Shown here: positions 1-64,000 of the stretch, in pieces | Numbering within the stretch: the stretch's first letter is position 1 | How the letters are laid out: each line of letters begins with the position of its first letter | Assembly: GCA_028826165.1 (NCBI GenBank) | Contig: JAPDFW010000147.1 | Span: forward strand, 496,001-560,000 | Direction: 5' to 3' | DNA from: Anaeramoeba ignava BMAN | Lineage: Eukaryota > Protista > Anaeramoebae | DNA: 64,000 nucleotides | Position numbers and translations under genes: made by a program | Notes under the pieces: model-generated | Told to the model about the DNA's origin: nothing | Database searches by the model: none | The model's input: the letters and a program-made list of their open reading frames with translations, nothing else

Positions 1-2265
1 ATGAAATAGAAACAAAACAAGAACAAGATGAAATAGAAACAAAACAAGAACAAGATGAATTAGAAACAAAACAAGAACAAGATGAATTAGAAACAAAACA
101 AGAACAAAATGAATTAGAAACAAAACAAGAACCTAATGAAATAGAAACAAAACAAGAACAAGATGAAATAGAAACAAAACAAGAACAAGATGAAATAGAA
201 ACAAAACAAGAACAAAATGAATTAGAAACAAAACAAGAACAAGATGAATTAGAAACAAAACAAGAACAAGACGAATTAGAAACAAAACAAGAACCTAATG
301 AATCAGAAACAAAACAAGAACAAGACGAATTAGAAACAAAACAAGAACAAAATGAATTAGAAACAAAACAAGAACCTAATGAAATAGAAACAAAACAAGA
401 ACAAGATGAATTAGAAAGAAAACGAAAAGAACAAGAAGAAAAAGAAAGAAAAAGAAAAGAACAAGAAGAATTAGAAAGAAAACAAAAAGAAAAAGAAGAA
501 AAAGAAAAAAAAAAAAGAAAAAGAAGAAAGAAAAAGAAAAAAAAAGAAAGAACAAGAAGAAATAGAAAGAAAAAAAAAAGAACAAGAAGAATTAGAAAGA
601 AAAAGAAAAGAACAAGAAGAAATAGAAAGAAAACAAAAAGAACAAGAAGAAATAGAAAGAAAACAAAAAGAACAAGAAGAAAAAGAAAGAAAAAGAAAAG
701 AACAAGAAGAAATAGAAAGAAAACGAAAAGAACAAGATGAAATAGAAAGAAAAAGAAAAGAACAAGAAGAAATAGAAAGAAAACGAAAAGAACAAGAAGA
801 AATAGAAAAAAAAAGAAAAAAAGAACAAGAAGAAATAGAAAGAAAACAAAAAGAACAAGAAGAAATAGAAAGAAAACAAAAGAACAAGATGAATAGAAAA
901 AAATCAAAAAGAACCAAGAAGAAAATAGAAAAAAAACAAAAAGAACAAGAAGAAAAAGAAAAGAAAAAGAAAAAGAACAAGAAGAAAAATAGAAAAGAAA
1001 ACGGAAAAAGAACAAGAAGAAATAGAAAGAAAACGAAAAGAACAAGAAGAAATAGAAAGAAAACAAAAAGAACAAGAAGAAATAGAAAGAAAAAGAAAAG
1101 AACAAGAAGAAATAGAAAGAAAACGAAAAGAACAAGAAGAAAAGAAAGAAAAAGAAAAGAACAAGAAGAAATAGAAAGAAAACAAAAAGAACAAGATGAA
1201 TTAGAAAGAAAAAGAAAAGAACAAGAAGAAATAGAAAGAAAACGAAAAGAACAAGATGAATTAGAAAGAAAACGAAAAGAACAAGAAGAAATAGAAAGAA
1301 AACAAAAAGAACAAGAAGAAATAGAAAGAAAAAGAAAAGAACAAGAAGAATTAGAAAGAAAACAAAAAGAACAAGAAGAAATAGAAAGAAAACAAAAAGA
1401 ACAAGAAGAAATAGAAAGAAAACAAAAAGAACAAGAAGAAATAGAAGCAGAATCAGAGGATGAAGATTTAGATGGATTTGAAAGTGGAGAAGAAGTTTTA
1501 AGTCGAGAAGAGGTTGAAGACGATTCAGGTGAAGAACAAGTTGTTTATGTTGATGAAGATGGAAATGAAATTGAAAATCCTGATGAAGATGATTCAGGTG
1601 AAGAACAAGTTGTTTATGTTGATGAAGATGGAAATGAAATTGATCCTAATGATATTGATGATTCAGGTGAAGAACAAGTTGTTTATGTTGATGAAGATGG
1701 AAATGAAATTGAAAATCCTGATGAAAATGAAAATGAAAATGAAAATGAAAATGAAGATGAAATTGAAAATGAAAATGAAAATGAAAATGAAAATGAAGAT
1801 GAAAATGAAGATGAAATTGAAGATGAAATTGAAAATGAAAATGAAGATGAAAATCAAAATGAAGATGAAAATGAAGATGAAAATGAAAATGAAGATGAAA
1901 ATGAAAATGAAAATGAAAATGAAAATGAAGATGAAAATGAAAATGAAAATCAAAATGAAAATGAAGATGAAAATGAAGATGAAAATCAAAATGAAGATGA
2001 AGATGAAAATGAAATTGAAAATGAAAATGAAGATCAAAATGAAGATGATTCAGGTGAAGAACAAGTTGTTTATGTTGATGAAGATGGAAATGAAATTGAA
2101 AATCCTGATGAAGACGATTCAGGTGAAGAGCAAGTTGTTTATGTTGATGAAGATGGAAATGAAATTGAAAATCCTGATGAAGATGATTCAGGTGAAGAAC
2201 AAGTTATTTATGTTGATGAAGATGGAAATGAAATTGATCCTGATGATATTGAAGACTCAGATTAA
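1..2265 (+). CDS. 3' part of a highly repetitive charged protein (EIETKQEQD repeats, EIERKQKEQE single-alpha-helix-like repeats, acidic DDSGEEQVVYVDEDGNEI repeats, EN tract); 5'-partial
   Basis: 27-bp repeat at about 1-405, 30-bp repeat at about 405-1445, six 69-bp units at 1519-2250, stop TAA at 2263-2265. Frame slips in A-runs at about 500-1140 are probably sequencing errors. Confidence 0.7.
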
Positions 2266-2269
2266 TTCC

Positions 2270-2680
2270 AAAATCAATTCAATTCAACTTTAATTTCAAA
2301 TTTAAATTCAATTCAATTCAATTCAATTTAAATTCAATTCAATTCAATTCAACTTAAATTTCAATTTCAATTTCAATTCAAATTCAATTCAATTCAATTC
2401 AATTCAATTCAATTCAACTTAAATTCAATTCAATTTAAATTCAATTTCAAATTCAATTCAAATTCAAATTCAATTCAATTTAACTTCAAATTTAACTTAA
2501 ATTTCAATTTGATTTCAAATTCAATTCAACTTTAATTTCAAATTTAAATTCAATTCAATTTTAATTCAATTCAATTTCAAATTCAATTTCAAATTCAATT
2601 CAATTTCAAATTCAATTTCAAATTCAATTCAATTTTTAATTCAAATTCATTTCAAATTCAATTTAACTTCAAATTTAACA
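2270..2680. repeat. Degenerate (AATTC)n microsatellite between convergent genes
   Basis: caattcaattcaattc arrays seen directly. Confidence 0.85.
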
Positions 2681-2921
2681 AATAATTCTTTTTTTTTTTT
2701 ATCATTTTTTTTTAAAAAATTTCATTTTTTTTTTTGGTTTGATTTTCAACCATTTTTGAGAAACTAAAAATTAAAAAAAAAAAGAGAATTGTTTTTAATT
2801 TGAAATTTTGGAACAATTCATATTTTCTTTTTGTTAAAATTATTTTTGCTTGATTTAAATCAATCATTTGAAAGTTCTATATTTTGAATTTTGAATTTTG
2901 AATTTTGAAAAATTATTTTCT

Positions 2922-5900
2922 TTATTTATCATCTTTATTATTATCTTCTTCTTTTAAATCTTTATCTTCTTTATCTTCTTCTTTTAAATCTTTTTTATCA
3001 TTTTCTTTTAAATCTTCTTTTAAATCTTTATTATCTTCTTCTTTATCTTCTTTTTTATCTTCTTTTTCATCTTCTTCTTTATCAGATTTTGTATCAGATT
3101 CACTATCAGATTCATTATCAGATTTTGTATCAGATTCTGTATCAGATTTTGTATCAGATTCATTATCAGATTCATTATCATCTTCTTTTAAATCTTTTTC
3201 TTTATCATCTTCTTTTAAATCTTTATTATCTTCTTTTAAGTCTTTATCTTCTTTTTTATCTTCTTTTTCATCTTCTTCTTTATCAGATTCATTATCAGAT
3301 TCATTATCATCTTCTTTTAAATCTTTTTCATTATCATCTTCTTTTAAATCTTTTTCTTTATCATTTTCTTTTAAATCTTTTTCTTTATCATTTTCTTTTT
3401 CATCTTCTTTTAAATCTTTTTTATCATCTTCTTTTAAATCTTTATTATCATCTTCTTTTAAATCTTCTTTTTCATCTTCTTTTAAATCTTTATTATCATT
3501 TTCTTTTAAATCTTTATCTTCTTTTTTATCTTCTTTTTCATCTTTTTCTTTATCAGATTCATTATCAGATTCTTTATCAGATTTTGTATCAGATTTTGTA
3601 TCAGATTTTGTATCAGATTTTGTATCAGATTCTGTATCAGATTTTGTATCAGATTTTGTATCAGATTCATTATCAGATTCATTATCATCTTCTTTTAAAT
3701 CTTTTTCTTTATCATCTTCTTTTAAATCTTTTTCTTTATCATCTTCTTTTAAATCATTTTCTTTATCATCTTCTTTTAAATCTTTTTCTTTATCATTTTC
3801 TTTTTCATCTTCTTTTAAATCTTTTTTATCAGGATTGGATTTATCCATGTTTTTTCTTAGTTTATCTCTAAGTGAAATAGCTTGTGCTTTTTCTCTTAAT
3901 TTATTAATAAGACTTTTCTTATCCATTGCTTCATTAATTTTCTCTGTATTTTCATTTTGAGAATTTTGAGTTTGATCTTTCTCTGTTTGTTGGCTATCAT
4001 CAATTTGTTTTGGAGGATCTTGTACTTTATCTTGAGTTTGAGACTTAGCAAATTTAGGTTTGTTTAAGATATATATTGGCTTTCTTTTTGGTTGGTTTTG
4101 ATTTTGATTTTGATTTTGATTTTGATTTTGGTTTTGGTTTTGGTTTTGATTAACTGTTTCCTTTTTATCTATTGCTTTCTTTGGGTTTGATTTTGTAAAA
4201 GGTTTAAGTTTTGAAGGTTTTTTTGGTGTTTCTGTTTGCTTTGTTGGTGAAACAGATTTCTTAATAAGAGGTTTAAATTTTGAAGGTTTTTTTGGTGTTT
4301 CTGTTTTTGTTGTTGGTGTTGTTGGTGTTGTTTGATTTTCTGTTTGGTTTGGTGTTTGATTTTTTGGTATAGCATTTTTCTTAATAAGAGGTTTAAATTT
4401 TGGTGGTGTTTTTGGTGTTTCTGTTTTTGTTGTTGGTGTTGTTGTTGTTTGTTTTTCTGTTTGTTTTGTTGGTGAAACAGATTTCTTAACAAAAGGTTTA
4501 AGTTTTGAAGGTTTTTTTGGTGTTTGATTTGGTGTTTGATTTGGTGTTGTTTGATTTTCTGTTTGGTTTGGTGTTTGATTTTTTGGTATAGCATTTTTCT
4601 TAACAAAAGGTTTAAATTTTGAAGGTGTTTTTGGTGTTTCTGTTTTTGTTGTTGTTTGTGCTTGTGTTTGTAGTGGACTTGATTTCTTAATAAGGGGTTT
4701 AAATTTCTTAGCTTTATCTGATTTAGGTGGTTGTAATTTTTGAATAGGAATAACTTTTTTTTGTATATCTTTGTTTTCTGGTGATTTTTTTGGAGAAACA
4801 GTTTTTGGAGCAACTGGCTTTATAGTTTTGGGTTTAACTTGATTTGTATCTTCTTTAATATCTTCTTTGATTTCTTCTTTAATATCTTCTTTAATATCTT
4901 CTTTAATTTCTTCTTTAATATCTTCTTTAGTTTCTTCTTTTGTTGACTCGTTTAATTGATTTGTAATTCCTAAAATTTCATTCATTTCATTTTCTGATTG
5001 TTTTATTGAATCAGATTGGTTTTCTTTTAAATCTTCAATCTCAAAACGTAATTCATCTTTTTCAAATTTTAATGTTTCAATTGCTCTTTCCAAATTTTGA
5101 ATTTTATCTTGATATTCTTTGAGTTGAGGATTTTGATCTGATTTTAAAGATTCATTTAAACGCATGATTATATCTTCCTTTTCGCGAATTTCATTGCGTG
5201 CTTCCATAAGTTGTTGTATAACTCCATCCTTTTCTTCGATAATTTTATCCAATTGGTTTTTTGTTTCACTGACTAACTCGAAACTGTTTCTTAATTGTTG
5301 TTCCCATTCATTTTGTTCTGTTGGAAGTTGTTTTAACGCTTTAAGTTGTGAGTTGATATTATTGATTTTGTTTTGCTTGGATCGAATAGTCTTTTCATAT
5401 TCTTGGATTTTTTTCTTTAATCCCAATATATCTTGGTCTTTTTCTTGCTTTTCTTTTTCAATTTGGCGGAGTTTTTTCTCGTTTTCTTGGGCTTTAGTCT
5501 CGAAGTTAAGTTTCTCTTTTTTCACATTTTCTAGACTTTGCTTTAACTTTTCTACTTCTGTGTTTTTCTTCTGGAATTTTTCATTTAATTTTTTGTATTC
5601 TTCAGTTTTCTCTTTTAATTGATTGTTTGCAGTTTCGAATTGCTCAGATTTTTTATTAATTTGTTTATTGATATTTTGAATCTCTTGATTTTTGGTGTTA
5701 ATTTCGGTTTTGATTTTCTTGATTTCCTTTTTTTTTTCTTCAACATCAATTGTTAATTCCTGGGTTTTTTGTTTGGATTCAGAAACCTCTTGTTTCAAAT
5801 TGTGATTTTTTTGTTTTTTCTTTTGGAGCTTTTCCTCCAATGTTTTTGCATTGTCTGAATTATTTTTCAGTTGAGTATCCAATTTTTGGTTTTCCTGTTT

Positions 5901-6893
5901 CAGTTTTGCATTTTCTGAAGATAAATCCTCAACTTTTGTTTCAGATTCTGTGTCTTTCTGGGTTTGTTTATTAATTTGCTTATTAACATTTTGGATCTCT
6001 TGGTCTTTTGCCTGAATTTGGGATTTGAGCTGTTTGATTTTCTGTTTTTTTTCTGCGACTTTTGTTGTTAATTCTTGAGCATTTTTTTTAGATTCAGAAA
6101 CTTCTTGTTTTAAATTGTGATTTTTTTCTCGTTTCTTTTGGAGTTTCTGTTCAATTTCAGTATTTTTGGATTCTTGAGGAGACTCTTTGTCATTATCCTG
6201 GTCTTTACTTTTGTCTTGCAACTTTTTGATCAAATCATCCTTAAACTCAATCTCTTGACGAAGATTCTCATTGGCTTCCATAAACTTTGAGAGAGTATCT
6301 GGATCTATTTTGGATTCCTCATGAGATTTCTCAAGATCTTTATCTTGGATTTTCTTAAGAGCTTCCTGAAGTTGGTGTTCAAGATTGACAATTTTTTGCT
6401 TATCGTTTTTGATTTGGTTGTCGAAAGTCTCGAAAGTTTTTGCGTAATTGGTAAGACTATTTTTGAACTCCAAAATAAGACCTTCCTTTTCTTGACTGAT
6501 TTGGATTAGTCTTTGTTCAACGCCAGTCAACGTATTTGACATGTCAGTTAGTTTCTGTTGCTTTTGTTTCCGTTGTAATGCAAGTTTTTTAATTTGTGAT
6601 TCAGCATCAATTAGTTTTTTCTTTATGTTGATGACATCGTTTTCATAAAAAACAAGAACAGACTCTTTAAGATCATGAATTGTTTTTGCAATCTCGCTTT
6701 TGTGCGCTTGTTTTGGAATGTTTTGCATGTGATTTCTTACTGTTGTTTTTAATTGCTGCCATTTTTCTAATTCAATTTTTTTAAGTGCTTCGATTTGCCT
6801 TCTATTCATTTCTTTTGCTCCTTTTTGTGGTTTTGCTAAAAGATCTTTGTATTTTTTCATAAATGCTGGCTTTTTATGTTGGCTTTTTGACAT
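2922..6893 (-). CDS. 1323-aa coiled-coil protein with Pro/Thr/Lys-rich repeats and an acidic KDLKEDD/SDTK repeat tail
   Basis: Uninterrupted ORF from ATG. Heptad-rich N-terminal half with an internal duplication (LQKK.KNHNLKQEVSESK twice); repeated K.KP(F/L)(I/V)KK motifs. Confidence 0.85.
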   Translation of the reverse strand: MSKSQHKKPAFMKKYKDLLAKPQKGAKEMNRRQIEALKKIELEKWQQLKTTVRNHMQNIPKQAHKSEIAKTIHDLKESVLVFYENDVINIKKKLIDAESQIKKLALQRKQKQQKLTDMSNTLTGVEQRLIQISQEKEGLILEFKNSLTNYAKTFETFDNQIKNDKQKIVNLEHQLQEALKKIQDKDLEKSHEESKIDPDTLSKFMEANENLRQEIEFKDDLIKKLQDKSKDQDNDKESPQESKNTEIEQKLQKKREKNHNLKQEVSESKKNAQELTTKVAEKKQKIKQLKSQIQAKDQEIQNVNKQINKQTQKDTESETKVEDLSSENAKLKQENQKLDTQLKNNSDNAKTLEEKLQKKKQKNHNLKQEVSESKQKTQELTIDVEEKKKEIKKIKTEINTKNQEIQNINKQINKKSEQFETANNQLKEKTEEYKKLNEKFQKKNTEVEKLKQSLENVKKEKLNFETKAQENEKKLRQIEKEKQEKDQDILGLKKKIQEYEKTIRSKQNKINNINSQLKALKQLPTEQNEWEQQLRNSFELVSETKNQLDKIIEEKDGVIQQLMEARNEIREKEDIIMRLNESLKSDQNPQLKEYQDKIQNLERAIETLKFEKDELRFEIEDLKENQSDSIKQSENEMNEILGITNQLNESTKEETKEDIKEEIKEDIKEDIKEEIKEDIKEDTNQVKPKTIKPVAPKTVSPKKSPENKDIQKKVIPIQKLQPPKSDKAKKFKPLIKKSSPLQTQAQTTTKTETPKTPSKFKPFVKKNAIPKNQTPNQTENQTTPNQTPNQTPKKPSKLKPFVKKSVSPTKQTEKQTTTTPTTKTETPKTPPKFKPLIKKNAIPKNQTPNQTENQTTPTTPTTKTETPKKPSKFKPLIKKSVSPTKQTETPKKPSKLKPFTKSNPKKAIDKKETVNQNQNQNQNQNQNQNQNQNQPKRKPIYILNKPKFAKSQTQDKVQDPPKQIDDSQQTEKDQTQNSQNENTEKINEAMDKKSLINKLREKAQAISLRDKLRKNMDKSNPDKKDLKEDEKENDKEKDLKEDDKENDLKEDDKEKDLKEDDKEKDLKEDDNESDNESDTKSDTKSDTESDTKSDTKSDTKSDTKSDKESDNESDKEKDEKEDKKEDKDLKENDNKDLKEDEKEDLKEDDNKDLKEDDKKDLKEDEKENDKEKDLKENDKEKDLKEDDNEKDLKEDDNESDNESDKEEDEKEDKKEDKDLKEDNKDLKEDDKEKDLKEDDNESDNESDTKSDTESDTKSDNESDSESDTKSDKEEDEKEDKKEDKEEDNKDLKEDLKENDKKDLKEEDKEDKDLKEEDNNKDDK

Positions 6894-7220
6894 TCTACTG
6901 TAAGGTTTAATTAAGGAATTCGAACTTAATTTTGTTTTTGATGTTTTTGGAATTTGAAAAATGAAAAAAAAATTTTTTTTGTTTTTAAATATGAAGTGTA
7001 AAAGTCATTTGTTATATCAATTTTAATTAAATTGAATTTACCTGAAAAAGGAAAGAGAAAAAAAAAAGGAAAAGAAAGTAAGAAAAAATGAAAAAAAAAA
7101 TGAAAAAAAAAAAAGCAAAAAAAAAATATTAAAAAGGAGAATTTCTTCTTTTATTTCTTCTTTTATTTTAATTTTTATTTTTTAATCATAAAATATAAAA
7201 ATAATAAAAATAAAAATTAT

Positions 7221-7487
7221 CTAATTAATTTTTTTATCTTGTCCTATAATAAGATTATAAATATTTTCTGGTATTAATTCTTTTAATCTTGAAGTTTCTT
7301 GATTTTTAAGTTGCTTCGTTAAAATTTCTTTATTTTTTTTTTGAATTTCTCTTAAAGTTTTTAAAATATCTTCTTTTGTTGATTGAATTAATTTATTTTC
7401 ATTAATTGGTTTTTGAAATGGTTTTTTTGTAATTGAAGGTGTGAGATTTTCTTTTTTTCTTTTTTTTGATTGAATTAAATCTGACAT
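7221..7487 (-). CDS. Small hypothetical protein (88 aa)
   Basis: Non-repetitive ORF with ATG and an upstream TCA(T)n motif on the same strand; divergent from TMEM181. Confidence 0.55.
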   Translation of the reverse strand: MSDLIQSKKRKKENLTPSITKKPFQKPINENKLIQSTKEDILKTLREIQKKNKEILTKQLKNQETSRLKELIPENIYNLIIGQDKKIN

Positions 7488-7610
7488 TTTTAAATTAAAA
7501 AAAAAATGAAAAATGAAAATGAAAAAAAATTAAAAAAATTAAAAAAAGTTTTTTGAATTTTTTTTTTCATTTTTTTTCTTTTTCAAATTTAAATTTAATT
7601 TCAAATTGAA

Positions 7611-10357
7611 ATGAAACTTGCTCATAAACCAAAATTGGATTTTTTTTCAACAAAAAAGAAAGTTGTTGTTATTATTGCTTTTGTTATTTTTCTTTTTTTT
7701 GCAGTTGGAATTGGAGCATTGGGACCACAAGTTATGGAAACAAAAACACTTATTTATGAAAATCTTCCTTCAAATGTAATATATAAAACAAATATAAAAA
7801 CAATATAATTCAAATATAAAATATAAAAACAAATATAAAACAAAATACAAATATAATTATAATTGCAAAAATTATAATTAAACAATTACAATTATAATTA
7901 TAATATAATTACAAATATATAAAAACAATATATAAAATAATTTCAAACAATCCAATTACAATTATAATTACAATTACAATTACAATTCCCTAATTACAAT
8001 TATAATTACAATTACAATTACAATTACAATTACAATTACAATTATAATTACAATTACAATTATAATTACAATTACAATTACAATTATAATTACAATTACA
8101 ATTACAATTACAATTACAATTACAATTATAATTACAATTACAATTACAATTACAATTACAATTATAATTACAATTACAATTACAATTACAATTACAATTA
8201 CAATTATAATTACAATTACAATTACAATTACAATTACAATTACAATTACAATTACAATTACAATTACAATTACAATTACAATTATAATTACAATTACAAT
8301 TACAATTATAATTAAAATACCTTTTTAATTTTAATTTGTTTTTTTTTTAGCAAAATCTTCAAATTCCTGGAGAAATTATTGATATGTCTCGACTTCATCA
8401 TTCTTTGTTTATTTATATTGAATTTTTTAACTCAAATGATTATAAGTTTGATGTTGAAGGAATTTTTGATTTAACTTTAAGTGTTCGTTCCGGTAATGAT
8501 CCTTGGAAAACAATTACAAAGGTTGATGAACATAAAAGGATGGTTTCTTGTTCTGTAAAATAAATAATAATTAATATTAAAATTAAAATAAATAATAATT
8601 AATATTAAAATTAAAATTAAAATTAAAATTAAAATTAAAATTAAAATTAAAATTAAAATTAAAATTAAAATTAAAATTAAAATTAAAATTATAATTAAAA
8701 TTAAAATTAAAATTAAAATCAAAATTAATAATTTGATTTTAGCCTAATTCCTTTTGTAATAAGATTTATTTCATTCATGAAACTTGTGTTGAATATGATC
8801 AATATCAATTTGTTCTAAATGTTGATATCTCAAATACTGAACAATTATTTTCTCGAGCTGATGTTTCTGTATTTTGTTTTATTTTTTCTTAAATTTCTTC
8901 AAAAAAAAAACTTATTTTTTATTATATTTGATTTATAAATTATAGTTTGAATTTTATAAAAAATCTTTCATTTTATTTAGAATGGTTTTTGGATTTATTT
9001 TCTTAATTTTTTCTATTGGTTCTTTGTGTTTATGGGCTTATAATACTTTTGAAATATCCTGGAGAAAACTTAGACATGAACAAAAATGGATTACAGTTTT
9101 ATCATTTGCTTTAATTTTTTTTAATAGTTTGTTATCGATTTCAATTCAAAATGAAATTCAAATTAAAATTCAAAATGAAATTCAAATTAAAATTCAAAAT
9201 TAAATTCAAATACAAATTAAAATTTAAATTCAAATTAAAATTTTAATAAAATAGATCCATTTTATCCAACTATTGTTCTAGTTAAAGGTTGGTTTCCAGA
9301 TTTTCTTGAATCATTGTTTAGAGCAGTTTTTCTTGTTTTTTTATTGAGTTTCTGGCTTGTTGCTTTTGATTCATTTAGATTTGTAAAAATAAAATTAAAT
9401 TAAAATTAAAATTAAATTCAAATTCAAAATTAAATTCAAAATTAAATTCAAAATTAAATTCAAAATTAAATTTAAAATTATAATTAAATTCAAAATTAAA
9501 TTCAAAATTAAATTCAAAATTAAATTCAAAATTAAATTCAAAATTAAATTCAAAATTAAAATTAAAATTTAAATTAAAATTAAATTCAAAATTAAATTCA
9601 AAATTAAAATTAAGATTCAAATTAAAATTAAATTTATAATTAAATTCAAAATTAAAATAAAAATTAAATAAAAATTTAAAATTAAAATTAAATTTAAATT
9701 CAAAATTAAATTCAAAATTAGAAAAAAGAACACCGTTCATTCTTAAAATTAATTTTACCCAAATTAATTCTATTTGGAGCAATATTAATTCTATTTTGTG
9801 TAACATATCTATGGGAACAATTACACTTAAGAACTGATCCACAATACCAAGAAGCAGAAGATATGCCAGGATTTTATGCTTTAAGAATTATAATATTCAT
9901 TCTTTTAGGAATTTACTTACTTTGGTTAATTTACACAACTTATAGAGCATTTAGAGAAGTGAAAGATTTTCCAGAAAATAAATCATCTTTTTATTTCATG
10001 TTTGCATTCAGTTTTATTACTTTTATTTTCACAGCGATTTTTCTATCTGCTGGATATATTCATCAAACAGAAAATACTTCAATTGTTTTTCTTTCTACTT
10101 TTGGTATTTTTAACTTATATATTTGGTTCATGGTTGTTGTTTTTTCTCCAACTCGTGTTGAAGGTCTTCAAAAATTGGATGAAGAAGATGATATTCAAGA
10201 TATTGCAAAATCTAATGATGATTTATCTCCAAAAATTTCTGGTGATGATTTAGTTGATAATTCTATTGTTAAAAGTTCAGATGAAAATAAAAATGAAGTT
10301 GAGTTAGAAAATGTCACTTTAAATCAAAATTCTGATAGTGATGAAAAATTAAATTAA
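7611..10357 (+). CDS. TMEM181: TMEM181 / Wntless-like multi-pass membrane protein, multi-exon
   Basis: Spliced translation gives GIGALGPQV, HEQKWITVL...FFN-DPFYP, FWLVAFDSFR, LILPKLILFG...WEQLHLRTDPQYQ and FGIFNLYIW, matching TMEM181 family motifs. GT-AG introns, e.g. 7776-8350. Confidence 0.85.
7955..8315 (+). repeat. (AATTAC)n microsatellite filling TMEM181 intron 1
   Basis: Direct observation. Confidence 0.9.
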
Positions 10358-10797
10358 AAACTAAATCAAAAACTAAATCAAAAATCATTTTAATTTAATT
10401 CAAATTCAAATTCAATTCAAATTCAAATTCAAATTAATTAAAAAACTATCAAAAAAAAAACTTTTATTTGATCTTATTTTTATTTATATTTTAATCCCTC
10501 TTTATCTTTTTATTTATCTTTTTTTATTTTAATTTCTACGTGTAAATTAAAAATAAAATTTTTTTTTGGGGGTTTATTTTGTAAATATAAAAAAAAAGTT
10601 TTCTTAATTTTTTTATTTCATTTTTTTTCTTTTCTTGTTTTATCTTTATTCTCAATTTTACAGTTTTTTTTTTCCTTTTTTTAAACAAGACAAAGACACA
10701 AAACTTTATTCTATTTTTTTTATTATTTTTTTTATATAAAAAAAAAACCAAAAACAAAAAACAATTCTTTTTTTTTTTTAAATAAAATAGCTACATA

Positions 10798-11504
10798 ATG
10801 CAAGTCTCAATCACATTTTGTGGTGGTAAATAAATAAAATTAAAATTAAAATTAAAATTAAAATTAAAATTAAAATAAAAATTAATATTAAAATTAAAAT
10901 TAAAATTAAAATTAAAAATTAAAATTAAAATTAAAATTAAAAAATTAAAATTTAAAATTAAAATTGAAATTAAAATTAAAATTAAAATTAAAATTAAAAT
11001 CAATATAAAAATTAAAATTAAAATTAAAATTATAATTAAAATTAAAATTAAAATTAATATAAAAATTGAAATTAAAATCAAAATTAAAATTAAAATTCTT
11101 TTAAAAATTAAAATCAAAATTTAAAATTAAAATCAAAATTAAAATTAAAATTAAAATTAAAATTAAAATTTAAATTAAAATTAAAATTAAAATTAAAATT
11201 AAAATTAAAATTAAAATTTAAAATTAAAATTAAAATTCTTTTATAAATTAAATTTAAAATTAAAATAGGATGAGGAATCTACGGTGAATTCCTCTATGTA
11301 GCTAATGCATTAAAAGAATACGGATATAAAGTTATCCCAAAACATGGTCATGGTGGATATCTTTTCGAAGTTCAAGCTGAAGATGGAACTTTAATTTACT
11401 CAAGAAAAAAAACAGGAAGATTCCCAGAACCAGATGACTTAATTGAATTATTACAAGCACACCAAGCAAAATTAGATAAAAAAAAAGAGGAAAAGAAGAA
11501 ATAA
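10798..11504 (+). CDS. SELENOW: Selenoprotein W / Rdx-family selenoprotein (87 aa, CGGU motif); exons 10798-10825 and 11269-11504; Sec TGA at 11271-11273
   Basis: Splicing GT(10826) to AG(11268) gives MQVSITFCGG-U-GIYGEFLYVANALKEYGYKVIPKHGHGGYLFEVQAEDGTLIYSRKKTGRFPEPDDLIELL..., which has the Rdx CxxU motif plus the FEV...LIYS.K..GRFP signature. SECIS lies downstream. Confidence 0.92.
10830..11265 (+). repeat. (AAAATT)n microsatellite filling the SelW intron
   Basis: Direct observation. Confidence 0.9.
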
Positions 11505-11621
11505 ATCAAATCCACTTTTTTTTTAATTCAAAAAAATCAATCAAAAAAAATGCATTAGCTTTCATTTTAAATCATTTTATTTCGGTTTAAATCAAAAATG
11601 TTTTTTTCTTTTTCTTTTTTA

Positions 11622-11690
11622 TTTTTCATTTTCAATGAAGGTTTTATTTTAAATCAATTGACGAATAAAACCTGATAATTAATGGAAAAA
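11622..11690 (+). promoter_or_regulatory. SECIS element in the SelW 3' UTR
   Basis: Helix I TTTTTCATT/AATGGAAAA; core ATGA at 11635-11638 with GA at 11674-11675; helix II GGTTTTATTT/GAATAAAACC; apical AAA at 11651-11653. Confidence 0.9.
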
Positions 11691-11856
11691 AATAAAAGAA
11701 AAGAAAAGAAAAACAAAAACAAATCAAAAAAGCGAAAAAATTTTTTCATTTTCATTTTCATTTTTTTCATTTTTTCCTCATTTTTTTTTCTGTTAATTTT
11801 TTAAAAAAATATAATAAAAATAAAAATTATAATAATAATTATAATAATAATAATAA

Positions 11857-14800
11857 ATGCAAAATCCAATATTTGCAAAACCTTTATTTAATTTTGAAAC
11901 GAAAATTGATACATTTCTTCAATTAAATACAAATGAAAAAGTATTAATTTTGAGAGAAGATCATCCTTTTTGTTTTTGTTATTCAATTGAAAAAGAAAAA
12001 GAAGGACTTATTCCTTGTAAAAAATAAGATTTAATTTAATTTAATTTAATTTAATTTAATTGATTAATTGATTAATTGAATTTTTTTTTTTCGAAATTTT
12101 CATTTTTAAAGTAAATTATCTTAAAATCATATCAAAAAGCAAAATTCAAAACAAAAACGAAAAAAAAACAATGAACGAAAAACTGAAAACATCAATTAAG
12201 ACATCTTCAGAACTTCGAAAAGAATTGGAAAACAAAAACGAAAAAAAAGGATCTTCTTTATTTGAATATTCCGACACATATCATGGACAAAAAATAGTTC
12301 CCGTTTATAAATTCTCACTTCCTGATCAACTCCCGGCATTTCCAATAGAATTATCATCAAATTTTCAAATACAAGGAACTGTTGGAGATTGGAAACAACG
12401 ATGGGTTGTTCTTGAAAACAATGAAATACGATATTATAAAAATAAAACATCACTTAATCAACCTTTATATAATTTACCCATTAAAGAAATTTTCGATGTT
12501 GTTATCAAAACCCCAGATGCATTTATTGATGGAATAACAACAAAAACTCCTCAAAAACGCAAATCGCTTGCTAAACTTAAGACGGATTCTGATAATTCGT
12601 TCAAAATCATCCTCAAAAATTCATCACTTACTTTCAAATCAAAGGATTTCAATTCTTTATCCGAATGGATTAGTAATATTCATTTTCTTCGCGTTTTGAA
12701 TAGAATTTCAAGCTCAACCGCAAATAAAACAGATTATGCTTTGATCCAAAACCTACTTTTGATTGTCCAACTTACAAAAGGAAAAATCAAAGCGGATAAT
12801 CAAAATAACAATACAAAAGAACAAGAAAAAGAAAATGCGCTGAATTTCTGGGAAAGTTTTTTATTGCTTCAACTTTTTTTATCTCAGAAGGAAGATATTT
12901 CTGAGGAATTTCCCCAAATAACATTCAAAAGAAAAAATACTATTGCGGAAATTAATGAATCCGTAATTTCAGTTACAAATGAATTATTAAATTCAATCAA
13001 TCCAAAAATTCCAAATACACAGAACCAGAACCAGGAACAAAATCAAACACAGCTTCCTGTAGAAAACGAAAAAGAACGCTTAGAACAGCAAAAATTATAT
13101 GCGCAAATAAGAAATCTCTGTAATGCAGAGTACATCGGTTTAACTCTTTCAAATTATCACGCCAAAACCGAAAATGAAATTAGTTATCGTCAATTCGAAT
13201 TAATCAAAATCACAAAGGCTTATGACAATTTGGATTTGTTTTGGCACGGTCATATTTTCTCCGATTCGCAGCCTTTGTGCGGGGATTTCTCACCAAAAAA
13301 TATTGTGTTGATTCGGCCAAATCAGGACAATATTCTTAATTTCGCAAAAATCATTTCGCAAAATTCAGAGAATCAAGAACAAGATATTGCAAGAAATATT
13401 CAATTCCAAAAAATAGGCATTGTTTTCCATCAAGACGGAAAGAAACTGCAGAAATGGAAGAAAAATCTGTTTGTCATTTCATCGCTTCATTTACAATCCT
13501 TCCCACTGCATAACTGCAATCCAAATACCCAATTCCACATAAACAAAATCACATCAATCAATAGAGTTGATACATCCAAAAACGCATCCAAATTCACGCT
13601 AGAAATCATTACCCAAAATCAAGTAATCTCGATATACACTAAATCGCAAGATGCGTTTAATGAATGGCTCAATTCTATCAATTTGACCCTCACTTTATCC
13701 AATATCAACAAGAAAATCATGGATCATCCATTGACAATTTCGCGGCTGATCCAAGACTACCGCAAATTACTTTGTTGGATCTCTTCCAAATTATCTTCTG
13801 CAAATGCATTTTTGATGGGACTTAATAAAATATCGCAAGTTTTGTCTTTCCAATTCACAGAGAAATTCGGCCAAGATGAATCACTACAAAATGATTTTTT
13901 ATCCAATCAAGAATCTTTCCAAACATTCTTCTCAACCTCACTGCAAATGACTGCTCATCTGAACCAAAAATCACTACTTCTACAAATCCAAAAGCGGTTA
14001 CTTCCCAAAATTGCAAGATTGCTTTTCTTGGATTTGTCCGATGACTCTTTTGTTGGATATTTTCTTCAATCAACAAAAGCAAGTCTTTATTCATCATCTA
14101 AACAACAAAATCAACAGCAATCAAACGAGTCTCAAGAAACCGTCGATATTGAAAAAGGCGCGCTTCTTGCTGTCTCTTCGCAATTCAAAATTGAGAAAAT
14201 TGATGATATTCCAAATCAAGTTGATTTTCAATGGAAAGAAAATTCTGTTGTTCGAAGTGAAAAAGAGCATTTTATCATAATTCATCCTTCCAAAAAGGAA
14301 GAAATCTTTCTCGAGCAAAAAACAGCGCCACCTCCAACTCTTCCTCATCTAAAAAGCGCCGAATCACTCAGAGAAAAAAACACGAAAATAAATTCACTGC
14401 GTCACTTTAAAAGAACAGTTAGTATTGATACGCAAAGAAGTGCGAAAAAGAGCAATTCCGGATTACTTCCTAATTCTGAAGATCAAAACCAACCAAATAG
14501 CAATTCTATGGATTCCAAAATGAAAGCCAAATTTCTGTATCTGTTCAATTTGAACAACCTAGTTCATCCCAAAGATATCAGTGTTGCGCTTCAATGCCTC
14601 GATATTTGGAAGAAATCGGAAAATAAAGATCATATGTATTTCCCAACAGAAATATCAACCGTTGGGTTTGCGATGATAAACAAGAAATGGACCCGTTCAT
14701 GGATTCATTTGGTTTCTTATATTTTGCTTCTTTATAAATCAAATTATTCCGAACGTCCCTTCAAAGTATATGATCTAAGAGAGCTTGCTTCCATTAAGCG

Positions 14801-17800
14801 TGGAAGTGATCTCCAGCATTCAAACCTAATCACACTCAAATTATCCGAAAACGATATCAAACTAGCTATCGATTCAACCCCAAAATCTGAAGAAATGGCC
14901 GATTATTTTGGTGCATTGTTTAATTTTGTGTTTTTTATCAAATTGTCTGAAAATATTCAAAAAAATACTCAAATTTCTTCTTTCAGACTCCATAATCTTC
15001 TCAAATGGATAGAAAAACAGCATGCCATTTACAAAACAACATTCGAAAGCAGCTGGAATTTGATCCAATTTTATAAAGAAAATGAAGATACAAGTGGGAT
15101 TGCTTCGTTGAATAAGTTTATTACTAACAACCGAGAGAAAATTCAACATCTTAAAATTTGGAGGAAAAGGATTTTCAAGAGATTATTTGAAAATGAGTTT
15201 CCCGATGCAGGACCAAGTCCGACTGGTATTATTTATGGGTATGTGTTTATGAATGAAGAAACAACACAAAATGATGTAGGGATTTGGATTGAAGTGCAAA
15301 ATAATGAAAATGAAAATCTAAATGAAAATGGAATTGAAAATGGAAATGAAATTCAAAATCAAAATCAAAATCAAAATGAAAATCAAATTCAAAATGAAAA
15401 TGAAATTGAAAATGAAATTCAAAATCAAATTCAAAATCAAAATCAAAACCAAATTCAAAATCAAAATCAAATTCAAAATCAAAATCAAAATCAAAATCAA
15501 ATTCAAAATCAAAATAATAATAATATAAATATAAATATTACAATTGTGGATGACAGCAAATTTATCCAAGAAAACCCAAATGTTATAAAGGCAACCCAAA
15601 TAAAACCAAAAACAGAATCGCAACAAACACTCAAAACATTCGAAATCAAAGATTGTCTTTTCATCTCAAATGCAAACCGTGAAAATTTCGAACAATTCCA
15701 AAACTCAGAAATCCTCAAAAGATTGATTCACAACTCAAAAAAGAAAATATCAAGATTTGAAATAGCAACAACAAAATCACAATTCAAACAAGAAAAATCA
15801 GCACCTGAAACACCACAAATGTTTAAAAATCCTAACGAGCCACCACTTTATAAAAAGGGGATGGTATATTGCTCAACCTCAAAAACACGATTTTCTCGAT
15901 GGTCAAAAAATATAATCACTTTGGTTGGGTTCAAATTCTACAGAATCGACATGAAACAATACAAACAAGTTGAAACAGTGATTCTTTCTGATATTGTTGG
16001 TATTCGGATTTGTTCTGATCATGAAGAAAATTATCCGAATTTACCGCCAATTTACCAGCAATTCATACTTGAATTAACAATGGGAAAACATTTCTGGAGA
16101 ATATCATGCAGCCAAAAAGAAGATTTCGAACGATGGATTCTTTGTTTCCAAGTTGTAAACACACTGCATTTTTTCCAATGCATTGAATTTGAACCAGAAA
16201 CAAAAGAAAATCTTTTTATAAAAGACACCGAAAATCGGGATGAGAAAAAGGAGGGTCTTAATCAAGACGTTCCAAAAGATTCACGCGAAAAAACAACAGG
16301 ACAAATAGTAATTGAGCCCAAAGATTATCGTCTTTATTTCCAAGAAATGAAAGCACGTTTGGATGACAACAGACAAAATCTGTTATCAAGTCAGAGTTTC
16401 CAAAACAAAAATAAGACTGTGTATAAACACCAACAGATTTTCCAATTCTTAACTAAGATCGAGAACCAGAAAGCTCTTGAGGAGCTTAGGGATTGGATAG
16501 AGAAGGAAATCAATATATGCATTGCTCAACAAAGATCACTTTCCTCAATGATTCTTCTTTACAATCAATCCAACGTCGATGAAATCAACTCAATTGAAAA
16601 TGAAATCAATTTCAACAAAAGTCTCTCCGATCTTCTCCGCATTTGGCTCAGAAAAATTCTGTCTGTTCTTCTTTCCTTCCATCAGAAAAATCTCGATAAA
16701 GACTCTGTGATGGCATATGTTCTTTCTCCCTTTGTCAAAAATGATGTCGAATTTCTTCAGAAAGAATGGGTGAATATTGTCGATATAAAACATACAGAAA
16801 CACCGCAACAATTAGATAACGAAAAACCTCAAAACAACGTGCAAAATGCGGAACAAATTTATTACATAGTTGAGAAAAACGGCAAAAATTTTAATGTTGA
16901 AATGAATAAAATTGAAATTATTGAACCAGCAAAAATGAAGAAAGTGAAGCCGATCCACATTCGGTTTTATGGACACATGATCGACCCAACCGTGTATTTA
17001 GCATCAATCAAGCAGAGTTCGGATTCCTTTGCAGAAAGCGATGAAGAAGACGATGAAGACAACGACGATGAAGAAGACGATGAAGATTCATCCGCAATTA
17101 CGGCAATTACAGAACAACAAAGAGATGATCTCACAAATATTCTTATTGACGATGATTTGGTTTTTTTTACCCAAATCTCGCTTCTTCCGATCATAGATTA
17201 CGACTCTTTTGGAAAAAATATTGTTTATATTTTCCTCTATAAAAATAACATCCACACACTTTTGAATCATGTGATTAATATTGAAATAGCAAATACTCAT
17301 CACGAAACAGCAATTTTTCGCACAAACAATTTGACGTGCAAAGTTGTCTCAAATTTCGCAAAAATTATCGGCAAAGAATACTTACGTGCAATCATCACTC
17401 CTTTAATCACTGAGATGCACAACCATCTCAAATCCGATCCTCAGGCTTCATTTACTTTTATTTGGCAAAAGCCTATGACTGAGGATTCAAATCTGAGAGT
17501 GACCAATTTGATCAAGCATTTCGCATGCAAATTTTTGGATCGTATTTTTAATTCTGTTGTGGAATACCCTCTTTCCTTAAGGAGACTCTGCATTCAATTA
17601 AACACAAAAACACTCGAAAAATTTCCTGATTCACGCCATCTTGTTCTTAAGGGTTTCGTGTTTCTGCGCTTTATCTGTCCGGCAATTGTCGCTCCTCAAT
17701 TGTTTGGAATTATTGATGATGAAAAACAGGATGAGTTTATGACTCCAGAATTAATTCAAGGATTATTATCAATATCCAAAATTATCCAAATCATCGCAAA

Positions 17801-18254
17801 TCAAAAGCTTTTTCTTGAAGGAACTGAAATGGTTGTTTTCAATGAATTTGTACAAACATATTTTTCCAAAATTCAAGTTTTCATGGATTCTCTTTTAACT
17901 CCTTATTTTATTGTTAACTCAAAATCAAGTGATTCTTCACTTGATATTTCTATTGGTGACAAAATTCTTGTTCTTTTGCAAAATGATATTCATGTTTGGG
18001 GTCAGAAAATCAATTCTCAAAATCCTCCCTTTCAAATTCCTAAAAATATTCTTGATTTCGATTCTAAAAAAGATGTTTCTTTTGAACAGGAATCAACTCC
18101 TATTTCTCGTTCAAATTTTGATTTGGCAACTGAAAATGTTTTTCATTTCATTTCTTCTAAAAAAATTTCCAAAAAAATTTTGAAAAATTTAGAAGAAGAA
18201 CAAGAACAATCAAATATTTCAGAAAAAATCAAAGAAATTTTGCAAATCAATTAA
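11857..18254 (+). CDS. Large SH3- and multi-PH-domain Ras GTPase-activating protein; exon 1 11857-12016, exon 2 12112-18254
   Basis: The unannotated first exon plus splice gives an SH3 domain (AKPLFNF...EGLIPLNYLKI). PH domains at WKQRWVVL, KWKKNLFVI, KWTRSWIHL and RWSKNIITL; a second SH3 at NYHAKTENEISY...GDFSPKNI. RasGAP arginine finger IFRTNN and FLRFICPAIVAP signature. Confidence 0.9.
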
Positions 18255-18352
18255 AATTTTTTGAAAAGAGAAAAAGAATTTAATTTTAATTTTTTAATTT
18301 TTTAATTTCATTTTTTTCATTTTTTTTCTTTTCAAAAATTTAAGTTTAAATA

Positions 18353-21300
18353 ATGGAAAAATCAATTTTATTATTTTTTATTTTATTTTTTCTTTCTCCT
18401 TTATTAATTTTATTATTTAGATTTTTTAATTTTATTACTCCAAAGTAAATTAAATTTTAATTTAAAAAATTTTAATTAATTTTTAATCTTTTTTAAATTT
18501 AATTTTTTAAAAAGAACCAAATTTAGTAGAAAAATATCACATTTTTACAGAAGAGAAATTACTCTTAAATTTGGTACTTTTATTTCAGTTTCTTCTCCAA
18601 TCGGGAAAATTTGGGTAATTCAAAAAACAAAAAGAAATTTTTTTTTTGTTTTTTGATCCACTTTTTTTTCTTTTTAATCTTTTATTATTAATTTTTTTTT
18701 TGATAGGAAATTTTTCAAATTTTTTTAACAATTTTTTTCGCTTTTACTTTTATTATTGGAAGTTATTTTTCTATTGAAACCACACATGAAAATATTGATA
18801 AAATTGAACAAGTTCTTTGCGTTTTTTTCTTTATAGATTATTTAATGAAATTTTTGGTTGCAATTGATAAGTATTTATTATTAAATTTAAAATAAAAAGT
18901 GGAACAGAAATTAATCTTTTTATTAATTTTAATTTTTAAAAATAGATTTTCCTTTTATTTTAGCTTTTTTTCGATTATTGATCTTTTAATTTTAATTCCT
19001 TTTATTGAAACGTATTTTTATATAAAAAAGAAAAAAAAAAATTTATCTAAAATTTAATTTACACACAAAAAAAAATTGATTGATTGATTGATTGATTTAG
19101 AAAATTATTTCATATAACTTGGAACAAATCATTTGCAACTCCAATGAGAATTTTAAGAGTTTTTCGAATTTTTCGACTTTTTAGAGTTTTAACTTTTTCG
19201 AAATCAAGTAATAAAATAAAAAATAATAAAAAAAGTGGAACAAAAAAAAATAATAAAAAATAAAAAAAATAATTAATGATAAAACAAATCTTGGGGATAA
19301 AAACCAAAACAAAAGTTTGGAAGCATTCATTTACAAAACTTATTCTTCTTGTTTTCTGTCTTTTATTCAGTGCATGTGGTTTAATACAAATCATAGAAAA
19401 AGAACAGCAATTATCATTTCATGAAGTGGCATATTTTATGGTCATTGTAAAAAAATCTTTTTAATAAAACACTTAAAAACAATAATACGAAACAAAATTC
19501 AAATATAAAGTCTATTGCAACTGTTGGATATGGCGATATAACGCCAAAAACACAAACAGGAAAAATGGTCATGACTTGTATCATTATTTGCACAGCTTTT
19601 GCAATTCCGTACCAATTAAATCGCATGAGCATACTGAAGAGGAAATACAAAAGTAACGTTTTTTTATCCGAAATTTATTGATTAGAGAAAAAAAAATAAT
19701 AAATAAAATAATAATTAAAAAAATAAATAAAAAGAACAATCGCAATCAATATCAAGAGATAATTCTCTTAGACATATTCTTGTAACAGGTTCGCTCACAA
19801 AATTTGCGTTATTGGAATTTTTAAATGAGATTTTGAACCAAACAAAGGTATTTTTTTAATGCTTATCAATTAGCAATCCAATTTTTTTTTGATGGTTTTA
19901 TCCAAAGATTCTTTATCATAAAAATAAAAATGAATCAACATCGAAACTTTACTTAATTTATCACAAATTTTCTCTACAAACTATTTTATGTGTCAAAAAT
20001 AATTAAAAAAAATAGACTAGAGGAGGTATAAAGCTTCAAGTTGTTTTATTGAGTTTGGATGATTTTTCAGAAATTGAACAAGAAATTCTCGTTAATCCTC
20101 AATTTGATTCATGGGTGAAAGCAATATATGGCACTCCTCTGGAAAAGGCAGATCTTGAACGTGCAAGTTTTGGTGATGATTCAACTTGCATTATTTTATC
20201 AAATTTAAGATCCAAATTTCCTTATTTTGAAGATTCTTCAAATATTATGAAATCTGCTGCTTTGAAATACTTTAAACCAAGGTCTAAAATATATCTTCAG
20301 TGCATAAATTTTACTCAAACAGAATATTTAAAGGGGATTACTTCAGGAACATTAATACAAAATGCGCTTAATAAGGTTTTTTTTACATTTTTTGTTTGGA
20401 TGTTTTTTTCCAATTTAAAATCACTAACAACAATTATAAATATCTTTTTTTTCCGCAATTTAATTGCTTGTCACATAATGAATAGGCTATTTTTGTGCTT
20501 AATATAATGCATCCAGGAATGGGAACATTTATTGTGAATATTTTTCAAACTCCCCAAATCGAACAAATGAAATTTAATCAAGAAGATGCTAAATGGAAAA
20601 GAGAATATTTGGAAGGTGTAGCAATGTATATTTTTCGCGTTGCTATGCCGAGTTTTTTCAGCGGACAAACCTTTTCTAGTGCTTGTAAAATAATTTACCA
20701 AAAATTGGAAATTTTACTTTTTGGAGTTGTAGTTCAAGATGATAAAGGAGGTTGTGTTTGTCTTTTAAATCCTGGAAAAAGTTATATAATCCACAAGGGA
20801 GACATTGGGTTTGTTTTAGCTTCTTCTCATATCCAAGTTAATAAAATTTGGAATATATTTTTAGATAAGAAAAGGATCAGTGTGAGATCTAAATTGAATT
20901 TTTCTGAATTTCTATTGAATATTTCAGAAATTTCAAATAAATGGAATGAAAATATAAATTCAAAATCGAATGAAAATATAAAATCAAATGAAAATATAAA
21001 TCAAAATTCAAAATCAAATGAAAATACAAAATCAAAATCAAATGAAAATACGAAATCAAATGAAAATATAAAATCAAAATCAAATGAAAATACAAAATCA
21101 AAATCAAATGAAAATATAGATTCAAATGAAAATACAAAATCAAAATCAAATGAAAGTTCAAATTCAAATCAAAGTTCAAATGAAAATATAAATCAAAATT
21201 CAATCCAAAGTTTAAATGAATATTCAATTCAAAGTTTAAATCAATACTCAACCCAAAGTTTCAATCAATACTCTTTACAAAGATTTGCCTCATTTATTGT

Positions 21301-23067
21301 TCCTCCACCTGCTCCTAGAATGAATTACAATCAACTCAAAAATCTTTATGATCCTGCTCATAAAAGTGTTATTTTCCCTCCTGATATTTCTTTTCTTGAT
21401 GATATATTTGTATCTCATGATCTTTTTCCTGATTTAAAGCAAAAACTTATTTTTAAATCTTTAGTTAATAAATTTCAACATTCAAAATTTAAAGAAAATC
21501 AAAATCAAAATCAAAATCAAAATCAAAATCAAAATCAAAATCAAAATCAAAATCAAATTCAAAATCAAAATCAAAATCAAAATCAAAATCAAAATAATCA
21601 AAATAATCAAAATCAAATTTTAAATCTTGATTCTTTATCGAATTCTGATTTCGTTTCATTTACTGATTTTGAAACTGAAACTGAAAATGAAATTAATCAA
21701 GAAACTCCTCAAATTATTTCTTTTGAGATCAATATGAAAAATTTAGAATTAAAAAATGATTCAGATTCTAAAATTGGAATGGATTTTAATAATTCAGAAT
21801 TCGAAATAGAATTAGAATCAGAATCAGAATTAGAATCAGAATTAGAAAATAAAAATGAAAATGAAAATGAAAATGAAAATGAAAATGATTTTACAAAAAT
21901 TTTCGCATTTAGAAATTATAATCAAGTCATTTTAAAACAAAAATGCGATTTCAATGATCATATTGTTGCATTTTGTTCATTTCAAGATTCCAAAAATTTC
22001 TTACTTTCACTTCGAAATGAAGAAATAGTTAATTTTCTAGATAAAACAAAAGGATTAAATTCTTCCAAAAATAAATCAAAACATTCAAATATTTGGGATC
22101 CTTTGATTGTTTTATTGGTTGTACAAAAATTACCTTCAGAAACAGAATGGATTTTAATGCTTGAACATGATCCTATTGTTTTTTCTAATGTTTTCTTTAT
22201 GATTCGCCCAAATTCAGAAATTGAATCAATTCGTTTTGCAAGAATGAAAAAGGCAAAAAAAATTGTTATTTTTTCTTCTCATTGGATTCAAGATTCTCTT
22301 GATTTAGATTCAAAAACTGTAGATATTGAAATTATTCAATTGATTAAAACTCTTGAAAAATCTATTGATATTTCTAAAATTACAGCAGAATTAAGTAAAT
22401 TGAAATCAAAAAAAAAAAATATTAATTAATTAATTAATTCATTCATTCATTCATTCATTTCAAATAATATCATTTTTTTTCTTTTCAATCAAATTTTAGT
22501 TGATTTAAAAAATTCTCAACTTTTGGAAACTTCAATAATTCCAAAAAATGGATCACAAAAAAAAAAAGAACTAAAATTTAATCATGATAAAATTTTAGAA
22601 AATTTATATTTTGGATCAGGAACTTTAATTCCCACAAATTTTTTTAATACTTTAACAGCACAGGTTTAAAAAACAACAACAATTTTAATTTTATATTTAA
22701 TTAAATTCAATTCAAAATTCAATTCAAAATTTAATTTTATAAATAGACTATTCACAATCCAGATTCAATTCAAATTATAAAAGCAATGGCACTTAATTAT
22801 GTTTTTGATTCATCTTATTATCCTTATCAGTCAAGATTATCAATTATTCCTTTACCAAAACATTTCACTTCAAAATCATTTGGATCACTTTTTAATTTTT
22901 TAATAAGCAAATCAATTCTTCCTTTAGCTTTATATCGATCACAAAATATAGATTTAGGAAATAATTTACCATATGTTTATACAAGACCATTAAAAACAAC
23001 AATATGTCATAAAAAAGACAAAGTGATTATTTTAGTTAAAAATGAAATGAAGAATATAATTTTTTGA
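18353..23067 (+). CDS. Slo/BK-family potassium channel alpha subunit, multi-exon
   Basis: S4 segment MRILRVFRIFRLFRVL; pore filter SIATVGYGDITP at about 19511; RCK-like segments RHILVTG, LLNPG...IHKGDIGFVLA, DHIVAFC and PLALYRS...YVYTRP; low-complexity insert between the RCK domains. Confidence 0.88.
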
Positions 23068-23156
23068 ATTAAATTTTTTTGAATTAAAATTTTTTTGAAT
23101 TAAATTTAAAATAAATATTTTTTAATTGAATTTGTTTTTCTTTTGATTTATTGATT

Positions 23157-23228
23157 TCATAATAAGCTCAAATCAATTTGCCTTAAATTTCTTTAAGGTT
23201 TCCAAAAAGATTTTCATATTCATTATGA
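23157..23228 (-). promoter_or_regulatory. SECIS element (type II, with apical mini-stem) in the thioredoxin reductase 3' UTR
   Basis: Minus strand reads TCATAATGA-AT-ATGA-A-AATCTTTTTGG-AAA-CCTTAAA-GAAA-TTTAAGG-CAAATTGATT-T-GA-GC-TTATTATGA. Helix I, AUGA/GA core, helix II, unpaired AAA and a 7-bp mini-stem are all present. Confidence 0.88.
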
Positions 23229-23395
23229 TTTAAAAATAAATCAAAAAGAAAAAGAGAAAGAAAAGAGAAGAGACAATGCTTTCCAAAAATTTTTCAAAAG
23301 AAAAAAAGTGGATCAAAAAATTTTCAAGAAGAAAAAAAGTGGATCAAAAAATTTTCAAGAAGAAAAAAAGTGGATCAAAAAATTTGGAAAGCAAA

Positions 23396-25801
23396 TTAAC
23401 CTCAGCAACCAGTTTTTTTAGGGTCTTTCCCAGATCTTTTTGTAACATCCAAGTTTGTGAAATTTTCAGCACAAGTAGGATGAATACCAAGAGTTGAATC
23501 AAGTTGAGATTTTGTGATACCGCATTTCATTGAAGCGGCGAAACCCTGAATAATTTCACCAGCATTTGGACCGAAATAATGGATCCCGAGAATTTTCTCA
23601 TTTTCCAATTTATTGCAAATGACTTTTATGTAGCATTCGTTTTCAGCGAAATGGGGAAGAGCGAACTCCAAGGGCGTAAAATATGAGTGATAAACTTCGA
23701 TATTTTCAAGTTTGTAAGTTGAAATTGCTTCTTCTTCAGATAAACCAGCAGATCCATATTCAAGTGGAGTAAAAACAGCTGTTGGAATTAAAGAGTAATC
23801 AGTCTTTTGTGTGGAGTCACCATACAGTCTAAATGCAAGTAATTTTCCTTGCGAAATTGCAAATGGTGTGAGTTCGGGACTTCCACTTGAAACATCTCCA
23901 ATTGCGTAAATATTTTTCACACTTGATTGACAATTTTTTTGCGCTATTTTTCCTTCTTTATCAAGTGCGATTCCTATTTTTTCTAAGTTCATTCTTTGTG
24001 TTTGAGCTCTTCGACCGATTGCAGATAAAACAGTGTCGAATTCTGCTTGTTTTTCTTGTCCGTTTTCGATATTTTGGAAACTGACAAGATATTTTGAATT
24101 ATTATTGTTTTGGATTTTCTTGATTTCTTTTAAAACGCTTTTGTGAAGAAATGCAACGCCTTTTCGTGCTAAATTGTTTTGGATCATTTTGGCCATTTGT
24201 TGATCAAATTTTCTTAGTACTTTTGACCGAACCATTACTGAGGTGTCGAATCCTAATCCGGATAATACTCCTGCTGCTTCTAATCCTATATATGCTGCTC
24301 CTAATATTAATGTTTTTCCTGGTGGTGTTGGTAATGAAAATAAATCGTTGCTTGTAATGCAATGTTCTCCTCCTGGTACTTGTGGAATAATAGGTGTTCC
24401 TTTTCATTTTTGAATTAAATTTGAATATTAAATATTGAATAAATTTAAATATTAAATGGATTTGAATATTAAATGGATTTAAATATTAAATATTAAATAT
24501 TAAATATTAAATATTAAATATTAAATATTAATTATTAAATATTAAATAAATATAAATATTAAATATTAAATGAATTTAAATATTAAATATTAAATATTAA
24601 ATATTAAATAATAAATATTAAATAAATATTAAATATTAAATATTAAATAAATATTAAATATTAAATGAATTTAAATATTAAATATTAAATATTGAATATT
24701 AAATAAATTTGAATATTAAATATTAAATATTAAATATTAAATAAATATTAAATATTAAATATTAAAAATAAATAAATATTAAATATTAAATAAAAATAAA
24801 TATTAAATATTTAAATAATAAAATATTAAATGTTGAATGAATTTAAATATTAAATATTAAATATTAAATAAATTTAAATATTGAATATTAAATAAATATT
24901 AAATATTAAATAAATATTAAATGAATTTAAATATTAAATATTAAATAAATATTAAATATTAAATAAATTTGAATATTAAATAAATATTAAATATTAAATA
25001 TCAAATATTAAATAAATATTAAATATTAAATATTAAATATTAAATAAATATAAATATTAAATGAATTTAAATATTAAATATTAAATATTAATTAAATTTA
25101 AATATTAAATATTAAATATTAATTAAATTTAAATATTAAATAATAAATATTAAATATTAAATATTAAATAAATATTAAATATTAAATAAATTTGAATGTT
25201 AAATGGATTTAAATCAATAAGTACCACCAGTAGCAATAACAATATTTTCAGCAGTAATTAATTTAACATCATCTGAACCTTTGCGAACCAATTCAATTTC
25301 ATGTTCAGATTTGAGTCTTGCAAAGAAATTTAGGTAATCAATACCTTTTTGCCTAAGCTTAACTTTATAACCCCAATTCAAAGAACGAATATAACTTTGA
25401 ACATTATTAATCATTAAATTCCAATTATGTTTAGCGTTAATTGGATCAACATCCCATCCATAGAACGTTGAAAAATGGAGATTTTCTCGTGATTGCGCAG
25501 CAGCATGAAGAAGCTTCTTGGGGATACATCCAACGTTTGGGCAGGCTCCCCCTATTCCCCATTTAGATCCCCTTAAAGTTGGTTCAACATAATCCATAAG
25601 TGCTACTTTTGCCCCTAATTCTGCTGCCTTTTGGGAGACTGATAACCCCCCTGAACCTCCGCCTATAACTGCTAAATCATATTGATATCCCCCCTTCTTC
25701 TCGCTAATCTTTCGAAAAATCTTCTTCGTTATTTCTGTTCCTAATTGCTTTTTTATTTCTGTTTTCTTTGTTAATGTCAAATGTTTTCCTGTTAAAAGCA
25801 T
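23396..25801 (-). CDS. TXNRD: Selenocysteine-containing high-Mr thioredoxin reductase (526 aa, C-terminal GCUG) with N-terminal presequence; exons 25801-25225 and 24399-23396
   Basis: FAD-binding YDLAVIGGGSGG, redox motif GGACPNVGCIPKK, NADPH motif ILGAAYIGLE, interface GIHPTCAE. The end reads ACT GGT TGC TGA GGT TAA (TGA at 23404-23402). GT-AG intron 25224-24400. Confidence 0.95.
24420..25200. repeat. (AAATATT)n microsatellite filling the TrxR intron
   Basis: Direct observation. Confidence 0.9.
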
Positions 25802-26049
25802 CTTGTTTTTTGTTTTTTGTTTTTTGTTTTTTGTTTTTCTCTCGTGTTTTTTTGTTTTTGGTTAATTTATATTTTTTAAATTGTTTTAACTGTTTTGTTT
25901 TAACTGTTTTTGTTTTTGTTTTTGTTTTTGTTTTTGTTTTTGTTTTTGTTTTTGTTTTTGTTTTTGTTTTTGGAATGAACAAGAAAAAAAATGAAAAAAA
26001 AAATTGTGAAAAAATTTTTTTTGATGATTAATCAATTCTCAAAAAAAAA

Positions 26050-26925
26050 TCTTTATTTAATCAATTTATCCAATAATATTTAATTAATTTATTCCTAAAT
26101 AATATTTAATTAATTTATTTCTAAAAATATTTAACCAATTTATTCCTAAATATTTAATTAATTTATTTCTAAGTAATATTTAATTAATTTCTAAATAATA
26201 TTTAATTAATTTATTTCTAAATAATATTTAATTAATTTATTTCTAAATAATATTTAATCAATTCTCAAAAAATCTTTATTTAATCAATTTGTTAATAATA
26301 TTTAATTAATTTATTCCAAAATAATATTTAATTTATTTAATTAATTTATTCTAAATATTTAATTAATTTATTTCAAATAATATTTAATTAATTTATTTCT
26401 AAATAATATTTAATTAATTTATTCTAAATATTTAATTAATTTATTTCTAAATATTTAATCAATTTATTTCTAAATAATATTTAATTAATTTATTCCAAAT
26501 AATATTTAATTTATTTTTAAATAATATTTAATTAATTTATTTCTAAATATTTAATTAATTTATTTTAAATAATATTTAATTAATTTATTCTAAATAATAT
26601 TTAATCAATTTATTTCTAAATAATATTTAATTAATTTATTTCTAAATAATATTTAATTAATTTATCCTAAATAATATTTAATTAATTTATTTTAAATAAT
26701 ATTTAATTAATTTATTTCTAAATATTTAATTAATTTATTCTAAATATTTAATTAATTTATTCCTAAATATTTAATTAATTTATTTCTAAATAATATTTAA
26801 TCAATTTATTTCAAAATATTTAATTAATTTATTTCTAAATAATATTTAATTAATTTATTTCCAAATAATATTTAATTAATTTATTCTAAATAATAATTAA
26901 TTAATTTCTAAATAATATTTAATTC
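26050..26925. repeat. About 23-26-bp AT-rich minisatellite (AATATTTAATTAATTTATTTCTAAAT-like)
   Basis: Dozens of degenerate tandem copies in the intergenic region. Confidence 0.85.
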
Positions 26926-26970
26926 TCTTTCAAATAATAAATTCTCTTTAAAATAATTTTTGTTTTGGTT

Positions 26971-29686
26971 TTATTTTCGTTTCTTTTGATTTTCTTCTAA
27001 AATTTCGCAAACTAAATCTTCCAAATTTTTTAAACTAACTTCATTATTAAATTTATATTCTTCTTTATTCCATCCAAATTTCAATATTAAAGTTTCTTGA
27101 AATTGAGTAATTTCTGGTAATCTCGTCAAAGAAAACAAAACTGAACAAATTTGAATAAATTCACTAACTTTCAAATTAATTTCATTTGGATTCATATTTT
27201 TAATCTCTTTTAAAAAATGAGACAAAGCAACTTCAAACGAATTTTGCAAATGAGTTTTTGTATTCAAAATATCTGGCTTTTTTTCATTTGAAAAATAACC
27301 GAAATTATCACCTTGAACTTGAATAGTTTTTTCAAGTTCTTCCAAATCAGGTAAAATTGAGATGATTTTAAAATCAGAGTCTGAATAATAACATTTTTGA
27401 GCAATTTCGGCAAGTTTTCCAATAACAATATTATCTTGATGCCGATCCAAAACTGTTTTCAAATATTCAAAAAATTCCAATTCATTTCCTGAGTCTTGAT
27501 TAAAATTACAAGTAAGTAATTCCCAAAGAATAATTGAAAAAAATTTTGCAACATGAGCTGGTAATGATTTTTGAGTGGAATTTTTGCCCGAAATATTTCC
27601 TGGTCTTAAACTAACTAAAACATCATCTAATATTGCAATTTTGGGGTTATTTTCATGATCCAAAAGAATTCTTGAGCTTGAAAACCCAAGAAAAGGACCG
27701 TCTAAATTTTTTTCAACAAAATCAAATCCATTTACAATTCCTTGACAAATTTTGATAATAAGTTTTAACGGAATTTCGTTTTTTTCTTCTTGGCTTTCCT
27801 GAATCAAGTCAGATATCATTTTATGGTTGGGATATGAACGATAAACAACAGATAGTCTGTGGTTATTTCCTTCACAAATATCGATAAAATAGCCAAGAAA
27901 CTCTGCAAAATTTGGATTTTGATTGAATATTGTGAGTTTTGTGATTTCACTCAAAAAAAGATGAGTTTTCAAAAAGAGTTCTCCTGCTTGGAAATGAATA
28001 AGAACAGGAGTTTTTTCTTTATAAAATCCTGTGTGGATTGTCTCAAAAAAATCGAGTGAATATCCAGTAATGATTTCTGTGTTGATATCAATCCAATAAT
28101 ATAAAATATCAATTTTCTCAATTATTGTTTTTGCTGTTTCATCCAAAATTATTTTCTTGTTTTTTAGAATTGGAAGAAGTTCTTGCAAGCAAGGCTCAAT
28201 ATTTTCAAATTCTGATTGAATGCATTCATAATCATCTTGATTTGCTCCATAAAGTAGAAGAAGTGTGAACATTCTTAGATTTCCTGAAATAATTGCTAAA
28301 TCTAATGGTGTTTGTGCATATTCTAAATCGTGAACATCGGGATTGTGGAATGTTGATAAAAGTAGTTTTACTAATTGATAATTTGATTCAGCAACTGCGT
28401 AATGTAATAAAGTATTTTTGAATTGATCATATCTGAAAGAGACATCAAATCCACTACAAAACAGAGATTGTATTTCATTGAAATAGTTACCATTTAAACA
28501 AATGGAAAAGAGTTTCTATATTTTTATAATTAAATATTTTTAATATTTATATATTTTTATATTTTTAATATTTTGAATATTTATATATTTATATTTTTAA
28601 TATTTATATATTTGAATATTTTGAATATTTTTAATATTTATATATTTTGAATATTTTTAATATTTATATTTTTAATATTTATATATTTTTAATATTTTGA
28701 ATATTTTGAATATTTTGAGTATTTTGAATATTTATATTTTGAATATTTATACATTTTGAATATTTTGAATATTTATATATTTTTAATATTTATATTTTGA
28801 ATATTTGTATTTTGAATATTTATATATTTATATATTTTTAATATTTATATATTTGAATATTGGATTCTATAATACTTGAACTTCATAATTATTTAAATCT
28901 TCAGGCTTTCTTGATTTTAAATTGCTTATCCATTCAATAACTTCTTCTCTTGTCACATTTTCATTAAGAATTTTTGTAGGAACATATTTTGGAAAAATTC
29001 CATGAGTATGATTTCTCAAAATATTTTTAACAAAAACAGAATTTGATAAATGATAAGGAGAATAACCAGAATTTGTTAATAAATAAGGATCAGAATTATA
29101 ATGAATAAGCATTTGAACATATTCAAAATTATTTAAAGTAGATGAAAAATGCAAAGGTGATTGTCCATTAAAAATCAAATTTGAATCAACTCCTCTTTCA
29201 AGAAGAACGTCTAAAAATTGTGTATTTGATGATTTAATTGCTCGAAAAATTTCTGGTGTTTCTCGATCAGAAAGATCAACTTCTGAGAATTCATCTTTGC
29301 TGTTTTTTTCATCGAAATCATAAATGGGTTTTTGGTTTTCTTTTGAATATTTTTCATTTTCATTTGAATTTTCAATTATAAAGTTTTCATTTGGATTTGG
29401 ATTTATTCTTTTAGGTCTTTCATATTCACTAGTAAATAATGATGGAGTTTGTCTATTTGTTTCCCATTTATTTGTTTCATACATTTCATAATAAAGATTG
29501 ATTGCTCTCTTTTATTTATAAATGGGATTTTTTAATTAATTTTTTTTTATTTTTCGATTTTTTGATTTTTTTATATTAAATTACTTCAAGATTCCAATTA
29601 CTTTGCTCAAGGACTTGTTGTGCACGTTTATCTGAATCTAAACTTGTTATCATTTTAAAATTTTCAATAAGTTCTTTTTGATCCAT
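26971..29686 (-). CDS. UBA-like + ankyrin repeat + pseudokinase protein; exons 29686-29585, 29508-28876, 28515-26971
   Basis: Exons 1-2 give MDQKELIENFKMITSLDSDKRAQQVLEQSNWNLE-RAINLYY (UBA-like). Ankyrin motifs GQSPLHF, GYSPYHL, NTLLHYAV and QTPLDLAI. Kinase-fold remnants FLSEI...NPNFAEFLGY, SSRILLD...KIAILDD and FSIILWELLT, with no HRD or DFG. Confidence 0.8.
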
Positions 29687-29764
29687 TTTTTTTGTAAAAG
29701 AAAAAAATGAAAAAATGAAAAAATGAAAAAAATGAAAAAAATTTATTCAATTTATTTTTATTTT

Positions 29765-30465
29765 AATTTTCAATTTAATTCAATTCAATTCAATTCAATT
29801 CAATTCAATATTCATTTCAATATTCAATTTAATATTCAATTCAATTCATTTCAATCCAATTCAATTCAATTCAATTCAATTCAATTCAATTCCAATTCAA
29901 TTTCAATTCAATTCAATATTCAATTCCAATTCAATTCAATTCAATTCAATTCCAATTCAATTTCAATTCAATTCAATATTCAATTCCAATTCAATTTCAA
30001 TTCAATTCAATATTCAATTCCAATTCAATATTCAATTCAAATCAATTCTAATTCAATTCCAATTCAAAATTCAATTCAATTCAATTTATAATTCAATTCA
30101 TTTCAATTCTATTCAATTCCATTCAATTCAATAATATTCAATTTCAAATATTCAATTCAATATTTAATTCAATTTAATTTAATATTCAATTCAAATTCAA
30201 TATTCAATTCAATTTCAATTCAAATCAATTTAATATTCAATTCAAATCAATTTAATTCAATCCAATTTGATTTTCAATTCAATATTCAATTCAATTTAAT
30301 TCAATTCAATATTCAATTCAATTCAATTCAATTCATTTTCAATATTCAATTTAATTTAATTCAATTCCAATTCAATTATAATTCAATTCAATTCAATTCA
30401 TTTCAATCCATTTCAATTTGATTTTCATTTTCATTTTCATTTTCATTTTCATTTTCATTTTCAAT
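29765..30465. repeat. Degenerate (AATTC)n microsatellite
   Basis: Direct observation. Confidence 0.85.
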
Positions 30466-30482
30466 TTAATTTCAAATAAAAG

Positions 30483-32367
30483 TTATTTTTTCTCTAAAAT
30501 AATCTTAACCATTCTATTGTTCACATCACCAGATAAGGAATAAGTCACATACATAACCCGACCATCTTCCTCAAACAACTCAGGATGAACATATGGACAA
30601 TAATACAAATAACTTGAACTCTTTTGAGAATAAACTAAATAAGGAGAACTAAAAGGACCCCACAAATTTTTAGCAGTTCTGATATAAATTGAATGAAACT
30701 TTCCAGGAACACCAACTTGAAAAAGAACATAGCGATTCAAGTAGTTGTTCCAGCAAGCACTTGTTTGACCAAATACACCAACAGCAATTGGAGGTGATAA
30801 TTGAGTTGACATTTTTGGATCGCGAGAGAATTTTGAATCTCCATAATAAAATTCATACGGTTGAGAAGGATCAGTTAGTTTATCTGCATGAATCCTTGCG
30901 AGATAGACTCCACTCATTGCAATAGTTGGACGTTGTATAAAATAAGCATAATAATAATTGTCTTGTGGATTAAAGAATAAAAAATCAGGAAGAATTGGAT
31001 AAGAAAAAGAGGCCTCAAGAATTCGAGTGAAATTAAATGAGCCAGCAGGTGCTGAATACATTCCATAAACATGTTTTTGCTTTGGCCACAATTGACCATC
31101 ATTTCGTGAAACAAAATCAACATAAACATAAGTTGTATCGTTAACTAATATTCCTCCATGAGGCCAAATAGCAAGTTCAGAACCTTTTTCTGTGGAATTT
31201 CTCAAGAAAATCTCTGATGCATGATCGGTGTTGCTAAGATAATAGTTGATTTGATAAGAATTATTACTATTTGTAATTATCATTCCAGTATTTGACAGAA
31301 AACCATTTTTGAGAATTGTATCGCAATAGAACCACATTGCAGAGGAATTGTCTAATGCAATAACTACATCAGTTCCTCCGTCTTGAGAAGTGATAGAAGC
31401 TTTCTCCCGCGCTTGCGTCAACTCACTCCAAAATTGATTTGATTCTGGTGTCACTTCTTCATAAGTGATTTTGTAGTTTGAAAGTGTTTCACGATCTTTT
31501 AGTGATAATCCAACCCCAATTCCAGAAATCAAAATAAGAATGATTAAAATCATGCAAATTATCGCAAAAGCTTTGTAATTGACAATCTTTGTTTTGGGTT
31601 TGTTTTGGTCATCTCGGATAAGTAATTTTTTTTCATCTTGGAAAAGATCAAATGGATCTTTTTTTGCTTTTCTTTTTCGAAAAATCCAATAACCGATTGA
31701 ATGAGCCAAAATTGTTCCCAAAAAATAAAGAAGCAAAATCAATAAACCCCAACCAACTCCAACACTATATTCAATGAAATAGGGTGGATTTCGACAAGTG
31801 AGAAAATAAGCAGCTGAAAAAACAATATAAGAAACAAAAAAGAAGAAAAGAAAAGGAATCAAAGTAATCCATTTTTTCATGCTTAAATAGCATTTCTTAA
31901 AAGGCAAAAAAAGAATCGAAAGAGGAAGAACATGCAAAACAAAATCATTCAAGATCATGAACCAAGTTTTCTTTATATGCTTGTTGATTATTGAAAATGG
32001 TGAATCAGTGAATTTTGCTGTTAAAGGAATAACAACTACCCAATATCCAACACAAATTGAAATTTGAATATTTCTAGTTGTCAAAATTAAATGATCCAAA
32101 AAGCGAGATAATTGAATTTTTTCTTTCAATTTTTTTTTTGTTTTGAAAATTGTTTCATTGAGGAAAATTAAAAGAAGACATAAAATATTGGTTAAATATG
32201 CCCATCCGCTAAATGATTCAAAAACTAATTTTATTGTAATTTCTCGTGAATATTTATTTGAAATTCCATAAATAATTGGACTTAAATGAATTAATAAAGC
32301 AATATAAAGCAATAATTCTTTAATAAAGCAATAATACAAAAAAAAGAAAAATAAAAAATTTTTGCAT
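30483..32367 (-). CDS. Multi-pass membrane protein (FAR-17a/AIG1-like N-terminus) fused to a DUF4185/DUF5005-like beta-propeller glycoside hydrolase domain
   Basis: N-terminal TM region with WAYLTN and LHVLP motifs. C-terminal SQDGG...WFYCDT, IWPHGG, VYLARI, WNNYLNRYVL, RTAKNLWGPFS and YCPYVHPEL...YVTYS. The likely ATG at 32367 needs a 1-nt correction in a T-run to join the ORF. No introns. Confidence 0.7.
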
Positions 32368-32530
32368 TTTAATAAAAGTAAATTATTTTAAAAAAATTTT
32401 TATTCTTAAAAACGTTTTGAAAAACTTTTTTTCTTCTTTTTATTTTTTTTTTTTTTTATTTTTTTTATTTTTTTTTTTTTTTTTTTATTCATCAAACAAA
32501 AAATACAAACAAAAAAGAAAAACAATTAAA

Positions 32531-34032
32531 ATGCATCCCCTTCTTATTTTCTCTCGTATTCTTGTTGTTTTTAGTACTATTTTTGTAAATTATTTTATTT
32601 CCTTTTTTTATTTTATTTTTTTTTTTTTATTCTTGTTGACGTTTTGATAATGAATCACTTTTTGTTCTTGTTTATTAATTTAATTTAATTTATATTATTT
32701 ATTTTAATTTATTTTAATTTATTTTTTATTTGTTTTTGCTTTTTTTTTTAAAATATCAAACAATAATAAATTGATTAAAAAAATAGATCAAAATTTAATA
32801 ATAAATTTAATAATAAATTAATAATAATTTAATAATCAATTTAATAATAAATTTAATAATAATTTTAATAATAAATTTAATAATAAAAAGAAGAATGAAA
32901 TTTAATAATAAATTTAATAATAAATTTAATAATAATTTTAATAATAAAATTAATAATAATTTTTTAATAATCAAATTAATAATAATTTTTGATAATAATT
33001 TTAATAATAAATTTAATAATAAATTTAATAATAATTTTAATAATAATTTTAATAATAAATTTAATAATAAATTTAATAATAAATTTAATAATAATTTTAA
33101 TAATAAATTTAATAATAAATTTTAATAATAAATTTAATAATAAATTGATTAAAAAAATTTAATCAAAATTTAATAATAAATTTAATTTAATAAAAATTTA
33201 ATAATCAAATGAAATTTAATTTTAATCAATTTAATAATAAATTTAATAATAATTTTAATAATTTTAATAATAATTTTAATAATTAATTTTAATAATTTTA
33301 ATAATAATTTAATAATAAATTTAATAACAATTTTTAATAATAATTTTAATAATAATTTTAATAATAAATTTAATAATAATTTAATAATAATTTTAATAAT
33401 AAATTTAATAATAATTTTAATAATAAATTTAATAATAATTTTAATAATATTTTTAATAATAAATTTAATAATAAATTTAATAATAATTTTAATAATATTT
33501 TTAATAATAATTTAATAATCAATTTAATAATAAATAATAGGCATTTTTAGGATGGGTTATTCCATGTTTATGGCAAGAAAATTACAAAGTTTATTCAGGA
33601 TATTCATATCGAACAAACATTATCTATTGTGGAAATTTCCAATGTACATGTTCAGGACCAGATTGCCCAACTGAACTAACAAAGTTTTCAGATTGGAAAA
33701 ACATAGATCTTGATGTAAGAAATGGATTAATTATAAGTATGATTTTAGGAGGAATTGGAATGATTCATATTTTTATTGCTGTTTCTCTTTTCTCAAAAAG
33801 ATCACCTTATGCTCAATATGCTTTTTCTGCTGGAGGTTTAGTAACTTTTATTGGATTAATGAGCTTTATTGGTCTTTTCCAAAAAAGTAGTTATTATGAT
33901 GCAATTATTGATCTTGATAAAGGAAATCCTTACTTTTCTTGGAGTTATTCTGCTTCAACTGCTTTCCAAATTCTTGTTTTTATTTTCGCTGTTTTTCTCC
34001 AAATCACAATTACAAAATTGAAACGGATTTAA
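32531..34032 (+). CDS. Claudin/PMP22-like four-TM protein, paralog A; exons 32531-32584 and 33541-34032
   Basis: MHPLLIFSRILVVFSTIF-AFLGWVIPCLW...CGNFQCTCSGPDC...; four hydrophobic helices; FSWSY before the last TM. Confidence 0.7.
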
Positions 34033-34795
34033 ATCATTTTCCTTTATTTTCTTCTCTTTATTCTTCTTCTTCTTTTTTTTTCTATTCTTTTTTTTCTATT
34101 CCTTTTTTCATTTTTTTCATTTTTCATTTTTCATTTTTTAATAAAAAGAAAAAAAAATAATTAAAATGCCTTCCCTTCTTATTTTATCTCGTATTCTTGC
34201 TGTTTCTAGTGTTATTTCTGTAATAATCAAGTTTATTTAATAATAATTTTAATAATAAATTTTAATAACAAATTTAATAATAAATTTAATAATAATTTTA
34301 ATAATAAATTTAATAATAATTTTAATAATAATTTTAATAATAATTTTAATAATAATTTTAATAATAAATTTAATAATAAATTTAATAATAAATTTAATAA
34401 TAATTTTAATAATAAATTTAATAATAATTTTAATAATAAATTTAATAATAAATTTAATAATAAATTAAATAATAATTTTAATAATAAATTTAATAATAAT
34501 TTAATAATAAATTTAATAATAATTTTAATAATAATTTTAATAATATTTTTAATAATTTAATAATAATTTTAATAATAAATTTTAATAATAAATTTAATAA
34601 TATTTTTAATAATAAATTTAGTAATAAATATAATAATAATTTTAATAATAATTTAATAATAATTTAATAATAATTTTAATAATAAATTTAATAATAAATT
34701 TAATAATAATTTTAATAATAATTTTAATAATAATTTAATAATAATTTTAATAATAATTTTAATAATAATTTTAATAATCAATTTAATATTAAATA
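32790..34795 (+). repeat. (AATAATTTT/AATAAATTT)n arrays filling the introns of both claudin-like paralogs (about 32790-33535 and 34240-34795)
   Basis: Direct observation. Confidence 0.85.
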
Positions 34796-35288
34796 ATAGG
34801 CATTTTTAGGATGGGTTATTCCATGTTTATGGAAAGAAAATTACACAGTTTATTCAGGATATTCAGATAAAAAAAATATTATTTATTGTGGAAATTTTGA
34901 ATGTTTATGTTTTGGATCAGATTGTAGAAAATATTTCATCAGAGGATTAATAAAATGGGGAGATATTGATCTTAATATAAGAAATGGATTACTTATAAAT
35001 ATAATTTTAGGAGGAATTGGAATGATTCATATTTTTGTTGCTACTTCTCTTTTCTTTAAAAAATCACATTATTCTCAAATTATCTTTCTTTTTGGAGGTT
35101 TATTAACTTTTATTGGATTAATAAGCTTTATTTTTCGGTTTAAAAAAAGTTATTATTATAAAGGAATGATGGATTTTGATCAAAAAAGTACAAAATTTTC
35201 TTGGAATTATTCCTTTTCAGTTATTTTTGAAATTTTTGTTTTGATTTCTTCAATTTTACTTCAAATCACAATTACAAAATTAGATTAA
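34166..35288 (+). CDS. Claudin/PMP22-like four-TM protein, paralog B; exons 34166-34219 and 34800-35288
   Basis: Tandem duplicate of paralog A with the same intron position and a nearly identical exon 2 start (GCATTTTTAGGATGGGTTATTCCATGTTTATGG). Confidence 0.7.
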
Positions 35289-35533
35289 TTTTAATTTAGA
35301 TCTTTTCTGTTTTCTTTTTATTTAATAATTATATTTTTCTCCTTTTATTATTTTTCTTCTTTTTTTTTTGTTAATAAAAATTTTTTTTTCATTTTTTTTC
35401 TTTTCTTTTCTTTTCTTTTAATTTAATTTAATCTACTTTTAATTTATAATTTCTTTTATTCTTAATATTAAAAAACCAAAAATAAAAACAAAAAACAAAA
35501 CTTCCCTTTTTTGAATGATTGAAAAATAAGAAA

Positions 35534-38500
35534 ATGAACAATAGAAAACAAATTAGTGTTAAAAATTACCAAGAAAATCAAAATCAAAATCAAAATCAAA
35601 ATCAAAATCAAAATCAAAATCAAAATCAAAATCAAAATCAAAATCAAAATGAAAATCAAAATCAAAATCAAAATCAAAATCAAAATCAAAATCAAAATGA
35701 AAATGAAAATCAAAATCAAAATCAAAATCAAAATCAAAATCAAAATCAAAATCAAAATGAAAATGAAAATCAAAATGAAAATCAAAATCGAAAATGAAAA
35801 TGAAAATCAAAATCAAAATTTAAATCAAAATCAAAATCAAAATCAAAATCAAAATCAAAATCAAAATGAAAATGAAAATCAAAATGAAAATCAAAATGAA
35901 AATCAAAATCAAAATCAAAATCAAAATTTAAATCAAAATCAAAATGAAAATCAAAATCAAAATCAAAATCAAAATCAAAATCAAAATCAAAATCAAAATC
36001 AAAATCAAAATGAAAATCAAAATGAAAATCAAAATCAAAATCAAAATGAAAATGAAAATCAAAATGAAAATCAAAATCAAAATCAAAATCAAAATCAAAA
36101 TCAAAATCAAAATCAAAATCAAAATGAAAATGAAAATCAAAATGAAAATCAAAATCAAAATCAAAATCAAAATCAAAATCAAAATCAAAATCAAAATCAA
36201 AATGAAAATCAAAATCAAAATGAAAATCAAAATCAAAATCAAAATCAAAATCAAAATCAAAATCAAAATCAAAATGAAAATCAAAATGAAAATGATAATC
36301 AAAATCAAAATCAAAATCAAAATGAAAATCAAATTCAAAAATCAAACCAAATTCAAAATCAAATTGAACAAACACTAACTATTATTAAAACAGATCAAAA
36401 ATTCCAAACTTCATTTCTTTTAACAATACATAATTTTAAAGAAGAAAGTCATAAATACCAAAAAATAGCAAGTCCAATATTTGGAACAAATGACTCTTAT
36501 TATTCTGTTTTAGTATTTCCAAATGGATTAACAGGAAATGGATCATTATCATTATTTTTAAGAATTGAAAAAATTGATAATACATTAAAAAAATGGCAAA
36601 AATATTGCACATTTGAATTTGCAATTATTGATAAATCAACAAGCAAAATTATTGCAAACAAAAGTATTTAGCAAAAACTTAATTTTATTATTTTAATTTA
36701 AAATTTAAACCAAACAAATTTGATTGAATTTTAAATTTCCTCATTTCAATTTTTTTCCCTTTTTTGATTCAAATTTTATAATCAAGGTTCACATCATATT
36801 TTTACTAAAGATAATGTTGAATGGGGATTCAGAAATATTATTAATGAAGAAAAATTCGAAAAACTTTTAATTAAAAACGGAGGAGAATTATTAATTAAAA
36901 TTCATTTATCAACTCAAAAAGATATCTATTATGAACAATGGATGATTTCTAAGTATTAAAATTAAAATTAAAATTAAAATTAAAATTCAATTTAAAATTA
37001 AAATTAAAATTAAAATTCATTTTGAATTTAAAATTAAAATTTAATTTAAAATCAAAAATTAAAATTCATTTATAAAATTAAAATTAAATTCAGTTATGAT
37101 TCAAAGCTTGAAACAGGATTTGTTGGTATTAAACCGAAAAAACGATATTTATTTTGCAATTCTTTAATTCAAACATTATTTCATATTGGGTTATTTCGAA
37201 AATTATTGTTTGAGGAATTCAAAATTGATCCAATAAAACCTTTTAATCAACAAAAAGAAAATGGAGATTCTACACGTTTTGAAAAGTTTTTTCTTGAATT
37301 ACAAACTGTTTTTTCTCAACTTCAAACATCTGAAACAAGAATTAGTACAAAAGATTTAACACGTTCATTACGAATAGAAGGATTAGATGTTAAATTAAGA
37401 TATGAACCAAATGAATTTCAAAGATATGTCTTCTTTGTTCTTGAAAATCTATCTAATGTATAAATTATAAAATATTTAAAATATTAAATTATAAAATATT
37501 TAAATTATAAATTATTTAAATTATTAAATATTTAAATTATAAATTATTTAAATTATAAAATATTTAAATTATAAAATATTTAAATTATAAAATATTTAAA
37601 TTATAAAATATTTAAATTATTTAAATTATAAAATATTTAAATTATTTAAATTATAAAATATTTAAATTATAAAATATTTAAATTATAAAATATTTAAATT
37701 ATAAAATATTTAAATTATAAAATATTTAAATTATAAAATATTTAAATTATAAAATATTTAAATTATAAAATATTTAAATTATAAATTATTTAAATTATTT
37801 AAAATATTTAAATTATAAAATATTTAAATTATAAAATATTTAATTATAAAAAATATTTATAAAATTTAAAATTATTAAATATTTAAATTATAAAATATTT
37901 AAATTATAAAATATTTAAATTATAAAATATATAAATTATAAAATATTTAAATTATAAATTATTTAAATTATAAAATATTTAAATTATAAAATATTTAAAT
38001 TATAAAATATTTAAATTATAAAATATTTAAATTATTAAATATTTAAATTAGAAATTCGATTTCGAAAATGATTTTCTAAGTCTCTTTCGTGGTGAATTTA
38101 TTGAACACCAAATTTCTTTACAAGAAAAAGATAATAACCAATTAAGAAAAAAGAAATTTTATGAAATCCCTCTTGAAATTGAAGGATGTCAAGATGTTTA
38201 TCAATCATTAGATAAATTTTTTTAATAATAATAATAATAATGTAAATAATTTTTCTTGTTTTTTTTCATTAAAACTAATTCAAACAAAAAATTTTATGAA
38301 TTTATTTATGAATTTATTATTTTATTAGGATCAAACATCAAATCAAAATATAAAACGTCAGTTAGAATTACTTCCTCCTATTTTAACTTTATCTCTTAAT
38401 AGATTTGATTACGATACAGAAAATGAAGCTATTTATAAAATTGATGATTATTTTCAATATCATTTTTCAATTAATTTATCAAATTATGTTGATAAAAACA

Positions 38501-41421
38501 AAAAATTTGAAAAGGAACAAACAAATTATGTTTTATATTCGTATAATTTAGATAAAATTCAAAAAAAAAAAATATAAAAGAAAAATTTAATAATTCAAAT
38601 AAATAATAAAAAAATCAAGTGTTTTTGTTCATGAAGGAAGTGCTCGTTCTCGTAAATTTTTCATTTATTTAAAACCACGAAAAGATAAATCATGGTTTAA
38701 ATTTGAGGATCATATTATCACAAAAGCAAAGGAGCAAGATATTTTAGAACCAAATTTTGGAGGAACAAAACACAAAAAAAATCCAAATTCACTTTTTTCT
38801 CAAATGATTAAAAAATTATCAACTTGTGCATGTAAATAATTTTTAAATTTTAAATTAAATTAAAATATTTGATTTAAATTTAAAATATTTGATTTAAATT
38901 TAAAATATTTGATTTTAATTTAAAATATTTGATTTTAATTTAAAATATTTGATTTTAATTTAAAATATTTATTTTAATTTAAAATATTTGATTTTAATTT
39001 AAAATATTTGATTTAAATTTAAAATATTTAATTTTAATTTAAAATATTTGATTTAAATTTAAAATATTTGATTTAAATTTAAAATATTTGATTTAAATTT
39101 AAAATATTTGATTTTAATTTAAAATATTTGATTTAAATTTAAAATATTTATTTTAATTTAAAATATTTGATTTTAATTTAAAATATTTGATTTAAATTTA
39201 AAATATTTAATTTAAATTTAAAATATTTGATTTAAATTTAAAATATTTGATTTAAATTTAAAATATTTGATTTAAATTTAAAATATTTAATTTGTTATAG
39301 ATAAATTAATCTATATTCAAGAAAGTGAACTTGAGAAAATACAGCAAGATGTTACTGAAAATGATATTTCTAAACAATTCCAGAAACACATACAAACATT
39401 TCTTACAAAAAAAAAATCAATTTTAAAAGCAAAACAAGAAAAAGAAGTATTTATTCCATTGAAAATATTAACTGATGATCTGATACACAAAACTAAACAT
39501 CAACACAGAGATATCACAAATTTCAAGATGATAAAACCAAGAAAAATACGCAAAACAACAACTATACTTGAATTGAAACAAATTATTTCAAAAGAACAAA
39601 AAATTCCTCCAGAAAAACAAATTTTGTGGACTTTATGTCGCAGAGAAAATCGCTCAATTCGATTTAGAAAATCAATTTCACAAGAAAAACACAATTCAAC
39701 AACACTCGATAGCATCAAAGAACTTGCAGACGAACTCCCAATTATTTATGTAGAGGAAAGCAAATCTCCTTTAACAAAAATAAATCAAGCTGAACGAAGA
39801 CAAAAATCAATTTTACTTTCTTTTCGTTATTATTCTCCTGAGAAAAAACAAATGTCTTATGTAGGAAGTTATCGAGTGGGTTTGAAAGAGTTGATTTCTT
39901 CAATTATTCCTAAACTTAAAGAATTTCAAAATTTACCTGAAAAAGAAGAAATTATTTTATTTGAAGAAATTTATTCAAAACGAATTGAACTTATTGATAT
40001 TAACAAAACATTTGAAGAATCTGAACTTGTGAGTATTGATACTATAAGAATATAGAATAAGATTTCTATTATTATTATGATGATAATATTATATTAAAAT
40101 TAAAATTCATTTATAAAATTAAAATTAAAATTAAAATTAAAATTCATTTATAAAATTAATTTATAAAATCAAAATTCATTTATAAAATTAAAATTATAAT
40201 TATAATTAGATCTCTGGTGATATTATTTGGTTCCAACAAAATCCTTCAAAAATTAAAGAAGTTTATGAATTTCCTACAATTACACATTATTTCCAATTTA
40301 TCAATAATCATATTATAATTAAATTAAGAGATTTAAGTGAACCACAAAAAACTAAATTTTGGATTCCAATGCTTCTAACAATGACTTATGATGAAGTTTC
40401 TAAAAAAATTGGAGAAACTGTTGGAATTGATCCTGAATATTTAAGATTAGCAACTGTTAATCAGTAAATTAAATTCAAAATTTAAATTAAAAATCATTTA
40501 TAAAATTAAAATTTAAAATTAAAATTAAAATTAAAATTAAAATTAAGTCGAACAAAAAAACCTACAAAAGAAATTCCAAGAAATAAAAATTTAATACTTA
40601 AAGATATGATCTTATTAAAAGATGGAACAAAAAAGAGCAAACAAATTTTTTATTCATCAAGCAACTTTTCTTTTCAAGAACTTGCAACAAAAAATGATAT
40701 ACCATTAGATTATTATACAAAATCAATGAAACATTATCAAACTATTCATATTCTTGTTTCAAAAAATGGAATTTTTGAAGATCTTATGAATGAATTTATT
40801 TCCAAAAATCCATGCAAAATTGAAAATATCGAAAAAAAAGAATTTCGAGTTTTGCAAGTTATAAATTCCAAAATCAAAACAATATTTGATTCTAAAGATA
40901 TTGTACCAAATAATTTAGGAGTTTCATTAAGAATTGAAGAAATTCCAGAATCTCAAAAAGGATTATCTTTTCAAAATATCTTTAAAATTTGTCATTTTTA
41001 TCAAGAATCATCAGGTTTATTCTTTTTTGCTAAACCATTTCTTTTTGAATTGAAAAGTAATTTTGAAATTGTGAAAGAAGCTAAAGAGAGAATTCGTCAA
41101 ATTCTCGAAATTCCTGAACACATTTTTAAAACCTGGAAATTTTATGCTTTAAAAAAGAATAATATTTACTTTAAGCTTCATGGTATAAAATTAAAATTTA
41201 TTTATAAAATTTATTTATAAAATTAAAATTAAAATTAAAATTAAAATTAAAATTCATTTATAAAATTAAAATTAAAATTAGATGATGAATTCATTTATCC
41301 ATTTTTGGAAGTGGGTCAAATTGGAATTATGCATGATTATCAACCAACTAAAAGAGGTCCAATATCTGATAAAGCAAATCGTGCTGCTTTAGATCCACTT
41401 TTTAGAAAATCAAAAATTTAA
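35534..41421 (+). CDS. USP7/Ubp15-like protein (NQ tract, MATH, USP fold, UBL repeats), predicted catalytically inactive; multi-exon
   Basis: MATH (VLVFPNG...LSLFL, SHHIFT...EWGF); YDSKLETGFVGIK...NSLIQTLF; LPPILTLSLNRFDYD; VFVHEG...WFKFED; RRENRSIR; LFEEI...SGDIIWFQ. One frameshift inside the AATCAA tract near 35790. Confidence 0.85.
35575..36330 (+). repeat. (AATCAA/AATGAA)n coding microsatellite (about 250-aa Asn-Gln/Asn-Glu tract)
   Basis: Direct observation. Confidence 0.9.
37460..39290 (+). repeat. Intronic minisatellites in the USP7-like gene: 16-bp AAATTATAAAATATTT (about 37460-38050) and 20-bp AAAATATTTGATTTAAATTT (about 38850-39290)
   Basis: Direct observation. Confidence 0.85.
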
Positions 41422-41618
41422 AAATCAAAGAAATTTATTTTTTTTTTAATCTAATTTTTTCTTTCTTTTCTTTAAAAAATTTTTGGAACAAAACAAAACA
41501 AAACAAAACAAACTTTTTTTTTTTAATTCATTTTTTTTTTCAATTTTTTTAAGGATTAATAAATTAAAATTTATTTCAAATAATTTTTTTTTTGTTCCAC
41601 TTTTTTTTTTTGCTTTTT

Positions 41619-42299
41619 TTAAATAATCATTCTTGTTCTATTTGATAAATCTCTTGAAATCCAAACAATTAAAAAAAACCAAAAAAAAGCGGAAAAAGTT
41701 AAATAATAATTCATCCAAAAAAAACAATGAAAATTTATCAAAAAACCAACAAGAATTCCTGATAAATGACCAATAAAACTTGCTTGAGGGAAAATAAGTT
41801 GAGTAAAAAGTAAAGAGAAAAAAGGAGCAAAAAAAGAAGGAATTTCAAGCAAATTAAAAAAGTGAAAAGTGTCACCAGGAGAATTCAAAAAAAACTGAGT
41901 TTGAAGACCAAATACAACACAAGAATAACCAATTCCATAAAGATTACGATAACGATCTATTCCTTTTTTTGTGATCAAAAAATGATAGATGATCAAAGTG
42001 AGAAAAGATGAACCAATTATTAAGATGAAAATATTTTTGAAATAATTGAATTTATCATTTTCAAGAAATCTTAATTCCCAAAATGAAGTCATATTGAAAA
42101 TTAAATGGAAAATATTTGAATGTGAAAAATGTGATGTTAAAATTCTCCAAAATTCTCCAGAATAAATAATTGTTTCATAACCAAGTCCAACTGTTTCAAA
42201 TGAGATATTATATTCTTTTAAATAAAACCAAACTACACAACAAATTACAATTATAATTGAAGTAAATGGAAAAACTTTAATTTCATCAATAATAGACAT
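41619..42299 (-). CDS. Rhomboid intramembrane serine protease (RHBDD1/RHBDL4-like)
   Basis: WRILTSHFSHSNIFHLIFNM, catalytic GYSC and SFIGHLSG motifs; Ser-His dyad intact. Confidence 0.9.
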   Translation of the reverse strand: MSIIDEIKVFPFTSIIIVICCVVWFYLKEYNISFETVGLGYETIIYSGEFWRILTSHFSHSNIFHLIFNMTSFWELRFLENDKFNYFKNIFILIIGSSFLTLIIYHFLITKKGIDRYRNLYGIGYSCVVFGLQTQFFLNSPGDTFHFFNLLEIPSFFAPFFSLLFTQLIFPQASFIGHLSGILVGFLINFHCFFWMNYYLTFSAFFWFFLIVWISRDLSNRTRMII

Positions 42300-42407
42300 T
42301 TTAATAATAAAAAAAAAATGATTTTAAAAAAATTTTTTCATTTTTTTTCTTTTCTTTATTTTTTTTTTTAAAAACAATTTTTCGATATTTTTTTTTTCTT
42401 TTAAAAA

Positions 42408-44642
42408 ATGTTTAAGAAAAGTAGAACTTTTAGATTACAAAAAGTAAGAAAAAATGATGCACAACAAAAACAATTAGAAGAATATGCTGAAGCAACGTTA
42501 GGAAGTGGGAATTTAAGAAGTGCAGTTACACTTCCTGAAGGAGAAAATCAAAATGAATGGTTTGCTGCTCACAGTATTGTTTCCTTTTAATTTCTTTCTT
42601 TCAAAAAAAAATCATTCAAAAAAAAATATTTAAAAAAATTTTTTTTTATCGTTAATTTATAATTCAATTTAAACATAAATTTATAATTAAATTTATAAAC
42701 AAATTTATAATTAAATTTATAAACAAATTAATAATTAAATATATAAACAAATTAATAAACAAATTTATAAATCAATTTAAACATAAATTTATAATTAAAT
42801 TTATAATTATATTTATAATTATATTTATATTTAAATTTATAATTAAATTTATAATTAAATTTATAATTAAATTTATAATTAAATTTATAATTAAATTTAT
42901 AATTAAATTTATAATTAAATTTATAAACAAATTTATAAACAAATTTATAAATTAAATTTATAAACAAATTTATAAACAAATTTATAAACAAATTTATAAA
43001 CAAATTTATAAACAAATTTATAAACAAATTTATAAACAAATTTATAAACAAATTTATAAACAAATTTATAAACAAATTTATAAACAAATTTATAAACAAA
43101 TTTATAATTAAATTTATAAACAAATTTATAATTAAATTTATAAACAAATTTATAATTAAATTTATAAACAAATTAATAATTAAATTTATAATTAAATTTA
43201 TAAACAAATTAATAATTAAATTTATAAACAAATTTATAATTAAATTTATAAACAAATTTATAATTAAATTTATAATTAAATATGAAATGAAGTTGCTGAT
43301 TTTTTCAATCAAATAAATATGATTTATGGAACAATTACTGAGTTTTGTACACCACAATCTTGCCCTGTAATGACAGCAGGTCCTAAATATGAATATCATT
43401 GGGCAGATGGAGTTACTGTTAAAAAACCAATTAAATTATCAGCACCCGAATATATTGAAAGAATGATGTCTTGGATACAAAAACAAATTGATAATGAAGA
43501 AGTATTTCCAACTGAATTGGGTATTTTTAATAGAGTTTATATTTATATTTATATTTATATTCATATTCATATTTATATTTATATTTATATTTATATTTAT
43601 ATTTATATTTATATTTATAATTATATTTATATTTATATTTATATTTATATTTATATTTATTTATATTTATATTTATATTTATATTTATATTTATATTTAT
43701 ATTTATATTTATATTTATATTTATATTTATAATTTATATTTATATTTATATTTATCATTTTATATTTGGATTTATATATAAACCATATAAATGTTTATAT
43801 TTATATTTTAAGAATGATGTCTTGGATTTTTATATTGATATGAAGAATATTTTTAACTATATTTATTTTTTATATTTATATTTATATTTATATTTTATAT
43901 TTATATTTATATTTATATTTATATTTATATTTATATTTATATTTATATTTATATTTATATTTATATTATATTTATATTATATTTATATTTATATTTTATA
44001 TTTATATTTATATTTATATTTAGTTATATTTATATTTATATTTAGATTTATATTTATATTTATATTTTATATTTATATTTTATATTTATATTTATATTTT
44101 ATATTTATATTTATATTTATATTTTATATTTAGATTTATATTTATATTTATATTTAGATTTATATTTATATTTATATTTATATTTATATTTATATTTATA
44201 TTTATATTTATATTTATATTTATATTTATATTTATATTTATATTTATATTTATATTTATATTTATATTATTTATATTTATATTTATATTTATATTTATAT
44301 TTGATTTTAAATTGATTTCTTTTTTTTTTTAGGAAAACCTTTCCCTAAAAATTTTCCAAGTATTTCAAAAACAATTTTTAAGAGATTGTTTAGAGTTTAT
44401 GGTCATATATATCATCACCACTTTAATCACATATCATTATTAGGCGAAGAAGCTCATTTAAACACTTCTTTTAAACATTTTATCTTTTTTGTGATTGAAT
44501 TCAAGTAATTAATTTCCAAAATTTAAAAAAAAATACATTTTAAATCAAAAATTATTCTTTTTTAACTTTTAGGTTAATTGAAAAAAAAGAAATGATTCCA
44601 TTAAAAGGATTGATAAAAACTTTAGTTAAAAATCAGAAATAA
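42408..44642 (+). CDS. MOB1: MOB kinase activator 1; exons 42408-42573, 43293-43520, 44333-44504, 44573-44642
   Basis: [18 protein letters not shown]...[21 protein letters not shown]...[33 protein letters not shown] and [12 protein letters not shown]. Confidence 0.95.
42650..44300 (+). repeat. Intronic repeats in MOB1: 12-bp AAATTTATAAAC (about 42650-43280) and (ATTTAT)n (about 43535-44300)
   Basis: Direct observation. Confidence 0.85.
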
Positions 44643-44939
44643 TTTTAATCTATTTTAAATTAAAAAGGTAGATGTTAACTCTGAGAAAATTCAAAAAAAA
44701 AAAAAAAAAGAATAAGAGAAAAAGTATTTTTTTTCTTTCAATTTTGAATTGTTTTTTTCTTTTCTTTTCATTTTCTTTTCTCTTCTTTTTTTTTTTAATT
44801 GGAAAACATAAAAAAAATTGAAATTTTATTCAAAAAAAAGAAAGAAAGAAAGAAAGAAATTTGTTTTGATTTTTTGAATTTTGAAAAAAAAAAAAGAAAA
44901 AAAAGTGGAAAATCAAAAAGTGGAATTTTTTTTTTGCTT

Positions 44940-45914
44940 TTAAATTTTCACAATAACGACTGAATTTAAAAGACCTTCTTCTTTCAAAGTTGCATTTTCA
45001 TTAGTTAAAATTTTTTTAGGGAAATTAGTCATTAAAGTAATATTAGAATTCTTCAAATCCAAACGGGACATTTTAATAAAATTAATAACTTCCAAAATAG
45101 AAGAATTTGGATCAAATTTTGAAACAAGTCTTGTTCCATCATGAAGTCTAATTTGAAGATTTGTTTGGTTATCAGATTGAGTAAGATCCAACGGCTTGCT
45201 TTGAACTTGAGGGTTTGAAGGTTGATAGGAAGGTTTTTTCTCGGGTTGATATTGTTTTGTTGTGGATTCAAACCCAAGACGAGCACCAACTCCAGTAAAC
45301 GGTTTTAATTGAGGTGGAGGTTGTTTATAATCTTCACTTTTTTTATCAACAAGTTGAACATCAACGTTAGCTTTCATATTTCCATCGGGAAAGAACTGAT
45401 GAGGTACTTGACCTTTATGCAGGAGTTCGAAGAGTTTCTTGTTTTCAGGAGTGTTGTAGTCTCTAAGGTCTCCATCTTCGATCTGAAAACCGTTTTTCCA
45501 CATTGTCAGTGTTTTAGTCACAATTTCTTTACCATCATCCATACCTGAATTATACATTGGATCCTTGTGGATATCCTGGGCATGTTTAATAAGGCTATCA
45601 GGGATGCTCTTGTTTCCATCATCCATATAGTCTTGAGGATCATAAACTGCAAGTCCGCTTTCTTTCCCGCCAGTGTAGTAAGTTTGACCCCGATCCTGAT
45701 TGGCAAATGGATTCGGTAGTCCTATTACCTTACGATCTGTGTGATGCTCTTTTGGTTCTTTATCTTCTGAATTTTTATATTCGTTTGGGTTTTCCATGTA
45801 GGACTCAATTGCTTCTTGTAATTTATATTTGTGTTTTGTTAAATAATATTTTGCTTGATTTCGATCTCCTCCTGTTATTTCTATGAATTGATTTTCTAAT
45901 GCGGAACCATCCAT
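44940..45914 (-). CDS. NSFL1C: p97/Cdc48 cofactor p47/Shp1 (UBA-SEP-UBX)
   Basis: N-terminal UBA (FIEITGG...A..YL), YTGGKESGLAV, SEP domain (LTMWKNGFQIEDGDLRDY), SHP box FTGVGARLG, UBX (LQIRLHDGTRL...TNFPKK). Confidence 0.92.
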   Translation of the reverse strand: MDGSALENQFIEITGGDRNQAKYYLTKHKYKLQEAIESYMENPNEYKNSEDKEPKEHHTDRKVIGLPNPFANQDRGQTYYTGGKESGLAVYDPQDYMDDGNKSIPDSLIKHAQDIHKDPMYNSGMDDGKEIVTKTLTMWKNGFQIEDGDLRDYNTPENKKLFELLHKGQVPHQFFPDGNMKANVDVQLVDKKSEDYKQPPPQLKPFTGVGARLGFESTTKQYQPEKKPSYQPSNPQVQSKPLDLTQSDNQTNLQIRLHDGTRLVSKFDPNSSILEVINFIKMSRLDLKNSNITLMTNFPKKILTNENATLKEEGLLNSVVIVKI

Positions 45915-46035
45915 TATAAAAATTTGTTTTTGTTTGGAAAGTAAAAATGAAAATGAAAGAAAAAATGAAAGAAAAAATGAAAATTGAAAATGAAAATTAA
46001 AAATGGAACTTTTTTCTTTTAATTTTTTTTTAACT

Positions 46036-46970
46036 TGATTTTAATATAATTATTTCAAAATTTAAATTTAATTTAATAAATAATTTATTTATATTTCATT
46101 ATATAATATATTTTATAAATTAATTTATAAATTAATTATAATTTAAATTAGTTCTAAATTTTTAAATAAATTAAATAAATATTATTTTGATTTTAATATA
46201 ATTATTTCAAAATTTAAATTTAATTTAATAAGTAATTTGTTTATATTTTATTATATAATATATTTTATAAATTAATTTATAAATTAATAATAATTTAAAT
46301 TAATTCCCTAGATTTTTAAATAAATTAATTAAATATTATTTTGATTTTAATATAATTATTTCAAAATTTAAATTTAATTTAATAAATAATTCATTTATAT
46401 TTTATTATACAATATATTTTATAAATTGATTTTTAAATAAATTAAATAAATAATTTAAATTAATTTTTAAATTTTAAATTTAATTTAATAAATAATTCAT
46501 TTATATTTTATTATATAATATATTTTAAAAATTTTAAATTTAATTTAATAAATAATTTATTTATATTTTATTATATAATATATTTTATAAATTAATTTAT
46601 AAATTTTAATTTAATTTAACAAAAATATTAAATTAATATATAATATATTTTTAAAATAAATTATAAATAAATAAATTATTTTAGATTTTTAATATAATTA
46701 TTTCAAATTTAAATTTAATTTAATAAATAATTTATTTATATTTTATTATATAATATATTTTATAAATTAATTTATAAATTAATAATAATTTAAATTAATT
46801 CTAAATTTTTAAATAAATTAAATAAATATTATTTTGATTTTAATATAATTATTTCAAAATTTAAATTTAATTTAATAAATAATTTATTTATATTTTATTA
46901 TATAATATATTTTATAAATTAATTTATAAATTAATAATAATTTAAATTAATTCTAAATTTTTAAATAAAA
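46036..46970. repeat. About 150-bp-unit AT-rich tandem repeat (about 6 degenerate copies)
   Basis: TTGATTTTAATATAATTATTTCAAAATTTAAATTTAATTTAATAA recurs at about 46036, 46187, 46341, 46685 and 46834. Confidence 0.8.
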
Positions 46971-48728
46971 GAAAATAAAAAATAAATTTTCCAAATAGTG
47001 ATCTTTAATAAAAAATTTATATTTTGTAAAAAGAATTAATTACAAAATTAATTATAATAAAATTAGTTAATAATTTAAAATAAATAATTGAAAATTATTA
47101 ATAATTTTCAAAATTTAAATTTTAAAAATTGATCTAATTAAAATTAATTTATAAATTAATTATAATATAAAAATGATCTGAAAAAATTTTAAAATAAAAA
47201 TTTAATTTAAAAATAATTTTATTTAGATAATTTTAAAAGAATTTATTTATAAAATTAATTTTGAAAAATAAAAATAAAAAAGAAACAGTTTTAATAAAAA
47301 TTATTTTGAAACAAAATTTCAAAATAAAAAGAAAATAAAAGAAAAGAAAAATATATAAAAAGAAAAATTTTTCCAAATTAAAAATAAATTAAAAATAAAA
47401 ATTTAAATAAAAAATTAAATTTCATTTTTATTTTTTGAATTTATAAATTAATAATAATTTAAAAATTCTAGATTTTTAAAAAAAGAAAAACAAAACAACA
47501 AAATTGAATACAAAATTGCAAAAATTAATAATAATTTAAAATTGAAAAAAAGAAATATAAAATTTTAAAAATTGTTCTAATTCTGAATCTAAAAATGATC
47601 TGAAAAATTTAAAATAAAAATTTAATTAAAAAATTTTTATTTGATAAGAAAAGTGAATAATTTATATGAAAAATAATGCTTGTGCTGTTTTATAAAAAGA
47701 AGGCAAAACGGAAAAGATAAAAAGAAAAAAAAGAAAAGAAAAGAAAAATTTTTCCAAATAAAAATAAAAAAATAAAATCAAAATCAAAATCAAAATGAAA
47801 ATAAAAAAAAGAAAAAGAAAAACAAAATCAAAATCAAAAATAAAAAAATGGAGAAATTTAAACCTCAAAATACCAGAAAATGAAAAATGTGTCGAGCAAG
47901 AAAAATTCCCTTTGGAGAAAATGAAAATCAAAATTATTGTAAAATTTAAAATGAAAAACAAAATGAAAATGGAAAAAAATCAAAAATCAAAATCAAAATC
48001 AAAAATCAAAATCAAAAAAATCAAAATCAAAATCAAAATCAAAATCAAAATCAAATGAAAATCAAAATGAAAATCAAAAAAATCAAAATCAAAATCAAAA
48101 TCAAAATGAAAATGAAAATCAAAATCAAAATCAAAATCAAATGAAAATCAAAATCAAAATCAAAATCAAAATCAAAATCAAAATCAAAATCAAAATCAAA
48201 ATCAAAATCAAAATCAAAATCAAAATCAAAATCAAAATCAAAATCAAAATCAAAATCAAAATCAAAATCAAAATCAAAATCAAAATCAAAAAAATCAAAA
48301 TCAAAAAAAACTCAAAATGAAAATCAAAAACTCAAATTCAAAATCAAAAATCAAAACAAAACAAAAACAAAAGAAATTCAAAAACAAAAAATCTCTTGAA
48401 AAATCAAAAATCAAAATGAAAAATTTACTCAACCAAAAATAAAGTGAAATGGAAAAAAAAAAAAATCAAATTGAAAAACCAAATCAAATTGAAAACCTAA
48501 TCCAAAATAATAATAAAAATAAAAATAAAAATAAAAAATAAAAATAAAAAAGAAGATTTTGAAGAAAATTCAAAATCAATAAAAACAAAAAATCTATTAA
48601 AAAAAAGAAATATCAAATCAAATTTAAAATTAAAACCAAAACCAAAATTAAAGGCAAAATCAAAATCGCCAGCAGATCCAACAAAGAAAACATTTCAAAA
48701 CATAAACCAACCCATTTCAAAAATATCA

Positions 48729-49949
48729 ATGAAAACAAAATCTCCAAAAAATCAAAATTTAAATTTAAATCAAAATCAAATTAAAAATGAAAATGAAGAT
48801 GAAAATAATAAAATGAAAATTGACCAATCAAAAAAAGAAAAGGAAAATTTAAAAAATAAATTGAAAAAATTAACAAAATCAAATCAAAAACGAAAGATAA
48901 AAAACCCACCAGAAAATTCTTTATTCGAGCAAAAAACCCAATCATTTCAAACAAATCAAAACAACTTTGAATTTGAACTTGAAACTCCAAAACGACCAAA
49001 ATTAGATCGAAGTTACAGTTTCTCAGGAAATAACTTCAAGACCTTCTTTCCTAATCAAATGCAGCAATATCCAACGTATCAGGAACCTTTTATATTTTAT
49101 ATGCAAGATCAAAATAACTTCAACCAACAAAATTCTTTTATTGATCCAAGATACCAATTTCCAAATAATTTCGCAAACACATTCACAAAATCTAAATCAG
49201 AATCAAATTTGCATCAAAACACCTTCAGAGAAGATTATTCAGGTCTTTCTTTCCTCTCCGAAATGGCAGCCAACTATCTCAATTATTATGAAGAAAAATC
49301 GAAGGAAATTGATCCTTTTGAAAATCAAAAATCAAATTCACAAAATTTTTCCGAAAAATTTTCACCTTCTTCGCCTCAACTATCTTTTCATTTAGTCGAT
49401 AATCCTCATCAACAAACAAGCCCTTTCGCTCAATTTTCGAACACTTTCTCAAATATAAATCCATTTGATCATTATCCAAATAATCAAATGCAAAACACGC
49501 AATTTTATCCATTTTCCAAAAATATTGAAAATGGAAATCAAATAGTTCGACCAAAAGCAGTTTATCAAAAAGAAACACAACAGAATAATTCCTTCTTGCC
49601 AAAAACAACCATCACAAAAGAGGAAATCGCCTCACTTCAAGTGGGAGATTGTGTTGGAATGAGAACTCATGGCGGTTATGAAATTTTTGCTACAATTAAA
49701 TCAATAATAAATCAAGGAAGTGATTTTCCAATGTTTTGCTCTGTTAAATGGCTTATTCCTAATAACGGAAATGAATTTGGAATAATTTCTCAAAATGGCA
49801 ATATTCACCAATTCAAAAATCCTTTTGTTAATGATTTTTTGATAGGTCAAGATGAACCAATTCCACAACCTTTAACTTGCATTACTCGTAAATTAGATTT
49901 CCGTTTTGAACCAAATTGGATTCCAAATAATCAACTAAAAGTGAATTAG
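48729..49949 (+). CDS. Low-complexity protein with a C-terminal GATAD1-type BAH-like domain; the true start probably lies upstream within or before the (AAAATC)n tract at about 47980-48300
   Basis: LQVGDCVGM...IFATIKSI...VKWLIP...FLIGQDEPIPQPL resembles, from memory, the GATAD1 C-terminal pattern IGD.V...YAQI...LTWLIP...IIGPEE..P. The reading frame continues upstream of 48729. Confidence 0.6.
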   Translation: MKTKSPKNQNLNLNQNQIKNENEDENNKMKIDQSKKEKENLKNKLKKLTKSNQKRKIKNPPENSLFEQKTQSFQTNQNNFEFELETPKRPKLDRSYSFSGNNFKTFFPNQMQQYPTYQEPFIFYMQDQNNFNQQNSFIDPRYQFPNNFANTFTKSKSESNLHQNTFREDYSGLSFLSEMAANYLNYYEEKSKEIDPFENQKSNSQNFSEKFSPSSPQLSFHLVDNPHQQTSPFAQFSNTFSNINPFDHYPNNQMQNTQFYPFSKNIENGNQIVRPKAVYQKETQQNNSFLPKTTITKEEIASLQVGDCVGMRTHGGYEIFATIKSIINQGSDFPMFCSVKWLIPNNGNEFGIISQNGNIHQFKNPFVNDFLIGQDEPIPQPLTCITRKLDFRFEPNWIPNNQLKVN

Positions 49950-50174
49950 GATCAATTTTGAATATTTCTTTTTTTCTTTTTTTCTTTTTTCTTTTTACTT
50001 TTCCAAAAACATTCTTAATTTCAAAATTCTCAAATTGAAAATAGGAAACAATTATTTGAATCAAGAAAAAATAATTTCAAAAAAAAAATGAATGAATGAA
50101 TAATTTGTTTGAAAGAAAAAAAAAAAAGATTTGAAATTTGAAATTTTGGATTTTATTTTAGTTTTCTTTTTGAA

Positions 50175-53100
50175 TTATTTTTTCTTTTTATTTTGTTTTT
50201 TTGATTTTGTATTTGATTTTGTATTTGATTTTATATTTGATTTTAATTTTGATTTTATATTTGATTTTATATTTGATTTTAATTTTGAATTTCTTGGTTT
50301 CTTTGTTTTTTGTGATAATTCATTTAAAGATTCATTTGAAATGGGAACAAATCGATTTAAAAGAGTTTGAACATGATCGAAATCAATAGTATTTTCAACT
50401 TCTTGAATTTGACTTCCTTCTTTTTCATTTGAAATTAAAAACAATTTAAAAGGACAATCATCCAAATTACGAATTAAATCTTGAACAAATTCTGAATCAT
50501 GAGTAATAAGTAAATATTGAAATTTCGGAATTTTTTGTGATTTAAATTGATATCTAATAATTTTGGATAAAGATTTAGCAAAATTGCTTTTGATTTCGAA
50601 ATCAAGATTTGCAGTAGGTTCATCAAGAGAAAGAACAGGAAAAAAAGGACAAAGAGATTCAGCAATAGCGATTCTTATTAAAAGAGAAGCAAGCATTTGT
50701 TGGCCTTGACTTGATTCCTTTTTAAAGTGTATTTCTGTGTTTTGAGCATAAGCAACAACTTCAAAAAGTGGTTGTTTAGTTGATTTAATATTTTGTGAAT
50801 CAAGTGGTTCAATTTTCAAATGTGTGATTCCTGTTGGATGATATGTTTTCCTCCACAACTTCTTCAGTTTTGCGTTGATATTGTGGAAAAATGTTGATTG
50901 ATAAGTCTGAATTGATTGTTCAAGTGTTTCTGTGAAAATTGTTAAGCTTTTTTTCAATTTTTCTGCGTTTTCAATAATTTTCATTTTTTTCTCAATTTTT
51001 TGTTCCACATTTTTATAAATTTCCAACTCTTGAGAAACAAGTGAGAATTTGTTTTGTAATTGATAATATTTTTCTTTGTTTTCTTCGTAATCTTCATTTT
51101 TGATATCTTCATATTCCAAAGTTTGTTTTTCTAAATTATCGATATCATTTTGGAATGTTTGAATTGTTTGTTCAATTTCATTGATTGATTTTATAGTTGT
51201 GTGATAATTCTTCTGGTAATAAAGGCTGTCTAATATATCTTCCTTCTGCTTTTTTTCAAACAGAAGTTGATTGTTTTTTGCTTCATATTCTTGTCTTTTA
51301 TTTTTTTCTTCTTGATCCAATAAACTTTTTAATTTTGTGAATTCCTCCATTTGCTGATTGAGAGTGTTTAATTTGGATTGTCGAGAACAAAAAACAATCT
51401 CATTAAATTGTGCCTTTATTTTCTCTAATTCTTGGTTGTTTTCACTTTTATAATTTTCTGTTTGTTGAATTTTTTGCATAATTTCGTCTAAATTTTTTTG
51501 CTTTTCTTCAAACTTAGAGTTCTTGAGTATTTCATTTAAAGAAATTAATTGGGATTCAATAGAATTCAAACGGTTTTCATTCTGTTGAATTTCGTTAAAT
51601 TTGCTTTTCATTTCTTCCAAATAACGAAAGTTTTTTTCAAATAGAGTTTTTCGATCTTCTTTTTGTTCTTGAGATAATTGAATAAAAATAACTCTTAAAT
51701 GATCCTTAAATTGGAAATTGATATTAAATAATTTTGATTGAAATTTTTGGATATTGGATAAATACATTTCAATGGATTTAACTCTGTCTTTTGTCAAACT
51801 ATGTGATATTTGGAGATGTTGTATTCTGCGAGTAATTTCATTGACTAAATCATTTTGCTCCTTTTCATTCATAAAATTTCTTGTGCAAATAACACATTTT
51901 TCTTGTGATTCATGAAGAATCTCGTTTAAAAAAACGGTTTTTGTTTGGTTGGTTTCTTTTTGTTGATATTTCCCAAGAATTTCTTGGAATTGCTGAACCT
52001 CAATATCAAATATGGGATCGAAATCCTCAATCATACTCAAAAGAAATCCTAAATATTGATTGATTTGATTTGGGTCGAGAAGTTGAATATCTTCATCTTG
52101 ATTGTTTTGGAAAAAGGCTTTCCACAAAACTTGAAGATCAAATTTTCCAAAATCAAGAATATCAATGAACCCAAGAACTTGCAAAAGAGTTGATATTATT
52201 GCAGATTGGTGTTGATTTTGTTGGAAATAATTTTGGATTTCATCTTTTTCTGCTTCAAGATGTTTTTTTTGTGAAGCATTGGAACGGAATTGCTCCATTT
52301 CTTTGTTGATTATCTGCTGTTTTTGAAATAACTGAAAACTTTCTTGATCAATTTTGATTTTTTCTTGTTGTAAGAAAGAAATTTTCTTTTGTGCCTCTTG
52401 TTTCGTTTCCTTCAAAATTTGTGTATTGTTTGCTAAATAAGAAGAAGTTGAAAAAATTTGAATTTGTTGATTTGTGAAATCGTTTTGATTTCTTCTGTTG
52501 ATTCTCTGCAATTTTTGATTAACAGTTCTGATTTCTCTATCATAATCATTCTTTTTGCCTGAAATGCGATTGATTTCTTGGAAGAAATTACTGTGTTCTT
52601 TCTGAATATTTTCTTCCAAAATTTGCTTTTCTTTTTTCATCTCTTCAATAGAATATTCCAAATTTGGTTCTGGATTAGTAATACGATATGGAATTTGTTT
52701 TTCAAGCTTGTTTTTTTGATCTTCAACAAGTTTTTTGTCACTTTTAATGCTCTGAATTTTCTTTTGAAGATCATCAAACGGTTTTAAACGGATTAATAAC
52801 TTGTCAATTCGATCAAATTCCTTCTCAAAAAATTCCTTTTCCATTTCCTTTTGTTTTTTTGTTGATTGTTTTTCCAAGAGTTTCTCAAGTTTTCTTTGCG
52901 CAGAATTTTGCTCCATCTCAATAGTTCTCCAAGGTTCATTTCGCTTGTTTTTAATATTATTTTCAAGTATTCTGTATTGGTTCACTTGAGGAACAAGTTG
53001 GAAATTTGTCCACATTGAACTAAATTCTGTAATAAAAAACCAAGTATTAAAAACTTGAGGAACAAACATAATGCTGTGCAAAACTGAAGAAGAAATTCCA

Positions 53101-53636
53101 AGATCCTTTTCTATATTTTCTTTCAAAATTTTTGAGGATTTATTCCATTTTGTGTCGTTGTTTTTTTTAAAAGTAAATTGTCTGTTTTCTTGTGAAAACC
53201 ATTCCAATTTTAAACGTAAAATATCTGCATCCTTTGAATTGTTTTTGTTTTCAAGTGATTTTCTTTTTTTAGAAGTGTTTTTTGTATTTGATTCCTTTTT
53301 CTCATTTTCAGTTTCAATTTGTGAAGAATTTTCATTATTTTGATTTTGATTTTGATTTTTATTTTCTTCCTGATTTTTGAATATTTTTAAAACAACTTTT
53401 GTTGTTGCTTTTTCTGCTTGTCTGTTAACTTGATGATATCTTTCTTTTTTGTCTTTTCTTTTTTCTATTTTTGCTGAAATGAGATATTTTAATGCTTCAA
53501 TTATTGATGATTTTCCTGATCCATTTTTTCCACATATTATTGTTAATGGTGCTTGAAAATTAATTGTTTGTGGATTTTCTCCATAAGATCTATAATTTTT
53601 AAGAGAAATTGATTGAAGAGCAAAAGGAGAATCCAT
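50175..53636 (-). CDS. RAD50: Rad50-like SMC-family ATPase
   Basis: LKNYRSY, Walker A GKNGSGKSS, Q-loop FVPQ, central CVIC zinc hook, signature SQGQQ, Walker B/D-loop LSLDEPTANLD, H-loop ITHD. Confidence 0.85.
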   Translation of the reverse strand: MDSPFALQSISLKNYRSYGENPQTINFQAPLTIICGKNGSGKSSIIEALKYLISAKIEKRKDKKERYHQVNRQAEKATTKVVLKIFKNQEENKNQNQNQNNENSSQIETENEKKESNTKNTSKKRKSLENKNNSKDADILRLKLEWFSQENRQFTFKKNNDTKWNKSSKILKENIEKDLGISSSVLHSIMFVPQVFNTWFFITEFSSMWTNFQLVPQVNQYRILENNIKNKRNEPWRTIEMEQNSAQRKLEKLLEKQSTKKQKEMEKEFFEKEFDRIDKLLIRLKPFDDLQKKIQSIKSDKKLVEDQKNKLEKQIPYRITNPEPNLEYSIEEMKKEKQILEENIQKEHSNFFQEINRISGKKNDYDREIRTVNQKLQRINRRNQNDFTNQQIQIFSTSSYLANNTQILKETKQEAQKKISFLQQEKIKIDQESFQLFQKQQIINKEMEQFRSNASQKKHLEAEKDEIQNYFQQNQHQSAIISTLLQVLGFIDILDFGKFDLQVLWKAFFQNNQDEDIQLLDPNQINQYLGFLLSMIEDFDPIFDIEVQQFQEILGKYQQKETNQTKTVFLNEILHESQEKCVICTRNFMNEKEQNDLVNEITRRIQHLQISHSLTKDRVKSIEMYLSNIQKFQSKLFNINFQFKDHLRVIFIQLSQEQKEDRKTLFEKNFRYLEEMKSKFNEIQQNENRLNSIESQLISLNEILKNSKFEEKQKNLDEIMQKIQQTENYKSENNQELEKIKAQFNEIVFCSRQSKLNTLNQQMEEFTKLKSLLDQEEKNKRQEYEAKNNQLLFEKKQKEDILDSLYYQKNYHTTIKSINEIEQTIQTFQNDIDNLEKQTLEYEDIKNEDYEENKEKYYQLQNKFSLVSQELEIYKNVEQKIEKKMKIIENAEKLKKSLTIFTETLEQSIQTYQSTFFHNINAKLKKLWRKTYHPTGITHLKIEPLDSQNIKSTKQPLFEVVAYAQNTEIHFKKESSQGQQMLASLLIRIAIAESLCPFFPVLSLDEPTANLDFEIKSNFAKSLSKIIRYQFKSQKIPKFQYLLITHDSEFVQDLIRNLDDCPFKLFLISNEKEGSQIQEVENTIDFDHVQTLLNRFVPISNESLNELSQKTKKPRNSKLKSNIKSNIKSKLKSNIKSNTKSNTKSKKQNKKKK

Positions 53637-53779
53637 TTTTAAAAAAAAAAGAAAAAATGAAAAATGAAAAATGAAAAATGAAAAATGAAAAATGAAAAAA
53701 AAATTTTATCTTTAAATACTTTTTTTTTCTTTCTTTTTTTTTTAATTTTAAAAATATCCACTTTTTTTCTTTTTTTAAA

Positions 53780-54725
53780 ATTTGAATTAAATATTGAATT
53801 GAATATTGAATTAAATATTGAATTGAATATTGAATTAAATATTGAATTGAATATTGGATTGAATTAAATATTAAATATTGAATTGAATATTGAATTGAAT
53901 ATTGAATTGAATATTGAATATTGAATTGAATTGAATTGAATATTAAATATTAAAATTGGATTAAATATTGAATTGGATTAAATTTGAATTGAATATTGAA
54001 TATTGAATTGAATTAAATTGAATTGAATTGAATATTGAATATTGAATTGAATATTGAATATTGAATTGAATATTGAATATTGAATTGATTGAATTGGAAT
54101 TAAATATTAAATATTGAATGAATTGGATTAAATATTGAATTAAATATTGAATTAAATATTGAATTAAATATTGAATTAAAAATATTAAATATTGAATTAA
54201 ATATTAAATTGAATTAAATATTTGAATTGAATTGAATAAAATATTAAATGCCAAAATTTGAATTAAATATTGAGTATTGAATTGAATATTAAATATTGAA
54301 TTGAATATTGAATATTGAATTAAATATTGAATTGAATTGAATATTGAAATGGCCAAATAATAAAATTGAATTGAATATTGAATTGAATATCGAAATTGAA
54401 TATTAAAATTAAATATTAAATATTGAATTAAATTAAATATTGAATTGAATATTAAATATTGAATTAAATATTGAATTGAATTGGATTGAATTGAATTGAA
54501 TTGAATATTGAATTGAATATTGAATTGAATATTAAATATTAAATTGAATTGAATATTGAATTGAATATTGAATTGAATATTGAAATTGAATATTGAATTG
54601 AATTAAATATTAAATATTGAATTAAATATTAAATTGAATTGAATATTGAATTAAATTGAATATTGAATTGAATATTGAATTAAATATTGAATTGAATATT
54701 AAATTGAATTGAATTGAATTGAATT
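53780..54725. repeat. Degenerate (AATTG/AATATTG)n array (AATTC-type on the minus strand)
   Basis: Direct observation. Confidence 0.85.
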
Positions 54726-54788
54726 AATTTATTTTTCATTTGAATTTTAATATTTTAATTGGTTTTAATTGGTTTTAATTGATTTTAA

Positions 54789-57700
54789 TTATTTGAATTG
54801 AATATTTTGATTATTTTTGGAAAAATTCTGAAATCCTCCATCATTTATTCCAAATGAAGAATTCGGAACAACACTATCTTCTTGTTTTTCATCATCAACA
54901 AAAATCCTTGGTTGTTCTCTTCTTGGATTAATTTGATGATCTTCTTGATTCAATAACTCTTTTTGATCTTGAATTTGATTATCAAATTGATCATTTTCTT
55001 GCTGATAAAAATCATCCTCTTGAGAATAAGAGGGAATAAAAGAATTGGGTGAATAAGAATCTCTATTTTCATTATTAGGAGGTAATTCTTCAAAATCAAA
55101 ATTCTGTTTGGGAAATTCATTTGAATAATTTTTTGTTTTTCTTTTAAAATTATTTTGAGGATATTTTTGTCTAAAATGTAATTCTTGATTTTGTGGATAA
55201 TATTCTGTTGGTTTTATATTTGGTTGTCGATATACTCTTTGAGCTCGATAATTTCTATTCGTAAAATTATTTTGATAGTGATTTTTAAATTGTGGATTCA
55301 TTTGAGCTTCTTTTTTTGGAAAATATCTTGGTCCTTGATTATGATATCTTTCGTTTTGATTTCGATAATTATATCTTTCTGATGGATGATAATAATGATG
55401 TTGATAATATTGTTGATTGTGATATCTTTGATTTTGTGGATAATAATTTTGTTGTTGATATTGTCGAAAATTGTGCTCTTTTTTGGGATTATTTTTTTCT
55501 CTTGAAATTTTGTTTTGATGAAAAAATTCTTCAATGACTTCCTCAAAAATAATCTTCATTAAATATGTTTGAATATCATTATCATTTCTTATTGAAAATA
55601 TTACCTCGTCTAAAACATCCATTTTCAATTCTTGTCTTAATTCTTGCTTTAATTCTTCTTTAATTTCTTCTTTTAAAGATTTTGCTTGAATATATGAATC
55701 TGATGTAAAAAAAGAATGAGAAACACCTTTTGCACCAGCACGAGCAGTTCTTCCAATTCTATGAATATAACTCTCATTTGAAACAGGAAAATCATAATTG
55801 ATAACATAGTTTAAATTAGGAATATCCCTAAAATAAAATAAAATAAGATTTGAATTTGTAAATTTTTAAATTTTTAAATTTTTCATCCAAAAATTATATT
55901 TATACAGTCCACGTCCAGCTACATCTGTTGCTACTAATATTGGATGATTTCCTTTTGTAAATTCTGATAATATCCATTCTCTTTCTAATTGTTTTTTTCC
56001 ACTATGAATTCCTAAACAAGCATATCCTTCTTTCCTTAAAATATTTGTTAATTCATCTGTTTTGGATATTGTTTCAGTAAATATAATAATTTTTTGATAT
56101 GTTTGAATTTTAGGAAGTAATTCAAGTAATTTCTTTAATTTTTCTGATTCATCAATTACTTCAACAATTTGTGTCACATTTTGAGTTGCTGATAATTTTA
56201 AACTTCCAATATTGCATTTAATTGGTAAATTTGGGAAAACTTCAAGTGCAAGTGTTTTAACTTCTTTAGGCCAAGTTGCACTAAACATTAATGTCTGTCT
56301 TTCTGGCCTAATTTCATTCACAATTCTTCGAACTTGTGGTTCAAATCCCAAATCAAGCATTTTATCAGCTTCATCCAAAACAAAATAAGTTACTCTTTCT
56401 AAACTGATAATATTATTATCTATAAAATCAATTAATCTTCCTGGTGTTGATACTACAATTTCTGCTCCTGCTTTTACTTTCTTGATTTGTGCTTGTCTTG
56501 ATATTCCTCCATAAACACAAATACTTCGAATATTCAAACAATTTCCAAAATTTTCACAAACACTTGTGATTTGTAATCCAAGTTCTCTTGTTGGTGTAAT
56601 AATAACAACAATAGGTCCTTTTCCTTGATTTAAAGGTGGTTGTGCTAAAATATGTGTTATTGCTGGAAGAACAAAAGTTAATGTTTTTCCTGTTTTTGTT
56701 TTTGAAATGATTAAAAATATAAATATAAATATAAATATAAACATAAATATAAATATAAATATAAATATAAATATAAATATAATTATAAATATAAATATAA
56801 ATATAAATATAAATATAAATATAAATATAAATATAAATATAAATATAAATATAAAAATATAAAATATAAATATCTATAAATATAAATATAAATTATAAAT
56901 ATAAATATAAATATAAATATAAATATAAATATAAATATAAATATAAATATAAATATAAATATAAATATAAATATAAAATATATAAATATAAATATAAATA
57001 TAATATATAAATATAAATATAAATATAAATATAAATATAAATATAAATATAAATATAAATATAAATATAAATATAAATATAAATATAAATATAAATATAA
57101 ATATAAATATAAATATAAATATAAATATAAATATAAATATAAATATAATTATAAATATAATTATAAATATAATTCTACTAACCACTTCCAGTTTCAGATA
57201 CCCCAATGAAATCATAACCTGATAAAATTGTAGGCCATCCTTGTGCTTGAATTGGTGTTGGTTCACTCCATTTTTTATTAATTAATAATTCATGAATTTT
57301 TTCAGGAAATGAAGTTTCATATTCAAATTTTGTAATTGGTTTTAATTTAGGAATTTGTTCATCTTTTTCAAATAAAAATGATATCATTTTTAATTTTTGA
57401 TATTCTTCAATTTCTTCTTCTTTCATTTCAGTTATTTTTGGATGTTCTTTATAAAAATTTTTTTCTAATTTAAAAGGAAGTGATTTAAATTTTTTAGGAT
57501 TATTTTGTTGGAAATCATTTTGTAAATCTGGAGATTCCCAAGAATCATCTGAATCTTGATTTTGATTTTGATTTTGATTTTTATTTTGATTTTGATTTTG
57601 ATTTTGATTTTGATTTTGATTTTGATTTTGATTTTGATTTTTATTTTGATTTTGATTTTGATTTTCAAATTGATTTTGATTTTGATTTTCATTTTGATTT

Positions 57701-58172
57701 TGATTTTGATTTTCATTTTCAAATTGATTTTCAAATTGATTTTGATTTTGATTTTGATTTTGATTTTGATTTTGATTTTGATTTTGATTTTGATTTTGAT
57801 TTTGATTTTCATTTTCAAATTGATTTTCATTTTCATTTTCAAATTGATTTTCATTTTCAAATTTTGATTTTGATTTTGATTTTGATTTTGATTTTCATTT
57901 TCATTTTCATTTTCATTTTCATTTTCATTTTCAAATTGATTTTCAAATTGATTTTCATTTTCATTTTCATTGATTTCTTGATCCCAATCATCTAATTCTT
58001 CTTGTTTATCTTTCCAATCCCAATCCCAATTTTTTGGTTGTTTCCATTTTGCAAATTTTTTATTTGTTTTAGAATCATTATCATTTGGTGAATTCCATTC
58101 AATAAATTCTTCTTTTTCTTGTTTTTCTTGTTTTTCTTGTTTTTCTTGTTTTTCTTGTTTTTCTTGTTTCAT
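54789..58172 (-). CDS. DEAD-box RNA helicase, Dbp2/DDX5/DDX17-like; introns 57182-56690 and 55905-55828
   Basis: Q motif [64 protein letters not shown]. Frameshift in the NQ tract near 57860; Q/N/Y-rich C-terminus. Confidence 0.92.
56715..57175. repeat. (ATAAAT)n microsatellite filling helicase intron 1
   Basis: Direct observation. Confidence 0.9.
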
Positions 58173-58271
58173 AATTTATATTTTATTTTTTTTTTTAAAA
58201 AGGAAAAAATGAAAAAAAATTTTTTAATTTTTTTTTTTAATTTTTATTTATTTATTATTTATTAATTTTGT

Positions 58272-61200
58272 TTAAAACCATGGAAATAAAATTGGATTTA
58301 ATTTATAAATTTTTTCACTTTTCAAACAAGATTCAATCAAATTTTTCACTTTATAATTAATTGGTTTTGATAAATTTTCTTTAGAATTTAAAAATGTTTT
58401 AAAAGGAGAAATCAATTCAATATTATTTTGAATTTTTTCTATATTAATTTGAACTTTTGAAATTAATTCTTGTATTTTTTCATTTGATGAGAAATTATTA
58501 TTTTGATTTTGATTTTGATTTTGATTTTGATTTTGATTTTGATTTTGATTTTGATTTTGATTTTGATTTTGATTTTGATTTTGATTTTGATTTTGATTTT
58601 GATTTTGATTTTGATTTTGATTAATTTCATCTTGATATTTTAAGGAATAAAAAGATAAGAAAATATGATCTCTAAATAAAATTCTTAAATAATTTTGAAT
58701 ATCAAAAGAATAATCAATCAAACATTCTGAAGAAGTTGAAAAAATTGCTCTAAATAACCCATTAATTCCAAATTTTGATATGAAATGTTTAAAATTTCTT
58801 GTTAATCTAAATTCTGGTGATAAAGATTCTGGTTGTTGTTTTAAAATTAATTCAGAATCATAATTTAAATGAATATGATCTTGTGATAATTCTCCAGTTA
58901 ATTGATAAATAGTGTAATTGAATAAAGAATCAAATTCTGAATGTAAAATATAATTCATAAAACTTCTTAATGCAAATTGAATTGTGAATTGCTTTCTGAA
59001 TATCCAATATTTATCAAGTGAATATAAGGATTTTAGTACAAATTTTGAGAGAATATTTTTAGGAAAGAATTCTTTCTGTATTTTTTTATATGTTTTCTTT
59101 AGCTTTTCATTCTCAATTTTGGGATCATTGTTCTTTTCTGTATTTTTTCTTGAATTATTTATCAAATCTCTATTTATTTCCAAATGCTTAATTACTGGAG
59201 AAATAAATTCAATATTTTCTTTATCGCAATGATTTTGATAAATTTCTGAAATTGTCACAATTTTCCTATTTAAACTTCTCATGAATTGATTTTTTGATAA
59301 AGGAATAACTTGTGGAACACTAAATCGAATTGCTCTTTTTTTTGTTTGAATATTCATTTTAAGATGGAAATTAATAAATCGAAGTAATTGATTGATTCTT
59401 TCTTCTGAATATTGAGTACATGAATCATCTTGATAAATAACAAACTTGTAAATTATTCCATCATTTCCTCTCATTCTAAATTGAGTGAGATATTTGAAAT
59501 TATTTATGTTTACTTTGAATTCTGGAATAATCCATGAAAGTGTTATATTATAAGAAATTGGTGAAAATAAAATATTGTTTTCTTGAAATTTAAGATATTG
59601 ACCTGGAATTTCAATGCTTTCTTTATTCTGTAATTGAGAAATCTTTGTTACTATATCTTCTGCATATCTTTTTTGTGAAAGTGAATCTGTTTTCTGTTTT
59701 ATGAAAGAAATGGAAAATTGAAGAAAAGAAAAAACATCCTTAAAAGTCACTTTTTGATTCCCTCTTTTGGATAATGCTTTTAATCTTGTGAATATTTGTT
59801 CGTTTTTCTCAATTTGTGTTTTGTGATTAAGATAAATTTCTTTTAGATCTTCAATGATTTTTTGTGGTATCGATTCTCTGAAATCTTCACATTTTTCCAG
59901 AATATAAAATAATAAATCATTTAATTTGTTCAATAAATCTTCTTCATTTTCAGGTTTAAAATATGATATAATTGAATCTATCAAAAGATTTAAATCTTGA
60001 ATAATAACCTTTGAACTAGGTCTTGATTTCTTTTTCCGATTTATAATGATTTGATATTCTTTTGAATTTTCCATAATTTTCCTCAAAATTCTATCTAAAG
60101 ATTTAAAAATCAATTGGGAATGAAATTTAGAAATTTTCTGTTCTTGTAAAAATGAATGCATATGATAATAAACAGCTTGAGGATAATAATAAAACAGGTT
60201 AGATAAAATATTTTCAAATAAGTTAACTTGAGAAGGAAATGCTAAAGAAATGAACAATTGGGGAATCCATGGAATCCAATTATGAATAGGAATAAAATTT
60301 AAAATTAGGTTTTCAATCATTGATAATCCAGAAACCATTTCAAAATCTTTTTCCGCAATAAAATCCTTCATTTTTTTCATCTTCATCTTCATTTTCATTT
60401 TCATCTTCATTTTCATTTTCATCTTTATATTGATTATATGAAAATATTAACCACATTATTCTTGGTATAATTGAAATATTTTTTTCTTGTAATAATTGTA
60501 TTGATTTAATATAATAATAAATTGCATTTTGAAACCATTCAATTTTTTGTGTTTGAATAAAAATTTGATCACAAAACTTTGCAAATGATTTCCAATTTTT
60601 TCCATTAAGATCATAAATACTAATTGATTCATGAAATTTTTCATTTGCGTCTTGATATTTCCCCAATTTTGTATAATATTCTGCTTCTATTCTTTTTAGA
60701 ATTGATTGTTGATGTTTATTAAAAATGGTATTATTTTGCATTTTCTCAAAAATTTTATTCCAATTTTCTTCTGAAAAATCTGCTATTAATGAATAACATT
60801 TTGATCTATATTTAATATCAATAAATTTGCAATCATTATTTTTATCTGAGAATTTCCCAAATTTATTCAAAATATTCAATGATAAGTTTATCAATCCATT
60901 TTTTCTTGCAACTTTGGAAAATGTTTTTAACATTAATGCATTGTCATTCTCAATAATAAGTTGAAAATCTGGTTCAAATTTCCATTTAGATTCAAGTATA
61001 TCAAATAATTGAAATCTCCACGAAAAAATATCATCCCATAATTGAATATCTTCCCATTGATTAGGTAATCTTATTCTCCATTTTTGAAGTAATTCTTCAA
61101 GAATATTTATATCTTTAATTTCTCTAACTTGTTGAATTAATTTACTTGATTCTAATAATTCAATAAATAAATGGAAATTATGAAATAATTTTGAATGTGA

Positions 61201-64000
61201 TTGAAGAATTTGTGTTGGTAATTCCATCCATGAATTAAATATTCGAACAATTCCTTGCAAAAATACTTTCTCTATTGTTTTCATTAAATTTCTTTTTGGT
61301 TCTAAAGAAGAATTTTTATAAAAGTCTGAATAAAAATTAATTAATTAAAAAATTAATATTATTAAAAATATTAAAATATTTTTACCTTTGCTTTTCAAAT
61401 TTTTTCCATTATATTGTGATTCAATTTTTTCTCTAATAAAAGTATTTGTATGGCATATAAGATATCCTTTGGAAAGAATATTGCTTATATTTGAAGTTAG
61501 GTGCTTAGATAAAACTTGTTGAACATTTCTGTAGTTTTTATTTTTCAAAGAGCTTTGTAATAATAATTCATATCTTAACATTTCTACTGAAAATTTTTCC
61601 AACAACTCAAAATTTCCAAGTATTTTAGAAGATGTAATAATCATATCTTCACAAATTGCATATTCAGTTTTCAAAGAAAAAACATCTTTTTCACTTTCAT
61701 TGATTTTGTTCATTGATAATAAAAAGAATTTCTCTACATTTTCCCAATATCCAAGTTGAGCAAAAGAAACTCCAATTTTAGTTTCTTCATGTAATGAAAT
61801 CATATCCCAAAATCCATACAAATAATCATCCTCTGATAATTTTTGATAATATTCTGTAAGTAAAGAATGCATTTTATCAACCTCATCAATACATCCAATA
61901 TTCATATTTAAATATTCAGGTTTTTTTCTTGATAATATTGTTTTTTCTAAAAGTAATATCGAACTATACCATTCTCCAAAATTTGTTGAAATGTATATAA
62001 AAGTATTTAATGGGATTCTGATTATTGGTTCAACACAATAAAATCCATAAAAAATTGAATTTGCTTCATCTCTTAGTGATGAGTTAAAATATTGACTAAT
62101 ATTACAAAGTGTTTTTCCTAAGAGTCTTCTTTCATTTTTTTTTGTGAATATTTTTTTGAATAATTGCTTATATAAACTTGGCCAAATAGCTTTTGTAATT
62201 CTTGGATCTGTTTCCATAATTTTAGATAAGGGTTTGATTAAATCAAAAAGTGTTGCTTTTTTTGTAAAATTGGATTTTTTTGCATGAACTTCTTTTTTTG
62301 TTATTTTGAGTCTTTTTATTTTTAAATCTTGGTTTGAATCATCAAAAATAAGTTCTTGAAGATAACCTAATGAAAGAGCGTTTGGTAATAGAAACTTTTC
62401 TGCTTCAATAATATAGAAAATAATCTTGATTAAATAATTTAGTCTCCATGGAACTAAATTGAATTGAGAATTTTGAGAAAGAAATTTCATAATAAATTCC
62501 TCAAATGATAAATCTTTGACTTGTTCTAATGCAATATTAAAAAATAATCTTCTTTTTTTCGGATCTTTGGAAAGAAATCCAAGTGAAAACAAATCTTGGA
62601 AAAATTGACAAGATTCTGTAAAATATTGTATTTTTGTTGCTTCAATAATCATTTCTAAAATTTCGTTTTGAATATTTTCATTTTGTATTCTTTGATAAAG
62701 AGCAATCAAGTTTTTGAAAATATTAAATTTTTGTTCAAATGTTAATATTATCTTTTTGGGTTTATTTTGTGTTTCGTTATTTATAACTATTTTTGTTGGA
62801 CTATCTTCGCTTGGATGATTATTATTTAAATTTAAATTTAAATTTTCATTTGTTTTATTATTTTCTGTTTCATTTTTATCAATTAAAGAAAATTTGATAA
62901 TTTTGATGATTTTAAGAATTAAGTTTTGATCTGGTGATTTTCTAAATAAAACATTAATATATAATAGAAAATTATCAATATAATTGGTTACTTTTGGGAT
63001 TTTCAAGAATATTATTATAAAACATTGATAAATATTTTTAGAAAGTATTAAATGATCTTCTTTTGATAACAATTGGCTTGATGTTTCTATTTGAACAAAA
63101 TTGCAAAAAATCTTGAATATTGGTTCAAAATACTTTTCATACCAACTTGGAGAAACTTTGTTGACAATTTCCAAGAAATAAGTAATAGAAGTAATAGGTT
63201 CTTTTATCAAATCTTGTTGAGAAAGTTTATATAATATAAATTCATCAATAATTCTCTTCATCATTTGAAATTCAAGATTATTATTATTATTATTATTTGA
63301 ATTTGTGGTAATTTTGTTTAGATTATTCAAATCTTGTTGTGTTTGATCTTCATTTGATATTTTTGGGTTATTTTCTGAAATTAATACTAAATTTTCAAGT
63401 ATTTTAGGACTTATTTGATCAAGAATTATATTTTTAAGGAAATATCTAAGCTTTCCTTCCCATCTAAATATATTTTGTCTGATTAAATGAGGATGATGTA
63501 AAATTATATTTGAAAATATTCCAATAAATGCTTTTGTTTCTTTAATATTTTGAGCAGATCTTAATTCGTCAAATTCATCCACAAATTTCTGAATATTTTC
63601 AAGTGATATTGAGTCTGGTCTGATATCCAAAATTTGGGAAAGCAATTCTGAATATTGTTTGATTAATTCTTCAACACCTGATATTATATTATTAAACACT
63701 AAAACTGAAACCAAATCAATGAATTTTTTTTCTTTCATTTCTCGTGTTTTAATGTAATCTGGATCGTTAATATTCTGTGTTTTTTCTTCATTATGAAGTT
63801 CAAAATTTCTTTTTAATCTTAATTCCCTTAGTTCCCAATTTATTAAAATACCCAAACTATTAGCAACTTCTTTTGAAAGTGATAAATCTGATCTAAAAGG
63901 TAATTTGTAAAATATTTCTAAAATGGAAATTTTGAGTTTCTGTTTGAAATGATAAAAGAATTTTTCATGTTTTTCAATAATATGAAAAATTGACCAATGA
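58272..64000 (-). CDS. TRRAP: TRRAP/Tra1 PIKK-family pseudokinase, C-terminal part (FAT, kinase-like, FATC); 5'-partial; intron 61385-61326
   Basis: LSEDDYLYGFW, WRIRLPNQWEDIQLWDDIFSWR, WIPWIPQL, YPQAVYY, EIPGQYL, RGNDG..YKF, EERINQL, FRKQFTIQFA, FRLTRNF, terminal LFPWF. A frameshift in a homopolymer near 60370 is probably an error. Confidence 0.88.

Follow-up and report, generated by a model that had tools for sequence, protein, structure and literature searches.

A SelW-like Rdx gene of Anaeramoeba ignava with a microsatellite intron inside its redox motif: a probable selenoprotein mis-modelled in GenBank

We found that a locus in the window (the whole stretch of 64,000 nucleotides of Anaeramoeba ignava DNA that was analyzed, to which positions below refer unless another source is named) is very probably an expressed two-exon gene encoding an 87-residue SelW-like Rdx selenoprotein with the redox motif Cys-Gly-Gly-Sec. 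This reading is supported because a transcript contig crosses the exon junction, the coding sequence matches the Pfam Rdx model, a SECIS element follows the stop codon, and Sec machinery is present in the genome. The Rdx family, which comprises SelW, SelT and SelH, consists of thioredoxin-fold proteins with a beta-alpha-beta-beta-beta-alpha order of elements.

The coding part of exon 1 (10798-10825, forward strand, 28 nt) begins with an ATG at 10798, reads ATG CAA GTC TCA ATC ACA TTT TGT GGT G, and specifies MQVSITFCG, its last base opening a further Gly codon. It is followed by a phase-1 intron of 443 nt (10826-11268, forward strand, GTAAAT...AAATAG), within which Tandem Repeats Finder assigned 432 nt, from 10835 to 11266, to a period-6 microsatellite (TAAAAT/AAAATT; 71 copies, 85% matches). 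The coding part of exon 2 (11269-11504, forward strand) opens with GA TGA GGA at 11269, the GA completing the Gly codon, and after the in-frame TGA (11271-11273, forward strand) runs through 76 codons to a TAA stop at 11502-11504; stops abound in the other two frames. Read across the junction, the N-terminus is MQVSITF-Cys-Gly-Gly-Sec-GIYGEF, with the TGA at the fourth position of the redox motif, and the translated 76-residue piece beyond it includes YLFEV...TGRFPEP. A preliminary description of this DNA had given the same exon and intron coordinates, with TGT GGT G closing exon 1, an intron of 443 nt and GA TGA GGA opening exon 2, and all of these proved correct on direct reading.

Transcript evidence for the junction came from a 256-nt contig, X2, from one public run. 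Letters 56-255 of this contig align without gaps to 11268-11467. The first 55 letters form a loose end off the genomic stretch 11240-12100 that finishes ...ATAATGCAAGTCTCAATCACATTTTGTGGT, corresponding to the last part of the 5' UTR and exon 1; the last 27 of its 30 printed letters match 10798-10824, after which exon 2 follows. The boundary G is single in the contig and can be assigned to either side. The absence of the intron shows that the contig derives from spliced RNA, and its TGA shows that the UGA is kept in the mature mRNA. The preliminary description had named the 10825/11269 junction as the one to look for in RNA and transcripts that splice out the TGA as the contrary outcome; the junction was seen in the X2 contig with the TGA retained, which confirms that a CxxU motif, here Cys-Gly-Gly-Sec, is split by a microsatellite intron. 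The k-mer depth of the contig was high. It ends at an A-rich run after 11467, and the low-complexity 3' region was masked as repeat in the read mapping. That mapping was confined to 11240-12100, adjoining the microsatellite, and exon 1 was recognized from the loose end of the contig and not from a 'joint' row.

A second run, X1, a marine metatranscriptome, was discarded as evidence of expression, as it matches only the A-rich coding tail at 90-95% likeness and represents low-complexity noise.

At window position 11352 the X2 contig has an A and the genome a G, which changes GGT (Gly) to AGT (Ser) at the single G of ...KHGH-G-GYLFEV. Allelic variation, a difference between strains or an error of assembly could account for this. 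A paralogue on C15, described below, also has Ser at the equivalent position.

The preliminary description had held that standard annotation would miss this gene. It is in fact in GenBank, mis-modelled and not absent: the post-Sec piece matched M0811_03540 (hypothetical protein, Anaeramoeba ignava, 76 aa) with 100% identity over 88% of length, and UniRef names this entry 'SelT/SelW/SelH family protein'. The M0811_03540 protein passes from MQVSITFCG directly to ANALKEY, which indicates that the GenBank model uses the same donor with an acceptor at 11301/11302, so that the TGA and 11 codons are dropped. The stretch that it calls intron (11269-11301, forward strand, 33 nt) encodes two-thirds of the Gly codon followed by Sec-GIYGEFLYV and is contained in the X2 contig.

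If the GenBank product were the true one, the gene would encode a Sec-free 76-aa protein from an mRNA in which 10825 is spliced to 11302 and the TGA is intronic, and this protein would be without the second redox residue and the start of helix 1. The model does stand in NCBI, the AG at 11300-11301 leaves an open frame, and the RNA support comes from a single assembled contig of one run; since rare isoforms are lost from contigs, a minor one could be hidden. However, the only transcript contig found has 11269-11301 joined to exon 1, and the C15 paralogue conserves these 33 nt in frame, with mostly synonymous change. The Sec-free product would also be without the family-defining CxxU motif, and the SECIS element would serve no purpose. 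We regard such a product as very improbable. M0811_03540 is a mis-model of a real gene that removes its Sec codon.

Membership of the Rdx family is safe. The Pfam Rdx model PF10262 matched the post-Sec piece with 27.8 bits, against a cut-off of 22.6, over profile positions 40-73 of 74, in agreement with the SelW/Rdx assignment made at first sight of the sequence. Read across the RNA-supported junction, CxxU falls directly after the N-terminal strand, as Cys-Gly-Gly-Sec; the exons and pieces served as separate queries in all searches. The best sequence matches in the PDB were the SelW-related protein Atu0228 (2fa8) and MIEN1 (C17orf37, 2ljk), both with an E of about 0.005. An AF2 model of the post-Sec piece only, built from a five-row alignment, had a pLDDT of 82.9 and consisted of a helix, three strands and a helix, strand 1 being outside the model. 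The best 12 rows of a Foldseek search with it were small proteins that included the SelW-related 2fa8, 2p0g and NESG Rdx-type or structural-genomics entries, with E-values of at least 0.19 and a TM of about 0.5; these E-values are weak because the modelled fragment is without strand 1. Mouse SelW (2npb) stood at rank 46 with a TMq of 0.50, and no significant sequence-level match to mammalian SelW was obtained. The label 'SelW-like' is best read as one of size and motif, not of orthology to SelW proper.

Database relatives were few. An exhaustive HMMER search of 1.84 billion representatives yielded nothing beyond the mis-modelled protein of this gene, its paralogue and a few multi-domain Rdx proteins with weak matches, and a word-index protein search returned only the gene's own entry. 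The probable explanation is that protein sets mostly contain selenoproteins in truncated or mis-spliced form. No close relative turned up in the metagenome contigs scanned.

A SECIS element lies at 11625-11686 on the forward strand, 121 nt past the stop, where it matched the Rfam model SECIS_1 with 39.5 bits (gathering score 35). It comprises an AUGA core at 11635-11638, a helix II of 11 bp, AAA in the apical loop and UGAU on the 3' side, and its fold was more stable than those of all 200 shuffled sequences (z = -3.7). This was the sole gathering-level Rfam match within the window and the top SECIS_1 match in the whole 42.8-Mb genome (E 3e-5). The preliminary description had pointed to a textbook SECIS about 120 nt after the TAA, and both the position and the Rfam score uphold this, but the bare motif does not: ATGA..AA..TGAT occurred 81 times in the window against 88 expected, and in AT-rich DNA it has no statistical weight. 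As the motif is at chance level, we placed the weight on the covariance-model score, on the position after a TGA-containing Rdx frame and on conservation in a paralogue. The element presumably lies within the transcript, in its 3' UTR.

An AATAAA at 11665-11670 forms part of the 3' arm of helix II. Used as a poly(A) signal, it would set the end of the mRNA just past the SECIS.

The chance frequency of the bare motif would fit a locus at which UGA terminates translation, leaving a decaying pseudogene or a 10-residue peptide and a hairpin that is a chance structure in AT-rich DNA, and the evidence for the selenoprotein reading is at the level of DNA and RNA. Speaking against termination are the rank of this hairpin as the best covariance-model match in the genome, the open downstream frame of 76 codons beside two stop-rich ones, and the high k-mer depth of the transcript contig. 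Further evidence on the same point came from the paralogues.

A six-frame search of the genome with PF10262 found three Rdx genes, those in the window, on C15 and on C71, in all of which the CxxU motif contains an in-frame TGA and a SECIS or SECIS-like hairpin follows downstream; the Pfam Rdx scores of the two paralogues were 31.6 and 55 bits. The SelW-like copy on C15 (C15:57418-55613, reverse strand) has a 28-nt exon 1 that encodes MKVIITYCG plus G and ends at a GTAAAT donor. Its intron has the same position and phase, is 1533 nt long and holds a different AT-rich microsatellite repeat, and its acceptor (...AAAATAG) is followed by an exon 2 that opens with GA TGA GGT.

The post-Sec proteins of the C15 and window genes are 62% identical. 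By the Nei-Gojobori method, pS was 0.52 and pN 0.23 over 60 codons, which corresponds to a dN/dS of about 0.3 at a dS of about 0.9, and in the nine codons taken as intron by GenBank pS was 0.79 and pN 0.29. Such an excess of synonymous over non-synonymous differences is typical of coding sequence under purifying selection. The C15 gene also has a SECIS_1 match (26.4 bits), in which AUGA, AAA and UGA are identical to those of the window SECIS while helix II differs by three compensatory (double) changes and one G-C to G-U change. Both the dN/dS value and the compensatory changes count against a decaying gene with a chance hairpin. The database model of the C15 copy, P0002 (163 aa), places its acceptor 6 nt further on, so that only the Sec codon is spliced out, and, past the true stop, reads on into additional sequence; this model is probably mis-annotated as well.

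The C71 paralogue (C71:143338-143559; L007 1498-1731) is intronless and begins MNVHIEF-Cys-Leu-Val-TGA, which gives CLVU. In the six-frame search it matched PF10262 from position 1 to 74, across the TGA, with 66.3 bits. Its downstream hairpin, at about L007 1840-1900, combines AUGA/UGA with an AAAA bulge and a mini-stem in a type-II-like SECIS fold, and obtained no Rfam score at E up to 1. Another small ORF begins about 250 nt beyond this hairpin.

Since the intron before the Sec codon is shared by the window and C15 genes at a dS of about 0.9, despite the complete replacement of its microsatellite contents, we considered whether it is kept by selection and not by accident, which we think unlikely. 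The intron leaves the UGA within the first five bases of the last exon, downstream of the only junction. Were it kept by selection, such a placement would protect the transcript from nonsense-mediated decay of the junction-dependent type during slow Sec decoding; alternatively, a junction-bound factor could be coupled to UGA recoding.

The genome also encodes factors for making and inserting Sec. A tRNA-Sec was found with 70.3 bits in Rfam (gathering score 47) and was called tRNA-SeC with anticodon TCA by ARAGORN, and a genome profile search found SepSecS with 404 bits. The gene for SPS2 (SelD; C64:1028999-1030481) has at least three exons and carries a TGA at the catalytic KG-U-xCK site (KMKG-TGA-SCKLPQ); it is itself a selenoprotein gene, and it is likely mis-modelled in the annotation. 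On C24 we found a multi-exon eEFSec gene with G-domain and C-terminal pieces, including eEFSec domain IV, whose PDB matches are only human eEFSec (7zjw_E, 5izk_A) and archaeal SelB; the top match to the selB model TIGR00475, on C78, is EF-1 alpha and was rejected as eEFSec. A candidate PSTK, a KTI12 paralogue on C118, scored 73.8 bits with the eukaryotic PSTK model, which is below the equivalog cut-off and better than its match to the KTI12 model, and a clear KTI12 was located separately on C83. In an L7Ae-domain search of the genome SBP2 was not identified: the matches were of ribosomal or snoRNP type, among them those on C130 and C55, which look like eL8 and an NHP2/SNU13-type protein, together with one borderline 579-aa protein on C73 that has no SBP2 match in the PDB.

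The preliminary description had proposed that this organism has a working Sec machinery and had listed the genes to be sought, the absence of tRNA-Sec or eEFSec being the outcome that would speak against it. Both are present, and together with SepSecS, the Sec-containing SPS2 and the PSTK candidate they support the proposal; from its list, SBP2 was the factor that was not identified. With this machinery added to the evidence from the hairpin, the frame, the paralogue and the transcript, termination at the UGA appears extremely unlikely.

The same genes bear on whether a standard amino acid (Cys, Trp or Arg) is inserted at the UGA, through near-cognate decoding or a variant code. Cys/Sec exchange is common in the Rdx family, and Giardia and S. 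vortens have Cys homologues, with Cys at this position (PMC2874811). However, the A. ignava genome contains a tRNA-Sec, eEFSec, SepSecS and Sec-SPS2 dedicated to Sec, and in all three of the Rdx genes examined the UGA is paired with a SECIS or SECIS-like hairpin. We give decoding as a standard amino acid scarcely any credence and retain the selenocysteine reading.

Elsewhere in the window, a thioredoxin-reductase-like gene on the reverse strand ends, at 23396-23410, in GGT TGC TGA GGT TAA, or Gly-Cys-Sec-Gly-stop, the C-terminus of animal-type Sec-TrxR. Some 180 nt downstream (23172-23217, reverse strand) is a candidate ATGA..AAA..TGAT hairpin, which obtained no Rfam score at E up to 1.

Expression of the SelW-like gene would then proceed as follows. 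Splicing takes out the 443-nt microsatellite intron, joins 10825 to 11269, and leaves the UGA near the start of the last exon. As in the established eukaryotic pathway, the SECIS past the stop would recruit a SECIS-binding factor and eEFSec carrying Sec-tRNA(Sec), and the UGA would be decoded as selenocysteine and not as a stop, with Sec inserted at that position. The Cys...Sec pair may then cycle between selenol/thiol and selenenylsulfide, as has been proposed for Rdx proteins, and the protein would act as a selenol/thiol oxidoreductase. A role in redox or oxygen defence is plausible in this anaerobe, and such roles have been ascribed to Spironucleus selenoproteins in the literature.

Anaeramoebae were reportedly placed as sister to parabasalids by Stairs et al. 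in 2021. Anaeramoebidae are listed as a metamonad clade (PMC10703272), which settles one half of the earlier suggestion that Sec machinery would be notable here if the organism is a metamonad. The other half is weakened, as Sec was already known in metamonads. Spironucleus barkhanus and S. salmonicida were reported in 2010 to have a UGA-containing SelW1 together with SelB, SelC and SelD (PMC2874811), and the Sec pathway is present in the Preaxostyla Monocercomonoides, Paratrimastix and Trimastix, while Trichomonas and Giardia do not use selenium (PMC6759080, PMC10703272). In A. pumila two tRNA-Sec genes have been found and selenoproteins inferred (2026 preprint). A literature search for a list of Anaeramoeba selenoproteins found no paper.

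With the present gene, Anaeramoebae have an explicit selenoprotein that is supported by a transcript and whose SECIS is canonical and scores in Rfam. Together with the Sec machinery, SBP2 aside, this gene indicates that the lineage keeps the eukaryotic Sec system, and it fits the view that Sec was lost secondarily in Trichomonas and Giardia. It will be no surprise to specialists, who have known SelW1 in Spironucleus since 2010 and Sec pathways in Preaxostyla. It also corrects the public gene model, and that of a paralogue, both of which splice the Sec codon out, and illustrates cleanly how gene predictors can avoid a Sec codon by splicing. It is of use as a correction to the annotation; the phenomenon is not new.

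Among the closest known systems is SelW (SELENOW/SelW1 of animals, algae and Spironucleus). The Anaeramoeba protein shares with it a small single-domain form of about 87 aa, a CxxU straight after strand 1 (here CGGU), the FEV...G-K/T-L-I-x-S-K/R-K...FP block, and a SECIS in the 3' UTR, where the element presumably stands here as well. One difference is that an intron splits the redox motif of the Anaeramoeba gene. For Spironucleus SelW1 no canonical SECIS was detected (PMC2874811), whereas the one described here is canonical and scores above the Rfam threshold. Atu0228 (2fa8) and MIEN1 (2ljk), the best PDB sequence matches and top structural matches, belong to the same Pfam family, PF10262. 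Bacterial SelW-related or Rdx proteins and MIEN1 have CxxC and do not depend on a SECIS in the eukaryotic manner; the one sequence of this kind that was read, P0007, has YCTGC, a CxxC in contrast to the CxxU of the Anaeramoeba gene.

Follow-up and report, generated by a model that had tools for sequence, protein, structure and literature searches.

The window analysed here, i.e., the whole 64,000-nt stretch of contig JAPDFW010000147.1 at positions 496,001 to 560,000, carries on its minus strand what is very probably a nuclear gene of Anaeramoeba ignava for a selenocysteine (Sec)-containing high-Mr thioredoxin reductase (TrxR), termed TrxR-a below. This gene for a high-Mr (“animal-type”) TrxR has two exons (25801-25225 and 24399-23396), and its frame is open over 526 codons when an in-frame TGA is counted as Sec. 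Its parts are as follows.

25225..25801, minus strand: exon 1, opening with the ATG at 25801-25799, its last base being the first of a Gly codon that the intron splits
24400..25224, minus strand: phase-1 GT...AG intron of 825 nt, read directly
23405..24399, minus strand: exon 2 as far as the penultimate Cys, from domain and homology matches
23402..23404, minus strand: TGA, read as selenocysteine from the alignment to rat TrxR1
23396..23401, minus strand: GGT for Gly, then TAA as the true stop, from a paralogue with the identical TGA-GGT-TAA

GGGSGG, which binds FAD, and CPNVGC, which is redox-active, are encoded in exon 1; exon 2 supplies GAAYIGLEAAG and VRSKVLRKFD for NADPH binding, along with the dimerisation domain and the His-Glu dyad in HPTCAE. 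The intron between the two exons is packed with AT-rich tandem repeats. Across the exon junction the match to a deposited protein of 524 aa (P0001) is 100%, and this protein, together with an identical EukProt entry, backs the splice. That entry, also of 524 aa, carries the name “a348449_184.p1 ... ORF type:complete”, the form that TransDecoder gives to transcript ORFs, and we take this transcript-style name as a sign that TrxR-a is expressed and spliced as modelled.

The first-pass annotation had noticed that the reading frame, which ends ...KKTGC, runs on through TGA GGT TAA, and reading minus strand 23407-23396 bears this out. Specifically, TGC at 23407-23405 is followed by TGA (23404-23402), GGT (23401-23399) and TAA (23398-23396), and the string GGT-TGC-TGA-GGT-TAA at 23410-23396 on this strand corresponds to Gly-Cys-Sec-Gly and a stop. 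The alignment to rat TrxR1 stops at ...SGC497, and the next rat position, Sec498, falls on the TrxR-a TGA. The public annotation of TrxR-a (524 aa, Cys end) is thus almost certainly two residues short, the UGA encoding selenocysteine. The NCBI model and the transcript-derived ORF call both finish at this TGA, as they would if it were an ordinary stop; the product would then be a TrxR that ends in Cys, with no Sec-Gly, and the hairpin beyond it a stem-loop formed by chance in AT-rich DNA. We regard that as unlikely: annotation pipelines routinely end at a Sec-UGA, the same ...GC truncation recurs in 87 of the 120 best homologues (insect SCCS forms make up 31/120), and mammalian TrxR cut before Sec has no activity towards thioredoxin.

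Support for Sec also comes from a paralogue, TrxR-b (P0002, contig C2), which is 62% identical to TrxR-a and also ends TGC-TGA-GGT-TAA. Nucleotide identity between the two genes is 81% before TGA-GGT-TAA, 100% across it and only 33% after it; were the TGA an ordinary stop, GGT-TAA would hardly be kept base for base in so diverged a pair when the sequence beyond is unrelated. TrxR-b is followed ~700 nt downstream by a match to the Rfam model SECIS_1 (32.2 bits, the second-ranked genome-wide), and SECIS-shaped hairpins of one architecture (an 11-position helix II, G, AAA and mini-stem) stand behind both paralogues. Two deposited protein sequences from A. ignava, KAJ5066210.1 and KAJ5080331.1, both lack the catalytic Sec-Gly end.

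The 3' flank of TrxR-a holds three features.

23301..23376, minus strand: 3'-UTR tandem repeat of three ~31-nt copies, each with GATCCACTTTTTTT
23157..23228, minus strand: putative type II SECIS element, from the fold and a rule-based scan
23147..23152, minus strand: AATAAA hexamer, within a few nt of SECIS helix I on its 3' side, read directly

A SECIS had been proposed about 170 nt downstream, with a 9-bp helix I, AUGA/GA core, AAA and 7-bp mini-stem, and all of these parts were recovered in a fold of 23250-23140 (minus strand), starting 167 nt past the TAA, with 185 nt from UGA to AUGA. Helix I pairs 23228-23220 with 23165-23157 over 9 bp, and the core sets AUGA (23217-23214) against GA (23169-23168). 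Helix II spans 11 positions (5 bp, two U.U mismatches and 4 bp) and leads to an apex of G followed by the AAA bulge at 23201-23199, the 7-bp mini-stem and a GAAA loop. An extra 12-bp outer stem lengthens the hairpin to 23246-23141; its fold energy is -26.4 kcal/mol (z = -4.05 vs shuffles).

Could so complete an element arise by chance in AT-rich DNA? The rule-based scan, run on both strands of the window outside 24477-24666, found exactly two elements, those of TrxR-a and of a SelW-like gene. Markov shuffles gave ~1.1 loose rule matches per window but 0.005 per window as good as that of TrxR-a (i.e., helix I of at least 9 bp and mini-stem of at least 5 bp); at this rate the chance of an equally good element in the ~400-nt 3' flank is ~1e-5, which argues against a chance stem-loop behind an ordinary stop. 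The covariance models, on the other hand, lend that possibility some support. In the covariance check that the first-pass annotation had proposed the scores were weak: Rfam SECIS_1 gave the hairpin 17.7 bits vs a gathering score of 35, the lowest among six SECIS in the A. ignava genome. A covariance model built from the five other elements scored it at 18.3 bits (E ~0.9) vs noise at 17.3, i.e., as the top non-training match of this species-trained model, barely over noise. The species model R1 was limited to helix II because helix I had no common register across elements, and with it the TrxR-a SECIS could not be told apart from noise; a MAFFT alignment of three sequences including this SECIS put the 3' GA out of register. 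Across the SECIS set of the genome, 9/11 helix II pairs show compensatory changes.

The ordinary-stop possibility also draws on the hairpin's place in the mRNA, which is a prediction: a search for sequencing runs turned up one of unknown kind and no RNA run with the locus. The three motif copies between the TrxR-a stop and the SECIS might conceivably signal that the transcript ends early. The GATCCACTTTTTTT motif is recurrent in the non-coding DNA of the window (9 matches vs 0.38 expected) and also lies upstream of the strong SelW SECIS. The AATAAA at 23147-23152, judged from its sequence, may be a putative poly(A) signal, and the SECIS hairpin probably lies inside the mRNA.

As an enzyme, TrxR-a belongs to the high-Mr family. 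Pfam matches comprise Pyr_redox_2 (1e-15 and 4.5e-31), Pyr_redox (9e-16) and Pyr_redox_dim (1e-30), and among solved structures rat and human TrxR1 come closest (E 1e-107), vs E of about 1e-61 to 2e-61 for glutathione reductase (GR) and 1e-47 for TryR. The full set of catalytic motifs is present, including an N-terminal redox centre, CPNVGCIPKK at residue 87, in which both Cys are retained. Pfam found no glutaredoxin domain (PF00462) in exon 1, where an N-terminal extension of ~40 residues has no domain match, and TrxR-a is therefore not a TGR. A low-Mr identity was considered and rejected: low-Mr TrxRs are taken as proteins of ~310-330 aa with a TIGR01292 match and a CxxC in the NADPH domain, and TrxR-a matches TIGR01292 weakly (43 bits over positions 146-292). 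The real TIGR01292 match of A. ignava is a separate multi-exon, low-Mr TrxR-like gene on contig C13, of the kind that other anaerobes have.

Some features of TrxR-a would also fit a decaying or non-functional duplicate with an eroding SECIS, TrxR-b alone being the working Sec-TrxR. Among the 105 homologues that show the motif, TrxR-a alone has CPNVGC, with Pro for the Val of the canonical CVNVGC found in TrxR-b; its branch is long (0.71), and the two U.U mismatches in helix II accompany the lowest SECIS score of the six. We nevertheless consider decay improbable, as 526 codons are intact with all catalytic and cofactor motifs, the GT-AG intron is clean, the identical ORF appears in EukProt under a transcript-style name, both redox cysteines are retained, and every defining SECIS feature is kept.

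The label “animal-type” holds for the class of enzyme but not for its origin. A phylogeny had been proposed in the first-pass annotation, and the tree obtained, a quick IQ-TREE run with midpoint rooting and no GR outgroup, joins TrxR-a and TrxR-b as sisters (SH-aLRT 99) outside the animal clades, with the amoebozoan Flabellula as nearest neighbour. Insects and vertebrates are the top named database matches, as contamination or recent transfer from an animal would predict, yet they are merely 45-56% identical. Moreover, the contig around the gene is 855 kb long, its GC content is ~20%, and both the AT-repeat introns and the neighbours look host-like; with the paralogues grouped together beside an amoebozoan sequence, an animal source is extremely improbable.

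A second Sec gene lies ~12 kb from TrxR-a.

10798..11686, plus strand: SelW-like selenoprotein gene, exon 1 at 10798-10825 and exon 2 at 11269-11504
11271-11273 and 11625-11686, plus strand: SelW Sec TGA and SelW SECIS (SECIS_1, 39.5 bits), respectively

This gene encodes CGGU and its SECIS scores over the Rfam gathering score. The neighbouring Sec gene on which the first-pass annotation based its argument against chance is therefore real. A larger selenoproteome had also been anticipated, and rightly. When SECIS were sought genome-wide, as the first-pass annotation had suggested, all five SECIS_1 matches at E <= 10 lay behind UGA-containing ORFs, and the further genes recognised comprise the second Sec-TrxR, a second SelW, an Rdx-like gene, an SPS2 with a UGA and a small ORF with two UGAs. 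In SPS2 the UGA occupies the active-site position; the gene has at least one exon more than those found, no SECIS was found downstream of its exons within the locus retrieved (L010), and an apparent one proved to be an intronic C/D-box-like element.

The machinery for Sec is likewise encoded. The A. ignava genome has a tRNA-Sec (70.3 bits, anticodon TCA), SepSecS (493 bits), a PSTK-like gene and a multi-exon eEFSec on contig C24, whose exons best match human eEFSec (E 2e-30 and 2e-26); the best TIGR00475 match (L014), initially a candidate for this factor, proved to be eEF1A. For SBP2 there is a weak L7Ae-domain candidate on C73, right at the Pfam cut-off, with a human SBP2 match at E 0.077 and a PDB search that matched a low-complexity region only.

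From these components we infer that Sec is inserted at the TrxR-a UGA. The 3'-UTR SECIS (23228-23157) would recruit an SBP2-like protein and eEFSec with Sec-tRNA(Sec), and the UGA at 23404-23402 would then be decoded as Sec, with Gly added and a stop at UAA. If catalysis follows the path of mammalian TrxR, NADPH would reduce the FAD of the 526-residue flavoenzyme, electrons would pass from FAD to the N-terminal CPNVGC dithiol and on to the partner subunit, whose flexible C-terminal tail bears the Gly-Cys-Sec-Gly selenenylsulfide, and this tail would then reduce thioredoxin.

Sec-TrxRs are widespread in eukaryotes, and TrxR-a adds a selenoprotein of an ordinary type to a lineage from which it had not been described; we found no report of a Sec-TrxR from Anaeramoeba or other metamonads in the searchable literature. 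Selenium use in metamonads has so far meant SelW paralogues in Spironucleus (PMC3916229) and machinery genes in Preaxostyla. The present gene would give a free-living obligate anaerobe akin to metamonads a selenium-dependent thioredoxin system alongside a low-Mr one, with a bearing on how cells with hydrogenosomes defend themselves against oxygen and peroxide and on the timing of the loss of high-Mr TrxR and Sec within Metamonada. In practical terms, the gene corrects two A. ignava entries in the public annotation, KAJ5066210.1 and KAJ5080331.1, and the very AT-rich SECIS set, under-scored by standard models, can help to adjust selenoprotein-finding programs to protist genomes rich in AT. As a tentative and rather speculative extension, Anaeramoebae may have kept and duplicated an ancestral eukaryotic Sec high-Mr TrxR, one that Giardia and Trichomonas would have lost, with a hydrogenosomal location for one of the two copies, within a set of at least 7-8 selenoprotein genes, mostly unannotated and some of new families. 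The suggestion of a hydrogenosomal copy derives from the basic N-terminal extension of TrxR-b (~50 residues) and from the MTS-bearing TrxR reported for A. pumila; if true, this copy would be the first selenoenzyme assigned to the hydrogenosome.

Among known systems, TrxR-a recalls mammalian TXNRD1 (rat TrxR1, PDB 1H6V; human 2J3N and 3EAN), with which it shares domain order, the N-terminal CxxxxC, the motifs for NADPH and FAD, the HPxxAE dyad, a Gly-Cys-Sec-Gly end directly before the stop and, putatively, a SECIS 3' of the coding region. It differs in its ~52-55% identity, CPNVGC instead of CVNVGC, the ~40-residue N-terminal extension, a putative SECIS that is very AT-rich and has a long mini-stem of 7 bp, and a single large repeat-filled intron. 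TGR chains (E 4e-103) and Plasmodium TrxR (E 6e-71) have the same high-Mr fold, though the Plasmodium tail is Cys-only whereas that of TrxR-a is GCUG. The low-Mr TrxRs of Trichomonas, Giardia and Entamoeba do the same job, NADPH-dependent thioredoxin reduction, but are unrelated in architecture at this level, are ~35 kDa and lack the dimerisation-interface domain, the C-terminal redox tail and selenium. Similar in tail sequence are protist high-Mr TrxRs in the Arcella (P0047) and Flabellula (P0015) transcripts, which like TrxR-a read ...K(T/S)GC before UGA, and a large TrxR selenoprotein is known from the free-living amoeba Acanthamoeba (AcTrxR-L; PMC11459619); these three are aerobic Amoebozoa, whereas A. 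ignava belongs to Anaeramoebae/Metamonada. The anaerobic diplomonad metamonad Spironucleus salmonicida encodes tRNA-Sec, PSTK, SPS, SepSecS and eEFSec, and for its selenoproteome three SelW paralogues only, and no Sec-TrxR, were reported (PMC3916229). A. ignava shares the SelW paralogues with Spironucleus and adds two Sec-TrxRs, a Sec-SPS2 and small UGA-containing ORFs.

On the sequence evidence assembled here, the minus-strand high-Mr thioredoxin reductase (TrxR) gene of the window (TrxR-a) is a genuine selenocysteine (Sec)-TrxR gene, with Sec predicted at an in-frame TGA, and the deposited annotation that ends at the preceding Cys is wrong. The deposited protein (P0001, KAJ5066210.1, "thioredoxin reductase 1 cytoplasmic [Anaeramoeba ignava]") is otherwise 100% identical to our translation, and the gene and its 3' surroundings read as follows.

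TrxR-a and its 3' surroundings (window positions; by direct sequence reading, except the last line)
25801 (ATG)-25225, minus strand: exon 1
25224-24400, minus strand: phase-1 GT...AG intron, 825 nt, of AT-rich tandem repeats
24399, minus strand: start of exon 2
23407-23405, minus strand: Cys codon TGC (within ACT-GGT-TGC)
23404-23402, minus strand: TGA, predicted Sec codon
23401-23399, minus strand: GGT, following the TGA
23398-23396, minus strand: TAA stop
23152-23147, minus strand: AATAAA hexamer, past the SECIS
20495-23067, plus strand: convergent gene with a calcium-activated BK potassium-channel alpha-subunit domain (domain search)

The first-pass annotation had placed TGA-GGT-TAA past the end of the open reading frame, and the frame does run ACT-GGT-TGC-TGA-GGT-TAA, with 23396 as its last base. 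The exon junction, between ...IATGG and TPIIPQ..., is the same in P0001 and in an identical EukProt entry, whose name ("a348449_184.p1 ... ORF type:complete") has the TransDecoder form used for transcript-called ORFs; we therefore take TrxR-a to be expressed and spliced as modeled. The window (C137:496001-560000 of a 42.8-Mb assembly) has a GC content of ~20%. Long AT-rich microsatellite-like tandem repeats with ~10-14-nt units (24400-25224 and 10826-11268; L001:2520-3100 and L010:1881-2190 in excerpts of other contigs) occupy introns and 3' UTRs of A. ignava selenoprotein genes, and such repeats are probably a general trait of this genome.

The proposed high-Mr class is upheld by structure comparisons, in which exon 2 matched rat and human TrxR1 best (E 1e-107), ahead of TGR (E 4e-103), Plasmodium TrxR (E 6e-71), and glutathione reductase (E 2e-61), and by a complete set of catalytic motifs (GGGSGG, CPNVGCIPKK, GAAYIGLEAAG, VRSKVLRKFD, HPTCAE). 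Pfam assigned Pyr_redox_2, Pyr_redox, and Pyr_redox_dim to TrxR-a and no glutaredoxin domain. Since the rat TrxR1 alignment reaches ...SGC497, the TGA falls at the place of Sec498. The best 120 database homologs include 87 that end in ...GC—the usual truncation at Sec—and 31 more that are insect SCCS forms. The redox box itself (25545-25528, minus strand; residue 87 of P0001) reads CPNVGC, a Val-to-Pro change seen in TrxR-a alone among 105 homologs showing the box, the other 104 having CVNVGC.

Downstream of the tail, the 3' hairpin is plausibly a canonical-shaped type II SECIS, as predicted by folding of 23250-23140 on the minus strand (-26.4 kcal/mol, z = -4.05). All parts described earlier were reproduced, i.e., a 9-bp helix I, an AUGA (23217-23214) facing GA (23169-23168), an 11-position helix II (5 bp, two U.U, 4 bp), and an apical G and AAA (23201-23199) followed by a mini-stem of 7 bp capped by a GAAA loop; an outer stem adds 12 bp, and 185 nt separate the UGA from the AUGA. 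Covariance searches gave weak scores: the Rfam model SECIS_1 aligned end to end but reached 17.7 bits, short of its gathering threshold (35), a low score attributable to a 10-nt apical insertion and two helix II mismatches. A helix II-only model (R1) trained on five other A. ignava SECIS ranked the element as its top non-training match in 1-24400, at 18.3 bits, only just over noise of 17.3, so covariance models alone are insufficient to establish it. Scanning by structural rules was more telling. The rules required an ATGA, no fewer than 9 paired positions among the 11 of helix II, a correctly spaced AAR, a GA, and a helix I of 6 bp or longer; on both window strands outside 24477-24666, exactly two elements satisfied them, those of TrxR-a and SelW-1, the SelW-like selenoprotein gene of the window. 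Shuffled windows yielded ~1.1 loose matches each and 0.005 per window equal in quality to the TrxR-a element. Across ~110 kb of other loci, the scan picked up four of the other five SECIS and, in addition, six loose candidates. In an alignment fitted to the model and with one row that is probably noise, helix II pairing in the A. ignava set was 83% and 9 of the 11 pairs carried compensatory changes, above every control shuffle.

A wider selenoproteome had also been suspected, and a genome-wide SECIS_1 scan (E <= 10) bore this out with five matches, each downstream of a UGA-containing frame. One is SelW-1 (MQVSITFCGG-U-G...; in-frame TGA at 11271-11273; SECIS 39.5 bits), the second Sec gene already recognized and a sound one; the others lie elsewhere in the genome.

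Sec features outside the window (positions within locus excerpts, L, or assembly contigs)
L001:2485-2493, contig C2: TGA-GGT-TAA of the paralog TrxR-b (direct reading)
L001:3183-3245, contig C2: TrxR-b SECIS, 32.2 bits (SECIS_1), ~700 nt of tandem repeats after the tail
L019:1499-1568, C73:332204-332265, minus strand: SECIS_1 match of a two-UGA ORF, 29 bits
L020:1497-1565, contig C15, minus strand: SECIS of a second SelW-like gene (...G-U-GIFGRYLWVANGLKEKGY...)
L021:1498-1561, contig C1, minus strand: SECIS of an Rdx-like gene (...KKG-U-SDSRTARTL... / ...SGRYPHKEDIFEILREFLK)
L009:1441-1911, C64:1028999-1030481: SPS2, with an in-frame TGA in ...KG-U-SCKLPQDRL...
L030:1288-3027, C73:330383-332122, plus strand: candidate SBP2 ORF, 579 aa, with a weak N-terminal L7Ae domain, then long QNE repeats

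TrxR-b (P0002, KAJ5080331.1) is 62% identical to P0001 and has the same coding end, TGC-TGA-GGT-TAA; at the nucleotide level the two genes agree at 81% of the final 90 coding bases, at 100% of the nine bases TGA-GGT-TAA, and at 33% of the positions that follow. Its SECIS shares the TrxR-a layout (11-position helix II, then G, AAA, mini-stem). Its ~50-residue N-terminal extension is basic and resembles a targeting peptide. The 64-codon C73 ORF (MCUMLFACCFGDDDGKPRC...SECSEGUN) contains two TGAs in frame and falls into no obvious family.

Genes for Sec synthesis and insertion were found as well: tRNA-Sec on C85 (70.3 bits; ARAGORN, SeC, anticodon TCA), SepSecS on C115 (493 bits), a PSTK-like gene on C118 (E 5e-17), and eEFSec on C24, its two exons each matching human eEFSec best (E 2.4e-30 and 2.4e-26), far above EF-Tu. 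The SPS2 TGA lies at the active-site Cys/Sec position of SelD; no SPS2 SECIS was found in excerpt L010 3' of the exons. A repeat-filled SPS2 intron holds a C/D-box snoRNA-like sequence (L010:2199-2273; AUGAUGA ... CUGA, terminal stem) with sub-threshold scores of 25-26 bits against SNORD63/79. The SBP2 candidate was the sole non-ribosomal L7Ae candidate found (domain 22-26 bits; human SBP2 L7Ae region E 0.077). The C73 SECIS lies ~100 nt away from it, on the other strand.

The TrxR-a and BK-channel stops are ~330 nt apart with the SECIS in between, the BK-channel gene ending (23067) ~90 nt off its 3' side; upstream on the minus strand lie a 433-aa ORF without assigned family, an ankyrin ORF, and a DUF4185 ORF. 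Between the TAA and the SECIS stand three tandem ~31-nt units, each with GATCCACTTTTTTT. With one mismatch allowed, the window has nine copies of the motif (G)ATCCACTTTTTTT (0.38 expected), apparently always in non-coding sequence; the motif may act as a signal for 3' ends or for regulation.

Sites of the motif (window positions)
11509
18655
19228
23301
23332
23363
29680
41594
53755

One single-mismatch copy directly follows the SelW-1 stop, and because the motif there precedes a strong SECIS, transcripts probably do not end at it.

The label "animal-type" holds for the enzyme class and not for descent. In a quick, midpoint-rooted maximum-likelihood tree of 38 H-TrxRs built with no GR outgroup, TrxR-a and TrxR-b are sisters (SH-aLRT 99) outside the animal clades, neighboring Flabellula baltica (Amoebozoa) with weak support (88). 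P0001 is 45-56% identical to animal enzymes, its gene has the composition and intron style of the host genome, and nothing in the sequence suggests contamination or recent transfer. A. ignava appears to have both TrxR classes, as a five-exon low-Mr (bacterial-type) TrxR-like gene lies on the plus strand of C13 (613128-615342; L031, L032; TIGR01292 exon scores summing to ~307 bits); the high-Mr enzymes thus accompany, rather than replace, the type usual in anaerobic protists.

The searchable literature yielded no Sec-TrxR for Anaeramoeba or any other metamonad, and the one selenium mention found for the genus is an A. pumila preprint, which reports a pair of tRNA-Sec genes and a TrxR bearing an MTS. 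Among metamonads, Giardia and Trichomonas make no use of selenium; Sec machinery is present in M. exilis, Paratrimastix, and Trimastix; and S. salmonicida has the machinery plus three SelW paralogs (PMC3916229). Sec-containing large TrxRs occur in other protists, e.g., Acanthamoeba (PMC11459619). TrxR-a is a gene of a kind already known, and its interest lies at the level of the lineage.
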